In this document: positions 1-64,000 of the stretch, one piece after another
Position numbering within the stretch: the stretch's first letter is position 1
How the letters are laid out: the number at the start of each line of letters is the position of its first letter
Assembly: GCA_904420205.1 (NCBI GenBank)
Contig: CAJFUN010000028.1
Location: 4,568-68,567, forward strand
DNA: 64,000 nucleotides
From: Candidatus Parachristensenella avicola
GTDB lineage: Bacteria > Bacillota > Clostridia > Christensenellales > UMGS416
Reading direction: 5' to 3'
Notes under the pieces: model-generated
Database searches by the model: none
Told to the model about the DNA's origin: nothing
What the model saw: only the letters and a program-made list of their open reading frames with translations
Made by a program: the position numbers and the translations under genes

Positions 1-206
1 TTTTGCCGCAAAATCGCAACCCGCACGCTGCGCCTGGACCAGGCGTAAAAATCAAAGCCCGCGCCGCTTCAGGGGCGTTCTCCATCGAGGAGCCGACCTT
101 TCCTTCTATCCCATATCTTGATACGCGCCATATCTGCCGCGACTTCTGAGCGCAATGAAACCCGTTGGGGGCCGGAGCAGGCTGCGACAAAATCAGGCAA
201 ACAAAA

Positions 207-227
207 GGAGCCGTACGGCTCCTTTTT
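207..227. terminator. bidirectional intrinsic terminator candidate
   Basis: Hairpin ggagcc(207-212)-gtac-ggctcc(217-222), with an A-run upstream and T5 (223-227) downstream. Confidence 0.55.
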
Positions 228-508
228 ACGATCTTATTCCCTACTTTAAGCCGCCTATCGGCTTTGCTGGCAATCCCCCCATACCCTTAACCGCAGGCGC
301 CCAAAACCACAAAACCGCCGGATGCAGAAGTAGTCCGGTTGCCATAGCCCGCCGCGCCGGCATGCTCCCGCTTGCCTCTGCCAAAGGCCGATGCTATACT
401 GTGCAAGGGCCGCATAGGGCTTGATTTGTCTTGCCAGGGACACAGCCCATGGAATCCAGCGCGTGCGATGCACCTCGATCCAAACCGCTTGAACACGCGC
501 CAGCACGG

Positions 509-1285
509 CTAACGCATCGTCCGAATGTATTCAGCGACACCTTCGCCCTCGCTAAAGAGCGCTTCGCTCGCCTGGGCAATCTCCATGAGCACCCGATCCA
601 TGGGATCTAAAATCACGGCGTCCAGTCCCCGCTCCATCATGCAAGGTAGAAGGGCCCGATGCAGCGCGCGGCGGCGGGGCATTTGGTAGGAAACGTTACT
701 CAGCCCACAGATCGATAAGAATCCCTCGGCCCGGATGCGCTCCAGCATCGTCAGCATCCGCGTGATATCTTCCGGATAAAAGGCCAAGGGCAGCACCACC
801 GGGTCCACCCATACCCGCTCCCGGGGCAATCCGTGCACCTCCAACCTTCGGGCTAGCTCCTCCAGCCTTTGTCCCAAATCCTGTTCGTCGGCCAGGGGGC
901 GGCCTTTCACCAGGGCCAGCACCACCAGGCGCGCCTTCAGCTGGATTGCCAGTTCGGTCACCGGCTCCAGGCTAGCCGGGTCCATCGTAGCCGAATTTAG
1001 GATTAAGCTTCTGGAGGCGCAGGTTTCAGCCAAAGCCTCCATCACGCGAAGCTTAGCGCTGTCAATACACAAAGGGATTGTCACCTCAGCGGGCACGGCC
1101 CGGATCATTCCCGCCAGAAGCTCGGATTCCTGCTTGCCGAAGGCTCCTGCATTCAAATCCAGCGCTTGCGCGCCCGCCTGCTGCTGCCGCAATGCTAAGC
1201 GGCTAATGCAGTCCCAATTCCTCGACTCCAGAGCGGCTTTCACCTGCGCATTAGAACTATTAAGTTTTTCACCGATAACGAACAT
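509..1285 (-). CDS. pterin-binding domain protein (methyltetrahydrofolate:corrinoid / DHPS-like methyltransferase fold)
   Basis: 258-aa ORF. The N-terminus MFVIGEKLNSSN.. and motifs such as LDLNAG and ICGLSNVSYQMP look like MeTr/MtrH-type pterin-binding barrels. A GGGAGA RBS lies upstream of ATG 1285. Confidence 0.7.
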   Translation of the reverse strand: MFVIGEKLNSSNAQVKAALESRNWDCISRLALRQQQAGAQALDLNAGAFGKQESELLAGMIRAVPAEVTIPLCIDSAKLRVMEALAETCASRSLILNSATMDPASLEPVTELAIQLKARLVVLALVKGRPLADEQDLGQRLEELARRLEVHGLPRERVWVDPVVLPLAFYPEDITRMLTMLERIRAEGFLSICGLSNVSYQMPRRRALHRALLPCMMERGLDAVILDPMDRVLMEIAQASEALFSEGEGVAEYIRTMR

Positions 1286-1310
1286 ATCTTTTCTCCCAGG
1301 AGGTTATTTG

Positions 1311-2699
1311 ATGGAATATCGTTATGCAAAGCGCTACCCTGTGCCCGGGCTGCTGAACTGCCGGGATCTGGGCGGCTACCCGCTACCGGGCGGGCAAACC
1401 CGCTGGGGCCTATTTTGGCGCAGCGCTTGCCCCTACGGGCTGTCAGAAGAGGCTGTCGCCGCGCTGGAGCGGATGGGGCTCGCCCTTGTGATCGATCTGC
1501 GCAGCGGTTTTGAGCGCCGCCAGCAGCCAAGCGCCCTGGCCGGGCGCACAGCTTTTGCCCTGCTGGAACTGCCTCTGCTGGATCAAATTGGCGCTTCGAT
1601 GACGCACACCAGCGATATGGGTGAATTCTATGCCGCCCTGCTGCATCATGGGCAGGCATGTTTCCGAACGCTTTTCACCCGCATCGCTGAAGTTGAAGGG
1701 CCGGTGCTCTTTCACTGCACTGCCGGCAAAGACCGCACCGGCGTCGTCGCAGCGCTGCTGCTGGCGCTGGCCGGTGTGGAGCGGCCGGACATCATTGCCG
1801 ACTATGAGGTCAGCCATACGCTCATCGCCCCGCTGATCGAATCGCTTCATGGCGCGGTGCCGGGGCTGGATATGAACCGGCTTGAATCCCGACCGGCGTA
1901 CATGGCCCGCTTCCTGGATGAGCTGGAAGGATTGGGCGGCGCATACCGCTACCTCACGGACCGGTGCGGCCTGCCGGAGGCAACGGTTCAACGGCTGAAG
2001 CGGCGGCTTACCGCCCCGCCGCCCGACAGCTGGTACGGCTACCGGCGCATCCCCCTTCCAGGCGTGGAAAACTTTCGGGATCTGGGAGGGTATCCCATGG
2101 CCGGCGGTGGAATCACCCATTGGGGCCGCCTATACCGCAGCGCTTTCCCACGCCTGGGGATGGAGGAACGCCAACGGCAGGCCCTCCTGCAGGCCGGCGT
2201 CACCACCGTGCTGGATCTACGCAGCGCCGTCGAGGACGCGGCCCATCCCCATCCGCTTGCAGGGGACAGACGCTTTCGGATCGTGCGCAACTCCCCTGAC
2301 GATTTCCTCTCAATCGATCCCGATCAGCCCTTCCCCCAAATTTATCAGGACTACTTGCGCCAGGGCGCCGACCATTACCGCGCTGTAATGGAGGCCGTCG
2401 ACCGGGCCGACGGCGCTGTGCTGATTCACTGCTTTTCCGGTAAAGACCGCACCGGCATGGTATCGGCACTGCTCATGGATCTTGCCGGCGTAGCTGCTGC
2501 GGATATTATAGCCGATTATCAAGTCAGCCTCACCTATTTGACCGGAGCGGAAGCCCATCGTATTCCCTCTCATGCGGAAAACATGGCGGCTTTTCTTGCG
2601 CTGCTCGGCCAGTACGGCGGCGCGGCCCGCTTCCTTAGCCAGCGCTGCGGCCTTCCTGAAAGCCTGCTGGAGCGCATTCGGCTTCGCTTATGCCGATAG
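1311..2699 (+). CDS. two-domain (internally duplicated) protein-tyrosine phosphatase-like protein
   Basis: Start moved from the track ORF (1134) to ATG 1311, which has AGGAGG (1298-1303) 7 nt upstream. Two ~230-aa halves each carry N-x-RDLGGYP and a CX5R P-loop (HCTAGKDRTG; HCFSGKDRTG). Confidence 0.8.
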   Translation: MEYRYAKRYPVPGLLNCRDLGGYPLPGGQTRWGLFWRSACPYGLSEEAVAALERMGLALVIDLRSGFERRQQPSALAGRTAFALLELPLLDQIGASMTHTSDMGEFYAALLHHGQACFRTLFTRIAEVEGPVLFHCTAGKDRTGVVAALLLALAGVERPDIIADYEVSHTLIAPLIESLHGAVPGLDMNRLESRPAYMARFLDELEGLGGAYRYLTDRCGLPEATVQRLKRRLTAPPPDSWYGYRRIPLPGVENFRDLGGYPMAGGGITHWGRLYRSAFPRLGMEERQRQALLQAGVTTVLDLRSAVEDAAHPHPLAGDRRFRIVRNSPDDFLSIDPDQPFPQIYQDYLRQGADHYRAVMEAVDRADGAVLIHCFSGKDRTGMVSALLMDLAGVAAADIIADYQVSLTYLTGAEAHRIPSHAENMAAFLALLGQYGGAARFLSQRCGLPESLLERIRLRLCR

Positions 2700-3122
2700 C
2701 CGCTCTACCAACGCTTCCAGCGCCAGGATGTAGCCGGTTTCGCCCAAACCGCAGATCTGCCCCAGGCACACGGCGGTAATCAGGCTGGTATGCCGGAATT
2801 CCTCCCGGGCATGGATGTTGCTGATATGCACCTCTACCACCGGCAGGGCAATGGCCGAGATGGCATCCCGCAGCGCATAGCTGGTATGGCTATAGGCGCC
2901 GGGGTTAAAAATCACACCGTCCACCGTGGAGCGGCAGGCATGAAGCTTGTCGATCAGCGCCCCCTCCCAATTGGACTGATAAAACTCCACCTCCACGCCC
3001 AGCTCTTCAGCTCGCTGAGCAATCCGGCGATGGATGTCCTCCAGCGTTCTAGCGCCGTAGACGCCGGGCTCCCGTAATCCGGTCAAGTTCAGATTCGGGC
3101 CTTGAAGCACGCAAATTTTCAT
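2688..3122 (-). CDS. aroQ: 3-dehydroquinate dehydratase, type II
   Basis: 144 aa. MKICVLQGPNLNLTGLREPGVYG and HISNIHAREEFRH are canonical type II DHQase motifs. Confidence 0.9.
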   Translation of the reverse strand: MKICVLQGPNLNLTGLREPGVYGARTLEDIHRRIAQRAEELGVEVEFYQSNWEGALIDKLHACRSTVDGVIFNPGAYSHTSYALRDAISAIALPVVEVHISNIHAREEFRHTSLITAVCLGQICGLGETGYILALEALVERLSA

Positions 3123-3300
3123 GATCGGTCACTCCTTTCGCTTTTGCCATCATACAATGATCTCTGCCCGCACGCAAGAGCTCCCCAGAGGGGATGTCTG
3201 GGAAAAGACCCGTCAAAATCCCTTGCGAAATCCTTTTCGTCTGCTATAATAGAGGTATTTAGGGAATAAATAGGGCGCCAGCCCGGAAAGAGGACACAAG

Positions 3301-4134
3301 ATGAAAAAGTTTCCCGTCGCATATCAGGTCTATTCCGCCCGCGATGAGGCGCAGGCCGACCTTAAGGGCGTGCTCTCCCAGCTGAAGGCCATGGGCTATG
3401 CTGGCGTTGAGTTTGCCGGATTTTACGGCCACTCGGCCCAGGAAGTCAAGGCTATGCTGGACGAAACCGGCTTGACCGCCATTTCGAGCCACGTTCCCTT
3501 CCAGTCCATGGTTGAGGACATGTTCGGCGTGATCTCCTACCATAAAACCATCGGTTGCCGGTACATCGCCATCCCCTATCTGGACGAAGCGACCCGCCCC
3601 GGAAGCGACGGTTTCGCGGATGTAATTCAGAAAATTTATACCTTCGGCCAGCTATGCCGCACGGCGGGGATCCAGCTGCTGTACCATAACCACGACTTCG
3701 AGTTTGTCAAGCTCAGCGGGCAATACGGGCTGGATTTCCTTTATTCCGCCGTACCTTCCTGCCTTCTGGCTACGGAGCTGGATACCTGCTGGGTCAAGTA
3801 TGCCGGGGAAGATCCGGCCCGATACATCGAAAAGTACGCAGGCCGCTGCCCGGTGGTGCATCTGAAGGACTATGTGGGCGTCAAAAGCGACCGCCAGCCC
3901 TATGCATTGATTCAGGCCGACGGCCAGGACGACGCCACTGCCCAGAACGACGCGCCCTTTGAATTCCGTCCCGTGGGCCATGGCTGCCAGGACTTTCCCT
4001 CCATTCTCCAGGCTGCCGAAGCCTCCGGCGCCCAGTGGGTGGTGGTGGAGCAGGATCTTTCCCTGACCCGTCCGCCGCTGGAGGCCGCTAAGATGAGCAT
4101 CGATTATCTTAAGTCCATCGGCGCTGCGCTGTAA
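3301..4134 (+). CDS. sugar phosphate isomerase/epimerase (xylose-isomerase-like TIM barrel) family protein
   Basis: 277-aa ORF whose length and pattern (GYAGVEFAG.., ELDTCW.., VVEQD) are typical of this family. Confidence 0.65.
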   Translation: MKKFPVAYQVYSARDEAQADLKGVLSQLKAMGYAGVEFAGFYGHSAQEVKAMLDETGLTAISSHVPFQSMVEDMFGVISYHKTIGCRYIAIPYLDEATRPGSDGFADVIQKIYTFGQLCRTAGIQLLYHNHDFEFVKLSGQYGLDFLYSAVPSCLLATELDTCWVKYAGEDPARYIEKYAGRCPVVHLKDYVGVKSDRQPYALIQADGQDDATAQNDAPFEFRPVGHGCQDFPSILQAAEASGAQWVVVEQDLSLTRPPLEAAKMSIDYLKSIGAAL

Positions 4135-4150
4135 CCGCCGAAACGGCGTA

Positions 4151-4186
4151 AATAAGGACGCCCTTCCATGGGAGGGCGTCCTTATT
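4151..4186. terminator. bidirectional intrinsic terminator between convergent genes
   Basis: Perfect 14-bp stem aataaggacgccct (4151-4164) / agggcgtccttatt (4173-4186) with an 8-nt loop, sitting between the stop at 4134 (+) and the stop at 4318 (-). Confidence 0.75.
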
Positions 4187-4317
4187 GTTTACCTGCTATC
4201 CTGTTGATTGGGCTTTCCGCTATCCTCCACAGCCCCTTCAGAGGGTCTCTACAAATCGCTGCAAATTTCGCAGCATTTGTACTCCCCATCTTTTATGCCA
4301 GTATATCACTGCACATT

Positions 4318-5481
4318 TTAGTCATCCTGGTCATCGTCGTCCTGGTCATCGTCCCGGTCGTCGTCGTCCCGATCGTCGTCATCCTGGTCGTCGTCATCCT
4401 GGTCGTCGTCGTCCCGGTCGTCGTCGTCCCGATCGTCGTCGTCCCGATCGTCGTCGTCCCGATCGTCGTCGTCCCGATCGTCGTCGTCCCGGTCGTCGTC
4501 CCGGTCATCGTCGGCCAGGTCGTCGGCCAGGTCGTCGTCGTCACGGTCGTCGTCCTGGCCGTCGGCCCGGTCATCGTCGGCCCGATCGTCGTCGTCCTGG
4601 TCGTCGTCCTGGTCGTCGTCCCGGTCGTCGCCGGCCCGATCGTCGTCGTCCCGGTCATCGTCACGGTCGTCGTCGTCACGGTCGTCGTCCTGACCGTCGT
4701 CCCGGTCGTCGTCACGGTCGTCGTCCTGGCCGTCGGCCCGGTCATCGTCATCCTGGTCGTCATCCTGACCGTGGAGGGCATTCCAGTCATCGTTACCTTC
4801 AAAATCTGCTTCCAGGACCTTACCTGTACGGGCGTCTACTTCATATTCATACTCGATACCATTAGCAGAAAATTCGAATTCATAGACGCCGTCATCCAGT
4901 TCATATTCGTGATCCCTGAAAGAAGCGGATACCACGCCGAGTTGAGAAAGTACTAATTCTTTTGCTTTTTCCAGATTGATATAGCCATTATCATCCAAAT
5001 CTGTTTTCTGAATGGTCATAGCGGCCGACCCAATGCCGTGGGCTTTTACTGCTTCCCGGGCTTCATCTGCGATGCTTTCCAGGAAATCATCATCTGGATA
5101 CGCAGAGCCTTCCTCCAGTTTGAGTATGATGTTTTTTGCATGTCCATCCACTGTTTCTGCAAAAAAACCGGCTTCATAGATTTTTTGCACAAGTTCATTG
5201 ACAACGCTTTTGCATTCTTTGCCTTTGTATTCCGCAACTTCTGCTGCAACTGTTTTACCGTCGTCGTTCATACCTTCGATTTCAAGCACAAATCCATTCT
5301 CGTCGTATTCAATCTTTATTTCAGGATTTATGCTTAGCAGCACCGTTCCTGCTACTTTACTTTCAGCTACAGGCGATGACATCTCCATGGTTTGCGACGC
5401 ACCGCATCCCGTAAGAAGCGTCAGTGCTAAGGCGGTCGTGACAGTCAGTGCAAGCGTCTTCCTCAAGTTCATCTTTTTCAT
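4318..5481 (-). CDS. lipoprotein with an RsgI-like Asn-Pro domain, a PepSY domain and a ~150-aa poly-Asp C-terminal tail
   Basis: ATG 5481 (MKKMNLRK..) has an AAAGGAGAA RBS. Lipobox LLTGC. The segment LLSINPEIKIEYDENGFVLEIEGMNDDGK aligns with the ectodomain of the upstream anti-sigma factor. PepSY-like EYELDDGVYEFEFSANGIEYEYEVDARTGKVL. The tail consists of DDDDR/DDDDQ units. Confidence 0.8.
   Translation of the reverse strand: MKKMNLRKTLALTVTTALALTLLTGCGASQTMEMSSPVAESKVAGTVLLSINPEIKIEYDENGFVLEIEGMNDDGKTVAAEVAEYKGKECKSVVNELVQKIYEAGFFAETVDGHAKNIILKLEEGSAYPDDDFLESIADEAREAVKAHGIGSAAMTIQKTDLDDNGYINLEKAKELVLSQLGVVSASFRDHEYELDDGVYEFEFSANGIEYEYEVDARTGKVLEADFEGNDDWNALHGQDDDQDDDDRADGQDDDRDDDRDDGQDDDRDDDDRDDDRDDDDRAGDDRDDDQDDDQDDDDRADDDRADGQDDDRDDDDLADDLADDDRDDDRDDDDRDDDDRDDDDRDDDDRDDDDRDDDDQDDDDQDDDDRDDDDRDDDQDDDDQDD
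4321..4773 (-). repeat. coding tandem repeat with 15-bp period (GAC GAC GAC GAT CGG = DDDDR) and degenerate variants
   Basis: Four perfect units cccgatcgtcgtcgt at 4428-4487 on the + strand, flanked by many near-copies. Encodes about 151 aa of D/R/Q/A/G only. Confidence 0.9.
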
Positions 5482-5603
5482 GGCGTCTTCTCCTTTTGGC
5501 AAATTGGTCTGGCTTTTTTGTCTTATACATATAGATTACGGGGCATCGCCAGCGGAATCGGGGTCGCGAATAAGATTTTCATTGAATTTCTTAATTGCGT
5601 TAT

Positions 5604-6689
5604 CTACTTATCATCCAAATCGTCCCCGGCGTCGTCATCGTCGTCCCCGGCATCGTCGTCATCGCCGTCCCCGGCGTCGTCGTCATCGTCGTCCCCGGCA
5701 TCGTCGTCGTCTCCGGCATCGTCGTCATCGCCGTCCCCGGCGTCGTCATCGTCGTCTCCGGCATCGTCATTGTCGTCTCCGGCATCGTCATTGTCGTCCC
5801 CGGCATCCCCGGCATCCCCAGCATCGTCGTCATCGCCGTCCCCGGCGTCGTCAGCGTCGTCCCCGGCATCGTCGTCATCGCCGTCCCCGGCGTCGTCAGC
5901 GTCGTCCCCGGCATCGTCGTCCCCGGCGTCGTCATCGTCGTCCCCGGCATCGCCGTCCTCGGCGTCGTCATCGTCGTCCCAGTTGTCCTCAGTTCCATGG
6001 TCCCTCTGCCCCGGGTTTTCATTGCCCTCAATATCACTTCGCCCAGGGGTTTGCGCCGGTATAAAATCATCGGGGTTAATCACAATTGTCCATGAAATAT
6101 CAGATGGCTCCTCAGAACTTTCACTCGGTATGACCACAACATTGACACGGTTATCAAAATGTTCTTTTAATTCCGACACTAAAGTTTTCTCAATATCCGC
6201 TTTCCACTTTTCATGCTTAGAGTCCACGGCCAGCATAATTTGGCCGCCCTCACTAAGAAATCCCATGTCCATAGCCCGGTCGCTTAGGTCATCGGATACT
6301 ATTTCAACGGTTTTACCATAGAAGCGATAGTCCTCAATAAGCATTTTACCGTCCTCATTCATGCCTTCTAAGCCGACAATCCGGTTGAAATGGTTCACGC
6401 ACATTTGAACATCGGGGTTAATCCGTATCCGCACCGTTCCTGCTGGTGACCGCCAAAATCCCCAGCATCCAAGGATCATCACGCATAAGCATGCCGCTAT
6501 CGCCGTCCATTGTGTAAAATGCCTTTTATTATCGCGCCGCCTAGCAAGCGCATCCTGAAGAATCACCCGGTCCACTACTTCCCCAACATCATAGCCCAGA
6601 TTCGGGATTTTCAAAAAGCGTCCCTCTTTATCCAAAACGACAGCATAGCTGAAACCGCATTCCACCACAAGATATTCCATCCGCCTCAC
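5604..6689 (-). CDS. rsgI: anti-sigma-I factor RsgI-like, with a ~125-aa poly-Asp (DDDDAG) C-terminal tail
   Basis: The N-terminus (..YAVVLDKEGRFLKIPNLGYDVGEVV) resembles the RsgI N-domain. It has a single TM (WTAIAACLCVMILGCWGFW) followed by VRIRINP (Asn91-Pro92 = 6414-6419). The GTG start overlaps the sigI stop (GTGA); an alternative ATG lies at 6680. Confidence 0.7.
   Translation of the reverse strand: MRRMEYLVVECGFSYAVVLDKEGRFLKIPNLGYDVGEVVDRVILQDALARRRDNKRHFTQWTAIAACLCVMILGCWGFWRSPAGTVRIRINPDVQMCVNHFNRIVGLEGMNEDGKMLIEDYRFYGKTVEIVSDDLSDRAMDMGFLSEGGQIMLAVDSKHEKWKADIEKTLVSELKEHFDNRVNVVVIPSESSEEPSDISWTIVINPDDFIPAQTPGRSDIEGNENPGQRDHGTEDNWDDDDDAEDGDAGDDDDDAGDDDAGDDADDAGDGDDDDAGDDADDAGDGDDDDAGDAGDAGDDNDDAGDDNDDAGDDDDDAGDGDDDDAGDDDDAGDDDDDDAGDGDDDDAGDDDDDAGDDLDDK
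5607..5981 (-). repeat. coding low-complexity repeat (D/A/G); includes a perfect 45-bp tandem duplication at 5821-5910
   Basis: 5821-5865 and 5866-5910 are identical (gcatcgtcgtcatcgccgtccccggcgtcgtcagcgtcgtccccg). Confidence 0.9.
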
Positions 6690-7414
6690 GCCCCTTTCCC
6701 CGATGTGATCTGGCTAAGGTGCCCTCGAATTATTTCATACCCATTGGTATATGCAAGCAGGAGCGCCACAAGATATTTTCGATGCCGCTCCAATGTTTTC
6801 TTCTCCACGCCAGCGCCTTCTGCCAGCGCCGATAGCGGTAATTTCCCGCTCGCAACAAATTGGTCTAAAAGAATCCGCTCCTTGCGGGCATAAGCCAATA
6901 CCTGATGGCACGCTTTCATTGTTCGCGCCTGTTTGGGGCAATTATCCGCGACATCCGTCAGCCTAAGGCCATATTGCGAAAGCTGTCGGGAAAATTCCAA
7001 AATCTCCTCTTTTGCAGCATTCCGCGCATGGCGGTGGGCAATTTCATCGTGTCCCGCATCGATTTTTTCCAGAAGCGTCCGGCTTTTTCCCTCATCACCC
7101 ATGCGCTGATCCAAAGAGATCATGCCAGTATGCCGCTTTTCCTTGCGGCGATAATCAATAAGCCTATTGCGGATAACCACCGCAGCGAACTTTAAGAACG
7201 AGCCCTTCTTCTGCACATAGGCCATCGCCGCTTCATGGAACGCAAACATCGCGACATTCAATTCATCATCCTGCCCCGCAATTGGCATCCTTTTTAAGAA
7301 CCTCGCCGTTTCTGATTGAATGTATGGGAAGTATTCCCGCACAAGCGCATCTGCTGCCTGCGCATCCATTTTAGACCCATATACCCGATTCACAATTTCG
7401 TGCTCCGTTTTCAT
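6686..7414 (-). CDS. sigI: RNA polymerase sigma-I factor
   Basis: 242 aa. The region-2 segment NVAMFAFHEAAMAYVQKKGSFLKFAAVVIRNRLIDYRRKE closely parallels B. subtilis SigI as I recall it. The stop overlaps the rsgI-like start. RBS AGGAG upstream of ATG 7414. Confidence 0.8.
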   Translation of the reverse strand: MKTEHEIVNRVYGSKMDAQAADALVREYFPYIQSETARFLKRMPIAGQDDELNVAMFAFHEAAMAYVQKKGSFLKFAAVVIRNRLIDYRRKEKRHTGMISLDQRMGDEGKSRTLLEKIDAGHDEIAHRHARNAAKEEILEFSRQLSQYGLRLTDVADNCPKQARTMKACHQVLAYARKERILLDQFVASGKLPLSALAEGAGVEKKTLERHRKYLVALLLAYTNGYEIIRGHLSQITSGKGA

Positions 7415-7579
7415 TAACGCACTCCTGTCTACATATAGGATACGATGGCCCCATGCTTTTTACAGGGTTTTGACATCCATAAATTCAAATAAACCCATTA
7501 TGGACTGTATACAGGATTGGTAAATTTATTGTCATTGCAGGGTAAAATTCATGTAAACCTATTGCAGCAGATACACCGC

Positions 7580-7608
7580 AAAAAAAACGGGCCAAAGCCC
7601 GTTTTTTT
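7580..7608 (-). terminator. intrinsic terminator (bidirectional shape) after the membrane-protein gene
   Basis: A8-cgggc-caaa-gcccg-T7 at 7580-7608, 17 nt downstream of the stop at 7625. Confidence 0.8.
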
Positions 7609-7624
7609 AATAAATAATCATTGA

Positions 7625-8320
7625 CTAAGCCTGGCTTCGAGGCCAGCGCAGCGGGAAGTAGCCGATGACCGCAATAAGCAGCGCGCCCAAGGCATCCACG
7701 ATTAGGTCTTTCATGGTATCCAGCAGGGCTGCCCGGCCTACCAAGGGCGTACCGTCCTCCACGGCAAAGTGCTGCATGTTCATCGAAAGCAGGCCGTCCA
7801 TCAGGTATTCGTAAATCTCCCATACCGCTCCGCAGGCCAGCGCAAAGCAAAAGGCGAAAAAGGCCACAAAGCCCGGGCTTAAATTCATCTTGACGTTGGG
7901 CGCGTCATTCAGCAGGTTCACAAGCACAAATCCCAGCGCGCCCAACATGGCCCCGCTAAAGCCGTGCAAAATGGTGTCCCAATGGGGCACTGCGTAGTAA
8001 AAATTCCGCACCTCACCCAAATACACTGCGCAATAAAGAAAAGCGAAGTAGAGCACATACATATAGTTGGGAATCTCCAGGCGAAAGCGCCGTTCCAGCA
8101 CAGAGGGCAGAAACATCACGATGATGGCCATCAGGCACTGTACCAGCATCAACGTATAGTCGCTTTTGATCTTGGCGTGCGGATCCCCGGCAGGCGCTAC
8201 GGCAGGCGAGCGGATCATGCAGGTCACTGCATAGCCAATGGAAAACAGCAGCGAAAAAAAGAGGATAACGCCGATGATCTTCTTCCATGGCACAGCGGGC
8301 CGCTTTCCGTTTCGTTTCAT
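7625..8320 (-). CDS. polytopic membrane protein, function unknown
   Basis: 231-aa ORF with about 6 hydrophobic segments. I do not recognise the family with confidence. Confidence 0.7.
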   Translation of the reverse strand: MKRNGKRPAVPWKKIIGVILFFSLLFSIGYAVTCMIRSPAVAPAGDPHAKIKSDYTLMLVQCLMAIIVMFLPSVLERRFRLEIPNYMYVLYFAFLYCAVYLGEVRNFYYAVPHWDTILHGFSGAMLGALGFVLVNLLNDAPNVKMNLSPGFVAFFAFCFALACGAVWEIYEYLMDGLLSMNMQHFAVEDGTPLVGRAALLDTMKDLIVDALGALLIAVIGYFPLRWPRSQA

Positions 8321-8453
8321 TTTCTTCTCCCATATTTTTGATTATCTTATCATGCCCGGCCAGGCGGAGCTAGATTTAGCCGCGGCATCCCGCCGGCCAG
8401 GCGCTGAAAGATACATCCTTTGCCCTGAAAATGTAAACTTTTTTTGATGATTC

Positions 8454-8483
8454 TTGACAGCGCAGCCAAAATGTTTGTACACT
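8454..8483 (+). promoter_or_regulatory. sigma-70-type promoter candidate for the MarR-ABC operon
   Basis: TTGACA (8454-8459), 18-nt spacer, TACACT (8478-8483). Confidence 0.45.
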
Positions 8484-8488
8484 AACAA

Positions 8489-8504
8489 TTAGTTTAAAAA
8501 CTAA
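8489..8504 (+). promoter_or_regulatory. inverted repeat, candidate MarR operator
   Basis: ttagttt-aa-aaactaa (7-bp arms) between the -10 box and the RBS of the MarR gene. Confidence 0.45.
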
Positions 8505-8528
8505 TAAATTGGAAAGGATGAGACGCAC

Positions 8529-8987
8529 ATGCCCGCAAACGCCAAACGCTGCTCCCGCAAACCCACTTGTGTGATGCTGATTAACGAAATCTCTAAGCTT
8601 TTCCATGACCGCATGCGCCAGAAAAGCGAACGCTCCAATTTCAAACCGACCTATCAATCCATCCTGCGAGTCGTGGCTCACGAACCCGGCCTTAGCCAGC
8701 TGGAAATTGCCAGCCGCGTACACCTGGCCCCGCCCACCGTCAGCCTGGCCCTTCAAAAGATGGAAGCGGAAGGGCTCATCCGCCGCGAACCCGATGCCCG
8801 CGATCTCCGCCAGGTTCTTGTCTTTCTCACCGATACGGGCCGCGAAATGGACGACGTTATGCGCCATACGGCGGAAAGCACAGATAAGCTCATCACCAAG
8901 GGGCTGACCCGGGAAGAGCTGGATACGATATACCCGATCCTCCTAAAGATGCGCGATAACATCATAGAGGGCGGGCCAATTAAATGA
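8529..8987 (+). CDS. MarR family transcriptional regulator
   Basis: 152 aa with a winged-HTH pattern (LSQLEIASRVHLAPPTVSLALQKMEAEGLIRREPDARDLRQVLVFLT). The stop overlaps the next start (ATGA). Confidence 0.85.
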   Translation: MPANAKRCSRKPTCVMLINEISKLFHDRMRQKSERSNFKPTYQSILRVVAHEPGLSQLEIASRVHLAPPTVSLALQKMEAEGLIRREPDARDLRQVLVFLTDTGREMDDVMRHTAESTDKLITKGLTREELDTIYPILLKMRDNIIEGGPIK

Positions 8988-10714
8988 AACGAATTTTAAG
9001 CTACCTTAAGCCCTATTGGCTTCTCGCGCTCCTGACGCCCGTTACGATGGTGGTAGAAGTGCTGGTGGACCTCATGCAGCCTACGCTGATGAGCCGCATC
9101 GTCGACGCCGGTGTTCTGGCAGGCGATATGCAGGTGATTATCTCGACAGGGCTGACCATGCTCGGTCTGGTGGTCGTGGGCGGGTTGGGCGGCGTTGGCT
9201 CCGCCGCCTTTGGCAGCATGGCCTCCCAGCGTTTCGGCAACGATCTGCGCCAAGCAGTATTCAGCCGCGTGATGGCGCTCTCTTTCCAGCAGACGGATAC
9301 CTTTACCACCGGCAGCCTGGTGACCCGGCTGACCAACGACTGCCAAATGGTGCAGGAGATGGTCAACCAGGTGCTGCGTATGTTCGTTCGCTCCTTTATG
9401 CTCTTTGCCGGCGGCATTATCATGGCCCTGTCGTTGAATGTGAGCTTCGGGCTGGTGCTGCTGGTAGGCCTGCCGCTTCAGCTCATTATTCTTTTTATCT
9501 TCCTGAAGAAGGCCAGCCCTCTGTTTGGCAAGGTTCAGTCCCGCTTGGACCGTGTCAACTCCGTAGTTCAGGAAAACGTTACCGGGGCCCGCGTGGTCAA
9601 GGCCTATGTGCGGGAAGATTACGAGATTGACCGCTTCACACAGGCCAATGAAGCCCTGGTGGCCACCAATCTTAAAGTGCAAAAGCTGATGAGCCTAATG
9701 ATGCCCATCATGATGATAATCATGAACTTTTCCGTAGTCGCCATTATCATCATCGGCGGCTTTCAGGTAGAGGCCCAGGCCATGCAGGTAGGCCAGGTCA
9801 TGGCCGCCGTCACCTATGTATCCCAAATTCTGATGAGCATGATGATGGTGGCCATGATGTTCCAAATGGTATCCCGGGCCATGGCCTCCGCTCAGCGCAT
9901 CGTGGAGGTGCTGGAGACCGATCCGGCCGTGGTATCCGGCGGCCGGGCCCTCCCTGGGGGCGGCCGCGGCAGCGTCACCTTTGAACACGTCAGCTTCCAC
10001 TATCCCGCTTCCTCCCACCGTCCAGTGCTGGTGGACATTGATCTGGCCATTCGCCCCGGGGAAAACTTCGCCATATTGGGATCCACCGGCTCTGGCAAGA
10101 CTTCCTTGGTGAACCTTATCCCCCGTTTCTACGACGCAAGCGAAGGCACAATCCGGATCGACGGCGAAGACGTACGCGACCTAACGCTTTCCAGCCTGCG
10201 CGCCCGCGTCGGAATGGTGCTGCAAAAAAGCGAGCTTTTCTCCGGTACCATCGCCGATAACATCCGCTGGGGCAACAGCGAAGCTACTGACGACGAAGTA
10301 AGGCAAGCCGCGCGTATTGCGCAAGCGCACGATTTTATCATGGGCTTTTCCGAAGGATACGATACCGTCATCGGGGAAAAGGGTTCCTCCCTCTCCGGCG
10401 GGCAGAAGCAGCGGCTGGCCATTGCCCGGGCTATACTTAAGCGCCCGGAAATCCTTATTTTTGACGACTCCACCTCGGCCTTGGATCTTGGCACAGAGGC
10501 GCGGCTGCAGCAGGCGCTGCGCCAAGCGCTCAAAGGCACGACCGTCATCACCATCGCTCAGCGTGTAGCCTCTGTCTCCAACGCTGACCGGATTGCCGTG
10601 CTGGACCATGGCCGCTTGGCCGCCTGCGGTTCTCACGAGGAACTGATGGCCTCCAGCGACATTTACCAGGATATCTACAGCTCCCAGATGCGAAAGGAGG
10701 CCGTCAATGAGTAA
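8984..10714 (+). CDS. ABC exporter, fused permease/ATPase subunit (type I, heterodimer partner 1)
   Basis: 576 aa. Six-TM N-half, Walker A GSTGSGKTS, signature LSGGQKQR, Walker B ILIFDDSTS. Confidence 0.9.
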   Translation: MKRILSYLKPYWLLALLTPVTMVVEVLVDLMQPTLMSRIVDAGVLAGDMQVIISTGLTMLGLVVVGGLGGVGSAAFGSMASQRFGNDLRQAVFSRVMALSFQQTDTFTTGSLVTRLTNDCQMVQEMVNQVLRMFVRSFMLFAGGIIMALSLNVSFGLVLLVGLPLQLIILFIFLKKASPLFGKVQSRLDRVNSVVQENVTGARVVKAYVREDYEIDRFTQANEALVATNLKVQKLMSLMMPIMMIIMNFSVVAIIIIGGFQVEAQAMQVGQVMAAVTYVSQILMSMMMVAMMFQMVSRAMASAQRIVEVLETDPAVVSGGRALPGGGRGSVTFEHVSFHYPASSHRPVLVDIDLAIRPGENFAILGSTGSGKTSLVNLIPRFYDASEGTIRIDGEDVRDLTLSSLRARVGMVLQKSELFSGTIADNIRWGNSEATDDEVRQAARIAQAHDFIMGFSEGYDTVIGEKGSSLSGGQKQRLAIARAILKRPEILIFDDSTSALDLGTEARLQQALRQALKGTTVITIAQRVASVSNADRIAVLDHGRLAACGSHEELMASSDIYQDIYSSQMRKEAVNE

Positions 10715-12554
10715 TGCAAGGCCTGCCCCACCCAGGGGCCCCGGCGGACCAGGCGGCCATGGGGGGCCTCGCGGAATGGCTATGGTCCGCGAAAAGCCGA
10801 AGGACGTTAAGGGTACGGTTAAGCGCTTGGTGCGCTACATCGGCTCCAGCCGCTATCTCTTCTTCAGCCTGCTGGCCATCATGGTTTTCGTCACGTTGCT
10901 CTCTTTGGCAGCGCCGGCGCTGCAGGGCTATGCTATTGACGCAATTACGTTAAAAGAAGGTCAGCTGCACGTGGATTTCCCCCGGATGGCGTCCATCCTC
11001 ACGCTGCTTTCAGCCGTTTATATCGCCTCCTCTTTGCTAACCTATCTACAGGGGCTCTTTTCGGCTAAGCTCTCTCAGCAGACGGTGCGCGTCATGCGCG
11101 GCGATCTTTTTGAAAAGATCGTCCACTTGCCCATCCGTTATCTGGATACCCATCCGCACGGCGACATCATGAGCCGCATGACAAATGACGTGGAGAACAT
11201 CTCCAATACGATCTCCCAATCCATCGGTTCGCTTTTCTCCGGCGTGCTTACGCTGATCGGGTCTGTGGCGATCATGCTGTACTACAGCCCCATGCTCACG
11301 CTGATCAGCTTTGTCACCGTAATACTCAGCGCCTTGGCCACCCTGGTAATGAGCAAATTTATGCGCAAGTATTTCGCCGCCCAGCAGGCGCTGCTGGGGC
11401 AGCTCAACGGCCAAGTCGAGGAAATGGTCACCGGCTACAAAACCGTGGTCGCCTTCAGCCGAGAGGATACGGCTAAACGCGAATTCAATGAAACCAGCAA
11501 TCGCCTGCAGGATACCGCCATTCGCGCCCAGATCTTCGGCGGCGCCATGGGCCCGCTGATGAACGTCATCGGCAACTTTGGATTTTTGCTTATCGCAGGT
11601 TTTGGTGGCTGGTTCGCCTTGACCGGCGCTATCACCATCGGCACCATTCAGGCCTTCATCCTCTATGCCCGCCAGTTCACCCGGCCCATCAATGAAATCG
11701 CCAACCTATATGGACAGATTCAGACGGCGCTGGCTGGAGCGGAGCGCGTATTCTCCATTCTGGATCATGCCAGTGAGCGTCAGGAAGCTGCGGGCACTTT
11801 AGACGTAGCGCAAGTGAAGGGGGATCTGGATTTCCGCCATATTTACTTTGGCTACGTGCCCGGCGAACCGGTGCTGAAAGATTTTAATCTAACCGTCAAA
11901 AGCGGTCAGAAAGTGGCTATCGTCGGGGCAACGGGCTCCGGCAAAACCACCTTGGTCAACTTGCTAACCCGGCTATATGATATCGACAGCGGGGAAATTC
12001 TGCTGGACGGGCAAAACATCCAGGACATTCCCCTAAGCGAACTGCGCCGTAGCATTGCGATCGTACTGCAAGATACGGTGCTCTTCTCCGACACCATATC
12101 TGCCAACATCCGTTACGGCAGGCTGGATGCCCGCCAAGATGAGGTAGAGGCCGCTGCCGCTACCGCTAATGCCGACCACTTTATCGCCCAGTTGCCCCGA
12201 GAGTATCAAACGCAGCTGAGCGAATCCGGTGGCAACCTGTCCCAGGGGCAGCGGCAGCTCCTTTCCATCGCCCGGGCAGTGCTGGCCGACCCGAAAATTC
12301 TCATCCTGGACGAGGCTACTTCCAGCGTGGATACCCGCACCGAGATGCATATCCAGCAGGCCATGGTTGCGCTGATGGCGGGCCGTACCAGTCTCATCAT
12401 CGCCCACCGGCTATCCACCATCCGGGACGCGGATAATATCGTTGTTATTGAAAACGGCCGCGTAGCTGAAATGGGCAACCACGACCAGCTGCTCTCGGCC
12501 AAAGGCTGCTATTGGCGGCTCTATCAGAACCAATTCGCCGGCATCGCCACCTGA
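10707..12554 (+). CDS. ABC exporter, fused permease/ATPase subunit (heterodimer partner 2)
   Basis: 615 aa. Walker A GATGSGKTT, signature LSQGQRQL, Walker B ILILDEATS. Overlaps the upstream gene by 8 nt. Confidence 0.9.
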   Translation: MSNARPAPPRGPGGPGGHGGPRGMAMVREKPKDVKGTVKRLVRYIGSSRYLFFSLLAIMVFVTLLSLAAPALQGYAIDAITLKEGQLHVDFPRMASILTLLSAVYIASSLLTYLQGLFSAKLSQQTVRVMRGDLFEKIVHLPIRYLDTHPHGDIMSRMTNDVENISNTISQSIGSLFSGVLTLIGSVAIMLYYSPMLTLISFVTVILSALATLVMSKFMRKYFAAQQALLGQLNGQVEEMVTGYKTVVAFSREDTAKREFNETSNRLQDTAIRAQIFGGAMGPLMNVIGNFGFLLIAGFGGWFALTGAITIGTIQAFILYARQFTRPINEIANLYGQIQTALAGAERVFSILDHASERQEAAGTLDVAQVKGDLDFRHIYFGYVPGEPVLKDFNLTVKSGQKVAIVGATGSGKTTLVNLLTRLYDIDSGEILLDGQNIQDIPLSELRRSIAIVLQDTVLFSDTISANIRYGRLDARQDEVEAAAATANADHFIAQLPREYQTQLSESGGNLSQGQRQLLSIARAVLADPKILILDEATSSVDTRTEMHIQQAMVALMAGRTSLIIAHRLSTIRDADNIVVIENGRVAEMGNHDQLLSAKGCYWRLYQNQFAGIAT

Positions 12555-12676
12555 CGGGCCATATTCTTTCAAATCTTTACAGATTTGTCGAATCCTTGCA
12601 ATAGATTTGTTACAGCACTGAAAAACATGGCTGCTATACTGGGTGAGAATAATTCTTGGACGAGGAGGGCTTTGCC

Positions 12677-12811
12677 ATGCTGCAACGCCAGATCCGCCGC
12701 TCCTTGGTGCGTCCTGCTCCGCCGGCCAAAAAGATAGCTGAATGGGCAGCCGGTGCTGTAATGCTGCTGCTATTGCTGCTCGCCCCTGCGCTGATCGGAT
12801 TGCTGCACTAA
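12677..12811 (+). CDS. small (44-aa) single-TM protein candidate
   Basis: Not in the ORF track (too short). My translation is MLQRQIRRSLVRPAPPAKKIAEWAAGAVMLLLLLLAPALIGLLH. GAGGAGG RBS about 8 nt upstream. Followed directly by a terminator. Confidence 0.4.
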   Translation: MLQRQIRRSLVRPAPPAKKIAEWAAGAVMLLLLLLAPALIGLLH

Positions 12812-12817
12812 AGGTCC

Positions 12818-12852
12818 GCCCCCTTTCGTAAGCGGAAGGGGGCTTTTTTCTT
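12818..12852 (+). terminator. intrinsic terminator
   Basis: Stem gccccctt (12818-12825) / aagggggc (12836-12843) followed by T6. Confidence 0.75.
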
Positions 12853-12919
12853 ATTAAGCAGGATTTCGACCGCCGACCGCGAATCATAGTGTGAATCATG
12901 TAGTCAGGGAGGATTACCC

Positions 12920-13975
12920 ATGAATACCCATGAACGTTTTGCCCGCATGTACGCCCATCAGGAGGCGGACCGGGTCCCGATGATGGATAGCCCTTGGGAT
13001 ACGACCATTGAGCGCTGGCGGCGGGAAGGCATGCCCACCGACGACTATATTGCCTACTTTGATCTAGACCGCATCGGCCGAATTGACATCGACTATTCGC
13101 CTCGCTATCCGGTGGAGGTGCTGGAGGAGACGCCGGAATACGTTATCCACACCACCGGCTGGGGCGCTACGCTGAAGACCTGGCGGCACATGACCTCCAC
13201 GCCGGAATTTCTTGACTTTAAAATCAAGGATGAAGCCAGCTGGGAGGAAGCCAAGGCCCGGATGAAGCCTGATCCTGCCCGGATCAACTGGGATTACCTG
13301 AAAAAGAACGTACCCGTCTGGCAGCGCGAAGGGCGCTGGATTATCGGGAATTTCTGGTTTGGCTTTGACGTGACCCACTCCTGGGCCGTAGGCACAACCC
13401 GCCTGCTCTATGCCATGGCGGACAACCCTGAATGGGTAGAAGATATGTTCAACACCTATCTGGATATAAATCTTGCCATGATGCAAATGGTGCTGGATGC
13501 CGGGTATCCGGTGGACGAAATCTATTGGCCGGACGATATGGGCTACAAAAATACCCAGTTCTTCTCGCTCAACATGTACCGTAACCTGCTTAAGCCGGTG
13601 CAAAAACGCGCGGTGGACTGGATCCATGAACGCGGCATGAAGGCCCACCTGCACTCCTGCGGCCTGGTGGATAAGTTCGTGCCTGAATTTGTGGAAATCG
13701 GGATTGACGCCCTCAATCCCCTTGAAGTCAAGGCTGGCATGGATCCCGTCGCTTTGAAGGCCGCGTGGGGCGACCGTCTTGTTTTCCACGGCGGGATCAA
13801 CGCCGTGCTGTGGGATCAGCCTGGGCAGATCGAGGCCGAAATGGAGCGGGTCATCCCCATCATGAAGGAAAACGGGGGTTATATCTTCGCCTCTGACCAT
13901 TCCATTCCCGATTCAGTCAGCCTGGAAGATTTCACCCATATCATCGAAACCTACAAACGGGTCGCCCAATATTAA
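12920..13975 (+). CDS. uroporphyrinogen decarboxylase (URO-D/MtaA-like) family protein
   Basis: 351 aa. The N-terminus MNTHERFARMYAHQEADRVPMMD and the overall length are typical of clostridial URO-D-like proteins. Confidence 0.65.
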   Translation: MNTHERFARMYAHQEADRVPMMDSPWDTTIERWRREGMPTDDYIAYFDLDRIGRIDIDYSPRYPVEVLEETPEYVIHTTGWGATLKTWRHMTSTPEFLDFKIKDEASWEEAKARMKPDPARINWDYLKKNVPVWQREGRWIIGNFWFGFDVTHSWAVGTTRLLYAMADNPEWVEDMFNTYLDINLAMMQMVLDAGYPVDEIYWPDDMGYKNTQFFSLNMYRNLLKPVQKRAVDWIHERGMKAHLHSCGLVDKFVPEFVEIGIDALNPLEVKAGMDPVALKAAWGDRLVFHGGINAVLWDQPGQIEAEMERVIPIMKENGGYIFASDHSIPDSVSLEDFTHIIETYKRVAQY

Positions 13976-14012
13976 GGGCGGATAAAGCTGCTTGATCGAC
14001 GCTCACATTGAA

Positions 14013-14050
14013 GGGCCCTGCCGAGGCATCATGATGCCTTGGCAGGGCCC
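14013..14050. terminator. hairpin terminator between convergent genes
   Basis: 18-bp stem with one mismatch: gggccctgccgaggcatc / gatgccttggcagggccc. Confidence 0.6.
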
Positions 14051-14136
14051 TGTTATTCCGAGGCGCGATCCGTTTTACCCAGTATCTCGGGATCAACATT
14101 CGCAGGCTGTCCGCCGGTTTTTTTCCCGCATCCAGG

Positions 14137-14898
14137 CTATATTTCCACCGTCATACCGTCGACGGCCGCAATATAGGGCAGCTTGAGCGAAGCTTCCAGC
14201 TCCGCCTTAGGGGGGTGGAGCGTACGGGCTAGGTGCGTCAGGTATACACGTCCGTCTGCTTTCAGCTGGCCCGTTGCCTGAAAGGTCTGCGTCATCATTC
14301 GTACCATGGGCAGCGAATTATGCTCAAACACCCGATAATCTCCGTCATGGCCGTCGCCAATCGTCGCGTCGATCACCAGCGCGTCAAAAGGCTCCCGCGC
14401 CCGCAGGGCCGCAACCGCAGCATAGGGCATCCATGCTCCATCCGTGGCATAGACCAACGTCCTTCCCCCGCAGCTGATGCGGTAATGCACCGGCCGCTCC
14501 TTCGGGAACCGGGGAATATGATTAGCCGGAAGCGGTAGGACCTCATACCCTGCTGCCTGAAAGGGTTCCAGCGGCTTCAGCGGACAGGCCCGGATATGGT
14601 CGCCGCTCACTTCGCCGGCCCACCCAGCCTCCACATGCACAATAAGCGGGGATTCGCCGCGCGCTTTGCGCCTCGCCGCCAGTTCTTTGAGCGTATCCAG
14701 GCAGAAATGGTCCCGGTGCCCATGGGTCAGGCATACATCCTGCACCAAAGCGTCCGGCGCAAGCAGCTCCAAGGCCGTGGCCGGTGCGTCCAGCATCAAT
14801 ATGCCGTCCAGCAGCGCCGATGAAAAGCGGCGAATCATACCGGATTCATCGGGCTGTTCCCAGTCGGCCGCGCCTGTGCCTAAAAACGTAAGTTTCAT
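14137..14898 (-). CDS. MBL-fold metallo-hydrolase
   Basis: HGHRDH motif. Start set to ATG 14898 (MKLTFLGTG), which has an AAGGAG RBS; the track ORF extends to 14943. Confidence 0.8.
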   Translation of the reverse strand: MKLTFLGTGAADWEQPDESGMIRRFSSALLDGILMLDAPATALELLAPDALVQDVCLTHGHRDHFCLDTLKELAARRKARGESPLIVHVEAGWAGEVSGDHIRACPLKPLEPFQAAGYEVLPLPANHIPRFPKERPVHYRISCGGRTLVYATDGAWMPYAAVAALRAREPFDALVIDATIGDGHDGDYRVFEHNSLPMVRMMTQTFQATGQLKADGRVYLTHLARTLHPPKAELEASLKLPYIAAVDGMTVEI

Positions 14899-14958
14899 GT
14901 CCGGCTCCTTCATAAAATGCCGGGCGCGATATGCGCCCGGCATTTTGCGTATCGGTCA

Positions 14959-16440
14959 TTAGGCAAAGGGGTTCTCGGTTTTATATAGCATGTGCTTAGG
15001 CTGATTAAAGGCCACGTCCTCCACGCCCAGAAGCCGCATGGCCGCAAAGAGCACCTTGCCCGCCTCACCAAAGGCTACCGCACCGTGATGGGGGTACCCT
15101 TTTTCGATGAGCACGTGGCGGTAAAAACGCCCCATTTCCGGAATGGCAAAAATGCCGATGCCACCGAAAGACCGGGTGGCCACGGGAAGAATTTCGCCCT
15201 GAGCCACATAGCTATGCATAGAAGTATCGGCGGCGCTCTGCAGCCGGAAGAAGGTAATCCGGCCGCTCTTGAGGTCGCCCTCCAGCGTTCCCCGGCTGAT
15301 ATCCGGTTCGCCATCGGGCTCCAAAGAGCGCTTCATAATCAGCTGATATCCCATATGGGGGTTCTTCAGGTAGCAGGCGGGCGTATTGCCACAGTGGAAG
15401 CCCATGAAGGTATCCTTCTGCGTGTAGGCATATTTGCCTTGAATCTCGCTTTGGAAGATGTCGGCCGGCACCGTGTTGTTAATGTCCAGCAGCGTGGGGG
15501 CCGCTCCGGTGGCGCAGCAGGCAATATACTCGCTGACCGCACCCCAGATATCCACCTCGCAGGCAATCGGCATGCCTCGGGCAGCAAAGCGGCTGTTGAC
15601 ATAGCAGGGGACAAATCCGAACTGCGTCTGGAAGGCCGGCCAACATTTGTTGGCCATCACCACATACTGGGCGGCACCTTTATGGCCCTCAACCCAGTCC
15701 AGCAGCGTCAGCTCATACTGGGCCAGCCGCGGGAGCACGGCGGCATAGGGATTCTCCCCGCCCAGCTCCGCCTGCATATCGGCCATGACCGATTCAATTC
15801 TCGGATCGCCGGCATGCTTTTGATAGGCCTCAAAGAGATCGAGCTCCGAGTTTTCCTCAATGGACACGCCCAGGTCATAAAGCCCTTTAATCGGCGCATT
15901 GCAGGCAATAAAATCCTGCGGCCGGGGGCCGAAGGAGATGACTTTCAGCCCCTTAAGGCCCAACAGTACCCGGGCAATGGCCTCGAAATCGTGAATCATA
16001 TCGGCTACTTCGGACGCTGTGCCCACCGGATATTCGGGAATATAGGCCTTGACGCCCCGGAGTTTCAAGCTATAGCTGGCGTTAAGCATGCCGCAGTAGG
16101 CGTCGCCCCGGCCGTCCACCAGGTCTTCCCCGCTCTCCTCGGCGGCAGCCGCGAACATCACCGGGCCGCCAAAGCGCTCGGCCAGCAGGGTTTCCGGCCC
16201 CTCCGGCCCAAAATTGCCCAGGTATACCACCAGCGCGTTCACACCAGCGGCTCTGAGCTCTTCCAGCGCCTGCACGGCGTCCGTCTCATTCTCAATGATG
16301 GTGGGGATCTTTTCAATGCCGCCATAGCGGGCATTGTAGGCCGCAGTCAGGCTGTCTCGGCGGCGCTGGGACAGCGTGAGGGGAAAGCAGTCGCGGCTAA
16401 CTGCGACCACGCCAAGTTTGACACAGGGCAGATTATTCAT
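14959..16440 (-). CDS. L-fucose/L-arabinose isomerase family protein
   Basis: The N-terminal KLGVVAVSRDCFP.. and central GNFGPEG..AYCGMLNASYSLKLRG pattern fit the FucI-like family. The start is uncertain (16440 preferred on RBS spacing; track start 16512). Confidence 0.6.
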   Translation of the reverse strand: MNNLPCVKLGVVAVSRDCFPLTLSQRRRDSLTAAYNARYGGIEKIPTIIENETDAVQALEELRAAGVNALVVYLGNFGPEGPETLLAERFGGPVMFAAAAEESGEDLVDGRGDAYCGMLNASYSLKLRGVKAYIPEYPVGTASEVADMIHDFEAIARVLLGLKGLKVISFGPRPQDFIACNAPIKGLYDLGVSIEENSELDLFEAYQKHAGDPRIESVMADMQAELGGENPYAAVLPRLAQYELTLLDWVEGHKGAAQYVVMANKCWPAFQTQFGFVPCYVNSRFAARGMPIACEVDIWGAVSEYIACCATGAAPTLLDINNTVPADIFQSEIQGKYAYTQKDTFMGFHCGNTPACYLKNPHMGYQLIMKRSLEPDGEPDISRGTLEGDLKSGRITFFRLQSAADTSMHSYVAQGEILPVATRSFGGIGIFAIPEMGRFYRHVLIEKGYPHHGAVAFGEAGKVLFAAMRLLGVEDVAFNQPKHMLYKTENPFA

Positions 16441-16545
16441 GTGACTCATCCTTTCCATATCATAATGCTGCAATTTCATTTTCGACATGCTTTGCCGTTT
16501 CCCTGCTAACACCAGCGAATTCTTCCAGCAAAAAAGCGGCGATAC

Positions 16546-17646
16546 CTATAGCGGGAAGCTAATGGGCTGCGGCAGCGTGATCCGCTCAAAGCTGGCTAAG
16601 CAGTAATTATCGGTCATGCCTGCAATATAGTCCGTTACCCGCTGGGGGCCGGAAGTATCCAGGCGGGCGTAGCATGCATCCAAATCGTCTAAATATTGAA
16701 AAAAAGCCCGCTCCACTTCGCTTCTCGTCTGAGCTTCGCCTTGGGTATAGCGGCTGTAACTCTCGCAAAGATACGCGTGCAGCTCCCGGACGATGCGCAT
16801 ACAATAGCGTTCGTACTCCATAAGCCTGGGGTGACGGTAAATGCGGTCGTAGTTAAATTGCTGCAGCCGGGTCAGCAGCTCATATTTTTCCGTAGAATAG
16901 CCCATCTCTCCCTGCAGCGCCGACTGCTCGATGAGATCGATGACCAATGCGTTGATAATCTCGCCGTTGGTGGTGCCCAGCACCCGGGCAATCGGATCGG
17001 GTACATCGCTCCGGGTAATAAAGCCTGCGGCCAATGCATCCTCAATATCCCGTCCAAGGTAGGCGATTTTATCGGCAAAACGCACTGCGCAGCCCTCCCA
17101 TGTCGCGGGGCGGCGCGCTCTATCGCGCTTCTCCTGGGGCGGGCGCAGCGTGTTGTCCGGAGAAAGCCGCTGGTCGATTCGCTCGCCGTTATGGCATACA
17201 ATTGCATCCCGCACTGCCCAGGTGAGATTCAGCCCTTGTCCGTTGCGGGCTAAAAAATCCACCACCCGCAGCGAATGCAGCTCATGCTCGAAACCCGTCT
17301 CTGGCATGCAGGCCGCCAGCGCCCGCTCTCCCGAGTGCCCAAAGGGCGCATGGCCCAGGTCATGGCCCAGGCCCGCGGCATAAGCGAGCTCCGTATCCAG
17401 CTGCCATCCATGGTGATTCAGCCCCCGGCAGATGGTCGCCGCAATGGTCGCCACATGGAGCACATGCTCGATACGCGTGCAGATGTGGTCGTTCTCCGGC
17501 GCGAAAAAAACCTGCGTCTTATGCTTTAGCCTCCGGAAGGGCGTAGAATGGATGATCGCCGTTTGGTCGCGAAAATAGTCGCCCCGTACATCACTGGCCC
17601 GGGGGCGCATGCGTTGTCTTGCCAGCTGGCCCGGTAGTCCGTTCAC
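16546..17646 (-). CDS. dGTP triphosphohydrolase-like HD-domain protein
   Basis: FRRLKHKTQVF.., HVLHVA.., GLGHDLGHAPFGH. Start GTG 17646 has GGAGG 8 nt upstream; the promoter lies inside the longer track ORF. Confidence 0.8.
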   Translation of the reverse strand: MNGLPGQLARQRMRPRASDVRGDYFRDQTAIIHSTPFRRLKHKTQVFFAPENDHICTRIEHVLHVATIAATICRGLNHHGWQLDTELAYAAGLGHDLGHAPFGHSGERALAACMPETGFEHELHSLRVVDFLARNGQGLNLTWAVRDAIVCHNGERIDQRLSPDNTLRPPQEKRDRARRPATWEGCAVRFADKIAYLGRDIEDALAAGFITRSDVPDPIARVLGTTNGEIINALVIDLIEQSALQGEMGYSTEKYELLTRLQQFNYDRIYRHPRLMEYERYCMRIVRELHAYLCESYSRYTQGEAQTRSEVERAFFQYLDDLDACYARLDTSGPQRVTDYIAGMTDNYCLASFERITLPQPISFPL

Positions 17647-17670
17647 CCCGCTCGCCTCCTTCCTTTTTCT

Positions 17671-17700
17671 ATTATAATCGCTTTCGGTTTTGCCTGTAAA
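17671..17700 (-). promoter_or_regulatory. sigma-70-type promoter candidate for the HD-domain gene
   Basis: On the minus strand: TTTACA (17695-17700), 18-nt spacer, TATAAT (17671-17676). Confidence 0.5.
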
Positions 17701-17815
17701 TAGCGAGAACGCGCCGACGGCACGGCAACAGGGGGCGCTCGGGCAGGGAGTGGAAAAGGAGGAAGCAAATCGCATGGAATCCGGTCATTTTATTCGCCCT
17801 CCCATCTTCCGTTTA

Positions 17816-17824
17816 TGGTATAAT
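17816..17824 (+). promoter_or_regulatory. extended -10 promoter element (TGgTATAAT)
   Basis: TG at 17816-17817 and TATAAT at 17819-17824. It overlaps the track ATG at 17823, which argues for the downstream GTG start. Confidence 0.45.
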
Positions 17825-17864
17825 GGGGGCGATTTCGTCCGCAGGACATAGGGAGGGAACCACC

Positions 17865-19334
17865 GTGGAGTATGCTGTTTCTCCTGAATCGCAGGGAATT
17901 TCCAGCTCACAGATCGCCGCTTACTTAGCGCTGCTTCAATCACGCCATCTTGCCATGCACGATATCTTGATCTCCCGCGGGGACCACGTGCTTTTCGAGG
18001 CCTACTATCCCCCTTTCCGCGCCGGCGAGGCTCACCGTCTCTATTCGGTTTCCAAGAGCTTTGTGGCGCTGGCCGTCGGCTTCGCCCTGGAGGATGGGCT
18101 GCTTTCCCTTGACGATCCGATGTCCAAATATTTTGAGCGGGAGTTGGAAGGGCAGCCTGACGGCAATCTGCGGCGGCAGACCATCCGCCATATGATGATG
18201 ATGAGCACCGCTAAGCCGGGGGAGGATTGGTTTTCCGCCCGCACCGACGATCGGGTACGTTTTTATTTTCAGAACCGCCGTCCGGAAACCCGTACGCCCG
18301 GCCTGCAGTTTGAATACGATTCCAGCGGCACCTTTGTCCTCGGCGCCCTGGTGGAGCGGCTTACCGGCAGAAGCCTTTTGGATTATCTGCGGGAAAAGCT
18401 TTTTGACCGGATCGGCGTATCCCATCGGGTAAGGGCGCTGTCCTGCCCCGGCGGGCATACCTGGAGCGACTCCGCTTTCCTCATGCCGCCGGATGATCTT
18501 TGGCGCGTCGCGCGTTTTGTGCTCAATGGCGGTTGCTGGGATGGGAAGCAGCTGCTTTCTCCCGAATATATCCGTGAGGCAACCTCCAAGCTTATTTCCA
18601 CCGGCGATGGTTACGGCATTGAACGGCAGGGCTACGGCTACTATATCTGGAAGGCCTACGGGAAAGGCTTTTTCTTCAACGGCATGGGTTGTCAGTTCGC
18701 GCTTTGCGTGCCAGAGAAGGACCTTATTTTGATCTGCAATGCCGATAACCAAGGCAATGAGGCGGCCAAGGATATCATCCTAGACGGATTTTATCAGATG
18801 ATTGTTGCCCATGCGGGCGAACCGCTGCCCGAGAACCCCGCAGCCGCCGAACGTCTGGCCTGCGATGTGCGAGCACTGAAGCTTTTTGCCGCATATGGCG
18901 CTCCTCGGTCGCCGATGGAAGAAAAGATCCGCGATGCGGCCTACCTGCTTCAACCGAATCCCATGGGCATCTCCCGCTTATCGCTGACTTTTACCTGCGA
19001 CGGGGGTATTCTCTCCTATACCAACGCGCAAGGCGAAAAGCATCTCCCCTTCGGGCGGTGTGAGAATGTATACGGTGATTTCCCGCAGCAGGGGTATGCC
19101 GACCAGATCGGTTCCGTCCCCGGCAGCCGGCTGTACCGCTGCGCCGCCTCCGCCGCCTGGAAGGAACCTGACACGCTGTGGCTCAAAGTGCAGATCATTG
19201 ACGACTATCTGGGCAATCTTGATGCGATTTTTACCTTCCCAGAGGACGGGCGAGAGCTTTCCCTCACCATGCGCAAAACTGCCGAGGATTTCCTGGATGA
19301 ATATAAGGGCGACGCTGCAGGCCGCCGTCAATAG
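17865..19334 (+). CDS. serine hydrolase, beta-lactamase (class C / PBP4-like) family
   Basis: SxxK motif SVSKSF near the N-terminus. GTG 17865 is preceded by GGGAGGG. Confidence 0.7.
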   Translation: MEYAVSPESQGISSSQIAAYLALLQSRHLAMHDILISRGDHVLFEAYYPPFRAGEAHRLYSVSKSFVALAVGFALEDGLLSLDDPMSKYFERELEGQPDGNLRRQTIRHMMMMSTAKPGEDWFSARTDDRVRFYFQNRRPETRTPGLQFEYDSSGTFVLGALVERLTGRSLLDYLREKLFDRIGVSHRVRALSCPGGHTWSDSAFLMPPDDLWRVARFVLNGGCWDGKQLLSPEYIREATSKLISTGDGYGIERQGYGYYIWKAYGKGFFFNGMGCQFALCVPEKDLILICNADNQGNEAAKDIILDGFYQMIVAHAGEPLPENPAAAERLACDVRALKLFAAYGAPRSPMEEKIRDAAYLLQPNPMGISRLSLTFTCDGGILSYTNAQGEKHLPFGRCENVYGDFPQQGYADQIGSVPGSRLYRCAASAAWKEPDTLWLKVQIIDDYLGNLDAIFTFPEDGRELSLTMRKTAEDFLDEYKGDAAGRRQ

Positions 19335-19363
19335 GGCTCTTGGTTAAATGCAATAGAGAAATG

Positions 19364-19402
19364 GAAGGGCGCGCTGGATAGCAGCGCGCCCTTCTGTTTT
19401 TT
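19364..19402 (+). terminator. intrinsic terminator
   Basis: Stem gaagggcgcgctg / cagcgcgcccttc followed by tgtttttt. Confidence 0.8.
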
Positions 19403-19424
19403 CCGCTTGTTCATTCCGGGAATT

Positions 19425-20267
19425 TCAGCCCTTGGCCACCGCTTCCCTTTTTTCTAAATAAGTCCGGCACATCTGCACCCAGTCGGTCTGGATAATATCA
19501 TATCCCGCGGCAGCCAGCCAGCCCCAGCCCTCGTCCGGATTTCCCATAAGGGAGCGGTCATCGCTGTGTCCCGCAGCCAGCACAGCCCGGAAATCATATA
19601 CAATGGCATTAACCCAGATAAGCAGGCCCCGTTCATGCATCCAATCCCGGTAGTCCGCCTGGGCGGTTGGGCTTTCTTCGGTCGCAAAAATTACTTCCGC
19701 TCCGATATATCGTATATCGCGCTTCAGCAGCGTATCGCAGCAGGTATCCTGCTCTGATACAATGGGCATATAGGGCAGATCCGGCGCATACGCTTCAACC
19801 TGGTCGAACCAGAAAGGATCGGCAGCTGTTTTGACGATCACCTGATCCTGCATATCCAGGTTTCGCACCGTTGCCGTGATTTCCGGCATGCAGGTCCAGA
19901 ATTTGTCGATATTCACATAGCAGCGCCCTTTCAAGAAGGATAACGCCTCCTCCAGGCGGCTAACGCGGTGCTCGGTAGGCGTCCCGTCTTGGTTGATAAA
20001 GCGCAGCTGCTCCACCTCATGAGCGGTCATATCCTGAATGAGCCGATCGCTGCCAAGATGCGGACGCTCCATGCCCGGATGAAAGACAAATAGCACGCCA
20101 TCCGCGCTTCGGGCCACATCCAGTTCCACGATATCCGCCCCCTGCCGCAGGGCAATCTCATAGGCTGCCTGGGTATTACAGGGAATATTGCCCCCAGCCA
20201 CCCCCCGGTGAGCGGCCAGCAGCGGCCGCTTATGCGCCGCTTGGCCTATGGTATCAATCCCAATCAT
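19425..20267 (-). CDS. glycerophosphodiester phosphodiesterase family protein
   Basis: AAHRG..N and ELDV motifs. Start set to the internal ATG 20267 (MIGIDTIG); the track ORF starts at 20387. Confidence 0.75.
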   Translation of the reverse strand: MIGIDTIGQAAHKRPLLAAHRGVAGGNIPCNTQAAYEIALRQGADIVELDVARSADGVLFVFHPGMERPHLGSDRLIQDMTAHEVEQLRFINQDGTPTEHRVSRLEEALSFLKGRCYVNIDKFWTCMPEITATVRNLDMQDQVIVKTAADPFWFDQVEAYAPDLPYMPIVSEQDTCCDTLLKRDIRYIGAEVIFATEESPTAQADYRDWMHERGLLIWVNAIVYDFRAVLAAGHSDDRSLMGNPDEGWGWLAAAGYDIIQTDWVQMCRTYLEKREAVAKG

Positions 20268-20720
20268 CTCCGTATCCTCGCTTTCCGCTTTCGCTACAGC
20301 CACGCAGCTGCTCGGAGCATCTTCCCCTGCACCATATGCAGGCAAAACCGCCCTGTGGAGATCGCCTCCTCGAAGAACATCATCCATTGCTCCCCATCAT
20401 CTATCACCCAGCGGGTTATGCATAGATGCAGCTCCCGGATTCAATACAGCTTTCATCCCAAAGGCGAGCCAATCTCCGGCCCGCCTTTTTCAGCCGGCCA
20501 GATAAAACCGCTCTTGCTGCTGGGAAAAACGCAGGGGGCCCCGTCCATTTGTCCCGCAGCCCTCCGTCCTTCTTTATCCTACACAATCCGCCCGGTTATT
20601 GCACAAAATTTCCGGATCGCCTTACCTTGCTGTGGCCGGCTTCTTCGCCTACCGCGCCTCTTGCATAAATGCTGAATGGATAAATGGCCGGCTTGTCCCC
20701 CGCCCGTTTTGCCTAGTTTC

Positions 20721-22274
20721 CTATCGAATCACAATATCCCGGGCAAAATCCATAACCTTCACCCGTGCCGCCGCAAGGGTTGTCACCGGCTTGCCGTTCA
20801 GCCGCAGGTTTTCAATGAGGATATCCCGGGTATCGTGTTCGTCATCAAAGCCCTGAAAGGTCGAGGGCGGCATTTTAGGCGCAGAAACCTCGATATTGCG
20901 AAAAATAATGTGCCGGTTCCGGCCCCGGCGGCTCAGTCCCCCGGAATATTCCGGATGCTGGTATACGATGGCGCACATCAGCTCGGGCATATAGTCGTCC
21001 TCCGGGTTTTCCGGATAGGTCTCTCCGTCGCGCGTCTGCAAATAAGGTCTGCGGCTTGCGCCGTCATATTCCACCCGAATATCCTCAAATATGACATCGT
21101 GCACATGGGCATAATCCACATTCTGCACATCCATCACAATATGGCAGGCCCGGATAATATCGCAATTACGAAAAACAATGTGGTCGATCTCTTCCACCCG
21201 GGTTTCTGCGCCGATCTCCAGGCAACGGCCCCAATCGCACCAGATCACGCAATTCTCCGCCAGATAATCGCGGCAATCCTGACTGTATACCGGCTTTTCA
21301 TCCTTCCCTTCAGGGGTTATGACGCCAAAGTTCCCCTTGATACACAGCGCGTCGTCATAGGTGCGGATAAAGCAATTCTCAATATGGATACGCTGGCAAT
21401 TATGCAGGTCGATGCCGTCGGAATTATAGCGCCAGCATCCGATAATCTTCACCCGGTCGATATGTACGTCTACGCAGCCTAGCAAAGCAATGTTGTAAAC
21501 CAATGAATCCCGGATGGTAATTCCTTCAATGGTTAGGCCTCTACAGTCCCGGATATCAATGGTATTGGCCCGCCGGGCGTTGCCCACGTCAAAGCTGCCC
21601 ACCTTGCCCATGCAGATGTCGTCGCCATCTTCTACTACGCCGGAGGAAGATTCACCCTCTGCCGGGACGGGCTCCACCTGAAAAAGGATTTCTTCCTTAT
21701 TACGGGAATTATCCAGGATTCCGCGGCCTATGATACGCACATTGTCCGCATCTTTAGCCTCAACGGTGGCATAGAGCACCGCGCCCTCATCCAGATACAG
21801 CGTCTGGTTGCTGGTTAGCGTGATCACCCCGCATTCGTGAACGCCGGGCCCAAAATAAATAACATCCGGATCCTCTGGGCGGACCGCATCTTGCTCCGGA
21901 GGGTCCGCCAGGATATGCAGCGCATGATGCGGCCCGTCCAACTCCAGCGTATATCCGCCCGGCTCGGTCAGCGTAAAGCTCAGCCTACGGCCCTGCCGCG
22001 CGAGCTTTACGCCTTTGGAGAGGGGACGGATCACAGCTTCTTCAAAATCCTTCTCCACATCCACGGTAAAGTGGGCGCTGCCTTCCATGGAAAACGAAAC
22101 AAAGCCCGCTAATTCCGACTGAGCGATCTCTCGCTGATGACCCGGCCATCGCCGGTTGATAGGGGCGGCGGATACCCGCATCTGTCGGAGCAGTGCAGGC
22201 TTTCCGTCAATCAACACGCTATAGCCTGTAGCCAAGGATTCGCCCTGTGGAATCGGATAGATATGGGATGCCAT
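20721..22274 (-). CDS. glycoside hydrolase family 28-like (right-handed beta-helix) protein
   Basis: NSDGIDLHNC and YDDALCIKG correspond to the GH28 NTDGID / DDCIAIK motifs. Start ATG 22274 is preferred because the upstream pseudogene ends at 22292. Confidence 0.7.
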   Translation of the reverse strand: MASHIYPIPQGESLATGYSVLIDGKPALLRQMRVSAAPINRRWPGHQREIAQSELAGFVSFSMEGSAHFTVDVEKDFEEAVIRPLSKGVKLARQGRRLSFTLTEPGGYTLELDGPHHALHILADPPEQDAVRPEDPDVIYFGPGVHECGVITLTSNQTLYLDEGAVLYATVEAKDADNVRIIGRGILDNSRNKEEILFQVEPVPAEGESSSGVVEDGDDICMGKVGSFDVGNARRANTIDIRDCRGLTIEGITIRDSLVYNIALLGCVDVHIDRVKIIGCWRYNSDGIDLHNCQRIHIENCFIRTYDDALCIKGNFGVITPEGKDEKPVYSQDCRDYLAENCVIWCDWGRCLEIGAETRVEEIDHIVFRNCDIIRACHIVMDVQNVDYAHVHDVIFEDIRVEYDGASRRPYLQTRDGETYPENPEDDYMPELMCAIVYQHPEYSGGLSRRGRNRHIIFRNIEVSAPKMPPSTFQGFDDEHDTRDILIENLRLNGKPVTTLAAARVKVMDFARDIVIR

Positions 22275-22291
22275 CGAAACACACCTTTCTT

Positions 22292-23124
22292 TCATTGCTT
22301 TACCGGCTGACACTTAGGGCGGTAATAGATATTCCCGCCAAGATACGCCTCCCGGATGATCCCGCCACCGCAATGGGGCAGGGGAATTGATACGTTTTAC
22401 TGGACAGCATGACCGGGTACCGCCGCGGGCGCCCGAAAAGATCTTTTCCGTGCTGCGCCCGCCTTCGTCCGTCATAGCCCGGAGCGTGTCCTTCCCGCTG
22501 TGATACAGCCCTCCGAATGCTTCATCAGTAAGCAAGTTTAGCTTGGTTTTTGGATTAACCCCTACCATAAAGAGGATATCCTGCAAAACCCCATTTCCCA
22601 GGCCGGAATGCGCTGTTCTGAAGCGGGGAATGCTTTTACCGTGATAGCCGGTTTCACTATGCTGCGGCACAGGCTATCGAAATACGCTTCATCGAAGGGC
22701 TCCGCCAGCGGAGACGCCTTCGTCCTGGCTCCCCGATACTATGCGTTATCCGTCATGCCCTCTTCCGGGAAAACCCATATCCTTCCATACATCTGGATGG
22801 TGCATAGGAGGCTGCGTCCATCATCCAGCTCCATATATAGCTGATGCTTGGCCGGATGCTTTTCCCCGGGGCCATAAAGGCGAAGGTTGGCGCCATCGCT
22901 TACCACCAGGCGCGTCTGCTCTATATGAAGCTGAACGAATCCCCCGAAGGATGAGGCACCGTCGATCATCCGTCCCTCCAGAAGCGGTGTGTATTGGGCC
23001 GGATCACCGCAATAAGAGGCAAACGGTGGAGCGACGCTGCCGCGGCCAGCCGCACAATACGCCGGCCAACTAGATTCATTCGCATCTCCTGAGCCAAATT
23101 TCCCGCTTTCGGTATTTCGATCAT
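22292..23124 (-). pseudogene. Fpg/Nei (endonuclease VIII-like) DNA glycosylase pseudogene
   Basis: Pieces lie in three frames. MIEIPKAGNLAQEMRMNLVGRRIV is my translation from ATG 23124. The middle part ends in an in-frame TAG (22739-22741). The H2TH motif GLGNGVLQDILFMVGVNP is in another frame, and the Zn-finger remnant CGGGIIREAYLGGNIYYRPKCQ in yet another. The 833-nt span is not a multiple of 3. Confidence 0.75.
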
Positions 23125-23380
23125 GGCCTATCCTTCTGCGGCGTTCTCTCAAAGGCACACCGTTTTTCCCGCGGTGCTCAAGGCTGCGGCAATTGCCCCA
23201 ACCCCCAAATTGCTGATGCTGCGCTCGCCCATTCGCTGTCAAGATCAAATCCGTTTGACGCTCCTGGTCAGCCATCCATGCCGGCCTCTGATAGGATTCA
23301 TTTCGACGCAAGCAGCACTTTTCCTTCCAGGAAAAAACCGCCGTATGCATTCCGGCGGCTTGTACAAATTTTTCGTCCCA

Positions 23381-24031
23381 TTACCGGGGGCGAAGCCAAA
23401 GCTGGCCAATCCCCCACCCAAAGGTGCCGATCGCCAGGCAGCGCGGAACCAACACATCCAGCACATAACCCGCCGGCGCCATCCCTGTCAGCGAATAGAT
23501 AAAATTCAGCTGAGGCAGATCCCGATAAAGCATCAACTGCAGGCATACAAAGGCCGCCACCAGCACAAGGCCCATGCTCACTTTCCGCGTAGCGCACAGC
23601 GCCAGGAACCCAACGCCCATGACCGCATAGCCCTGCAACAGGGTCAGGAGAAAGAGATTGCCCCAAGGGATCCGCATGATCGCCGCGATGGCGGCGCATA
23701 TCAGCGCCGTCGCGGCCCCGTACAGTCCGAAGAAGCGCGCCTGACGTATGAGGCCCCAGTATAGCGGCGTGCGGGCATAAGTAAAGCCCAGTTCCCCACC
23801 CTCCGTATCCAATAAAGTCTGCATTAGCATCAGCGTGCCATAGGCGCCCAAGGAAGGAACCAACGCCTCCAGCGCCGGCAGCGTGATGGTGTTGGGCAGA
23901 TCCTGCCGGTCTAGATTGACCTGCACAAAATAGGCCGTTACCACAAAAAGGATCCCGATGATTCCTACGGCGGCCAGATGCCCGCTGATCTCCCGGAGGT
24001 CATGGCGGAATTCCCGCATCACACGCTTCAT
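23381..24031 (-). CDS. 6-TM membrane protein, probable ABC-2-type permease partner
   Basis: 216 aa, hydrophobic throughout. Its start overlaps the stop of the ABC ATPase gene. Confidence 0.65.
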   Translation of the reverse strand: MKRVMREFRHDLREISGHLAAVGIIGILFVVTAYFVQVNLDRQDLPNTITLPALEALVPSLGAYGTLMLMQTLLDTEGGELGFTYARTPLYWGLIRQARFFGLYGAATALICAAIAAIMRIPWGNLFLLTLLQGYAVMGVGFLALCATRKVSMGLVLVAAFVCLQLMLYRDLPQLNFIYSLTGMAPAGYVLDVLVPRCLAIGTFGWGIGQLWLRPR

Positions 24032-24888
24032 AGCGCCCGATCCCTCCCCAACAGATAGGTGTAGCTATCCTCCAAGGTGGGGATGGCCGCGCCGTCGGCT
24101 TGCTCGTCCAAATAGCGCACCCGGTATCCCTGGCCGGTGGGCGCAAAGGAGATGACCGTATGATCCTTTTCCAGTCTCCGGAATGCCGCCTCCTCCATGA
24201 CCTGCTCCTTAACATGGCCGCCGGCCTCCGCCTGGATGGCCAGCGTGGAACCGCTCGTCACGATCCGTCCGTGGTTCATAATGGTCACCTGGTCGCAGAG
24301 GCTTTCCACATCGTCCACAATATGACTGGAAATGAGGATGATCCGCTGCCCATCGGCATAATCCCGGATCAGCTTACGAAGATGGATGCGTTCCGCCGGA
24401 TCCAGCCCCACTGAGGGTTCATCCAGGATCAAAAGCGGCGGTTCACCCAGCACCGCCTGGGCGATCCCCAGCCGCCGCAGCATACCGCCGGACAGCTGGC
24501 CCACCCGCCGGTTGGCGTATTCGGTCAGGTTGGCCCGTTCCAGCGCCAGTTCCACCTGATGCTTTTCCTGTCCGGCCGGCACATCCTTCAAAAGTGCCAC
24601 GTCCCGCAGCGCTTCGGCTACCTTGAGGTATTTATACATGCTGAACTGCTGGGGCAGGTAACCAACCTTTCCCTTAATGCCGCGGGGACGGCTCCAGTTC
24701 AGCTCGCCCCATACGATTTCGCCCTTGTTGGCGTCCAGGATCGTGGCTAGGATGCGCATCATCGTCGTTTTACCCGCCCCATTGGGCCCCAAAAGCCCCA
24801 CAATGCCTGGAGCAAAGGTAGCACTCACTTCGTTCAGCGCATCCACCCGGCCAAACTGCTTGCATAAGCCCTTGATGACGATATCCAT
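24028..24888 (-). CDS. ABC transporter ATP-binding protein (ABC-2/DrrA-like)
   Basis: Walker A GPNGAGKTT, signature LSGGMLRR, Walker B LLILDEPSVGLD. ATG 24888 (MDIVIKGL) has an AAGGAGG RBS. Confidence 0.9.
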   Translation of the reverse strand: MDIVIKGLCKQFGRVDALNEVSATFAPGIVGLLGPNGAGKTTMMRILATILDANKGEIVWGELNWSRPRGIKGKVGYLPQQFSMYKYLKVAEALRDVALLKDVPAGQEKHQVELALERANLTEYANRRVGQLSGGMLRRLGIAQAVLGEPPLLILDEPSVGLDPAERIHLRKLIRDYADGQRIILISSHIVDDVESLCDQVTIMNHGRIVTSGSTLAIQAEAGGHVKEQVMEEAAFRRLEKDHTVISFAPTGQGYRVRYLDEQADGAAIPTLEDSYTYLLGRDRAL

Positions 24889-24889
24889 G

Positions 24890-27100
24890 CTACGCCTCCT
24901 TATTCTCATAAAGCATCTGGATCACTTCGCTGATTGGGATCACTTCCCGCTTCAGCAGCCGCTGATACCAGGCGCGGAAGGTGTCCTCAAAGCTTTCCCC
25001 CGCGCGCATGCGCTCCAGGATGGTACGAACCTGTTGCTTTTCCGTCTTGGTCAGGTGATGTCTATCCTCTTCCGGGGTTGGAACACCCATGTAGGTATCA
25101 TAGACAGTGTCTAAATCGTAATTGATAAAATCACTGACTTTCAGATCAAAGGTTTCATCATCCCACGTTTCAGCTGTTAAACCATATTGATAAAACATTC
25201 CAAACAGGTAATGACCAGTATGGGAACTATCCACCGGATAGCCAGTGCAGGGGTTCACCAGATAGCCGGCCACAAGGTCGGCATTTACCTTAGAAACAAA
25301 ATCCTCCGGTCTTTCGGAACTCCACCACAACCACCAAGAGGAAATAGCATACACATTCTCTTGGCGGACCTCCCAGCGTCCGCCCCGGCTGTATAGTTCC
25401 TGAAATCCAACATCCGAGGGATAGGGAATCTGGACAACAACGATTTCCTTGGGGGCTTCCGGCATGCGCAATACACCCATTTTTTCGCTATGTTCCGCCA
25501 GGATCGGATAGGCCTCCGCTGCGGTGGCCCCGTAATCCTGAGCCACATCGAACACGCTGGCCGGCGCGTAAACTGTAACCTCCCGCGCTTCGTCCTCATA
25601 GCGCACCATGCCGCTGTAAAGGGATACGCCATCGCGGGAAAGACCGCTGTAGATGCCGCCGTCCGCTGTCAGATTCGTATACAGATGGCCCGGGCCTCGA
25701 TAGCGCAGGGTATAGGCAACCTCATCCTCCCGCTGCCAATCCTCTATGAAGAAATCTTCGGAAAGGTAATAATCATAAATATTACGGTATCTGGTATAGG
25801 TCTTTATCCCCGGCCATGGGATCCAGGGGAAGGAGCCGTTGAGCTGCACGGTGGTCTCATTGGCCGGATAGATGGGCAGGCTATAGCCATGGTAAGCGAA
25901 TTCCACGGTAATGGCGTCTCCAGCCGCCTTCTCCGCTGGAAAATTAACCATCAGGCCGTCGTGGCTGCGCTCAAAGGCGGCTGGCTGTCCGTCCACCATC
26001 ACCTCATCCACCTGAAAGTCGGAATACAAGGTGAAAGACTGGCCGGCTGCCGCTTCCGTCATCTCGCCCTGGATGGTGACCCGGCAGCGGATGCCCTGGG
26101 TGGAGCTGGTAAAGTCAATGTCCGTCTTTTGGAGCTTAATCCGCTTTTCCAGCGGGAAAGCGTCGGTCAGGCTCACCGGTTCTCCTGGACGATATAATAT
26201 ATATTTTCCTTGTGCATATTTCATTGCAAGGTCTTGTGCTCCAAAGCGTTCATAGAACACATGATATCGGGCGCACATGCCACCGGCAAAGACGACCGTC
26301 AATACGGCGGCGGCGGCGGAAACCGCCAGGCCCTTTCCCCTCTCCCGTCGGAGGCCGGCCCGGCTCAGGCTTCCGCCCACATAGGCGAGTCCCGCCATTA
26401 CCAGCAAGCCTAACCGCGCCAGCCACCGGGGCAGCTCCAGCGCCGGCCCTGTCAGGAAATTGCCCGGATACCGGAAGCTCTCAATGCCCATGTTGAAAAA
26501 GCCCTTCCAAAATCCGCTGTTGGGTACGCCCGCCGTCTCCAGCATGCTGTATATATCGCTGCCGATGCTGGCCGTCAGGATCCAGATGGCCATGGCCGGA
26601 AGATAGACGATCTTCCCTTGGATCCATTGGCTCAGCAGCAGGCCGGTCAGGCCTAGGAGTCAGCAGGGCAGGCAGTACTGCAGCAGGATATCCCCGGTTA
26701 GCTGTCGCAGCCAAAGCCCTGGTGCGCCCTGGATGACCGGTCCCGCCAAGCAGCCCGCCATCATCACAGCGCTTACCAGTATAGCCATCGCACCCATCGC
26801 CAGCACCTGGCCCAAGGCCCATAGCAACGGGCCCTGCCGTAATGTCGGGATGACGGCCCGAAAGCCCATGCTATCCTGTTCCCGTTTGGTCTCAATGCCC
26901 ATCATCAAAAAGGTCAGCGTCAGCACCATCTGGCCATAGGCCGCCATGTGCAAGGCCATATATTTGGTACCGGGCTCTTTATAGACGAAATAGTAGCACC
27001 CCAGGCTGCCCGCCAGCCCGATTGCCAATAACAGCATCCATTTGATGCTTCGGAAAAAGGATTTGAGCACGAGGCCGGAGATGCACCAAAGCTTTTTCAT
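24890..27100 (-). pseudogene. ABC-associated polytopic membrane protein with a ~470-aa extracytoplasmic domain; the frame is broken by one in-frame TGA
   Basis: Track ORFs 26660-27100 and 24890-26593 are in the same frame. The 22 codons between them read LLGLTGLLLSQWIQGKIVYLPA without a stop. The only interruption is the TGA at 26660-26662. It may still be expressed as 146-aa and 567-aa halves. Confidence 0.6.
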
Positions 27101-27134
27101 GCATTTTACTCCTTATCCTTTACATAGCTTGTTT

Positions 27135-27166
27135 GAAAAAATGGGGTGATGTACCGACATCACCCC
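27135..27166 (-). terminator. intrinsic terminator inside the operon, after the two small secreted-protein genes
   Basis: On the minus strand: ggggtgatgt-cggt-acatcacccc followed by T6 (complement of 27135-27140). Confidence 0.8.
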
Positions 27167-27187
27167 ACTCAACTACCAGTATGTCAG

Positions 27188-27565
27188 TTATTGAGCCATT
27201 GACCCGTTACCGTTATGGTTCGCCCAATAGCAGTGGAGCCATACGCGGAACTGACCCGTCAGCGAAGAGTTCGCCCACGTCCATCTAGCGCTATCGCCTG
27301 GATATAAATCTCGGTCGCTCTTGAGCACCTCGAAAGTCGTTCCCTTAGTCAATAAGTTAGACGACATGATATTGCTAGGATCAGAGCTGGAATAGCTTGT
27401 GCCGCGGCAGGTTACGTTCTTGGCTGCCAATGTTTGATATGGGCCATACGACTGCACAGTGCCCTTGCTTATCGTTGTAGCCGATGTACCGGCCATTACC
27501 GGTGCCGTTCCGAGAGCGACAAGCAATGCGGCTGTTGCAACGGCTGTAATATGTACCTTTTTCAT
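27188..27565 (-). CDS. small secreted protein, paralogue 1 (bacteriocin-like candidate)
   Basis: 125 aa. Sec signal peptide (..APVMA/GTSA). Mature part of about 100 aa with 2 Cys. AGGAG RBS. Confidence 0.75.
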   Translation of the reverse strand: MKKVHITAVATAALLVALGTAPVMAGTSATTISKGTVQSYGPYQTLAAKNVTCRGTSYSSSDPSNIMSSNLLTKGTTFEVLKSDRDLYPGDSARWTWANSSLTGQFRVWLHCYWANHNGNGSMAQ

Positions 27566-27577
27566 TTTAATTTACTC

Positions 27578-27967
27578 CTATTGACTTGCAGAGCCGCGTC
27601 CGTTATGGTCTTTATTACCACAGTTTAACCAGATCCGGAATTGGCCAGTTTCACTATTTGGGTATGTCCAACTTTCATAATCACCAGCATAAAAATATCG
27701 ATCATCTTTAAGCACTTCAAAAACAGCACCCTTTGTCAGCAAGTTAACGCTCATTTTTGTACCAGATGCTGACGATGTATAGCTCTCCCCAATGCATCGA
27801 ACAGACCTAGCACTCAATGTCTGATATGAGCCATAACGATCCAATTGTCCCTTGCTGATAGTAGCCGAGGAAGTTCCCGCCAAAGCGGTCGTCGCCATGA
27901 GTGCCAACAGCAGCGCGGCCGTAGCAACCGCAGTTATACGCAGCTTTCTTCTCATTTGTTGAACCAT
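27578..27967 (-). CDS. small secreted protein, paralogue 2 (bacteriocin-like candidate)
   Basis: 129 aa. Signal peptide (..TTALA/GTSS). About half of the aligned positions match paralogue 1 by eye. GC is visibly lower than in the neighbouring genes. Confidence 0.75.
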   Translation of the reverse strand: MVQQMRRKLRITAVATAALLLALMATTALAGTSSATISKGQLDRYGSYQTLSARSVRCIGESYTSSASGTKMSVNLLTKGAVFEVLKDDRYFYAGDYESWTYPNSETGQFRIWLNCGNKDHNGRGSASQ

Positions 27968-28150
27968 CTTTCCTCTTGTTCAATAGCTATTGACATTTAT
28001 ATTGTATAGTATTCTTTCTATTTATCCATATACTTTTTTCACGATATATTCTTATTTTTTACTATTTAAATATATATCTCGATATATATTTTATTTTGTC
28101 GAGCAATCTTATATTTGGTCGAAATTCAAAGGTTATTCGACATCACAGCG
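27968..28150 (-). promoter_or_regulatory. very AT-rich upstream control region with phased GTCGA/TCGAC motifs
   Basis: About 180 bp, roughly 20% GC by eye. cgatatat occurs at 28042 and 28080. GTCGA at 28098 and 28118 and TCGAC at 28138 are spaced 20 bp apart. Confidence 0.5.
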
Positions 28151-28256
28151 TGATTGCCGATAACAACCAAAGCATTCAACGCGCTAAATAAAAAAATGTC
28201 TTTCCTTTACACGGAAAGACATCCTTTTTCGTTCATTTCCCAAGCCGACGCCCTCA

Positions 28257-29540
28257 TTAACTGGCGCTATCTGTCTTACAACATGCTGCCAGCACCAGCC
28301 CATGGAAAGCAATCAACCCCTCATAGGGCAGCTGCACGGCTAACGCCATGCCGAAAGAGAATCCGCCGGGATGCAGCGCTAGACCATAGCTGGCCAGCAA
28401 GATCACAAGCTCCGCCAGGGTCAAGCCCAAGGGAAGCAGAAGCAGCCGCCTATAGGGCAAGGGTTTCACATGCAGCAAAGCGCAAGCCGTCCATATGGCA
28501 CAGGCCAGCCCCATCGTCTGGCCCAACAGGCTGACACCCACCCAACCCAAGCAGGGCAGCACCTGATACTCTGCGGCATAGATGGCCTCCTGCAGCGGGA
28601 ACAAGCAGGCGGAATGGGCCAGCGCAGCCGTCGCCGCCACCAGGGCAGCCGGCCAGCACCGCCAAAAATCCCGCTGCGAAAGCGGGCGCCCTAAACACCG
28701 TGCGGCACAAAGCGCAACGAATAGCCATAGGGCCGCCGCCTGCGCGACGTCGCCCAAAACATCCAGTGGCAGCATAACCCAATCGCGAACCGAGCCGTAA
28801 TCCGCCACCGCCTCCAGCATCCGCAGCGCAAAGCCATATTGGGTGAAAAACCACACAGCCGGCGCCCACAGCAGCGAAAGAAGGCCCGACCAGCGGGTGG
28901 GCGTTTCCCCCTGGGAAAGCGGCGCCAGGCTGACGGCCAGATCCGCCAGCAGCAGGGCCGGGCCTGCCAGCGACAGCGTATCCAACACGAGCGCCGTCAG
29001 GCATGCATCGGATATGGCCAGCGCATCAGCCGCCACCCGCAGCCCCCAAAGGATCAATGCCCAAGCCACCGCGCCAAGGATCGTCGCTGCCCAGCGCCTG
29101 CCCGGGATTCGTCCGCCCCGAAGCTTATACCACAGCATCCCGGCCAGCAGGGCCGGTAGCCATCCAGCCAAGGATAGCGCCGTCCAAATCAGCTGTCCAT
29201 GGGGATAGATCGCCTCTAGCCAAGGCTCTCCGGCCCACAGCTCTGCCACCAGCGGCATCAGGCTACCCAGCCCAGCGATGCATTGGGTCGTAATCAGCCA
29301 AATCACCGCCAGCGGCGTCAGCCGCCAAAGGCTGCGCCGCCCGCCCAGCAGCGCCGGGTCCAGGGCCTTTGTCCACAGTGCGGCCGCCAGATAGCAGCGA
29401 GCCAGCGCCCAGATAAACGCCAGGAGGCCATCCACCACCATCGCGCCCTCATAGCTGCCGCCCCATTGGGGCCCTGTCAGGCAAAGGGCGCCGAAGAAGC
29501 CGGCGGCCAGCGGCATCCGTTTCTTCAGCCACCCCCTCAT
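28257..29540 (-). CDS. polytopic (~12 TM) membrane protein, unknown family
   Basis: ATG 29540 (MRGWLKKRMPLAAG) overlaps the GH42 stop (ATGA). Hydrophobic periodicity runs throughout. The region is very GC-rich, so alternative-frame ORFs abound. Confidence 0.6.
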   Translation of the reverse strand: MRGWLKKRMPLAAGFFGALCLTGPQWGGSYEGAMVVDGLLAFIWALARCYLAAALWTKALDPALLGGRRSLWRLTPLAVIWLITTQCIAGLGSLMPLVAELWAGEPWLEAIYPHGQLIWTALSLAGWLPALLAGMLWYKLRGGRIPGRRWAATILGAVAWALILWGLRVAADALAISDACLTALVLDTLSLAGPALLLADLAVSLAPLSQGETPTRWSGLLSLLWAPAVWFFTQYGFALRMLEAVADYGSVRDWVMLPLDVLGDVAQAAALWLFVALCAARCLGRPLSQRDFWRCWPAALVAATAALAHSACLFPLQEAIYAAEYQVLPCLGWVGVSLLGQTMGLACAIWTACALLHVKPLPYRRLLLLPLGLTLAELVILLASYGLALHPGGFSFGMALAVQLPYEGLIAFHGLVLAACCKTDSAS

Positions 29541-31570
29541 GGACGCGACTCCAAGATCATCACACCCCGCCCAGGCAGTTCTACTTCGCCTGCCAGGTGC
29601 TGCCCGGATATCAGATCCCATCCTCCTTCGCCCACATCCACCGAGGCCGGTCGGCTAAAATGGTTCAGGTAGAACCGGTAGGTCGTTCCTTCGGCCTCCC
29701 TTGTCGTGGCTTCGCATCCCAGCGGCAGCTGCCGCGCCGCTCGGGGAATGGCCAGTGCTTCCGCCAAATCTTGGTAAAAGTCGTCCAGGAAATCCTGCCC
29801 GGTGCGCGCAGCAATGAAATAGGCTTTGCCGCGTCCGTATTGGTTCACCGTCACCGCCGGTTCCCCGGCATAGAAATCCTCCTCATAAACGCCCAACACC
29901 TGGGCTCCCTCGGCATGGATCCGCTCAGCCATTTCTCGCACCGCATAGCGCTTACCCCTGTAGGCAACGGCATTCCCTTGCCCAGGATAATAGGCGTCCA
30001 TTTCCTCTGCCCATATCCCCATAACCTCCCGCAGCGGTCCGGGGAAGCCATTCTGGAAGCATAAGTCGTGCTCCTCGACCCATCCGGTCATGTAGGTCGC
30101 AGCCAGCGCGCCGCCCTTTTGGACGTATTCCGCCAGGCGCGCGCCGAAATCGCCTCGAATCATGTACAGCATAGGCGCAACTACCAGGCTGTATCCTTCC
30201 AAGGGGCAGGTGGAATCGATGATGTCCACATTGATCCCCTGATGGAAAAAGGCACGGTAATGCTCCACTACGGTGCGTTCGTAGTTTTTCTCCTTCATCA
30301 CACCCTGCATCTCATCCAGCGCCCAGCGGTTTTCCCAGTCATACACCAAGGCCACCCGGCTGGGCACGCCGGTCCCTGTAACATGATCGAGCTTTTCCAA
30401 CAGCCGCCCGGTTTCCGCCACCTCTTGAAACACCCGGGTTTTGTCGGTGGCAAAATGATCCACCACCGCGCCGTGGAACTTTTCATAGCCGCCTCGGCCT
30501 TTACGGAACTGGAAATACTGCACGGAATCGGATCCGTGGGCCACGGCCTGTAGGCTGGTCAAGCGGTGTACGCCTGGACGGCGCAGTTTAGCCACCGGCT
30601 GCCAATTGGTGGCCGATGGGGAAGACTCCATCATGAGGAAAGGCCGCCCGCCGCCCAATCCCCGATGCAAATCATGGCGGAAGGCCGTATCGGCGGCCAC
30701 CCAGTCATCGCCCTCGTCGTCGCGCCACAGGGGATAGTTATCCCAGGAAACCACGTCCAGCTCGCGGGCCAGTTCAAAATAATTGATCCCCGGATAGGTG
30801 CTCATCAGGTTATGGGTGATCGGGATATCCGGCGTATACCGGCGCAGCGGCTCCGCCTCCAGCCGCACATAGTCGCAGTATTGCTGGGTGGTAAAGCGCA
30901 TCCAGTCCAGTTTCAAAGCGTGCAGCACGCCGTCACCCCGGCTGGAGGGGGATTCCACCTGATCAAAATCCGTATATCCATGGCTCCAGAAACCGGACCA
31001 ATAGGCCTCGTTCAGCGCCTGAAGCGTGCCATATTTTGCCTTGATATAGTCCCGGAACGCCGCCTGACATAAAGGGCAGTGGCATTCCCCACTATATTCA
31101 TTGGAAATATGCCACATTTTCAGGGCGGGGTGCCCGGCATAGCGCTGGGCCAGCCGCCCGTTTATCTCCTGAACCTTAGCGCGGTAGACCGGAGAGGTCA
31201 AGCAGTGGTTCTCCCGGCCGCCATAAAGCTCCCGTACCCGGTCCTCCGATACCCGCAGAATTTCCGGATACTTCTGCGCCATCCAGCGAGGTTTCGCCCC
31301 CGATGGGGTTGCCAGGATAGCTGCCATATGGTTTTCCGCCAGCATATCCATCACCTCATCCAGCCATTCAAAAGTATAGACGCCCTCCTCCGGTTCCAGC
31401 GCCGTCCAGCTGAAGATGCCGACCGTCATGGAATTCATATGGGCCTCTCTGGCCAGGCGCATATCCTCTTTCCAGATTCTATCCTTGTCTTTCATCCATT
31501 GGTCGGGATTATAATCGCCTCCATGGATCATGTGGGAAATGCCCGGCAGGGCCGGTGAGAAACGCTTCAT
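29537..31570 (-). CDS. beta-galactosidase, glycoside hydrolase family 42
   Basis: 677 aa. HGGDYNPDQW near the N-terminus and overall GH42 length. AGGAGG RBS. Confidence 0.9.
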   Translation of the reverse strand: MKRFSPALPGISHMIHGGDYNPDQWMKDKDRIWKEDMRLAREAHMNSMTVGIFSWTALEPEEGVYTFEWLDEVMDMLAENHMAAILATPSGAKPRWMAQKYPEILRVSEDRVRELYGGRENHCLTSPVYRAKVQEINGRLAQRYAGHPALKMWHISNEYSGECHCPLCQAAFRDYIKAKYGTLQALNEAYWSGFWSHGYTDFDQVESPSSRGDGVLHALKLDWMRFTTQQYCDYVRLEAEPLRRYTPDIPITHNLMSTYPGINYFELARELDVVSWDNYPLWRDDEGDDWVAADTAFRHDLHRGLGGGRPFLMMESSPSATNWQPVAKLRRPGVHRLTSLQAVAHGSDSVQYFQFRKGRGGYEKFHGAVVDHFATDKTRVFQEVAETGRLLEKLDHVTGTGVPSRVALVYDWENRWALDEMQGVMKEKNYERTVVEHYRAFFHQGINVDIIDSTCPLEGYSLVVAPMLYMIRGDFGARLAEYVQKGGALAATYMTGWVEEHDLCFQNGFPGPLREVMGIWAEEMDAYYPGQGNAVAYRGKRYAVREMAERIHAEGAQVLGVYEEDFYAGEPAVTVNQYGRGKAYFIAARTGQDFLDDFYQDLAEALAIPRAARQLPLGCEATTREAEGTTYRFYLNHFSRPASVDVGEGGWDLISGQHLAGEVELPGRGVMILESRP

Positions 31571-32175
31571 GGAAAATACCTCCTGTCTGTCCTTCGTTCT
31601 TGGCGACCGCCCGGCGCATGGCGGCTTTGCTCATCGGCGGTTTTCCTTTCCCCGTGGCGGGCGCCTTTGCAGTGCCCGCCGAATCCAAACGGCCATTTGC
31701 TGCGGCCTGGATGATTCCCTCTTTTTTAACCGCCATAAGCATCCATTTTCTCCATACCCCTATGGGCTGACGCACGGCGAATCACTAGCTTTGCTGTAGG
31801 CGGCAGCCACTCTACCACGACCCCTTCGGGCGGCAATTTTCCTCCAAGCGCCGGCTATGCACGGGAGCCCTCGCTTCACATTTTTCCCTCAGCATATGCC
31901 TCTTTTGCCTTTTAGATTCCGTCCAGCCGCGCCGTTCAGGTAACCAGCGTCCGTATATTGCCCGTATGCCGTCTGGCAGGGCGCTTTCGCCATATCCATC
32001 ATACCATGACCGCGGCGGGAGATGAAGCGCGCCGGCCCAACCTTTACATTTATTTGGCTTTTGGATTTCAGTGTGGGAATGAGACGTCCAAACGCGGCGA
32101 TAGCGCCCTTGGCCTTGACAAACGGGGGATACCTGCCCCTATGATTGCGCTGGAAAGAAAAAAGGAGGCGGTATC

Positions 32176-33036
32176 ATGAAAACGGCGCTGGTGCTGGAAG
32201 GCGGCGGGCTGCGCGGCGTCTATACTGAAGGCGTGCTGGACGCGCTGATGCATGGCGGATGGCAGGCCGACTATGTGGTCGGCGTGTCCGCCGGAGCCAA
32301 TAATGGCATCTATTATGTGGCCGGGCAACCCGGGGACGCCCTGGACTCGGTGATTCATTATGTTGGGGACAAGCGTTACCTGTCCCTGGAAAATTTTATC
32401 CGCACCCATTCGGTCTTTGGTATGGATTTCATCTTTCACGAAATCCCGGAGCGGCTGGTTCCGCTTGATTTCGACCGGGTGCAAGCCTCGTCTTGCCAAT
32501 TTGAAGCTGGCGTAACCGACGTTTTCACCGGACGCGCCGTATACTTTGACAAGACGCATCTTGCCGACCGCGACACCACGATCCTCCGGGCTTCCTGCTC
32601 CATGCCCGGATTTGCGCCCATGGTGCCCTATCAGGGCGGCCTATACCTGGACGGTGGCGCCGCCGATCCCATCCCGTTGGAACGGGCGCTGGCCGTGGGT
32701 TGCGACCGGGCTATCGTCATCCGCACCCGCCCGCGAACCTATCTTAAGGGGCCCGAACGGGGCCGCCAGCTCTATACGCGGCTCTTTCGGCAGTATCCCG
32801 CCCTTATCGCGTGCCTAAACCGCCGCCACCTTGTTTATAATGCCAGCATTCGCCTATGCGACGACCTGGAGGCCCAGGGGCGTGCGCTTATCATCGCGCC
32901 GGACGCCCATCTGGATATGGGCCGCTTTGAAAAGAACCGGGATAAGCTTTTAGCCGCATATCGTCAGGGCCTGAGCGACGGGGAACGGGCCTTGCCCCAA
33001 ATCCGCGCCCTCTGCGCAGCGGATCAGGCGATATAA
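32176..33036 (+). CDS. patatin-like phospholipase
   Basis: GGGLRG oxyanion motif, GVSAG nucleophile elbow, DGG(A) aspartate motif. Confidence 0.9.
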   Translation: MKTALVLEGGGLRGVYTEGVLDALMHGGWQADYVVGVSAGANNGIYYVAGQPGDALDSVIHYVGDKRYLSLENFIRTHSVFGMDFIFHEIPERLVPLDFDRVQASSCQFEAGVTDVFTGRAVYFDKTHLADRDTTILRASCSMPGFAPMVPYQGGLYLDGGAADPIPLERALAVGCDRAIVIRTRPRTYLKGPERGRQLYTRLFRQYPALIACLNRRHLVYNASIRLCDDLEAQGRALIIAPDAHLDMGRFEKNRDKLLAAYRQGLSDGERALPQIRALCAADQAI

Positions 33037-33051
33037 TCTCTATACAAAAGT

Positions 33052-33090
33052 CCCCATGCCGTTGGTGTTCCTTACGGCATGGGGGTTTTA
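33052..33090 (+). terminator. intrinsic terminator
   Basis: Stem ccccatgccg (33052-33061) / cggcatgggg (33075-33084) followed by gtttta. Confidence 0.65.
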
Positions 33091-33207
33091 TATTGGAATC
33101 GCGTAGCCTCAACCGTCTCGATCAGGCGCCGTCAAAGGCGCGACTGCACCGGCAAAAGCGGGCCTGCCCCTTTTGCCGCGCAGCCGGCAGCATGCATGCC
33201 GGTTAGG

Positions 33208-35172
33208 CTATTCAGCCTGTTCCTGCTGCCAAAGCTCCTCAAAGTAGGCTGTCAGCTGCTGGGCAAGGGATTCGACCATTCCCTCCTCAAAGGGGCTGGA
33301 TAAACCGCAGGCCTCCAGCGTGGCCTGGAAGGGCTCATAGGTGCTGTACTGCTGCACCCGCAGGTATTGGTCAATGGCCGCCTGTGGATCGCGTTCTGAT
33401 AGCTCCCATATTTCCAGCGCCGCGGCTAGGCTTGTTGCATAGCTGATATAGTACAGCGGCGCCTGAAAGGTATGGTGAATCGCCACCCACGTCTTGGCCC
33501 AGAAGCTGTTTGGAATATAATAGCCATCATAAAGATGATATTCATCCAAGAGCTCCTCATAGATCGCATTCAGCTTTTCCAGGGTTAGGTTCTCTTCGGC
33601 ATAAAGGCGCTGCTGGAATTCATCCTCCATGCATCCGCTGATGACCGTGCTGATCATCGTCTGCAGATTGGAGGCCTTTACGCCCTCGGCCACTTCCTCG
33701 CCATAGAGTTCATCATAGTATAGCTGCAGCAAAAGCTCCAGCCCCTGGGAATGAATCTCCGCCAAGTCCAAGTCCGTCGCTTTGTTCCAGGCGCTCTCAG
33801 GGAAGCAATAGCTGTTGTAGAAATGCCCAAACTCATGAAAAACGGTCGTGACGTTGTTGTATCCGTCAATGGATTTATAATTGATGAAGGGCACGCCGTA
33901 ATAGGCGATATCGGTCGTATAGCCGCCGTCCATCTTGGAGGCGCCGTTGGTGAAGTCATATAGGTCATATTGGAGCATAAAATCAGCCGCCTGCGCCATA
34001 TCCTCTGAAATTTGGGGCAGGATCTGCTTTAGCGCATCAATGCTCTGCTGGGGGGTAGTGGCGGCCAGCGATCCTTGGTAGATAATCTCCGGGGGATTGA
34101 GGCCTAGCTTGGCATGCAGCGGCACCAGATGTTCTTTCACGGCTGACGCCATATTGGCCGCATCCTCGGGCGTATAGTCACGGTTATAGCTCGCATAACT
34201 GTATTCCACAAAATTGTCGTATCCCAGCTTCTGAGCCATCTCATTGCGCAATTCCACCAGCTGGAGGAATATTTCCCCGGCCTCCTTGTTGAGCGTATCA
34301 TAGTAGGTTTCCAGATAGCCATAATACGCCAGGCCCAGATCTGTGCGCTGCGTAAGTTCATTCAGAGTAAGCGCCTCATCCTCCACCTGAACCGTATGGT
34401 TAACCAGCACCTGCTGGTATTCATCGGTCAAGGCGCTGATTTGTTTCATCAGCGGTTGGACCGATTCATTGGTCAGGGCCGCTTCCCGCAGCGTATCGTC
34501 GACGTATTCCTGCCCCCAGCGCGCTGCAGCTTCTTCGCCTAGGCCGGATTCTAGGATCGTGGTGGTAATTGTGCCCAGCTTTTCATAGTATTCGTTCAGT
34601 TTTCCTTCCAGCTCAATCTTATCCTGGCTGGCTGCCTCGTCGTTGACGTCCAAATCGCTGGCGATGCTGACCAAAGTGAACTGCGTCAACGCCATGCCAT
34701 AGTCTACCAGCACTTCATCATAAAGCGTAAAGAGCGCATCTGCATCCGAGGCGCTCCCCGCCAGCTGGGCTAACTGCTCAAACCGTTGATCCATGGCTTC
34801 AAAGTCGGGCATGGTATAGGCCATATCGCGATAATTCACCAGCGCGTGCCCGGCTTCATCCCGCTCGACCTGGCCGCCCGAAGCCCATAAAGCTTGCGTG
34901 ATCCAGCTAGGCTCCCGCTCAGAAGGCGCCAGCGCATCGCTGGGCACGGCGGTTGTAGGCGCCGTTGAAGTCGCGGTTGCGGAGGTATCGGCTGGGGAAG
35001 AAGCGGGCGTTGTGGCGGTGGTCGCAGCCGCAGTCGCCGCTGCAGGCGTATCGGCCGGCGAAGCGGTTGGTTCGCTTAAATATCCTGGCGGCGGCGCGCA
35101 GCTTGTCAGCGCCAGGATAAGCGCCAGCAGCACCGCGGGCCACAACCTTTTTCCCAACTTATGCATGCTCAT
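33208..35172 (-). CDS. M3-family oligoendopeptidase (PepF-like) lipoprotein
   Basis: Lipobox LALTSC, a T/A/P-rich linker, and the zinc motif HEFGH (TVFHEFGHFYN). Start overlaps the upstream stop (ATGA). Confidence 0.85.
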   Translation of the reverse strand: MSMHKLGKRLWPAVLLALILALTSCAPPPGYLSEPTASPADTPAAATAAATTATTPASSPADTSATATSTAPTTAVPSDALAPSEREPSWITQALWASGGQVERDEAGHALVNYRDMAYTMPDFEAMDQRFEQLAQLAGSASDADALFTLYDEVLVDYGMALTQFTLVSIASDLDVNDEAASQDKIELEGKLNEYYEKLGTITTTILESGLGEEAAARWGQEYVDDTLREAALTNESVQPLMKQISALTDEYQQVLVNHTVQVEDEALTLNELTQRTDLGLAYYGYLETYYDTLNKEAGEIFLQLVELRNEMAQKLGYDNFVEYSYASYNRDYTPEDAANMASAVKEHLVPLHAKLGLNPPEIIYQGSLAATTPQQSIDALKQILPQISEDMAQAADFMLQYDLYDFTNGASKMDGGYTTDIAYYGVPFINYKSIDGYNNVTTVFHEFGHFYNSYCFPESAWNKATDLDLAEIHSQGLELLLQLYYDELYGEEVAEGVKASNLQTMISTVISGCMEDEFQQRLYAEENLTLEKLNAIYEELLDEYHLYDGYYIPNSFWAKTWVAIHHTFQAPLYYISYATSLAAALEIWELSERDPQAAIDQYLRVQQYSTYEPFQATLEACGLSSPFEEGMVESLAQQLTAYFEELWQQEQAE

Positions 35173-37052
35173 AATTCCTTTCCTTCCCGGTCTACGGCCC
35201 GCCAGCTTTCGCCTTCCAGTTCCGTACCGTCGGGCAATGTCCGTCTTTTCGAGTCAAAGTTAGCGGTTACCTGCGTCCCGTCCTCAAAGGTGCTCCGCTG
35301 GAGGCATCCGTCCTCAGAGAGGAAGACAAAATCCGTCATGGCCAACGGGCCAATGCGCCGATGCAGCCGGGCCACCGGCAGCGCTGCCCGCAGGGCCTCC
35401 TGCACCGCCTCATCCTCTACGCGCATCGTAAAAAGGCAGGTTTCGCTGCCCCGGCCGGTCCAGGCATACTGTGCGCCGCAGGGCATCACGTCGGGCGGAG
35501 TGCCCATGAGCGCATCCATGGCAGCCATCAGCCGGGGGCGGCCGCCCCCATACTGGTAATACCCCGCCGGTTCTCCCTCCCGGAAGAAGTGGCTGTTATT
35601 GTAGTTATGCACTTCCCACCAGGTGTGCATAATGCTGTCATGATAGACTAGGGCAGTCAGGGGTACCGGCCAGAAGGGCCACTGCTTGTATTGGGGCAAA
35701 GCCTTCACCGAACCCATATCGTATTCCAACGAGAACAGGTCGTTGAATCCTTCGCTGCTCACAGCGCCCTTACCCCGGGAGCCCATAACCAGCAGCCGGC
35801 GCAGCAGTTCCAGGTCCTCTTCCCGATCCATGGGCCTGCCAGGGTGGGCGCTGTGATCTGTAGCATAGCATTCGCCCAGCATGGCGCAGGCTACCACATC
35901 GAAATGATCCCAGTCCATATCCGCCCAGGGGCCCTCCACCGCCTGCTTCTCCAACTCAAGCATGCGTCCTGCGCAGTTTAGGTACCACTTGAAATCGTCG
36001 ATGCGCCACTGCATGCGGCGCTGGCCATCCCGTCCCGCGTAATATCCCTCCCGCGTCTCCGGCCGTCCATCGTCCATGCTTTCGTTTACCCAGCTCCACG
36101 GCGCCATCCGGTATCCCAGATCGCGGATGGCCGATTTCTCCTGCTCGGTGAGCGCGATAGGCTTTCGCCCGCCCATCAAAAATTGGTCATACGACATATT
36201 AAAGCCCACAGGGTAGACCAAGGCCCGGTCAAAACCCATCGCTTTTACCTGCGCCAGCTGGCCCGCATAATCCACGTCATCCTGGCAATAGCCGATAAAG
36301 CACATCAGCGAACCAAACAGCTCATCCAGCGCCGGCCGCGTTTTTCGTTTTTCCTGCCAACTGATAAAGAGGCCCCTTTGCATGACAAAGGCACGGTAAG
36401 CGAAGGCCGCCCCAGTTATCGTGGGCTCTATGGGAATCAAGCGGACGGTGCGCGCCTGACGGAAGCCGCCGAGGCTCGCCAGCGCCATGGGGCAGACAAA
36501 GGGAGCTTCCAGATCGCCTGCCTGCTTGCCATAGCGCCACCCCGCATCGGCCAGCCCTTCGTCTGGTACGATCAGCAGTCCGCCCTGCTTGCCCAGCACC
36601 GCCGCCATTGCCAGCGAAAATCCATCATGATGGCGGCTTGTTACCCGCTTATCGCAGGGCGCGCCTCCGCCCTGCCAGAGCATGCCCTGCATAATGGGCA
36701 AAAGGAGCTTCTCTCCGGCGGGTTGCCCATGGAAAGCGCCCGGCAGGCTTATGCATGCCGGGCCCTCGCCCTCCATGGGCACCAGCGTTACCGTTACAGC
36801 CCCCTTTGAAAGCCGGTATTCCATCTTTACGTGTTTTTCGCCAGCCCGAAAGCTTTGATATAGGCAGTCTCCCTGCCGTCCTGCGCTTTCAAAAGCCAGC
36901 CGCCGCAAAGGGCCAGCGCCTTCGACGGCATCCGCTTCACCCCATACGGCGCTGGCCGGATCCAGCGTCCACCGCTGGCCCCGGGAGCCGTCCTCCAGCC
37001 AAAGCTGCGGACCCTCTACGCACAGCGTAATCCCGCCTTCCGATAATGTCAT
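35169..37052 (-). CDS. hypothetical protein, possibly a glycoside-hydrolase-like enzyme
   Basis: 627-aa ORF with no signal peptide, sitting in a carbohydrate-gene context. Family not recognised. Confidence 0.55.
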   Translation of the reverse strand: MTLSEGGITLCVEGPQLWLEDGSRGQRWTLDPASAVWGEADAVEGAGPLRRLAFESAGRQGDCLYQSFRAGEKHVKMEYRLSKGAVTVTLVPMEGEGPACISLPGAFHGQPAGEKLLLPIMQGMLWQGGGAPCDKRVTSRHHDGFSLAMAAVLGKQGGLLIVPDEGLADAGWRYGKQAGDLEAPFVCPMALASLGGFRQARTVRLIPIEPTITGAAFAYRAFVMQRGLFISWQEKRKTRPALDELFGSLMCFIGYCQDDVDYAGQLAQVKAMGFDRALVYPVGFNMSYDQFLMGGRKPIALTEQEKSAIRDLGYRMAPWSWVNESMDDGRPETREGYYAGRDGQRRMQWRIDDFKWYLNCAGRMLELEKQAVEGPWADMDWDHFDVVACAMLGECYATDHSAHPGRPMDREEDLELLRRLLVMGSRGKGAVSSEGFNDLFSLEYDMGSVKALPQYKQWPFWPVPLTALVYHDSIMHTWWEVHNYNNSHFFREGEPAGYYQYGGGRPRLMAAMDALMGTPPDVMPCGAQYAWTGRGSETCLFTMRVEDEAVQEALRAALPVARLHRRIGPLAMTDFVFLSEDGCLQRSTFEDGTQVTANFDSKRRTLPDGTELEGESWRAVDREGKEL

Positions 37053-37064
37053 CCTGTCTCCTCC

Positions 37065-38099
37065 TTACGCTAGGCAAATGCGCGCCTTGACCAACCGCCG
37101 CGCCCTTAGGTCGGAAAAAGCCTGAGGCAACGCTTCCAGGGGATAGGCCGCATCTCCCATAAAGGGTTCGCTGCGCAGCCTGCCCGCCCGCATCAGGTCG
37201 ATCACCGCCTGGTGCGTTTCAGCCTCCTGATAGCCCCCTTGATAAAAACGGAAGCTTCCCGGCGCAGCCAATGGCTTCATCCGGTACTGCCCCATGGCTT
37301 CGATCCCGTAAACTGCCACCGTACCGCCCGAAGCCAAAAGGCCAAGATAGGGATCCATCGCTCCGTCGGCGCCTACCGCGTCCAGGATAAAGTCAAAGGG
37401 GCCCGGCATCGCCTCCCGCAGCCTGTCGGCCGCATTTGTATCCCGATAGTCCACCACGGTTGATGCGCCTAAGGTTCGCGCCAATTCAAGACGTGCGGAG
37501 CTGCCGGCCGCGGCTACCCAGTCGGCCCCCAGGTTTGCCGCGTGGCGAACAAAGGACAAGCCGTTGCCCCCTGAACCCACCACCAGCACCCGGCTGCCGG
37601 GCCCTACGCCCATGCGCCGGATAAACGAGAGGGTTTCCCGCCAGGTTGTCAGCATGGCGCATTCCTCCAGCGGCACATCGTGGGGAATGATCTGGTTTAC
37701 CAGGGCGGAGCGGTATAGGCTCGGGTCAACCCCATCCCTGGCCATAGCCCAATGGTCCACGGCGATCCCCCATTGGCTGTAGCCGCCCCAGGCAATATTT
37801 ATCCCCTCGGCCAGGCCCGCCGGCGCACCGACACGGCTGACGTGATCGCCCACCCGATAGGTGGTTACCCCAGGGCCCAGCTCCACCACCTCACCCACGC
37901 TCTCATGCCCTAAGATGCAGGGATAAGGGATCGCAAAGGGCATCCTTCCCTCTATGATGTGCTGATCTGTGGCGGTGCAGGTACCTGCCCACTTGAGGCG
38001 GCATAGCGCCTCATATCGTCCCGGCGTGGGGATGGGGAGCTCCCGCAGGGCCAAACATCCCGGTCTTTCCACCACGTAGCACTGCATGGTTCCGCTCAT
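37065..38099 (-). CDS. zinc-type medium-chain alcohol/polyol dehydrogenase
   Basis: GHESVGEV zinc motif and a GSGGNG nucleotide-binding loop. ATG 38099 overlaps the upstream stop (ATGA). Confidence 0.8.
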   Translation of the reverse strand: MSGTMQCYVVERPGCLALRELPIPTPGRYEALCRLKWAGTCTATDQHIIEGRMPFAIPYPCILGHESVGEVVELGPGVTTYRVGDHVSRVGAPAGLAEGINIAWGGYSQWGIAVDHWAMARDGVDPSLYRSALVNQIIPHDVPLEECAMLTTWRETLSFIRRMGVGPGSRVLVVGSGGNGLSFVRHAANLGADWVAAAGSSARLELARTLGASTVVDYRDTNAADRLREAMPGPFDFILDAVGADGAMDPYLGLLASGGTVAVYGIEAMGQYRMKPLAAPGSFRFYQGGYQEAETHQAVIDLMRAGRLRSEPFMGDAAYPLEALPQAFSDLRARRLVKARICLA

Positions 38100-38725
38100 T
38101 GGCCACCCGCCTCTTTCTCCGCAGGCCTTCCTCCTTTGGCCCGAAGGATCAGCTCGCCGGAACCGTCGGCATGCTGCACCCAGGACAATGGCATCCAACC
38201 CACGTCCTGGTCATCCAAACTGCGGCAGATACGGGCGACCGCCCGATCCTCAGGCAAAGCTGCGACCCGAAGCGCCGGGTGCAGCGCCAGCAGCCGCCCG
38301 ATCATGCCCCGACGGTATTCCAACGCGGTGGCACTGCTATCGCGGCCCACCAGCAGCAGGGCTACCCGGCAGCGATCCATGGCCGTCTCCCCTGGCGCCA
38401 GGCCGGCAAAATCCACCTCTGCCCAGTCAAAGCTTCCCCGGCTGCCCCGCCAGGGGATATGATAGCCGTACCCTTGGTCCGAGAACCAGAACCACCCCGC
38501 CCGGAAAAGGGAAACCGTTCCGTCCACTGCGCCAAGAATCGCCAGTACGGCCGCGAGATTCCCGGCCAGCCGGCCATGTACTACGCTGCCCAAGGCGGCC
38601 CGTTCGCACAGCACAATGGCCGCGGCTGCAGCCGCCGCAGCTGCCCATATCAGTATCATCCGCCGAAAAACAAGCCAGCCGCCGCGGGCCAGCACCCACT
38701 GCCTTTTTTCTGGCATTTTGCCCAT
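38096..38725 (-). CDS. hypothetical membrane-anchored protein
   Basis: 209 aa. Two N-terminal hydrophobic segments, including an Ala9 run. Confidence 0.5.
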   Translation of the reverse strand: MGKMPEKRQWVLARGGWLVFRRMILIWAAAAAAAAAIVLCERAALGSVVHGRLAGNLAAVLAILGAVDGTVSLFRAGWFWFSDQGYGYHIPWRGSRGSFDWAEVDFAGLAPGETAMDRCRVALLLVGRDSSATALEYRRGMIGRLLALHPALRVAALPEDRAVARICRSLDDQDVGWMPLSWVQHADGSGELILRAKGGRPAEKEAGGQ

Positions 38726-38856
38726 TTTCGCCTCCTATCCCGCCGGCCTTGCCCGATGGTTCGGGCTTCGCGTCATGTCTTTAGGGTTTTCCTCATTATA
38801 CCGGGTTTTCCCAGCGCGCGCAATTCCCGCCCTGTGATCTACCCGGCAGGCGGAAT

Positions 38857-38888
38857 AAAAAATGCCGGTTCCTCGTGGGAACCGGCAT
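38857..38888 (-). terminator. intrinsic terminator after the DUF1002 gene
   Basis: Hairpin atgccggttcc / ggaaccggcat with the T-run on the minus strand (complement of 38857-38861). Confidence 0.8.
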
Positions 38889-38902
38889 AACGCATCCTGT
38901 GA

Positions 38903-39790
38903 TTATCGGATGTTTACCAGCGCGGCAGAGCTAAAAAGGCTCTTAAACCAACTGCTCAGGTTGGTGAAGAAATTCTTAATGCTTTCCACAAAGCCCGTGG
39001 CCTTTTCGGAGGTCTGGGCCAGGTCTTTCAGGCTATCGTTGATCTTCTGCACTTGGCTGGCCAGCTGGGCCGGGTCAATATCCAGATTAGCGATGGAAAC
39101 GATCAGGTTGGTGACCGTCTCAATCTGGTCATCCGTCAGGGTGATGTTCAGATCGCCCGCTACCTGGATAACCACCGGGCGAACCGTATCCGGGTTGTCA
39201 TAGCCCAGCTCCAGGATCTTCTGTTTAATCATCGCGATCAGTTCCGCTGCCTGCTCCTGTCCGATGATATCGCCCAGCTCGCCAGTTGTGACAAGCTCCT
39301 CGGTGGCCGTTTCCTTGGCAATGTCGCTCAGCTCTCCGCTGGTCGCCTCATAGGCCTTAAAGATGCCGGCCAGCGCGGCGGTGCCGGAAACCTTCACCGG
39401 GCAGGCCACATTGACCTCGGCGTCTTTAACGCCAGCGGTAGCCAGCGCGGAAGCATACATCGTTTCGCTTACCCAGGTGATATTCTGCGTGCTTACTTTA
39501 ATGCCATCGCCTTCGGCCAAAGGCCGGACGCTGGCGCACGACAGCGAACGGGTGCCAATCTTATCGGAGGGGACAAGGTCGCCTAGCAGCGCTTTTTCCT
39601 CGTCGATGGTGATGGTGAACAGCTGGACTTCGTCCTCCTTTACCCCCAGCATATCGAAAACTTCTTCACGCTGGCTCTGGGTCAGATCGTTCCCCAGCGT
39701 AACTTTCCACTCTCCGTCCGCCCGGGCGGCAGGCGTCATCATCAGGGCCATCATCAGCCCCAATACCAGGCATAACGCTTTCTTTTTCAT
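38903..39790 (-). CDS. DUF1002 (YpuA-like) secreted protein
   Basis: Signal peptide, then GNDLTQSQREEVFDMLGV..; the pattern matches DUF1002 as I recall it. Confidence 0.7.
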   Translation of the reverse strand: MKKKALCLVLGLMMALMMTPAARADGEWKVTLGNDLTQSQREEVFDMLGVKEDEVQLFTITIDEEKALLGDLVPSDKIGTRSLSCASVRPLAEGDGIKVSTQNITWVSETMYASALATAGVKDAEVNVACPVKVSGTAALAGIFKAYEATSGELSDIAKETATEELVTTGELGDIIGQEQAAELIAMIKQKILELGYDNPDTVRPVVIQVAGDLNITLTDDQIETVTNLIVSIANLDIDPAQLASQVQKINDSLKDLAQTSEKATGFVESIKNFFTNLSSWFKSLFSSAALVNIR

Positions 39791-39936
39791 GTTTTTTCCT
39801 CCTCGTTCGGGGTGTGTTTACTTTATCGCATTCTTTTGCCCCTGTCAACCATACAGCTGCGCAATCGCCTCTATATCGCCCGGGCAATGGGTAGCTGTAT
39901 AATGGATGCAATACAGCACAAAAGGGGGGCCGCTGC

Positions 39937-42114
39937 ATGTCCATACCCATCGCCGATTTTGCTTTTCTCAACGATACGCCTGCCGGGACGCATGGGTTCG
40001 TCCAGGCCCGCGAAGGGCGCCTTATCTTTGACGACGGGACACCCGCGCGTTTTTTTGGCGTCAACCTGTCCTTTGACGCCGCTTTCCCCGACGCGGGCAC
40101 CGCCCGGCGGATCGCCGACGATCTCTACCATAGCGGCTGTAACATGGTGCGGTTCCACCATGTAGACTCCGCACGCGGCCGTTCGCTGATCGATTATAAT
40201 GCAGGGGATACCCAGCACCTGAGCCAGGAAAATTTCCGCCGTCTGGATTATCTGGCCAGCTTGCTGAAGGAACGGGGCATCTATCTTCATCTGGACATGT
40301 ACACTCTGCGGCGCTTTTTGCCCCAAGACGGCTTTTCGCCCGACGAGGCGCAGCGCCTGACAGCGCCGGTGAAGTCCCTTTTGTATTATGACGAAAAATT
40401 ACTGGCCTTGCACGTCAGTTTTGCGGAAAAATATTTGTCCCACGTCAACGCCTACACCCAAGTGGCCTATAAAGACGAGCCGCAGGTAGCCGTCGTCCAG
40501 TTTCTCAATGAAAACGCGATTTTCTGGGATACCGGGGACCCACGCCCCGACAGCATCCTCGCCCTGCTGGGCGGCCGGTTTAACGCCTATCTGGCCGACC
40601 GCTATGGCAGCCGTGCGGCCCTGGCGGAGGCCTGGACCCATCACGGGCAATGCGAACTTCAGGCAGATGAGGACCCCTTCGAGGGCACCGTGGCCCAGCC
40701 CCCGGTAGGCGTGTGGGGCGAACGCAAATACGATCCCGCAGGCGAGGGGCTTGCATCCCCAGCCCGCCACCGGGATTTTACCCAATTCCTAGCGCAAACC
40801 CAGCGACGGGTCTTTGCTGGATTCTATGCCCGCCTCCGGCGGATGGGCGTGAAGTGCGCCATCAACTGCTCGAACCTGCCCAACGGCGCGGCAGAGCTTT
40901 ATTGCGCCCAACTGGGCGACGTAACCGAACACAACGCCTATTGGAACCATCCCGAGGGCGGCTTTCGCCCGCCGGCGCGCTTTCACCGCCACGCCATCTA
41001 TGATCTCGACCCCCGCGCGCCGAAGCCCACCTTCACCATGAATCACCCCGCTTGCGCCTGCGCCTGGGCCAAGACGGCGGAAAAGCCCATGATCGTCACC
41101 GAGTTCAACGCGCTGTATCCTACCCCCTACCGGGGCGACGCGCTGCTGCAAATGGCCGCCTATGGCTGCCTGCAGGGCTGGGACGGCATTTTGCTATTTT
41201 GCTACAGCGAAACCAGCGGGCCCGACTATACCCGCCCCGATGGAATGAACGGCTTTTTCTCCAGCGTCCACGATCCAGCCCTGTGGGGCATGTTCCCTCT
41301 GGCCGCGGCCATCTTCCGCCTTGGCTTAGTATCGCCGGGCCGCACCCGGATCGAGGTGGGCGTCTGCCCTGAGGACTGGACGCGCTGTCCCGGCGACTAT
41401 GCCGCCCTAACCACCGCTTTGGCTCCGGTTTGCCGGGTCGCCGTGCGCTTTTTCGATCATGCGATCCGCTCCAGTGCCGACGCGGTGGTCGCTTGCGGCT
41501 TCTTCCCGAGCGGTGATTATACCGGCCTGCCTCGGGCGATTCTGGGTGCGCCCGGCGGGCAGGCTTGGCTTGGCCGGCATCCGAACGCCTATCGCTGTGC
41601 TGGCCGCCCCGGCTGGGCTGATGTGCAGGCCGCCATGGTGGATTGGGGGCTCTGGGGGCGTGATACAGGCTGGGCCGGCGGCGCTGTCCGCTCCGATACA
41701 GGCGAGATTACCCTGGATATTGACCGGCATTTTTTCCGGCTGGAAGCCGGACGTGTCGCCGCATATGCGGGCCGCCGCGGGGCGGGACGCCACGCTTTCC
41801 CCTTTGAAATGGCCTTGGACGAGGGCAGTTGGTGCGCGCTGGCCATGGATGGCCTGCCGCTCGGCCAGTCAACCTGCATCCTGCTTGCCGGTATCGGCCG
41901 CTGCGAAAATACCGGCATGGTCTGGGATGGGGATACGCTTTGCGATGCCGGCCACGGGCCCATCCGCCAAGAGCTGCTGGAAGGCACGCTGACGCTGCCC
42001 TACCCTTTCACCGTTACCGACGGCTCTGGGCGCGTCTTGAAGGCCCAGCCTAGCCTGCAAGGAGGATACGCATTAACCTTAGCCGGCAGCCAAGCTTATC
42101 TGATCCGCCGATAG
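39937..42114 (+). CDS. glycoside hydrolase-like TIM-barrel protein (GH5/GH2-type clan A, unassigned)
   Basis: 725 aa. N-terminal FFGVNLSF..GCNMVRFHHVDS resembles clan GH-A enzymes. Confidence 0.5.
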   Translation: MSIPIADFAFLNDTPAGTHGFVQAREGRLIFDDGTPARFFGVNLSFDAAFPDAGTARRIADDLYHSGCNMVRFHHVDSARGRSLIDYNAGDTQHLSQENFRRLDYLASLLKERGIYLHLDMYTLRRFLPQDGFSPDEAQRLTAPVKSLLYYDEKLLALHVSFAEKYLSHVNAYTQVAYKDEPQVAVVQFLNENAIFWDTGDPRPDSILALLGGRFNAYLADRYGSRAALAEAWTHHGQCELQADEDPFEGTVAQPPVGVWGERKYDPAGEGLASPARHRDFTQFLAQTQRRVFAGFYARLRRMGVKCAINCSNLPNGAAELYCAQLGDVTEHNAYWNHPEGGFRPPARFHRHAIYDLDPRAPKPTFTMNHPACACAWAKTAEKPMIVTEFNALYPTPYRGDALLQMAAYGCLQGWDGILLFCYSETSGPDYTRPDGMNGFFSSVHDPALWGMFPLAAAIFRLGLVSPGRTRIEVGVCPEDWTRCPGDYAALTTALAPVCRVAVRFFDHAIRSSADAVVACGFFPSGDYTGLPRAILGAPGGQAWLGRHPNAYRCAGRPGWADVQAAMVDWGLWGRDTGWAGGAVRSDTGEITLDIDRHFFRLEAGRVAAYAGRRGAGRHAFPFEMALDEGSWCALAMDGLPLGQSTCILLAGIGRCENTGMVWDGDTLCDAGHGPIRQELLEGTLTLPYPFTVTDGSGRVLKAQPSLQGGYALTLAGSQAYLIRR

Positions 42115-42120
42115 CGGCAA

Positions 42121-42161
42121 GCGCCGCGCCGGTATGCACACCGGCGCGGCGCTTTTCTTTT
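42121..42161. terminator. terminator between convergent genes
   Basis: 13-bp stem gcgccgcgccggt / accggcgcggcgc followed by ttttctttt. Confidence 0.8.
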
Positions 42162-42184
42162 GGGGTATTAACCGGGTATGCGCA

Positions 42185-43810
42185 TCATACCCAAAGGCCA
42201 TGGGCCTCCCAGAACTCCGCTACCGCTGTCGGATCCTTGGGCCCGTGGGGATGATGTCCCACGCCCGGCTTCATCAAAAGCGCAAAGGGCGCCCCGCTTT
42301 CCCGGTAGCGCGCCGCAAGCAGGGCCCCGTTTTCCTCATAAGGCACCAGTGTATCGCAGTCCCCCGCTACGAGGATCAGGGGGATCTTCGCGTCGATCAG
42401 CTGCCGGTGGGCCGCATCCTGGATCCGGTAAAAGGGGCTAGGATCATCCGCCGTCAGGCCGTAGGCATCCAGGCATTGAGCCCATTCGCCCGCCGTTCCA
42501 TGGCGCCCGGGCCAGCTTAGAATATCTACCACCGGCGCATCCAAGTACAGTCCCGCCGTGTGCTGAGGATAGCGCCCGGCATAGTGAACCGCGTAAAGCC
42601 CGCCCCGGCTCAAGCCGATCAGCCCCATCCGCGGATGCAAGCCCAGCCGCCGCACCATATACTGGCGAAAGCGTTCCATTTCTTCCACCGCCTCCGGCGA
42701 GCCATATTGATCGCTTAGACGAATATAGGCCAGCTGGTAGCCACGCTGAAGCAGCGCCTCGTCGGCGTCGGCAAAAGCCCCGAAGAACTCGCAGCGCAGG
42801 GCCCAGCGCCCGTCCTCCGCCGGGCAGCGGGGGAAAACCGTCAGTGCTTCATACCCGTCAAAATAGAACCGGCGCAGGGGATAGCCGCGGAAGCTGCCTT
42901 CCGCATCCATAAAATCCGGTTCCGCCGCTAGGACGTTGTCAATTCTGGCCCGAAGCTGCATCCGCTTTTCTTCCAGGCGCACCGGCGGCAGCGGCTGCGC
43001 CTTTTGGGGTAGGCCATGGCCAATCGTTTCCTTCAGCTGCCGGTGCTCCATCATCTCTAAGCGCATCATCTTGCGCCAATAGGAGCGTCCCGCCTCCGTC
43101 TCGATAAGGCGGTCGCCGAAATCGGTTAGGCTGCGGTTAAACATGGCCTTCATCAGGGCGCGTGCCATGACCCAATGGCCGTGATCATCGGGATGGATGC
43201 CGTCTCCTGTCACGGCGGCAGGATCAGCTGCCCGCAGCGTCCTCCTATCCTCCTCCATGGGTTTGCGCAGATCCACCACCAGCTCGGCCTTCCCCGGCAT
43301 AGCCGCCAGAATCCACTCGCTATAGGCTGCCAGCACCTCGTCATAGCCTTCATAGGCCCGGTCATAGCCATAATCTGTCTCGCCCAGCGGATAAAGCGCG
43401 CCGCGATAGCTGGCCCGGTCAAAGGGGATGGGCGTGGCCACGGCCGCCTTGCATCCAGCCCGGTGCACCCGGCGTACCGCCTCCTCCACCCCGCCGCGAA
43501 AGGCGGCAAAGCGCCTCTCCTCCAGCGGATAATAAATTCCGTCGTTCATGCCATAAAAGAGCAGCACCCAGTCGGGCTGCGTCATCGCTATAGCCCGATC
43601 CAGGCGGTCCAGCCCGCAGGGCCGGGGGAAGGGGTGTCCCGGCTCGCTCAGGCCCGATAGGGTTTCGCTGCTTACGCCCGCATTCATCAGGCGGACGCGC
43701 CGCTCAAGCCCAGAAAATTTCAGATAGGCGTTGATCATGGCGATATATCGCCCATCGTCGGATATGCTGTCGCCCATCACCAGCACCCGTCCCTGTACCG
43801 CGTCTTGCAT
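42185..43810 (-). CDS. bifunctional esterase: N-terminal SGNH/GDSL hydrolase + C-terminal alpha/beta hydrolase
   Basis: VLVMGDSISDDG (GDS block) at the N-terminus; GLSRGG nucleophile elbow in the C-half. Confidence 0.7.
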   Translation of the reverse strand: MQDAVQGRVLVMGDSISDDGRYIAMINAYLKFSGLERRVRLMNAGVSSETLSGLSEPGHPFPRPCGLDRLDRAIAMTQPDWVLLFYGMNDGIYYPLEERRFAAFRGGVEEAVRRVHRAGCKAAVATPIPFDRASYRGALYPLGETDYGYDRAYEGYDEVLAAYSEWILAAMPGKAELVVDLRKPMEEDRRTLRAADPAAVTGDGIHPDDHGHWVMARALMKAMFNRSLTDFGDRLIETEAGRSYWRKMMRLEMMEHRQLKETIGHGLPQKAQPLPPVRLEEKRMQLRARIDNVLAAEPDFMDAEGSFRGYPLRRFYFDGYEALTVFPRCPAEDGRWALRCEFFGAFADADEALLQRGYQLAYIRLSDQYGSPEAVEEMERFRQYMVRRLGLHPRMGLIGLSRGGLYAVHYAGRYPQHTAGLYLDAPVVDILSWPGRHGTAGEWAQCLDAYGLTADDPSPFYRIQDAAHRQLIDAKIPLILVAGDCDTLVPYEENGALLAARYRESGAPFALLMKPGVGHHPHGPKDPTAVAEFWEAHGLWV

Positions 43811-43829
43811 GTCTGCTCCTTTCGCTTCG

Positions 43830-44834
43830 TCAACGCCCGCTCAGCGCGTCCATGACCCGTTGGCGCACCGCCATCTCCGGGGTGGCGCCGCGGGCCGCCT
43901 CCAGCGCCCATAGCACCGCCCCCGCTACAGGCGCTGCCGACAGCGGAATAAAGGTATAAGTCCGGCCGGTCAGCTCCTTCAGCCTGCGTTCAAACTGCTC
44001 CCGCATCAGGAGGCATCGAGCCTTGAGATGCACCGAACCTACCAGCACCACCTCCAGCGGCTCGTCCTCCGGCCAGGTCAGCCGCTTGACCACGCCGGCC
44101 ACCGTATGGGCCATGACGTCCCCGGTATGCAGCAATAGGGCCTGCGCCACCGTATCCCCCTCCTGCGCCACGTCGAACAGCAGCCGGGATAGGGCGTCCA
44201 CTTGGGGTTTCCCCGAAGGTTTCAGCAGGCAGTTCAGCCAAAGGGGCGCCAGCTCCTCCTCGCTTTTGAGCCCCATCATGGCAAAGAGCCGGGGGGTAAG
44301 CTCCGTAGCCGGGCCCAGGCGGTATACCTCATCGTATACCTTGCGGAAAACCATCTGACCCAGATGGGTACCGCCGGCCTCATCGCCGGAGAAAAATCCC
44401 AATCCGCCCACCTGCAGCTGGCGTCCCTCTATATCGCTGCCGGCGGCGATGGTACCCGTCCCATTGATGGAGCACAAGCCGTATCCTCGGCTGGTGCCGG
44501 CTTTAATGCCTAAAAAGGCGTCGTTATTGAGCACGAAACGCTTCAGCCCCAAATAGGAAGCGATATTGATCAAGATCTCCCGCTGCTGGGGCATATCGCA
44601 GCCGGACATCCCCAGCGCGGCAAAGGTTACGTCCTCAAAGCCCAGCCCATTGCGCTTCAAAAGTGCGCCCAGGCTCGTCTCCAGCTCCCGCTGAACGCCG
44701 TCAAAGCCATCCTCCAGGTATTCATGGTTTCCAGGCCCGCCGGTCATAAAGTCGATGGGCGCGCCGGTCCCGTCGTGTAGCGCGTAGTGGGTCTTGGTAC
44801 CGCCCGCATCCACTCCTAGAAAAATCTCGGTCAT
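43830..44834 (-). CDS. BadF/BadG/BcrA/BcrD-type ATPase (N-acetylglucosamine kinase-like)
   Basis: LGVDAGGTKTH phosphate-1 motif; 334 aa. Confidence 0.75.
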   Translation of the reverse strand: MTEIFLGVDAGGTKTHYALHDGTGAPIDFMTGGPGNHEYLEDGFDGVQRELETSLGALLKRNGLGFEDVTFAALGMSGCDMPQQREILINIASYLGLKRFVLNNDAFLGIKAGTSRGYGLCSINGTGTIAAGSDIEGRQLQVGGLGFFSGDEAGGTHLGQMVFRKVYDEVYRLGPATELTPRLFAMMGLKSEEELAPLWLNCLLKPSGKPQVDALSRLLFDVAQEGDTVAQALLLHTGDVMAHTVAGVVKRLTWPEDEPLEVVLVGSVHLKARCLLMREQFERRLKELTGRTYTFIPLSAAPVAGAVLWALEAARGATPEMAVRQRVMDALSGR

Positions 44835-44972
44835 GGCTCTCCCTCCTTTTTTTCATTATAGCTGCTGGACGCCCGCAAGAAAAGAGGCCCGGCCAATTGC
44901 CCTGCGCGGCCGTTCGCGGTATGATAAAGAAAAAACGTACGGCCGGCCGGTCCGGCCTGGAAAGGATGCCCC

Positions 44973-45542
44973 ATGAAAAAGAAGCCTGCCGAGCCCATGC
45001 GGCTCTTTATTGCCTTGGCCCTCAGCCAGCCCATGATTGATGAGGCTATGGCCGTCTCCGAGACCTGGTTTCCCTATTGTCCCCGGGCCCGCTTCACGCG
45101 TCCTGAGAACCTGCACATCACCCTGCGCTTTCTGGGCATGTGCGATCCCGGTAAGGTGGAGCGTATCACCTCTGCCATGGCCTGGACCGCCGCCATTGCC
45201 GAGCCGCTGTCGCTCCGCCTGGGGCGTCCCGGCTTTTTCCGCAAGGGGAATGAGTCCATCCTCTGGCTGGGGCTGACTGGGGACCTCGATCGGCTTGGCC
45301 AGCTACGCAGCGACCTGGATATCGCACTGGAGAATATTGGATTCCCCAAAGAAAGCGCCCCTTACCGCCCCCATATTACGATTGCCCGGGGTGTCAAGGA
45401 AGCGGATCCATCCGCCATGTGCGCAGCGGTGGCGCCCAGGCCCTTGGGCGTGAAAGCAACCGAGTTAATCTTGATGCATTCCACACGGGTAGACGATGAG
45501 CTGACTTATGTGCCGATCGCCCGCGCGCCTATCGGCGGATAA
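44973..45542 (+). CDS. thpR: RNA 2',3'-cyclic phosphodiesterase (2H phosphoesterase, LigT/ThpR)
   Basis: Two H-x-T-x motifs (HITLRF, HITIAR); 189 aa. Confidence 0.85.
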   Translation: MKKKPAEPMRLFIALALSQPMIDEAMAVSETWFPYCPRARFTRPENLHITLRFLGMCDPGKVERITSAMAWTAAIAEPLSLRLGRPGFFRKGNESILWLGLTGDLDRLGQLRSDLDIALENIGFPKESAPYRPHITIARGVKEADPSAMCAAVAPRPLGVKATELILMHSTRVDDELTYVPIARAPIGG

Positions 45543-45586
45543 CGCACATTTTTCAAGGTATACGCTGAATCACGACAGAAGGAAAA

Positions 45587-45620
45587 GGCATTGGCCGCAG
45601 CCAATGCCCTTTTCTTTTAT
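45587..45620. terminator. terminator between convergent genes
   Basis: Stem ggcattggc / gccaatgcc with a cgca loop, followed by cttttctttt. Confidence 0.75.
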
Positions 45621-45627
45621 CACCGCG

Positions 45628-46746
45628 CTATTTTCCAAAATGCCCGGCTACCGCTTTTAGGTGTTCGATAATCGGCAAGTGCTGCGGACAGGCGCGCTCG
45701 CATTGGCCGCAGCCGACGCAATCGCTGGCCTTGCCGAAAAGGTGGGTCAGGCGGTCGTAGTATTCCCCCTGGGGCGTCCACCCTTTGTCCTTGGCCTCCT
45801 GCATGTCCGCATTATAGAGCGAAAAGTATTTGGGGATCGCGATATGTTTGGGGCATCCGTCGACGCAGTAGGCGCAGCCGGTGCAGGGGACGGCGATGTT
45901 GGCGTTAATGATGTCCACTGCCTTTCGCACCAATGCCAGCTCTTCGCGATCAAGGGGCTTGAAATCTGCCATATAGGACGTGTTGTCCAGCAGCTGCTGC
46001 ATGTTGCTCATTCCCGAAAGCACCATGGCCACCTGATCCAGGCTGGCGGCAAAGCGCACGGCCCAGGAGGCTGCCGACCGGTTAGGCGCATAATTTTTGA
46101 AAAGCTTCTCCGCCGCTTCCGGCACCTGGGCCAGCGTACCGCCCTTGACGGGTTCCATCACAACTACGGGCTTATGATGCTTGACGGCAACCTCATAGCA
46201 TTTTCGGGACTGTACGCCCTCGCTGTCCCAGTCCAGATAATTGATCTGCAGCTGCACAAAATCCATTTCCGGGTGCTCGCTCAGCACCTGATCCAGCAGC
46301 TGCGCATGATCGTGGAAGGAGAAGCCAATCTTCTTCACAAGGCCCTGGCGTTTTTTCTCCATCAGCCAATCAAAGCAGTCCAGCCGGTTATAGATTTCAT
46401 AATGGTCCACCCCGACGTCGTGCAGCAGATAATAATCAAAATAGTCGACGCCGGTCTTCCTCAGCTGTTCGTTAAAGATACGGTCCCGGTCCTCTTTCCC
46501 TTTCAGGAAGCCTGCATGCAGCTTGGTGGCCAAGGTAAACCGTTCCCGGGGATACCGCTCGACCAACGCTTCCCTAGCCGCATTTTCGCTTTGAAAGCCG
46601 CAGTACATCCAGGCGGTGTCAAAATACGTGAAGCCTGCCTCAAGGAATGCGTCCACCATCTGCTTGACTTGCTCCATGTCGATCTTGGAGGGATCGTTCG
46701 CATCCGTGGAGGGGAGCCGCATCAGGCCAAATCCCAGTTTTTTCAT
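45628..46746 (-). CDS. aldo/keto reductase with a C-terminal 2x[4Fe-4S] ferredoxin-like domain
   Basis: MKKLGFGLMRLP N-terminus. C-terminal CTGCAYCVDGCP and CVGCGQCERACP clusters. Confidence 0.85.
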   Translation of the reverse strand: MKKLGFGLMRLPSTDANDPSKIDMEQVKQMVDAFLEAGFTYFDTAWMYCGFQSENAAREALVERYPRERFTLATKLHAGFLKGKEDRDRIFNEQLRKTGVDYFDYYLLHDVGVDHYEIYNRLDCFDWLMEKKRQGLVKKIGFSFHDHAQLLDQVLSEHPEMDFVQLQINYLDWDSEGVQSRKCYEVAVKHHKPVVVMEPVKGGTLAQVPEAAEKLFKNYAPNRSAASWAVRFAASLDQVAMVLSGMSNMQQLLDNTSYMADFKPLDREELALVRKAVDIINANIAVPCTGCAYCVDGCPKHIAIPKYFSLYNADMQEAKDKGWTPQGEYYDRLTHLFGKASDCVGCGQCERACPQHLPIIEHLKAVAGHFGK

Positions 46747-46785
46747 CTTTATACCTCCAGAATTTTCTCTCTTTCGATATTATTC

Positions 46786-46816
46786 AGTATATACTCTGGA
46801 GTTCACTCTAAGTCAA
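46786..46816 (-). promoter_or_regulatory. promoter with a 19-bp spacer (MerR-type architecture) upstream of the aldo/keto reductase
   Basis: On the minus strand: TTGACT (46811-46816), 19 nt (tagagtgaactccagagta, with a central GAGT-ga-ACTC dyad), TATACT (46786-46791). Lies 40 nt upstream of ATG 46746. Confidence 0.5.
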
Positions 46817-47295
46817 GTTCCTCCTCTATAGCGCCTAAAGGCGAAATCATTTACGATAAGAAGAAAGCCTCATAGAAAAAACGCTTGCGGGATCGGGGAG
46901 CCCTGCAAGCAAGGAAAAAGGGGATCGGCGCTAAGGCTGACGGATGAGCCGGGCGCCGCGGTGCGGGCGAATGCCAGCAGGCCCCTGATGCAAATCCCAT
47001 GTGCGAGGGAAAACTGCGCTTTCGGATCTCCCCCATGCTTTCCGCCGTTCAATTCGCCTTCATCATAGCGGCCGCGCAAGGGACGCAAAACGCAAGACAT
47101 TGGGCGTTTATCCTCCCAGTCGGCCTATGCAAGAGGCGGCGTTTCTCTTTTATCCCCTCTTTCTGCCTTACCCAACGCATGCAACCATTTCCATAGCCTT
47201 GCGTCAATATTCTCTATAGCCGGGGGAAAGGTTTGGCGCTAGGATAGGAAGCGTGAGGGATTTCCCTATCTTCAGCGATCAAAAAGGAGGCCAAT

Positions 47296-48141
47296 ATGGA
47301 AGCAACCAAATGCGCAGTCGTCACCGGCGGCTCCAGCGGCATCGGCCAGGGCGTTGCCTTGGTCTTAGCCGAGCATGGCTATGACGTTGCCATCACTTAT
47401 GGAAAAAACCCCGAGGGCGCGGAGAAAACCCGCTGCCAGATCGAGGCGCTCGGCCGGCGCTGCTTTGTTTACCAGGCCACCATGACTGAACCTGATGTGC
47501 CCGCTCGCGTGGTGAATCAGGCCCATAAGGATCTGGGCCGTATCGACACCATCGTCTGCAACGCCGGGCAGACCCGCCACTACTCGGTGCTGGACGTCAC
47601 GGTGGAGGACATGGATTATCTCTATCAACTCAACTATCGCTCCTATGTGCTTTGCGCCGGCGCCGCGGCCCGGCATATGGTGGCCGATCAGATTAAGGGC
47701 TCCATCTTCTTCATTACCTCCTCCCGCGGGACCCGGGCCTATCCGGAGGATTTCCTGTACGGCGGCCTAAAAAGCGCGCTGCAGCGCAGCTGCGAATCCA
47801 TGGCCCTGGATCTATCGCCCTACGGCATCCGGGTGAACTGCGTGGCTCCCGGCCTGACCCGGGTACGCGATTTCCCCGAGGGCGTTACCGACTTCTCCTG
47901 GGTGAACTGGATCCCCATGAAGCGCTCCGGAACCCCCAGGGAAAACGGCGAGCTCATCGCCTTCCTCGCTTCGGAGAACGCCACCTATATCACCGGCGTC
48001 ACGGTGCGGGTGGACGGCGGGCTGATCCTGCCCGGGCCGCCTGAGGGCTGGACTGAGGATGTCAAGTGGCATAATCCTGCCTGGATCGAAAGCCATTATG
48101 AGGGCGCCATGAAGCGCCTGAAGGAGGAAACCGATGAGTGA
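47296..48141 (+). CDS. SDR-family oxidoreductase
   Basis: TGGSSGIG cofactor motif and YGGLK (YxxxK). AAAGGAGG RBS. Confidence 0.85.
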   Translation: MEATKCAVVTGGSSGIGQGVALVLAEHGYDVAITYGKNPEGAEKTRCQIEALGRRCFVYQATMTEPDVPARVVNQAHKDLGRIDTIVCNAGQTRHYSVLDVTVEDMDYLYQLNYRSYVLCAGAAARHMVADQIKGSIFFITSSRGTRAYPEDFLYGGLKSALQRSCESMALDLSPYGIRVNCVAPGLTRVRDFPEGVTDFSWVNWIPMKRSGTPRENGELIAFLASENATYITGVTVRVDGGLILPGPPEGWTEDVKWHNPAWIESHYEGAMKRLKEETDE

Positions 48142-49345
48142 GATCCGCATTACCGACGTACGCGCCATTGAAACCGCGCCGCAGCCGGGCTGCAATCTGA
48201 TCGTCGTGCGCATCGATACCAACCAGCCGGGCCTTTACGGGCTGGGCTGCGCCACCTTCACCCAGCGGCATAAGGCTGTGGTTACGGCCGTGGAAACCTA
48301 CATGAAGCAGCTGCTGGTGGGCCGGGACGCCACCAACGTGCAGGACGCCTGGCAGGTGATGATGAATTCCTCCTACTGGCGCAACGGTCCTGTGCTCAAC
48401 AACGCCATCTCCGGATGCGACATGGCCCTGTGGGATATCCTGGGCAAGAGCTTAGGCGTGCCGGTGTGGAAACTATGGGGCGGCAAAATCCGCCAGGGCG
48501 TGCCGGTATACCGTCATACCGACGGCACGACCTACGACGAGCTAGACCAGCGCATCCAAGCCTACCTCGATGAAGGCGTGCAGTATATCCGCATTCAGTT
48601 CGGCGGCTATGGCGGCAAGGACCGTCACCTAGCCTCCCCCGCAGGCGCGCCCGACGGGCAGTATTTCGACGCGCTGGCCTATAAGCGCTCGGTGCCCAAG
48701 CTTTTTAAGCATGTGCGCGAAACCTTTGGCGACGATGTGGAGCTGCTGCACGATGTGCACGAGCGGCTCACGCCGGTGGATGCGGTGCATCTGGCCAAGG
48801 AGCTGGAGCCATACCGCCCCTTCTTCCTGGAGGACGCGCTGCCTCCGGAGCAGGGTCACTGGTTCAAGGCGCTGCGAGAGGCCGCGGCGGTGCCGCTGGC
48901 CATGGGCGAGCTTTTCAACAACCCCATGGAGTGGATTCCCCTGGTGGAAAACCGCTGGATTGACTATATCCGCTGCCATGTCAGCCAGATCGGCGGCGTT
49001 ACCGCCGCCCGGAAGCTGGCCGCCTTCTGCGAGCCCTTCGGCGTGCGCACCGCCTGGCACGGTCCCGGCGACGTATCGCCCATTGGCCATATGGCCAACG
49101 TCCACCTGGATCTGACCACGGTAAACTTCGGCATCCAGGAATGGTGCGGCATGGAGACCGATCCCCGGGTGCAGGAGGTCTTTACCGGGATGGCCGAAGT
49201 CAAGGGCGGCTTTGCCTATGCCAACGATAAGCCCGGCTGGGGCGTGGACATCGACGAGGAGGCAGCCAAGAAATATCCTACCTGCGCCGATCAGCCCCGT
49301 TGGCTGCTCTCCCGCCTGCCTGATGGAACAAGCGTCAAGGCTTGA
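48134..49345 (+). CDS. enolase-superfamily dehydratase (D-mannonate dehydratase ManD/RspA-like)
   Basis: 403 aa. The N-terminal ITDVRAIETAPQPGCNLIVVRIDTNQPGLYGLGCATF pattern is typical of the ManD subgroup. Overlaps the SDR gene by 8 nt. Confidence 0.8.
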   Translation: MSEIRITDVRAIETAPQPGCNLIVVRIDTNQPGLYGLGCATFTQRHKAVVTAVETYMKQLLVGRDATNVQDAWQVMMNSSYWRNGPVLNNAISGCDMALWDILGKSLGVPVWKLWGGKIRQGVPVYRHTDGTTYDELDQRIQAYLDEGVQYIRIQFGGYGGKDRHLASPAGAPDGQYFDALAYKRSVPKLFKHVRETFGDDVELLHDVHERLTPVDAVHLAKELEPYRPFFLEDALPPEQGHWFKALREAAAVPLAMGELFNNPMEWIPLVENRWIDYIRCHVSQIGGVTAARKLAAFCEPFGVRTAWHGPGDVSPIGHMANVHLDLTTVNFGIQEWCGMETDPRVQEVFTGMAEVKGGFAYANDKPGWGVDIDEEAAKKYPTCADQPRWLLSRLPDGTSVKA

Positions 49346-49422
49346 TCTGCAGGAAGCGGCTATAAAAAGGCGTATTCATTGAAACGTCTCCAAGTTTAAT
49401 CCAAAACAATGATTAGCTTACT

Positions 49423-49466
49423 GGGGAATGAGTCCGGCCAAGGCCGGAATCATTCCCCTCGTTTTA
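49423..49466 (+). terminator. intrinsic terminator after the dehydratase gene
   Basis: 17-bp stem with one mismatch (ggggaatgagtccggcc / ggccggaatcattcccc) followed by tcgtttta. Confidence 0.7.
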
Positions 49467-49494
49467 TTGCACATACACATAGAAGAAATATACA

Positions 49495-49523
49495 TTGACA
49501 ATAAAACGAATATTTGATAATGT
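49495..49523 (+). promoter_or_regulatory. sigma-70 promoter of leader copy A
   Basis: TTGACA (49495-49500), 17-nt spacer, TG-a-TAATGT (-10 at 49518-49523). Confidence 0.65.
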
Positions 49524-49622
49524 GAAATTGGATAAAATAACCAAAATTATGACAAATCCTCCGAACTGCTCTGCCCCAAAAGGAGATAAAAGATGAGAAG
49601 GAAGGGAGAAAAAGAAAGCAAC

Positions 49623-49673
49623 CCGGCCAGCCAGGCGGGCGCGAAGCGCTCTGTTTGGTGTGGCCGGTTTTTT
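49623..49673 (+). terminator. leader (attenuator) terminator, copy A
   Basis: Outer stem ccggcca (49623-49629) / tggccgg (49661-49667), inner gcgc-gaa-gcgc hairpin, then T6 (49668-49673). Located between the promoter and the AGGAGG SD of the 49712 gene. Confidence 0.7.
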
Positions 49674-49711
49674 AATAAAGGGGAGCCAAAGGGGACAAAA
49701 AGGAGGAGCGT

Positions 49712-50656
49712 ATGAAAAAGCGGACAAAAGCAGAAGGACAAATCCATGAGAAGGGAACGGAAGGACAAACGAGCCAAGAAAAGAAGGGGCGGCTGGCGAG
49801 GGCGGCTGCAAGAGGGGCTAGTCGGCTGCGGCGGGCGGCAGGCTGGCTGGGGGGAAGAAAGCGATGGGAGAAATGGACCTTGGGATGCGGATGTGCGCTG
49901 GCAGCAATTGCCGCCACGGCGCTGATCCTGCATCTGAACGGATTTGTTTTCGACCACAAATGCCAGCTTCCCAGGGCCGGATCGGTTTACAAAGTCGTTT
50001 ATTCGGATCCGGATCCGAAAAGGGGTGATGTCATTTACCGCGCATTATGCCGGAGTGAACCTACGCCCCCGGATTGTGACTATCCCTGGATATTGGAGGA
50101 CTACGAAGGTGAATTTACACCTGCTCAAGGGATGGGGTACAACATTACCGCACTCTGCGAGGTGGAATACCTGCACATTGTAAACTGTGTACAGGAAAGC
50201 ACCGGGGAGGACTACCGAGCGTCGCAATACAAGCAGCTGTTTACCCTTATGGAATGCCGGGTCATCCGGGTGCTGGCCGAGCGAGAGGACATGATGGAGA
50301 CGCCGCTCCGGGAAGGGGACGTCATAACCGTGTTCCAAAGAGGGAACTCAAAGGTGCAGTATTTTAACACTGCGCCTTATAAGGAGGGGGCACGCGCGGT
50401 GCTTGGCATCCTACCCACCACCTATTGGACCGATCGAAGCCCGGATCAGCTGCGTGTATACAATAGCCAATACAGGGCTATGCATTCCGTCCCGGTTGTC
50501 ATTGGAGAGGACGGGAAAAAAACGATTGAGGGCTTTACGGGATTCCAACTAAGGGATTCGTTCCAGCCGCTGGATCCCAATCGCCCTGCGCTGGACCAGC
50601 TGGGGGAATTTGTGCAGAGGAATATGGACGAGTTTGAATTCGTTACACCTTACTAA
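49712..50656 (+). CDS. hypothetical membrane-anchored protein (basic N-tail, one TM, ~230-aa ectodomain)
   Basis: 314 aa. AAAGGAGG RBS. TM WTLGCGCALAAIAATALILHL. No family recognised. Confidence 0.7.
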   Translation: MKKRTKAEGQIHEKGTEGQTSQEKKGRLARAAARGASRLRRAAGWLGGRKRWEKWTLGCGCALAAIAATALILHLNGFVFDHKCQLPRAGSVYKVVYSDPDPKRGDVIYRALCRSEPTPPDCDYPWILEDYEGEFTPAQGMGYNITALCEVEYLHIVNCVQESTGEDYRASQYKQLFTLMECRVIRVLAEREDMMETPLREGDVITVFQRGNSKVQYFNTAPYKEGARAVLGILPTTYWTDRSPDQLRVYNSQYRAMHSVPVVIGEDGKKTIEGFTGFQLRDSFQPLDPNRPALDQLGEFVQRNMDEFEFVTPY

Positions 50657-50676
50657 AGGGATTGGGGGGGAAGACC

Positions 50677-50796
50677 ATGAAGAAATTGCGGGCGTGTTTC
50701 GCCTCCATCTGTGCTCTGTTGTTTTTCGTCAGTCTGTGCCTTCCTGCCCGTGCCGAGCAGCGGATTACCGGCTGCGGTTTTTTAATGAAAACGTAA
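50677..50796 (+). CDS. 39-aa ORF: signal peptide + 13-aa C-terminal peptide (candidate secreted peptide)
   Basis: Not in the track. My translation is MKKLRACFASICALLFFVSLCLPARAEQRITGCGFLMKT. A G-rich RBS (ggggggg) lies 6 nt upstream. Its 3' end overlaps a weak hairpin + T6. Confidence 0.35.
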   Translation: MKKLRACFASICALLFFVSLCLPARAEQRITGCGFLMKT

Positions 50797-50806
50797 AGAA
50801 TATATA

Positions 50807-50835
50807 TTGAAAGTAAAACAAACATCTGATAATAT
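50807..50835 (+). promoter_or_regulatory. sigma-70 promoter of leader copy B
   Basis: TTGAAA (50807-50812), 17-nt spacer, TG-a-TAATAT (-10 at 50830-50835). Confidence 0.6.
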
Positions 50836-50935
50836 GAAATTGGATATAATAACTAAAATCATAACGCAATCCTCCGAACGGCTCTGTCTCAAGAGGAGAT
50901 AAAAGATGAGAAGGAAGCGAGAAAAAGGAAGCAAC

Positions 50936-50986
50936 CCGGCCATCCAGGCGGGCGCGAAGCGCTCTGTTTGGTGTGGCCGGTTTTTT
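50936..50986 (+). terminator. leader (attenuator) terminator, copy B
   Basis: Same hairpin as copy A (one substitution in the internal part) followed by T6 (50981-50986). Confidence 0.7.
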
Positions 50987-51169
50987 AATAAAAGGGGAGC
51001 CAAGAGGAACAAAAAGGAGGAGAACATGAAAAAGAGGACAGAGCAAGAACCCGTGACGTGACAAGGAAGCAAGCAGCCCCGGCGCGTGGGTATTATGGTG
51101 AAGAGGCGTAACCTCAAAGGAGGAGCCGGTTCTCAAACAATTTACCCAGATATGATAAAGGAGGCACAT

Positions 51170-51643
51170 ATGAACGATTCTGATTGGGCGCTTATACCTG
51201 ACTTCTACAAATTCCCGTTCATAGTACGAAATCTTTATATGATCGAGCTGCTTCTAACTTTGCCAGCCCTAGCTATTGAAATAATACATTACAAGAATAC
51301 AACCATTTTTACGTTTTGTATATTATACATTATAATTAGCCTGATTTGTTATATTTTGACGCGCATGAAGCTTAAGTATACAGATGAAGGACTTATGAAA
51401 TATATAAGAGTATATGATTGTTATTCATTTATAATTGCAGTAATAGGTATCGCGGCATTAATATTAAGATGGAATATGTATATAACTTACGAAGAATTTG
51501 AAATTCTCTTTTTAGTGTGGTTTATTCCAATTCAAATATTTAGAATTTGCTTCTCACGATTTTATCAGAACAAGTATCTCCCCAAATTTGCGTCAGAGCT
51601 TGACGAGAAGTCGGCCACCGCTAAAAAGGAGAAAGAAAAATGA
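51170..51643 (+). CDS. AT-rich 4-TM membrane protein, unknown family
   Basis: ATG 51170 (MNDSDWAL..) has an AAAGGAGG RBS. 157 aa, about 30% GC by eye. Its stop overlaps the next start (ATGA at 51640-51643). Confidence 0.7.
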   Translation: MNDSDWALIPDFYKFPFIVRNLYMIELLLTLPALAIEIIHYKNTTIFTFCILYIIISLICYILTRMKLKYTDEGLMKYIRVYDCYSFIIAVIGIAALILRWNMYITYEEFEILFLVWFIPIQIFRICFSRFYQNKYLPKFASELDEKSATAKKEKEK

Positions 51644-54438
51644 AAAAGCGTTATATATTGAAGGGACTATCCTTGGGATTAGTGTTCTGTTTGCTTATCT
51701 TCCTGTGCCCGAATCCCTCCTACGCAGAAAACGCCGAATGGAAAGAATACACCTACGAGACAACCCGGGACGGCCGGCCTGCCATTGAAGTGCACCGCAT
51801 AAAGAAGGGACAGGCGCACGTTCTGTTGTATGTGGACGGCATCCTCGTGGAAGAGGCCCATGCAAACGCCTATACAAAGCAGGTATCCCATACTGTGCAT
51901 GACGGGCGCAACCTACAGGATGCCCCTGTTATCCGTAAAAATGCGTCTGCCGGTTTCACTGTTACTACCCGCCATGCCGCATCCAAAGCTCCGCTGAAAA
52001 AAACAGAAACACTCATGCCAATTCCTAATCCGGAAGAAGAAGCCGCAAAAGCGCCCCAAACTATCGATACTTCCCCTTCGACTCCAGCTGCCTCAACTGA
52101 AACTACCGGAAGCACAAGCGCTCAAACGGATGAAGCGGCTACCCAGTCCAGTACTCCTACCGGTTTAGCTGTGCCGCTTGCCACGGACAGTATAGCGGAT
52201 GGTCAGCCACCTTCCGGCGGCATACCGTCCAACTCGCTTCACGCCTTTGACAGCGTTGGGGATCAGGATGAAATCAGCCCTTCAACTGCTCCGAATCACA
52301 CGGGGGATTGCCCGCCAGAGGACGAAAACTGTACAGAATCCCATACGGCGGATATACCTGTCCAGGACACGCCCGATTCCGAGGATTCATCTGAAGCTAT
52401 TGGCCTGCCAGAACTATCCTCTCCTCAGAATGCTGGCGCTGTTTCCTATCCGCCGCTGATCGAAACAGGGAGCGAACCGCTTACCAGCAACGCAGGTCTT
52501 ACCGCCGCCGGAGACGGTTGGTATTCGTTAGGCTGGGCCGGCGGATACATAGAAGCGCCCTATATCTATGGGAATCTGCAGCGCCAGTACTCGACATCTT
52601 CAGAGAGGGTCCATGTATTCAATTTTGAAATGAATGAGACGCGAATAACGGTTATATCCATTATTGAGGCTGTGCTAACAACTGCAGGATTATTTGATAT
52701 GATTTTATCCGGCGCTATAAATCCTAGAGATGTTGTTAGCTATATACTGGCTGCAATTACATTTGTAGGTGATATTATTCATGAGACTCAAACAGTAGAA
52801 GTCGACGCGCTCCACTATACATACAATTACCGTACCATGGTCAACGGGAACAGCCATTATACGAGCCAGCGGCAAACAGAATATGTGTATACATACAACA
52901 AAACTACCGGAGTAAGAGAACTGAAATACCTAGGATATACCATTGCGGGCGCTTTACATAACAGCGACATGGTGGAATTAGGAATTGACCACTACTTAGC
53001 CACCGAGCACACGACGCATGTTGATTGCCCCATTTGCCCAATATGCGGAATTCAGCGCATGGGTTATTCTCATCTTTTCAGCGGTACATATGAAACCACG
53101 CCGGCACAACATATCCAGACATGCATACGTTGTGGGATAAAAGAACCGGCTGATCACATATTTAGCCCCGCGCAAAAAAATGATGCCCAAACACATAAAC
53201 GAACCTGTGCCGTATGCGGCTATATTGAAATGACCAATCATGCCTTTGGCGCGTATAGTACACCTCTTGGCGCTGACATTCACCAAAGAACATGCTCTGG
53301 ATGCGGTTATATTGATTCTGGCGCCCATGCTTGGGTATGCAGCAGCGTCAGCGCAAGCCAACATGCCATGACATGCAGCGTATGCCAAGCCACAAGTACA
53401 GTGAATCATACATGGGGATCGTATGCTATGGTTAGCAATTCACAGCATAGACGAACCTGCACGGCGAATGGTTGCACCCAAATTGAGACGTCGTCCCACA
53501 CCATCACCTCGACCCGACCGCTGACGGAAGCGGGCCAGGAAGGGTATCATGAGAACTACTGCGCCACCTGCGGCGGCCGCTGGAACGAGGCCCACACCTA
53601 TGGCAGCTATACCGATAGCTCCGCCAGCGTCCACGTGCGCACCTGCGTCAAGTGCGGCAAGGAAAACTATCAGGCCCATTCCTGGAGCAGCTATAGCTCC
53701 ACCGGCTCCACCCAGCACCAGCGCACCTGCACCGTCTCCACCTGCGGACGCACCCAAACCAGCAACCATACCTGGGGCAGCTACAACTACCTAAGCGCTA
53801 CGTATCACAAGAGGAGCTGCACCGCCTCGGGCTGTACTGCCTCGCAGAACGCCGGCCACAGCATTACCCGCGTCACCTCGCTGGATGGGACAAACCACCA
53901 GAACTACTGCTCCACCTGCAACGGATACTGGAACGTGGCCCATACTCTGACGGTGCTTACGCCCTATGGCAACGCCACCAAGCATCTGGCAGGCTGCACA
54001 AAGTGCAATTATTCGATTGCCCAAAACCATACCTTCGGGGCATGGGTCAATTACAGCAGCACCCTGCACCGGCACCAATGCACCGGCTGCAAGGAATACC
54101 ATACGGCCAGCCACGGCAGCTATGGCTCCTGGACCAACTACTCTTCCAGCCAGCACCGCAGAAAGTGCGGCTCCTGCACCTATTACCAATACGGCAGCCA
54201 TGGCAGCTACGGTTCCTGGGCCAATTATTCCTCCAGCCAGCACCGCAGAAAGTGCGGCTCCTGCACCTATTACCAATACGGCAGCCACATCTATGGCTCC
54301 AACAGCTACTATTCCTCCACCCAACACCGCAAGAAGTGCGCCAGCTGCCCCCGATACGTCTATGCGAATCACAGCTACCAGTATTCCGGCGGCTACCTGC
54401 GCTGCACAGGCTGCGGCCATGAGAAGCCCTATGCGTAA
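51640..54438 (+). CDS. large secreted protein with a C-terminal array of ~17 His/Cys (zinc-knuckle-like) repeats
   Basis: 932 aa. Signal peptide (..CPNPSYA/EN), an S/T/P/E/D-rich linker, a central region with two hydrophobic helices, then the repeat array (aa 458-932). Confidence 0.85.
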   Translation: MKKRYILKGLSLGLVFCLLIFLCPNPSYAENAEWKEYTYETTRDGRPAIEVHRIKKGQAHVLLYVDGILVEEAHANAYTKQVSHTVHDGRNLQDAPVIRKNASAGFTVTTRHAASKAPLKKTETLMPIPNPEEEAAKAPQTIDTSPSTPAASTETTGSTSAQTDEAATQSSTPTGLAVPLATDSIADGQPPSGGIPSNSLHAFDSVGDQDEISPSTAPNHTGDCPPEDENCTESHTADIPVQDTPDSEDSSEAIGLPELSSPQNAGAVSYPPLIETGSEPLTSNAGLTAAGDGWYSLGWAGGYIEAPYIYGNLQRQYSTSSERVHVFNFEMNETRITVISIIEAVLTTAGLFDMILSGAINPRDVVSYILAAITFVGDIIHETQTVEVDALHYTYNYRTMVNGNSHYTSQRQTEYVYTYNKTTGVRELKYLGYTIAGALHNSDMVELGIDHYLATEHTTHVDCPICPICGIQRMGYSHLFSGTYETTPAQHIQTCIRCGIKEPADHIFSPAQKNDAQTHKRTCAVCGYIEMTNHAFGAYSTPLGADIHQRTCSGCGYIDSGAHAWVCSSVSASQHAMTCSVCQATSTVNHTWGSYAMVSNSQHRRTCTANGCTQIETSSHTITSTRPLTEAGQEGYHENYCATCGGRWNEAHTYGSYTDSSASVHVRTCVKCGKENYQAHSWSSYSSTGSTQHQRTCTVSTCGRTQTSNHTWGSYNYLSATYHKRSCTASGCTASQNAGHSITRVTSLDGTNHQNYCSTCNGYWNVAHTLTVLTPYGNATKHLAGCTKCNYSIAQNHTFGAWVNYSSTLHRHQCTGCKEYHTASHGSYGSWTNYSSSQHRRKCGSCTYYQYGSHGSYGSWANYSSSQHRRKCGSCTYYQYGSHIYGSNSYYSSTQHRKKCASCPRYVYANHSYQYSGGYLRCTGCGHEKPYA
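53011..54435 (+). repeat. tandem ~26-30-aa coding repeats with consensus H-[TS]-[WF]-G-S-[YW]-x3-S-x2-Q-H-x-R-x-C-x2,3-C-x6,7
   Basis: 17 CxxC/CxxxC pairs, each preceded by H-x3 and followed by H after about 7 residues, e.g. QHRRKCGSCTYYQYGSH and THKRTCAVCGYIEMTNH. Includes an 87-bp tandem duplication at 54109-54282. Confidence 0.9.
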
Positions 54439-54465
54439 GCCTTAAACCGCTCCCCCTATCACAAA

Positions 54466-54501
54466 AACCGTCTTCATCCGCAAGCGGATGAAGACGGTTT
54501 T
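54466..54501. terminator. bidirectional terminator between convergent genes
   Basis: Perfect 16-bp stem aaccgtcttcatccgc / gcggatgaagacggtt, with an A-run upstream and T-run downstream. Confidence 0.9.
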
Positions 54502-54508
54502 CTCTAAA

Positions 54509-55486
54509 TCATGGATCTAACAGTTCGTCCAGCTCAAACCATCGGTCGGTGATCCAGCCTATCTCATCCCGGAACCGGGCGACCTTGGGAGACACCGATC
54601 CGAACAGCTTGGGCTGCATCCACCAGGGGAATTCCAGGCACCAGACAAGGCGCAGCGCATCGGCCGGTGACGGCGCCGGGCGCACCCGCCCATAGCCTTC
54701 CAGAAAGGCGCAGACTTTTTCCATCGCCAGCGCTCCATCCACCAAAGCGAAGGACAGCAGCGCCCGGCCCACGTCATGGCACAGGTATCCATACTGGTTG
54801 CGGTCAAAATCGAGAAGCGACAACACGCCCTTTTCGTTAAAAAGCATATTGTCCGGCGTAAAGTCCTCATGGGACAGCCCCATGGGCAGCCGGTCAAAAA
54901 AGGCCGGCTCCAGCGATTTCAGGATGTTCTTTGAAGCGGCCATGGCCCGGGACAGAGCCGCTGGGCCGCTCTCTGCCCCTTGATTGGATTCATAGAAGGC
55001 CCAAAGCCCATCCAGTATCCGGCGGCCGCCAAGCGGCGGGTAGCCCCGCGCCCCTTGGACGGGCATCGCCTCAAGGGCCTGCTGCATCCGCCCGCAGATC
55101 ACGCCCAGGCTATATAGCTGGCCGGTTGTAACCGTCTCCCAGCTTTCCTGGCGTCCTGGAGAAAAATCCATGACCATATAGCAGGTAGCGTCATCCAGCC
55201 TGCGCAGGATCGAATCCCCGGCCTTCCAGATATGGGGGCAGGGGATGCCCGCCTCCTCCAGCAAAAGCTGCCGCCCAAGGGACGCTTCGACCTCGTCAAG
55301 CTGCTGCGGCCCAAAGCGCTCGACGCTATACTGCTTGACCAGCACCGGGCCCCTGGGGCCCTGGAGCTTCCATTTCCTGTTCAGCCAGCCACCTTCCACC
55401 GGTACGGCGCCTGCCGCATCGAGCCCATAGCTTGTCCAAAGATCGCTGGCTATGGATCCGGCTATGGCTGTTTCTGCGCCCGTCAT
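54509..55486 (-). CDS. phosphotransferase-family kinase (APH / homoserine-kinase-II-like)
   Basis: Catalytic loop SHEDFTPDNMLF (HxDxxxxN) and LLDFD. Confidence 0.7.
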   Translation of the reverse strand: MTGAETAIAGSIASDLWTSYGLDAAGAVPVEGGWLNRKWKLQGPRGPVLVKQYSVERFGPQQLDEVEASLGRQLLLEEAGIPCPHIWKAGDSILRRLDDATCYMVMDFSPGRQESWETVTTGQLYSLGVICGRMQQALEAMPVQGARGYPPLGGRRILDGLWAFYESNQGAESGPAALSRAMAASKNILKSLEPAFFDRLPMGLSHEDFTPDNMLFNEKGVLSLLDFDRNQYGYLCHDVGRALLSFALVDGALAMEKVCAFLEGYGRVRPAPSPADALRLVWCLEFPWWMQPKLFGSVSPKVARFRDEIGWITDRWFELDELLDP

Positions 55487-56508
55487 CCCAGATAGGCCTT
55501 CAGCAGTTCAAAGGTATTGCGCACGCCGTCGATATGGGCGCGCTCGTAGCCGTGGGACGCATAGACGCCGGGGCCAATCTGCCCATGGCGCGCTTCCACC
55601 CCAGCGGCCATGGCCATATCGGCATCCGAGCTATAGCTATAGAATACATCCACCGCATAATCCACACCCTTCGCCTGCGCAGCCGATACCAGGCCCTGCA
55701 CTACGTCATAGTGATAGGGCCCCCGCAAATCCTTGGCGCAGATCGATACCTGCCGTTCGGTGCAGGCCAAGCCTTGCCCCACGCAGCCCATATCCACGGA
55801 GAGGATCTCTTCCACATCTGCCGGGATACCGGAGCAAGCGCCATGCCCCACCTCTTCAAATACGGTTACATACTGATACAGCGCGCGGCTGGGCCTGATC
55901 TGCTCGGTTTTAAGATATTTGGCATATGCCAGCAGAATGGCGACGCATAGCTTATCATCCAGGAACCGGCTTTTGATATATCCCGATTCGCCGATACGGG
56001 TACGCGGATCCAGGCACACAAAGCAGCCGTTATCGATCCCCAGGGCATTGACCGCATCCTTGGATGCGGCATCGCAATCCAATACGACTTCGACCGTCGT
56101 AAAGGTGCGGGCCGTATCCTGATAGGTTAAATTCACATGGGTGGAGGCATTGATTAGCTGGATCGTTCCCTCTACCACACGGCCGTTCCGGGCATAAACC
56201 CGGCAGTTCTCCGTCTCCACATTATTGGCGTTCAACCCGCCCAGGGGCACAACGCGCAGGCGTCCATCCGCCTTAACCTCCGCCACCATGGCGCCCAGCG
56301 TGTCGCCATGGGCCAGCATCATGGTTCCGGGGCCCTCGCCGCCCAAATAAACGGTGACACCGCCTTTTTTCGTTTTAACCGGGTCGTAGCCCAGGCGGCG
56401 GTACTCCTCCATCACATAGTCGGTCATGGCCCCAGTCATCCCCGTGGGGCTGTCGATGGCCAGCAGTTTTTGGAGCTGCTCCAGAATGTAGTTAAGATAT
56501 TCCGTCAT
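55483..56508 (-). CDS. M42-family aminopeptidase (FrvX/cellulase-M-like)
   Basis: N-terminal LAIDSPTG.. and AHGDTLG motifs. ATG 56508 has AGGAGG 5 nt upstream (track start 56523). The stop overlaps the kinase start (ATGA). Confidence 0.75.
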   Translation of the reverse strand: MTEYLNYILEQLQKLLAIDSPTGMTGAMTDYVMEEYRRLGYDPVKTKKGGVTVYLGGEGPGTMMLAHGDTLGAMVAEVKADGRLRVVPLGGLNANNVETENCRVYARNGRVVEGTIQLINASTHVNLTYQDTARTFTTVEVVLDCDAASKDAVNALGIDNGCFVCLDPRTRIGESGYIKSRFLDDKLCVAILLAYAKYLKTEQIRPSRALYQYVTVFEEVGHGACSGIPADVEEILSVDMGCVGQGLACTERQVSICAKDLRGPYHYDVVQGLVSAAQAKGVDYAVDVFYSYSSDADMAMAAGVEARHGQIGPGVYASHGYERAHIDGVRNTFELLKAYLG

Positions 56509-56693
56509 AGGTGCCTCCTGCATTTTTTACCAGTGTATCATAAAACATGCCGCCCGGGCAGCACACAAAACCGAAAAAATGGAAAACCTGCAAAAATGCC
56601 TGCAGGGCTTTGCCGCAACCGGTCATAACCCTCCATAGATTTCCAGCCGCAGCAGTCCTATAATGGTATCATCCCCAAAGAAGGAGGCTGCCC

Positions 56694-58022
56694 ATGTTTG
56701 AGAACCAACCCTGGATGCGCGACAGCGACGGACTTGGCTATGAGCTGGCCCAGTGTGCTGAGGAGGGCCGCGATATATCCGGCCTGAAGGAAAAAATCGA
56801 CGCGATCCTGGCTATGCCGGCTGGATCGGAGAAGGAAAAGGCCGCCGGCGATCTGCTGGATGCTACGCTGGCGCTGCCGATCGTGGAGGGATATCCTTAC
56901 TGCGAGCCCACGGAACGGGACGGCATCCAAGCCGAGGCTCCCGGCATCGCCGACATTCCCTTTTCAGGCGACCTGTACGACCGCGTGTACGGCGGCTGGC
57001 TGGGCCGCTGCTGCGGCTGCTTGCTGGGCAAGCCCTACGAGGGATGGCGGCGCGGCAAGATCTATGCCCTGCTAAAGGCAACGGAGAACTTCCCGCCTAC
57101 AGGATATACGTCCTCCCAGGGCAAGGAGGACGTATTCGCCTCCCTGGAGGCCGATCCCAAGGCATGCTGGATCAACAACGTAGCCTATATGCCCGAGGAT
57201 GACGATACCAACTATACGCTGATCGCCCTGAAGCTGATGGAGCGCTGCGGCCGCAGCTTCACCAGCGTAGATATGGCCGATACCTGGCTGCGGGATCTAC
57301 CCTATTTTCATCTGTGCACGGCCGAGCGGGTGGGCTACCGCAACCTGGTAAACCTGCATGAGCCGCCGGAGTCGGGCAGCTACCGCAACTCATACCGGGA
57401 GTGGATCGGCGCCCAGATCCGTGGGGATCTGTTCGGCTATATCAATCCCGGCCGCATGGCAGAGGCCGCCGATATGGCCTGGCGGGACGCGGTGATGACC
57501 CATGTCAAAAACGGCGTCTATGGGGAAATGATGATAGCCGCCATGATTGCCGCTGCCTATACCACCACGGATATCCGCTCGATCATCCGCGCTGGCCTGG
57601 CGGTCATCCCCCGCCGCTGCCGCCTGGCGGCCGCCGTGGAGGAAGCCTTGGGCTGGGCAGACCAGGGGCTTACTGACATGCAGGCCTTGGACCGCATCCA
57701 CGAAAAGTGGGATGAGGCCAACGGCCATGACTGGTGTCATACCATTTCCAACGCCGTCATCTGCGTCGTTGCGCTGGTTTACGGCGGAGGCGACTTCACC
57801 CGCACGCTGTCCATCTCCCTGATGGGGGCGCTGGATACCGACTGTAACGCCGCTACGGTAGGCTCGATTCTAGGCGTCATGCTGGGCGCCAAAGCGCTGC
57901 CCGCTTCCTGGACCGCTCCCCTGCAGGATACGCTGCTCTCCGGCGTCGACGGCTTCGGCCGGGTAAAGATCTCTGATATGGCCCGGCGCACGCTGGCTTT
58001 CTGCCCATCCGTTTCTCGTTGA
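56694..58022 (+). CDS. ADP-ribosylglycohydrolase family protein
   Basis: 442 aa. EDDDTNYT and C-terminal GALDTDCNAATVGS metal-site motifs. GAAGGAGG RBS. Confidence 0.75.
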   Translation: MFENQPWMRDSDGLGYELAQCAEEGRDISGLKEKIDAILAMPAGSEKEKAAGDLLDATLALPIVEGYPYCEPTERDGIQAEAPGIADIPFSGDLYDRVYGGWLGRCCGCLLGKPYEGWRRGKIYALLKATENFPPTGYTSSQGKEDVFASLEADPKACWINNVAYMPEDDDTNYTLIALKLMERCGRSFTSVDMADTWLRDLPYFHLCTAERVGYRNLVNLHEPPESGSYRNSYREWIGAQIRGDLFGYINPGRMAEAADMAWRDAVMTHVKNGVYGEMMIAAMIAAAYTTTDIRSIIRAGLAVIPRRCRLAAAVEEALGWADQGLTDMQALDRIHEKWDEANGHDWCHTISNAVICVVALVYGGGDFTRTLSISLMGALDTDCNAATVGSILGVMLGAKALPASWTAPLQDTLLSGVDGFGRVKISDMARRTLAFCPSVSR

Positions 58023-58035
58023 CATTTATATAAAA

Positions 58036-58076
58036 AACCGGCACGAACCCATACTTGCGGTTCGCGCCGGTTTTTT
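58036..58076 (+). terminator. intrinsic terminator
   Basis: 14-bp stem with one mismatch (aaccggcacgaacc / ggttcgcgccggtt) followed by T6. Confidence 0.8.
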
Positions 58077-58249
58077 CTTATGCACAATTGGTGCACCTCC
58101 ATGTTTTATTTTTTCCCCGCCGCGTCTTAGCCCCGATTTTTTCTTGTCACTACCACAATAAGCAATTTCCGTATATACATTGATCCGCTATGGAATTATA
58201 TACTAAAAGTGTCGAGAAATCCGCAAATCGTCGATAGGGAGGGATTGAT

Positions 58250-60082
58250 ATGCGAAAAATTCTAATCGCGTATTGGCTGAGCTGTATCCTTTTCTTCTGC
58301 AGCGCCTGCCAGCAGAATCCTGGCACGCCGCTGGCCGCTTCATCCCCATCCGAACCTGTCCTGGAGCAGGTTGCGCCCAGCTGGCAGACGCATACCGATC
58401 CCGTTACGCTGACGCTGGCCAGCGACCATCATTTTTCCGGAACGGATTCCGGCTATCCGCAATGGGGGGAAGATCCCGTATCCCGACGGATCATCGACCT
58501 GACCGGCGTAAAAATCGAGCTTCAAATTGGAGCCGACGACTGGGCGGCGCTGGCTGCAGGCAGTCACGATGCCGCCGAAGATACCGATGAGCAAACGCAA
58601 CAAACACAAAGCAGCTATATGGATTTGTTGCAGGCTGCCGGGAGCGTCCCCGACCTTATCTATATCAGCGGCAAGGCGGACATCCAGCGGCTTTCCGACA
58701 GCGCCTACAGCCAGCCCCTGGACGTACTGGCCGCTGAGCATTGCCCCGAATTCTGGGACAGCCTGGATCCTCTGGAAATTCTCAACAACCAGCAGGAGGA
58801 TGGGCATGTCTACGCCTTACCCAAGGGCTATTACACCCAGCAGGTATATGACGACCCGCAGATCCCCATCAAGGTTCCTCGCACCCTGAGCCTGCGCCAG
58901 GATATTCTGGATAAGCTGGGCGCATCCCTTCCCACCTCCATCGAGGCCTTGGAAGCCCTGCTTTATCAGGTAAAGGATCAGGGACAGCCGCTGGGTATCC
59001 AGCATCCGCTGCGCCAGCTCAATGCCACTGCCTCGCCCCTGGCCGAATGGATGGGCGTAAAGCGCTACGTCTATTGGGATCCGGAAGCCCGCTCCATCAA
59101 GACGCCCCTGCGCCAAGAGGCGTGGCTACCTTACTTTTTGCGCATGAACCAATGGTACCGCGACGGCATACTTTACCTCCCGGAGCAGGAGCTTCCCTGG
59201 CGAAGAGGCGTAGGGGATCGTTTTGACGTAATTGGCTTCTTCTCCGACACCACCTTCGGCAGCTTTGCCACGGCCGCGGATTCTTTAGCGCCCCCTTATG
59301 AAGCGCTTTATCTCATGCGGCCCAAGGCTTCCGACGACGACTTTGCCCATGTCCTGCTCAGCACGCCGCTCACCTATGAAGGGGAAATCCGCCTGCAGGC
59401 CGCCGATACTGCCATCGGCTATCCCGACGGGCATTCCGATCAGAGCGCGCTGTTTATCTCCACCTCCTGCGTCCGGGCCGACCGCGCCATCTGCTTTATG
59501 CAATACCTAAAGAGCCAGGAGGGCGCCCAGCTCACCCACTGGGGTATCCGGGATGAACACTACGCGCTGGACGAAGACGGCAATATTACCTATCTAGAAG
59601 CATACCGGTATCCTTCTGAAGTCATTAACGATATCGGCTTGTTAACCAGTATGAATCGAAAGGGCCTGGATTACTGGACGCTGATGGACAACAGCCTGGT
59701 GACCGGCAGGCTCAATGCTTCCCCCACCGCCTACTGCACCAACCTTGACCTGCTAAAGATGCGCCGGATGGAAATCGAGGCCGGTGTCAACTATAAAACC
59801 TACGCTGCCCAGAACAAGGTGCCCGCCCTCTATTTTGCCGAACCCCATGAAGGGGACGCCGGTTACGACGAATACCTCGCTCTGCTGGATACCTGGCATC
59901 ATGCCGCCTGGGAGATGGTCACCGCACCCTCATCCCAGCAGGTGGAGTCGCTCTGGGCCCAGCTTATGCAGAACCTCTCCACCGCCGGCCTCGACGCCAT
60001 GGAGTCCGCTATGACCGCCCGCTTTGCCGATGCACTGGAGCGCTACCACGCCGCCGGCTATTTTACCGATATCCAGCCCTAA
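58250..60082 (+). CDS. large ABC-type solute-binding lipoprotein (LplA/YtcQ-like), paralogue 1
   Basis: 610 aa. Signal peptide + Cys (FFCSAC). PVTLTLAS..YPQWGEDPVSRRIIDLTGVKIEL resembles large family-1 SBPs as I recall them. Confidence 0.55.
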   Translation: MRKILIAYWLSCILFFCSACQQNPGTPLAASSPSEPVLEQVAPSWQTHTDPVTLTLASDHHFSGTDSGYPQWGEDPVSRRIIDLTGVKIELQIGADDWAALAAGSHDAAEDTDEQTQQTQSSYMDLLQAAGSVPDLIYISGKADIQRLSDSAYSQPLDVLAAEHCPEFWDSLDPLEILNNQQEDGHVYALPKGYYTQQVYDDPQIPIKVPRTLSLRQDILDKLGASLPTSIEALEALLYQVKDQGQPLGIQHPLRQLNATASPLAEWMGVKRYVYWDPEARSIKTPLRQEAWLPYFLRMNQWYRDGILYLPEQELPWRRGVGDRFDVIGFFSDTTFGSFATAADSLAPPYEALYLMRPKASDDDFAHVLLSTPLTYEGEIRLQAADTAIGYPDGHSDQSALFISTSCVRADRAICFMQYLKSQEGAQLTHWGIRDEHYALDEDGNITYLEAYRYPSEVINDIGLLTSMNRKGLDYWTLMDNSLVTGRLNASPTAYCTNLDLLKMRRMEIEAGVNYKTYAAQNKVPALYFAEPHEGDAGYDEYLALLDTWHHAAWEMVTAPSSQQVESLWAQLMQNLSTAGLDAMESAMTARFADALERYHAAGYFTDIQP

Positions 60083-60117
60083 CCGCTATCCTTTATATAT
60101 TTATTAATTACGATTGT

Positions 60118-60165
60118 AAACAACGGCCTATCATGGGATTATATATGCCAAATAGGCCGTTGTTT
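60118..60165 (+). terminator. hairpin terminator between the two paralogues
   Basis: 14-bp stem aaacaacggcctat / ataggccgttgttt with a 20-nt loop, followed by gttta. Confidence 0.6.
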
Positions 60166-60244
60166 GTTTATGTATATTTTTCTCGATTTTTATCTATAAA
60201 TCTTGTATACTGAACATATCCTAAATGGAAGGAAGTGTCTGGTT

Positions 60245-62017
60245 ATGTGTATGAAGCGCTTGTATACCGCCATTTGGAGTGTCGCCCTGATTTTAATGAT
60301 GACCAGCTGTACCCCTGCTACGCCCGCCATGACTGAAAGCGGGACAGCGCTCCCCACAGGTGCGGAGCCCGATCGGTTGTCCAGCGCCGAACCCGTCACC
60401 CTCACGCTTTCTAGCACCCTGCAGCATACCAACGCTGACAGCGCCTATCCGGCCTGGGCCGAAGATGCCATCTCCCGGCGCATCGCGGATATGACCGGTG
60501 TTCAGCTTGTACTCGAGCTGGGAAACGAAACCGAAAGCACCCACTTTGACGCAGGCGGCATGCTGCAGGTCATGCTCTCCTCCGGCGACCTGTCCGATCT
60601 TATCTTTGTGCGGCAGCAAAAGGATATTGACCGGCTTTCCGACAGCGCCTACAGCCAGCCCTTGGACGTGCTGGCCGCTGAGCATTGCCCCGAATTCTGG
60701 GACAGCTTAGATCCCCTAGAAATTCTCAACAACCAGCAGGAGGATGGGCATGTCTACGCCTTGCCCAAGGGCTATTACACCCAGCAGGTATACGATGACC
60801 CGCAGATCCCCATCGAGGTTCCCCGCACCCTCTATCTCCGGCGTGACCTGCTGCAGCGGCTAGGCCGGGAAATGCCCGCCTCCGTGGAAGAGCTGGAATC
60901 GCTGCTCTATCAGGTGAAGGATCAAGCACAATCGCTGGGTATCCAGTATCCGCTGCGCCAGATCAATGCCGTCTCTTCCCCCCTGGCCGAATGGATGGGC
61001 GTAAAGCGCTACGTCTATTGGGATGCAGAGGCCCGCTCTGTCAAGACGCCCCTGCGCCAAGACGCGTGGCTCCCCTACTTTCTACGTATGAACCAATGGT
61101 ACCGCGATGGGGTGCTGGCCTTGCCCGATGTAGAAGCGCCTTGGCGTTCCGGCTCCGATGAAAGCCTAGGGCCTGTGATTGACTATTTCGAGGAAACCAC
61201 AGCCTATAGCTTTGCCACAGCCGCTGATGAGATCTTGCCAGCCGCGTCTTCCATGTACGTGCTGGACGAGGATCCTACCACACCCTTTGCCCATGCCTAT
61301 GTGACAGCCCCTTTGACCTATGAGGGTGAGGTGCGGCTCCAGGCAGCCGATACCGCTATTGGAGGGCAAGTCGATCAGGGCGCGCTCTTCATCTCCACCT
61401 CCTGCGTCCGGGCCGATCGCGCCATCTGCTTTATGCAATACCTAAAGAGCCAGGAGGGCGCCCAGCTCACCCACTGGGGTGTCCAGGACGAGCACTACAC
61501 CCTGGACGAAGACGGGTTTGTCACCTTTACGGCTGATTACGCTTATCCCCAGCAGATGGTGGATGATATGGGATTTATGAGTTCCGTCAAAAAAGCTGGC
61601 GTAGATTACTGGACGCTGATGGACAACAGCCTGGTGACCGGCAGGCTCAATGCTTCCCCCACCGCCTACTGCACCAACCCCGACCTGCTGGAAATCCGGA
61701 AAATGAAGATTGAGGCCGGCGTCAACTATAAAGCCTACGCTGCCCAGAACAAGGTGCCCGCCCTCTATTTTGCCGAGCCCCATGAAGGGGACGCCGGTTA
61801 CGACGAATACCTCGCTCTGCTGGATACCTGGCATCATGCCGCCTGGGAGATGGTCACCGCTCCCTCATCCCAGCAGGTGGAGTCGCTCTGGGCCCAGCTT
61901 ATGCAGGACCTCTCCACCGCCGGCCTCGACGCCATGGAATCCGCTATGACCGCCCGCTTTGCCGACGCGCTGGAGCGCTACCACGCCGCCGGCTATTTTA
62001 CCGATATCCAGCCCTAA
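60245..62017 (+). CDS. large ABC-type solute-binding lipoprotein, paralogue 2
   Basis: Lipobox LMMTSC. The start is uncertain (60245 or 60251; track 60203). Long stretches are about 95% identical at the DNA level to paralogue 1. Confidence 0.55.
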   Translation: MCMKRLYTAIWSVALILMMTSCTPATPAMTESGTALPTGAEPDRLSSAEPVTLTLSSTLQHTNADSAYPAWAEDAISRRIADMTGVQLVLELGNETESTHFDAGGMLQVMLSSGDLSDLIFVRQQKDIDRLSDSAYSQPLDVLAAEHCPEFWDSLDPLEILNNQQEDGHVYALPKGYYTQQVYDDPQIPIEVPRTLYLRRDLLQRLGREMPASVEELESLLYQVKDQAQSLGIQYPLRQINAVSSPLAEWMGVKRYVYWDAEARSVKTPLRQDAWLPYFLRMNQWYRDGVLALPDVEAPWRSGSDESLGPVIDYFEETTAYSFATAADEILPAASSMYVLDEDPTTPFAHAYVTAPLTYEGEVRLQAADTAIGGQVDQGALFISTSCVRADRAICFMQYLKSQEGAQLTHWGVQDEHYTLDEDGFVTFTADYAYPQQMVDDMGFMSSVKKAGVDYWTLMDNSLVTGRLNASPTAYCTNPDLLEIRKMKIEAGVNYKAYAAQNKVPALYFAEPHEGDAGYDEYLALLDTWHHAAWEMVTAPSSQQVESLWAQLMQDLSTAGLDAMESAMTARFADALERYHAAGYFTDIQP

Positions 62018-62088
62018 AAGGGAACCGCTTGCTTGGAGGGGCCGTCCAATCCATGTCGGGTTTTGCCCGCAAAAGGAGAGGATTTGAG

Positions 62089-62787
62089 ATGAAAAAAGCA
62101 TCGGTAGCATTGGCTCTGCTGCTGGGCCTCATCCTGACGGCTTCCGGTTGCACGCCAGCAGTGCAGAGCCAAAAAGGCGACGACTTCGCGGTAAAATCCA
62201 GCCTTACGCTTAGCCAAAAGATGGGAAAGCTAGCGGATTCATCGGAATACGTTAAGCTCTTTACTTCCAGCGATACGATCGTATCCGAAGCCGACGAGCT
62301 GTCCGCTATGGATCTGTCCAACCCCAGCCGTGCTCAGATCATCACCCTGCCGGAGCAGTCCCTTAGCCAGCTGATGGATCAGCTGGCCCAGGCAGCTTCG
62401 CTCCCTCAGGACGAAACGGTCAGGGGGCTGCTGGCCCGCAGGCTTGCGGCATCGGCGCCTAATGTGATCAATGGCCAGGCTGGCGCCACGTGGTTGGCCA
62501 CAACCAGCGTGCTGACCGTCAGCGAGACCTTTTCACGCATTGACATGACCGACATCACCTATGTAATTCTTTACTATGAGGGCGCGCCCGCCGCAACGCT
62601 CACCGTCTTAATGCCCGACGGCGATTTTATCCAGGCCTCCACTACCTACGTTAAGACCGAAACGCTGGAAAGCGCCCAGCTGATCGCGCAGCTGGTTTCC
62701 GCCTTTCCAGAGGCCTCCGGCCTGGATACCAGCGCCATACAGACCCGCGAGCTTACCCAAGATGACCTGGATACGCTGCTGGCTTAG
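62089..62787 (+). CDS. hypothetical lipoprotein
   Basis: ATG 62089 (MKKASVALALLLGLILTASGC) has a GGAGAGGA RBS. 232 aa. Confidence 0.65.
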   Translation: MKKASVALALLLGLILTASGCTPAVQSQKGDDFAVKSSLTLSQKMGKLADSSEYVKLFTSSDTIVSEADELSAMDLSNPSRAQIITLPEQSLSQLMDQLAQAASLPQDETVRGLLARRLAASAPNVINGQAGATWLATTSVLTVSETFSRIDMTDITYVILYYEGAPAATLTVLMPDGDFIQASTTYVKTETLESAQLIAQLVSAFPEASGLDTSAIQTRELTQDDLDTLLA

Positions 62788-62809
62788 CCACCGCCGAGAA
62801 AGCATAGCA

Positions 62810-62849
62810 GGGCCGTCCTACCGATAACGGTAGGACGGCCCTTATTTTA
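62810..62849. terminator. bidirectional terminator between convergent genes
   Basis: Perfect 14-bp stem gggccgtcctaccg / cggtaggacggccc with an ataa loop, followed by ttatttta. Confidence 0.85.
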
Positions 62850-62878
62850 TGCACTTATCTTACGGAAGCAGCTGCGTC

Positions 62879-64000
62879 TTACGCATCCTCCGCTTCCTTC
62901 TGGGGACCGGCAAATTGGCTGTTGTACAATTCATAATAGAATCCGCCCTTAGCCAGCAGCTCGTCATGCGTGCCTTGCTCGATGATATCCCCCTGATTCA
63001 TGACGAAAATCATATCGCTGTCGCGAATCGTCGACAGGCGATGGGCAATCACAAAACTGGTGCGGCCCCGGGTCAGGTTTTCCATGGCTTTTTGGATCAA
63101 AATCTCCGTACGCGTATCTACGCTGGAGGTGGCCTCATCCAGAATCAGGATCGCCGGATCCGACAAAATCGCTCGGGCAATGGTCAAAAGCTGCTTCTGG
63201 CCCTGGGAAATATTGCTGGATTCCTCGTTGAGCACGGTTTGATATCCGTCCGCCAGCGTGGTAATAAAGTGGTGCACATGGGCAGCCTTAGCGGCGGCGT
63301 ATACCTCTTCATCGGTAGCATCCAGCCGCCCGTAGCGCAGGTTCTCCATAATGGTGCCGCCAAAGAGCCAAGTGTCCTGCAGCACCATACCAAAAAGGTT
63401 GCGCAGCTGGTCTCGTTCCATATCCCGAATATCGACACCATCAATCCGGATCGCGCCGCCGGTTACATCGTAGAAGCGCATCAGCAGATTGATAAGCGTT
63501 GTCTTCCCTGCGCCGGTAGGGCCCACGATCGCCACCTTCTGCCCGGCTTTGATATGAACGTCCAGATCGCGGATCAGCGTTTTCTCTGGCACATAGCCGA
63601 ATTGGACGTGATCGAATTCTACGTTCCCCTCCACATGATCCAGGTTGTGGGGATGATCGGTATCCGGCGTCTCTTCCGGCTCATCCAGGAAGGTAAAGAT
63701 CCGGTCGCAGGCGGCCGCAGCCGACTGCATGACGGTAGCGAGGTTCGCTGCCTGGGCGATGGGCTGGTTGAATTGGCGCATATACTGGATAAAGGACTGA
63801 ATCTTGCCTACGGCAAAGCCGGAACTGATGGCCATCAGCGAGCCGGTTACGGCGACGCCCACATACCCCAGGTTGCCGAAGAAATTGACCAGCGGCATCA
63901 GCAGGCCCGAAACGAACTGGCTTTTCCAGCCAAATTCATACAGCTTATCGTTGATTTCATTAAAGGCTCCGGTTGCCTCCTTTTCATGGTTAAAGGCCTT
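62879..64000 (-). CDS. ABC exporter, fused permease/ATPase (3' part; the gene continues past the window edge)
   Basis: Walker A GPTGAGKTT, signature ISQGQKQL, Walker B ILILDEATS. The frame stays open from 63898 to 64000 (..AFNHEKEATGAFNEINDKLYEFGWKSQFVSGLL). Confidence 0.9.
   Translation of the reverse strand, partial: KAFNHEKEATGAFNEINDKLYEFGWKSQFVSGLLMPLVNFFGNLGYVGVAVTGSLMAISSGFAVGKIQSFIQYMRQFNQPIAQAANLATVMQSAAAACDRIFTFLDEPEETPDTDHPHNLDHVEGNVEFDHVQFGYVPEKTLIRDLDVHIKAGQKVAIVGPTGAGKTTLINLLMRFYDVTGGAIRIDGVDIRDMERDQLRNLFGMVLQDTWLFGGTIMENLRYGRLDATDEEVYAAAKAAHVHHFITTLADGYQTVLNEESSNISQGQKQLLTIARAILSDPAILILDEATSSVDTRTEILIQKAMENLTRGRTSFVIAHRLSTIRDSDMIFVMNQGDIIEQGTHDELLAKGGFYYELYNSQFAGPQKEAEDA

Follow-up and report, generated by a model that had tools for sequence, protein, structure and literature searches.

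Is a long array of histidines and cysteines at the end of a secreted protein a device for capturing metal, or does it use metal to build a structure? The question is raised by a 932-aa open reading frame (ORF) in a 64,000-nucleotide window of Candidatus Parachristensenella avicola (the whole stretch of DNA analyzed here), whose product is identical to P0272 in NCBI and ENA. The first-pass annotation of the window described a signal peptide, a linker, and a repeat array in this ORF; the linker and the array are present as described, and the N terminus looks like a signal peptide (Table 1).

Architecture of the His/Cys array

The C-terminal 476 residues (aa 457 to 932) contain 17 Cys pairs, the number originally counted, although the spacing given then as CxxxC is in fact C-x4-C, found in three pairs alongside 14 CxxC pairs. 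Fifteen of the 17 lie within units fitting H-x3-C-x2/4-C-x7-H; when aa 458 to 932 were shuffled 20,000 times with composition preserved, this motif occurred 0.027 times on average and at most twice, versus 15 times in the protein. With the first His taken as its start, each unit is 27 to 32 aa long and contains exactly two His and two Cys (H1, H14, C18, and C21), all invariant in the 15 canonical units (aa 478 to 910), so the stoichiometry does not call for the shared histidines that had been invoked. The His that opens the aromatic segment H-[TS]-[WF]-G-S-[YW] belongs to the invariant pair. Units 14 to 16 each carry a net charge of +3 to +4 and five to six aromatic (Tyr/Trp) residues. A multiheme c-type cytochrome is excluded, since CxxCH motifs are lacking from the 932-aa protein; the second Cys is followed by G, N, Q, K, T, or P.

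Table 1. Features of the repeat-protein locus, in window coordinates
Feature	Position	Strand	Description and basis
Leader copy B	50799..51049	+	Promoter-like TTGAAA-N17-TAATAT, then conserved ~200-nt leader, GC-rich hairpin, T-run
157-aa protein	51170..51643	+	Four predicted TM segments, GC 32%; ORF list
932-aa secreted His/Cys-repeat protein	51640..54438	+	Complete ORF including stop; ATG start
Putative signal peptide, aa 1-29	51640..51726	+	MKKRYILK, hydrophobic core, SYA/EN; translation read by eye
Basic N-terminal region, aa 30-130	51727..52029	+	pI 9.3; composition
Acidic S/T/P/A-rich low-complexity linker, aa 131-290	52030..52509	+	pI 4.05; composition, S/T/P/A/D/E-rich
Orphan head, aa 291-456	52510..53007	+	Homology search, AF2, allele comparison
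N-terminal array cap, aa 457-477	53008..53070	+	H457-x2-H460-x2-C463-x2-C466-x2-C469; sequence
15 canonical units, aa 478-910	53071..54369	+	H1-x12(-16)-H14-x3-C18-x2/4-C21-x7; sequence, AF2, family search
C-terminal cap, aa 911-932	54370..54435	+	H911-x10-C922-x2-C925-G-H927-EKPYA; shortened unit without the -4 His
46-nt direct DNA repeat pair	53552..53597 and 53900..53945 (53552..53945)	+	Repeat family D5, 348 nt apart
Three 64-nt direct DNA repeats, units 14-16	54117..54351	+	Repeat family D2, spacing 84-87 nt
Terminator-like hairpin	54468..54503	.	CCGTCTTCATCCGC-AA-GCGGATGAAGACGG, then TTTTCTC; read from sequence

A widespread repeat family in gut Clostridia

The repeat is widespread and not unique to the 932-aa protein. 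An exhaustive HMMER search recovered 420 representative clusters, of which 130 reach E ≤ 1e-10; every match runs through the repeat region. An array of this kind, which the first-pass annotation called unusual, is therefore not rare; the annotation was right that large surface proteins from gut Clostridia contain similar Cys/His/Trp repeats, since most relatives are signal-peptide proteins of these bacteria. A signal peptide was found in 122 of the 149 relatives that start with Met, and canonical units number eight per relative (median, strict motif), with up to ~120 when the motif is counted more loosely. The consensus unit for the family is rich in D, E, and T and acidic.

The relatives join the array to many other modules. 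Partner domains among 50 relatives include dockerin (n = 16), lectin-like (n = 10), peptidase C1 (n = 9), cohesin (n = 6), and LRR_5 (n = 5) domains; CHAP, S8, and M10 domains also occur, as do Rv2525c/GH25-like domains and S1-like peptidases. A dockerin directly follows the array in seven relatives; P0168 and P0125 are laid out as signal peptide, cohesin, array, and C-terminal TM helix; other members carry a dockerin, TM helix, or SLH domain, and P0036 also contains DUF1542 and a beta-helix. In ~40 of 157 family members, the array is the end of the protein and there is no other anchor, and none has LPXTG. A near-identical C-terminal cap closes P0002, P0152, and P0266, and its sequence, SYQYSGGYLRC.GCGHEKPY[AS], is nearly unchanged between P0002 and P0266 despite their unrelated N termini. 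The C-terminal array of P0266 shares 88.5% nucleotide identity with the 932-aa gene.

The family is without a curated description. The recommended comparison with known families (Pfam, NCBIfam, PDB, and the literature searched) yielded no model or description of the repeat, only sub-threshold matches to zinc-ribbon, HEWD, and DUF entries. HEWD (PF20576), a bacterial repeat family for which we know of no experimentally defined function, is the sole curated family that repeatedly touches the arrays. It scores 27.5 bits on relative P0002 (cutoff, 27), in a match spanning H-x3-C-x2-C-G...H-x-Y-x-x-W...H-x3-C, and matches P0012, P0155, and 3 of 16 array segments more weakly. HEWD was not detected on the 932-aa protein at E ≤ 1 or on aa 797 to 932 at E ≤ 0.1, and the annotation is missing from 49 of 50 relatives and from giant members with dozens of units; the current HEWD model thus does not span the 28-residue H/H/C/C unit.

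Predicted fold and remote similarity to zinc ribbons

Modeling of three to four repeats had been suggested, and we modeled four units plus the cap (aa 797 to 932) with AF2 from a 16-row alignment. The model is confident (pLDDT, 94.4) and all-beta with regular hairpins; three-stranded beta-meanders bearing a CxxC knuckle follow one another in a chain. DSSP assigns to each unit bridges at positions 3 and 7-8 and strands at 13-18 and 24-28, with a five-residue CxxC turn between the strands. A unit would accordingly read as a three-stranded antiparallel meander of strand 1 (residues 2-8), strand 2 (13-18), the knuckle, and strand 3 (24-28), in which Trp6 of strand 1 may pack against Arg16/Glu25.

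Remote similarities lie mostly among zinc-binding folds. The best PDB sequence match is the RPA12 zinc ribbon (E = 0.12 with a single sequence, 0.009 with a profile), and the sub-threshold Pfam and NCBIfam matches are nearly all to zinc-ribbon or zinc-finger families. Foldseek against the PDB returned nothing at E ≤ 1e-3, and its only tight local matches were to the XPA zinc finger (30 to 32 residues; rmsd, 1.5 Å; probability, 0.8 to 0.9). As modeled, the unit resembles zinc ribbons (TFIIS/RPA12, Zn_Ribbon_1, DZR, Zn_Ribbon_TF) in placing a CxxC(G) knuckle at the hairpin tip of a three-stranded antiparallel sheet of ~30 residues. Classical ribbons, however, combine two CxxC knuckles (usually Cys4) in one self-contained domain that binds one Zn, and most of them act inside the cell as binders of nucleic acid or protein, whereas the array has one CxxC per unit, a first ligand pair of two His (one probably from the previous repeat), and units that run head to tail up to ~120 times in secreted proteins, with no significant match to any ribbon. 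The XPA/Rad14 finger is alike in its local knuckle-hairpin superposition and in a sub-threshold NCBIfam rad14 match but is a single Cys4 finger of a nuclear DNA-repair protein; with an E value of ~1, the match reflects a common knuckle-hairpin shape rather than homology. A classical C2H2 (beta-beta-alpha) finger was rejected because the ligand order here is H...H-x3-C-x2-C rather than C-x2-4-C-x12-H-x3-5-H and the model has no helix, whereas in that finger both His sit on an alpha-helix; zf-C2H2 matches in relatives are stray and sub-threshold.

A probable interleaved metal site

A single His2Cys2 metal site in each unit is plausible, given the zinc-type database matches and the XPA-like local fold of the model, and the two His and two Cys of each unit most likely hold one structural metal, presumably Zn2+. 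The first-pass annotation grouped the ligands as H-x3-C-x2-C-x7-H with shared histidines. This grouping is probably wrong, as judged from both array ends and from covariation. The -4 His is missing from 29 of 29 complete C-terminal units in homologs, which are shortened and keep H1 and both Cys. At the other end, an extra Cys or His at positions -4 to -2 of H1 occurs in 22 of 66 first units (those without an upstream Cys pair) versus 18 of 738 internal units (odds ratio, 20; p = 1.4e-15). No obvious substitute ligand is seen in two thirds of first units. In the 932-aa protein, C463 precedes H478 by 15 residues, the same distance as from H14 to the next H1, and by its position could replace the missing upstream His.

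Covariation across 605 units gives the same picture. The top pair, 16-25, fixes the hairpin register and so puts H14 at the end opposite the knuckle, and pairs 2-20, 2-19, and 3-23 place H1 beside its own knuckle, a topology with which the DSSP bridges and strands agree. Between units, the covariation signal is weak, with 155 effective sequences, and consists mostly of same-position pairs, a consequence of repeat homogenization. Together, the end and start statistics and the covariation favor a site made of H14 from unit i-1 with H1, C18, and C21 of unit i, and these are probably the ligands. A metal interleaved at the two-unit junction would staple neighbors into a stiff rod. Interleaved zinc sites occur in the DnaJ cysteine-rich domain and the RING cross-brace, where ligand pairs from separate parts of the sequence share a metal and thereby interlock successive motifs; these are closed two-zinc domains, whereas the interleaving proposed here would run on along an open-ended array.

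Array length varies between strains

The number of units is 17 or 12 depending on the strain, which bears out the copy-number variation that had been suggested as worth looking for. P0274 and P0275 lack exactly aa 645 to 760, a four-unit deletion flanked by the 46-nt direct repeats, and one unit of the unit 14-16 region is absent from both (in P0275, 29 residues within aa 855 to 884). In several strains the gene is frameshifted, and it must therefore be dispensable, at least in some hosts. We tentatively raise the possibility that metal bolts the repeats into a rod whose length is set as recombination adds or removes units and whose integrity depends on zinc and redox state in the anaerobic gut lumen. 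Rod length would then be tunable, with 12 versus 17 units here and ~120 in giant relatives.

A stalk, a wall-binding module, or a metal store

On balance, we infer that the array is a chain of zinc-ribbon-like mini-domains with interleaved metal, probably serving as a stiff stalk or spacer and possibly bearing wall-binding C-terminal units. Of the three roles originally offered (metal capture or buffering, adhesin stalk, rigid spacer), a spacer or stalk best fits the relatives, in which a functional domain, the array, and a dockerin or TM segment follow one another, and nothing ties the array to metal capture or buffering. At the level of the family, the array would hold N-terminal functional domains off a C-terminal anchor. 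In the 932-aa protein, domain and motif searches found no LPXTG, SLH, dockerin, or C-terminal TM segment, so "stalk" is carried over to it by analogy with its relatives; a Pfam search found neither the cohesin nor the dockerin expected of a cellulosome- or amylosome-type component. Its last units, unusually basic and rich in Tyr and Trp, may hold it noncovalently to the cell envelope. From strand length alone, we estimate ~2 nm per unit and a rod of ~35 to 40 nm for 17 units.

Comparable stalks are known from other building blocks. Those of Gram-positive fibrillar adhesins (DUF1542, Big, SasG-type) share with the array tandem repetition, rapid evolution, and copy-number variation but consist of 70- to 130-residue beta-sandwiches or helical bundles with no metal-knuckle units (PMC9210967, PMC8286594). 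The survey of fibrillar adhesin stalks mentions neither zinc nor histidine, and "cysteine" appears only in a cited title. Measured against such adhesins, the 932-aa protein has a stalk-like tandem array (17 units) and lacks a recognized adhesive domain (no Pfam, NCBIfam, or PHROGs match in aa 1 to 457) as well as the anchor. The tandem Ig-like extender regions of RTX adhesins, and cadherin-type repeats, are rigidified by Ca2+ (PMC7493085). The analogy is functional, in that many small beta-rich repeats with metal at or near their junctions stiffen a chain that projects distal domains from the cell surface; the known cases use Ca2+ bound by Asp/Glu in linkers of ~100-residue beta-sandwiches of Gram-negative, type 1-secreted adhesins, whereas the array would hold Zn2+, presumably, by His/Cys in 28-residue knuckle hairpins of Clostridia, and its rigidity is predicted.

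A less likely alternative is that the array, or at least its basic, aromatic C-terminal units, is not a passive spacer but a noncovalent module binding cell wall or polysaccharide. It would then be a counterpart of choline-binding/CW_binding, GW, and SH3b repeats and would keep the orphan head, like the secreted enzymes of other members, attached to the envelope or a glycan substrate, a reading to which we give a minor share of our confidence. The ~40 members that end in the array with neither LPXTG nor another anchor suit it, as do the many N-terminal partners that are hydrolases usual with wall-binding repeats (CHAP, Rv2525c/GH25-like, C1, S8, M10, S1-like). The last three units of protein-ending arrays are more aromatic (0.120 versus 0.094, p = 5e-4) and less acidic (charge, +0.05 versus -2.42 per 28 aa; p = 9e-8) than the last three where further domains follow the array, in tests that treat sequences as independent despite shared phylogeny. 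The charge and Tyr/Trp content of units 14 to 16 follow the same trend. Constancy of the C-terminal cap across unrelated N termini also favors wall binding, but the array common to P0266 and the 932-aa protein could be a recent recombination. Against wall binding as a general role, the consensus unit is acidic, and the function would be needless in the many members whose array lies between a functional domain and a dockerin or TM anchor.

Metal capture, buffering, or storage, with the array as an extracellular sponge for zinc or another metal with 17 exchangeable sites, is very improbable. Each molecule does offer 17 His2Cys2 sets, and the protein appears to be secreted, but the fold, predicted with confidence, has the ligands as knuckle and strand residues, a placement usual for structural sites. 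Fusion partners in the family are enzymes, cohesins, and dockerins and not parts of metal-transport systems, the genes near the 932-aa gene include no metal transporter or regulator, and unit number is free to vary by strain in a gene that some strains have frameshifted.

We give equally little credence to metal-free units in which CxxC forms disulfides and the His serve packing or pH sensing. CxxC is capable of disulfide formation in what appears to be an extracellular protein, but the bacteria that carry the family are strict anaerobes of the gut, where extracellular thiols stay reduced. The two His and two Cys are invariant both in the 15 canonical units and across the 16 aligned segments from relatives, and the remote similarities are all to zinc knuckles. 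Disulfides would also leave unexplained why terminal units lose H14 in a coupled way, which fits a shared metal site.

The orphan head and its coupled membrane protein

The N terminus of the 932-aa protein looks like a Sec signal peptide, with no lipobox in its translation, and the protein is predicted to be secreted. Homologs of aa 30 to 130 are limited to the same gene in other strains, and homologs of the head outside that gene were absent from 1.84 billion representatives. Two hydrophobic helix-like stretches of the head (aa ~335 to 384) fall within the patch most divergent between alleles (aa 331 to 400, 67% identity between strains versus 95 to 100% in adjoining parts).

Translational coupling to the upstream 4-TM gene, as noted in the first-pass annotation, is borne out by an ATGA overlap of its stop with the start of the 932-aa ORF and an AGGAG ~8 nt 5′ of that start. 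The 4-TM gene starts at the ATG at 51170, preceded by AAAGGAGG, in agreement with the 158-aa gene annotated in the syntenic locus L003. Its product is an orphan (four clusters only, 76 to 99% identity) with no domain in a Pfam search, and its GC content is 0.323 against ~62% in the flanks. It is highly doubtful that the head acts through its hydrophobic helical hairpin as a toxin on membranes or a bacteriocin-like effector, delivered by the array and countered by the 4-TM protein as immunity factor: the coupling, a GC content suggesting foreign origin, and the hypervariable hydrophobic patch would fit, but the 4-TM protein is 100% identical in the two strains compared while their head patches are only 67% identical (no toxin/immunity covariation), its gene lies upstream rather than downstream, Pfam and PHROGs searches gave no match, the paralog locus couples a different, single-TM protein, and the AF2 model of the head is unreliable (pLDDT, 43).

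Leader copy B lies upstream of both genes and is 84 to 90% identical to copy A (49487-49735). Its promoter-like site spans 50807-50835 and its hairpin 50950-50964; an Rfam search gave no match, and the element also occurs twice in the paralog locus L004 and twice in L003. Flanking genes encode SDR, enolase-superfamily, APH, M42 peptidase, and ADP-ribosylglycohydrolase proteins. The terminator-like hairpin, whose loop of under 3 nt kept it out of the hairpin scan, sits between the 932-aa gene and the convergent APH-family gene.

Gene and array

The 932-residue protein, confirmed by translation of the window, is encoded by a gene whose start ATG overlaps the TGA of the upstream ORF (ATGA), with AGGAG ahead of the start. 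Its N-terminus (MKKRYILK, a hydrophobic core, and SYA↓EN) resembles a Sec signal peptide and lacks a lipobox. Residues 457 to 932 contain 17 Cys pairs (14 CxxC and 3 C-x4-C), and 15 of the 17 match H-x3-C-x2/4-C-x7-H. With the first His as the cutting point, the units measure 27 to 32 residues, and H1, H14, C18, and C21 are invariant in 15 of 15 canonical units. Shuffling the same residues 20,000 times gave a mean motif count of 0.027 and a maximum of 2, versus 15 in the real protein. The tandem His/Cys array described in the first-pass annotation is therefore borne out, except that the long spacing, read there as CxxxC, is C-x4-C. Haem attachment was dropped as a candidate function, since the protein contains no CxxCH motif.

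Coordinates of features at the window locus, the syntenic locus of another strain (L003), the paralogue locus (L004), and a gut-MAG locus (L006)
Feature	Locus	Coordinates	Remark
Both cassettes	Window	49400-54500	
Promoter + leader, copy A	Window	49487-49735	~250 nt, duplicated in window
314-aa single-TM protein	Window	49712-50656	Behind leader copy A
39-aa ORF	Window	50678-50797	Between 314-aa gene and copy B
Promoter + leader, copy B	Window	50799-51049	~250 nt, duplicated in window
Truncated start of 314-aa-type gene	Window	51027-51062	In copy B
4-TM gene	Window	51170-51643	Directly upstream of 932-aa gene
932-aa gene	Window	51640-54438 (+)	
Hydrophobic helix-hairpin-like patch	Window	52630-52839 (aa 331-400)	Two allele types
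Array segment similar to P0267	Window	53497-54438 (aa 620-932)	
46-nt repeats D5	Window	53552-53597, 53900-53945	Bound four-unit deletion
Four-unit deletion	Window	53572-53919 (aa 645-760)	
One-unit deletion	Window	~54202-54291 (within aa 855-884)	64-nt repeat family D2
Strong hairpin + T-run	Window	54468-54503	3' of 932-aa gene's stop
Leader copies	L003	3621-3870, 4940-5187	
Split ORF, 87 aa	L003	5781-6044	Signal peptide
Split ORF, 714 aa	L003	6001-8145	
Leader copies	L004	2721-2970, 4500-4749	
Paralogues of 314-aa protein	L004	2828-4279, 4607-6004	465-483 aa as called, 26-30% identical, same leader
Array segment of P0267	L004	8469-9405	
LRR-type protein, variant unit	L006	3870-5975	

A widespread, uncurated repeat family

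A full-length word-index search with the window protein returned a single match, an 89%-identical orthologue, and a genome-collection scan with the full-length protein returned none; the family was exposed only by a repeat-region search and by exhaustive HMMER. The HMMER search of aa 291 to 932 against 1.84 billion representative proteins yielded 420 clusters at E ≤ 1e-3, 130 at E ≤ 1e-10, and 26 at E ≤ 1e-30, and among the matches listed all align via the repeat region, bar one fragment of the same gene. Most are signal-peptide proteins, with lengths from 300 to more than 6,000 residues and arrays that reach about 120 units when the motif is counted loosely, which agrees with the first-pass suggestion of similar repeats in surface proteins of gut Clostridia. 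Relatives with a named source come from gut Clostridia/Clostridiales MAGs and, in one case, a Treponemataceae MAG, and the window itself derives from an uncultured Clostridia lineage; a genome-collection scan with a tighter alignment found three Clostridia MAG loci only, and the taxonomic picture is thin. Across 310 canonical units the consensus reads H-[ST]-[FY]-G-x-W-[TS]-x5-[TQ]-H-x-R-T-C-x-x-C-G-x-x-E-T-x-x.

Pfam, NCBIfam, and PHROGs gave nothing above threshold for the window protein and its two upstream neighbours, the best sub-threshold match of the former being DUF7479 (E = 0.027). Across 50 relatives the repeat is left unannotated, except for a borderline HEWD match (27.5 bits, cut-off 27) and stray DUF2387 and DUF7837, and the arrays of two giant members (4,175 and 4,301 residues) carry no Pfam annotation. 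Array segments scanned alone gave scattered sub-threshold matches only (HEWD, DUF7685, and many zinc-ribbon and zinc-finger families), and a PDB profile search found only the RPA12 zinc ribbon (E = 0.009; E = 0.12 with a single sequence). The literature searched gave no description of the repeat; the family is genuine, widespread, and uncurated. Hundreds of proteins, some longer than 4,000 residues, carry arrays that are unannotated in Pfam and NCBIfam, an annotation gap in gut metagenomes that a dedicated repeat profile would close.

The unit itself varies among relatives. In two cohesin-bearing, TM-anchored proteins (P0168 and P0125), the 28-residue H/H/C/C unit strictly alternates with a unit of about 40 residues, H-x-W-[DN]-x-G-x-V-T-K-x-A-T-C-x-E-x-G-x-x-T-Y-T-C-x-x-C, in which Cys takes the place of H14 and an additional hairpin is inserted. 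This longer unit likewise has no Pfam annotation; we considered and rejected its identity with HEWD, as the cohesin proteins that carry it give no HEWD match. The LRR-type protein at the gut-MAG locus has a variant unit with H-x5-C-x-C spacing (e.g., QHKRTVSCSCGYSTTEYANH), and the family therefore has sub-types that differ in the length of the knuckle, the CxxC turn.

Predicted fold and metal site

We modelled four units and the C-terminal cap (aa 797 to 932) with AlphaFold2, using an alignment of 16 rows of in-register four-unit segments from the window protein and its homologues. Mean pLDDT is 94.4, with values of at least 90 at 126 of 136 residues, so the suggested modelling of three to four repeats gave a confident fold. 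DSSP assigns to each modelled unit an isolated bridge at residue 3, a two-residue ladder at 7-8, strands at 13-18 and 24-28, and a five-residue turn that contains C18-x2-C21. The cap is a shortened unit, with (in model numbering) H115, a hairpin 117-120/123-126 with a GG turn, the knuckle C126-C129, and a strand at 132-134. Foldseek found no PDB match to the array model at E ≤ 1e-3; its top-ranked rows are long alignments with an rmsd of about 20 Å and are meaningless, and the sole tight local superpositions are on the XPA zinc finger (30 to 32 residues, rmsd 1.5 Å, probability 0.8 to 0.9). A search of viral folds (BFVD) gave a single significant match, an SLH-domain fragment that is probably a bacterial-type protein with a similar array.

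Three groupings of residues into one metal site were compared: (a) H14, C18, and C21 with the next unit's H1; (b) H1, H14, C18, and C21 of one unit; and (c) the previous unit's H14 with H1, C18, and C21. Stoichiometry does not demand the shared histidines of the first-pass annotation, as each unit supplies exactly two His and two Cys. Among 33 protein-ending arrays, 29 are closed by a shortened unit, H-x6-22-C-x2-C, without the -4 His; the remaining 4 are ORFs cut off mid-array, and H14 is therefore missing, with H1 and both Cys kept, in 29 of 29 complete array ends. Under (c) the last unit would be complete and its H14 superfluous, whereas (a) would leave the last knuckle without any His partner and (b) would leave the last unit one ligand short for no apparent reason. 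Array starts were taken as units without a Cys pair in the preceding 45 residues. A Cys or His lies at -4 to -2 of H1 in 22 of 66 such first units versus 18 of 738 internal units (odds ratio 20, p = 1.4e-15), and C463 of the window protein sits exactly 15 residues ahead of H478, the spacing from H14 to the next H1. A surrogate ligand at the array start would be required by (c) alone.

Covariation within the unit (MI-APC, 605 distinct units, effective number 474) is strongest for the pair 16-25 (consensus Arg and Glu), which fixes the knuckle-hairpin register and makes residue 14 the partner of residue 27, at the far end from the knuckle. Trp6 is placed on the 16/25 face by the pairs 6-16 and 6-25, and pairs 2-20, 2-19, and 3-23 set the residues next to H1 against their own unit's knuckle. 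Since four beta-strand residues span about 13 Å, H14 would on geometric grounds be too distant from C18 to bind a common metal. The inter-unit pairs 8-23' and 12-23' point in the same direction but are weak. Array ends, array starts, covariation, and the DSSP pattern all favour (c) over (b) and over (a), the grouping proposed at first reading, and lead us to regard the interleaved site (c) as probable, with moderate confidence. A predicted metal site common to consecutive repeats is the likely novelty. If true, zinc sites that interlock along an open-ended chain would be an uncommon design principle, one that would tie the integrity of surface proteins to the supply of zinc and to how reducing the habitat is.

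Role of the array

Family members typically have N-terminal functional domains, then the array, then a C-terminal anchor, a layout that fits a stalk or spacer. Partner domains in 50 relatives include dockerin (16), lectin-like (10), peptidase C1 (9), cohesin (6), and BspA-type LRR (5), along with CHAP, GH25-like, subtilase, matrixin, Big_2, and Flg_new. A dockerin directly follows the array in seven proteins, and P0168 and P0125 consist of a signal peptide, a cohesin, the array, and a C-terminal TM helix. The array is best described as zinc-ribbon-like knuckle modules that would form a tandem extracellular stalk, with putative metal binding and rigidity. If so, gut Clostridia would use the smallest repeat unit yet known in this kind of role, with 28 residues and one metal per unit, to build the long extracellular stalks of cohesin/dockerin scaffolds, secreted proteases, and LRR proteins. 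Being small, confidently predicted, and naturally variable in number, the unit is also an attractive candidate for a modular rigid spacer in protein engineering.

The stalk reading has one main rival, or complement, in which free C-terminal units would bind a target such as the wall or a glycan. The array ends the protein in about 40 of 157 members, with LPXTG in none of the 157, and the last three units of protein-ending arrays are more aromatic (0.120 versus 0.094, p = 5e-4) and far less acidic (net charge per 28 residues, +0.05 versus -2.42, p = 9e-8) than those of domain-followed arrays. Units 14 to 16 of the window protein are extreme in both respects (net charge +3 to +4 and 5 to 6 aromatic residues each), a composition that suggests binding by such ends. 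The metal capture or buffering role raised earlier has no support: the putative ligands form part of the predicted fold, the domains that accompany the array are those of enzymes and scaffolds, and the neighbourhood contains no genes for metal handling.

Apparent array exchange and strain variation

A different secreted protein of 1,134 to 1,137 residues with a metzincin motif, HEMGHVLGMTH (P0266/P0267), is unrelated to the window protein outside the array, but the C-terminal ~311 residues of P0267 correspond to its aa 620 to 932 at 88.5% nucleotide identity. The cap ...SYQYSGGYLRC.GCGHEKPY[AS] also closes P0002, a relative otherwise 39% identical. Judged from these sequences, the array appears to be exchanged between genes as a cassette.

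Unit number also varies between strains. P0272 (NCBI, ENA) is identical to the window protein, and P0274 and P0275 have 12 Cys pairs versus its 17, through an exact in-register loss of four units between the D5 repeats and the loss of one further unit (29 residues) in repeat family D2. Such copy-number variation is best accounted for by recombination. In L003, one extra A after window position ~51889 (CCCATA to CCCAATA) splits the gene into two ORFs; P0274, P0275, and P0276, from different assemblies, begin in the shifted frame, and P0277 begins at an internal GTG. The split allele could be a frameshifted or pseudogene allele and is possibly a case of phase variation, with assembly error as an alternative.

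Between two strains, flanking housekeeping proteins are 99 to 100% identical, the array protein 87 to 95%, the 314-aa protein 89%, and the 4-TM protein 100%. Homologues of residues 1 to 457 of the array protein are confined to the same gene in other strains. This part comprises a basic stretch, an S/T/P linker of acidic character, and the head (aa 291 to 456), which has two hydrophobic helix-like stretches; AlphaFold2 of aa 291 to 470 reached a pLDDT of 43 from two sequences only. The hydrophobic patch in the head occurs as RITVISIIEAVLTTAGLFDMILSG...VVSYILAAITFVGDII or as ...TTVTFHLIQSGVVSFTDVMGYIVDAITFINEMVY, with 67% identity between alleles and 95 to 100% in the rest of the head. The 4-TM gene has a GC content of 32%, versus about 62% in its flanks and about 60% in the surrounding genome region, and its product has no Pfam domain and falls into only four tiny clusters in 5.8 billion sequences. 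A toxin/immunity pairing of head and 4-TM protein was rejected, because the invariant 4-TM protein does not covary with the divergent patch.

Leader and cassettes

The leader copies of the window, L003, and L004 are 84 to 96% identical, one ahead of each cassette. Each contains a TTGACA/TTGAAA-N17-TAAT.T site, a GC-rich hairpin GGGCGCGAAGCGCTC nested in CCGGCC...GGCCGG, and a T-run; Rfam gave no match on the window or leader region, and the leader looks like an attenuator or riboregulator. The second L004 paralogue of the 314-aa protein is ATGA-coupled to P0267, and copy B in the window retains only the truncated start of a 314-aa-type gene (MKKRTEQEPVT, then stop). The recurring cassette consists of leader, membrane protein, and secreted array protein, in this order. 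The region with both cassettes has a GC content of 0.47 to 0.52 per 2-kb bin versus 0.58 to 0.60 in the flanks, and between strains its proteins diverge much faster than those of the metabolic genes on either side, a pattern that would fit an accessory surface-protein island. The 39-aa ORF (MKKLRACFASICALLFFVSLCLPARAEQRITGCGFLMKT, then stop) resembles a short-tailed signal peptide; in the same relative place, L004 has a 62-aa ORF whose sequence repeats the N-terminus of P0267, and both may be remnants of duplicated 5' ends.
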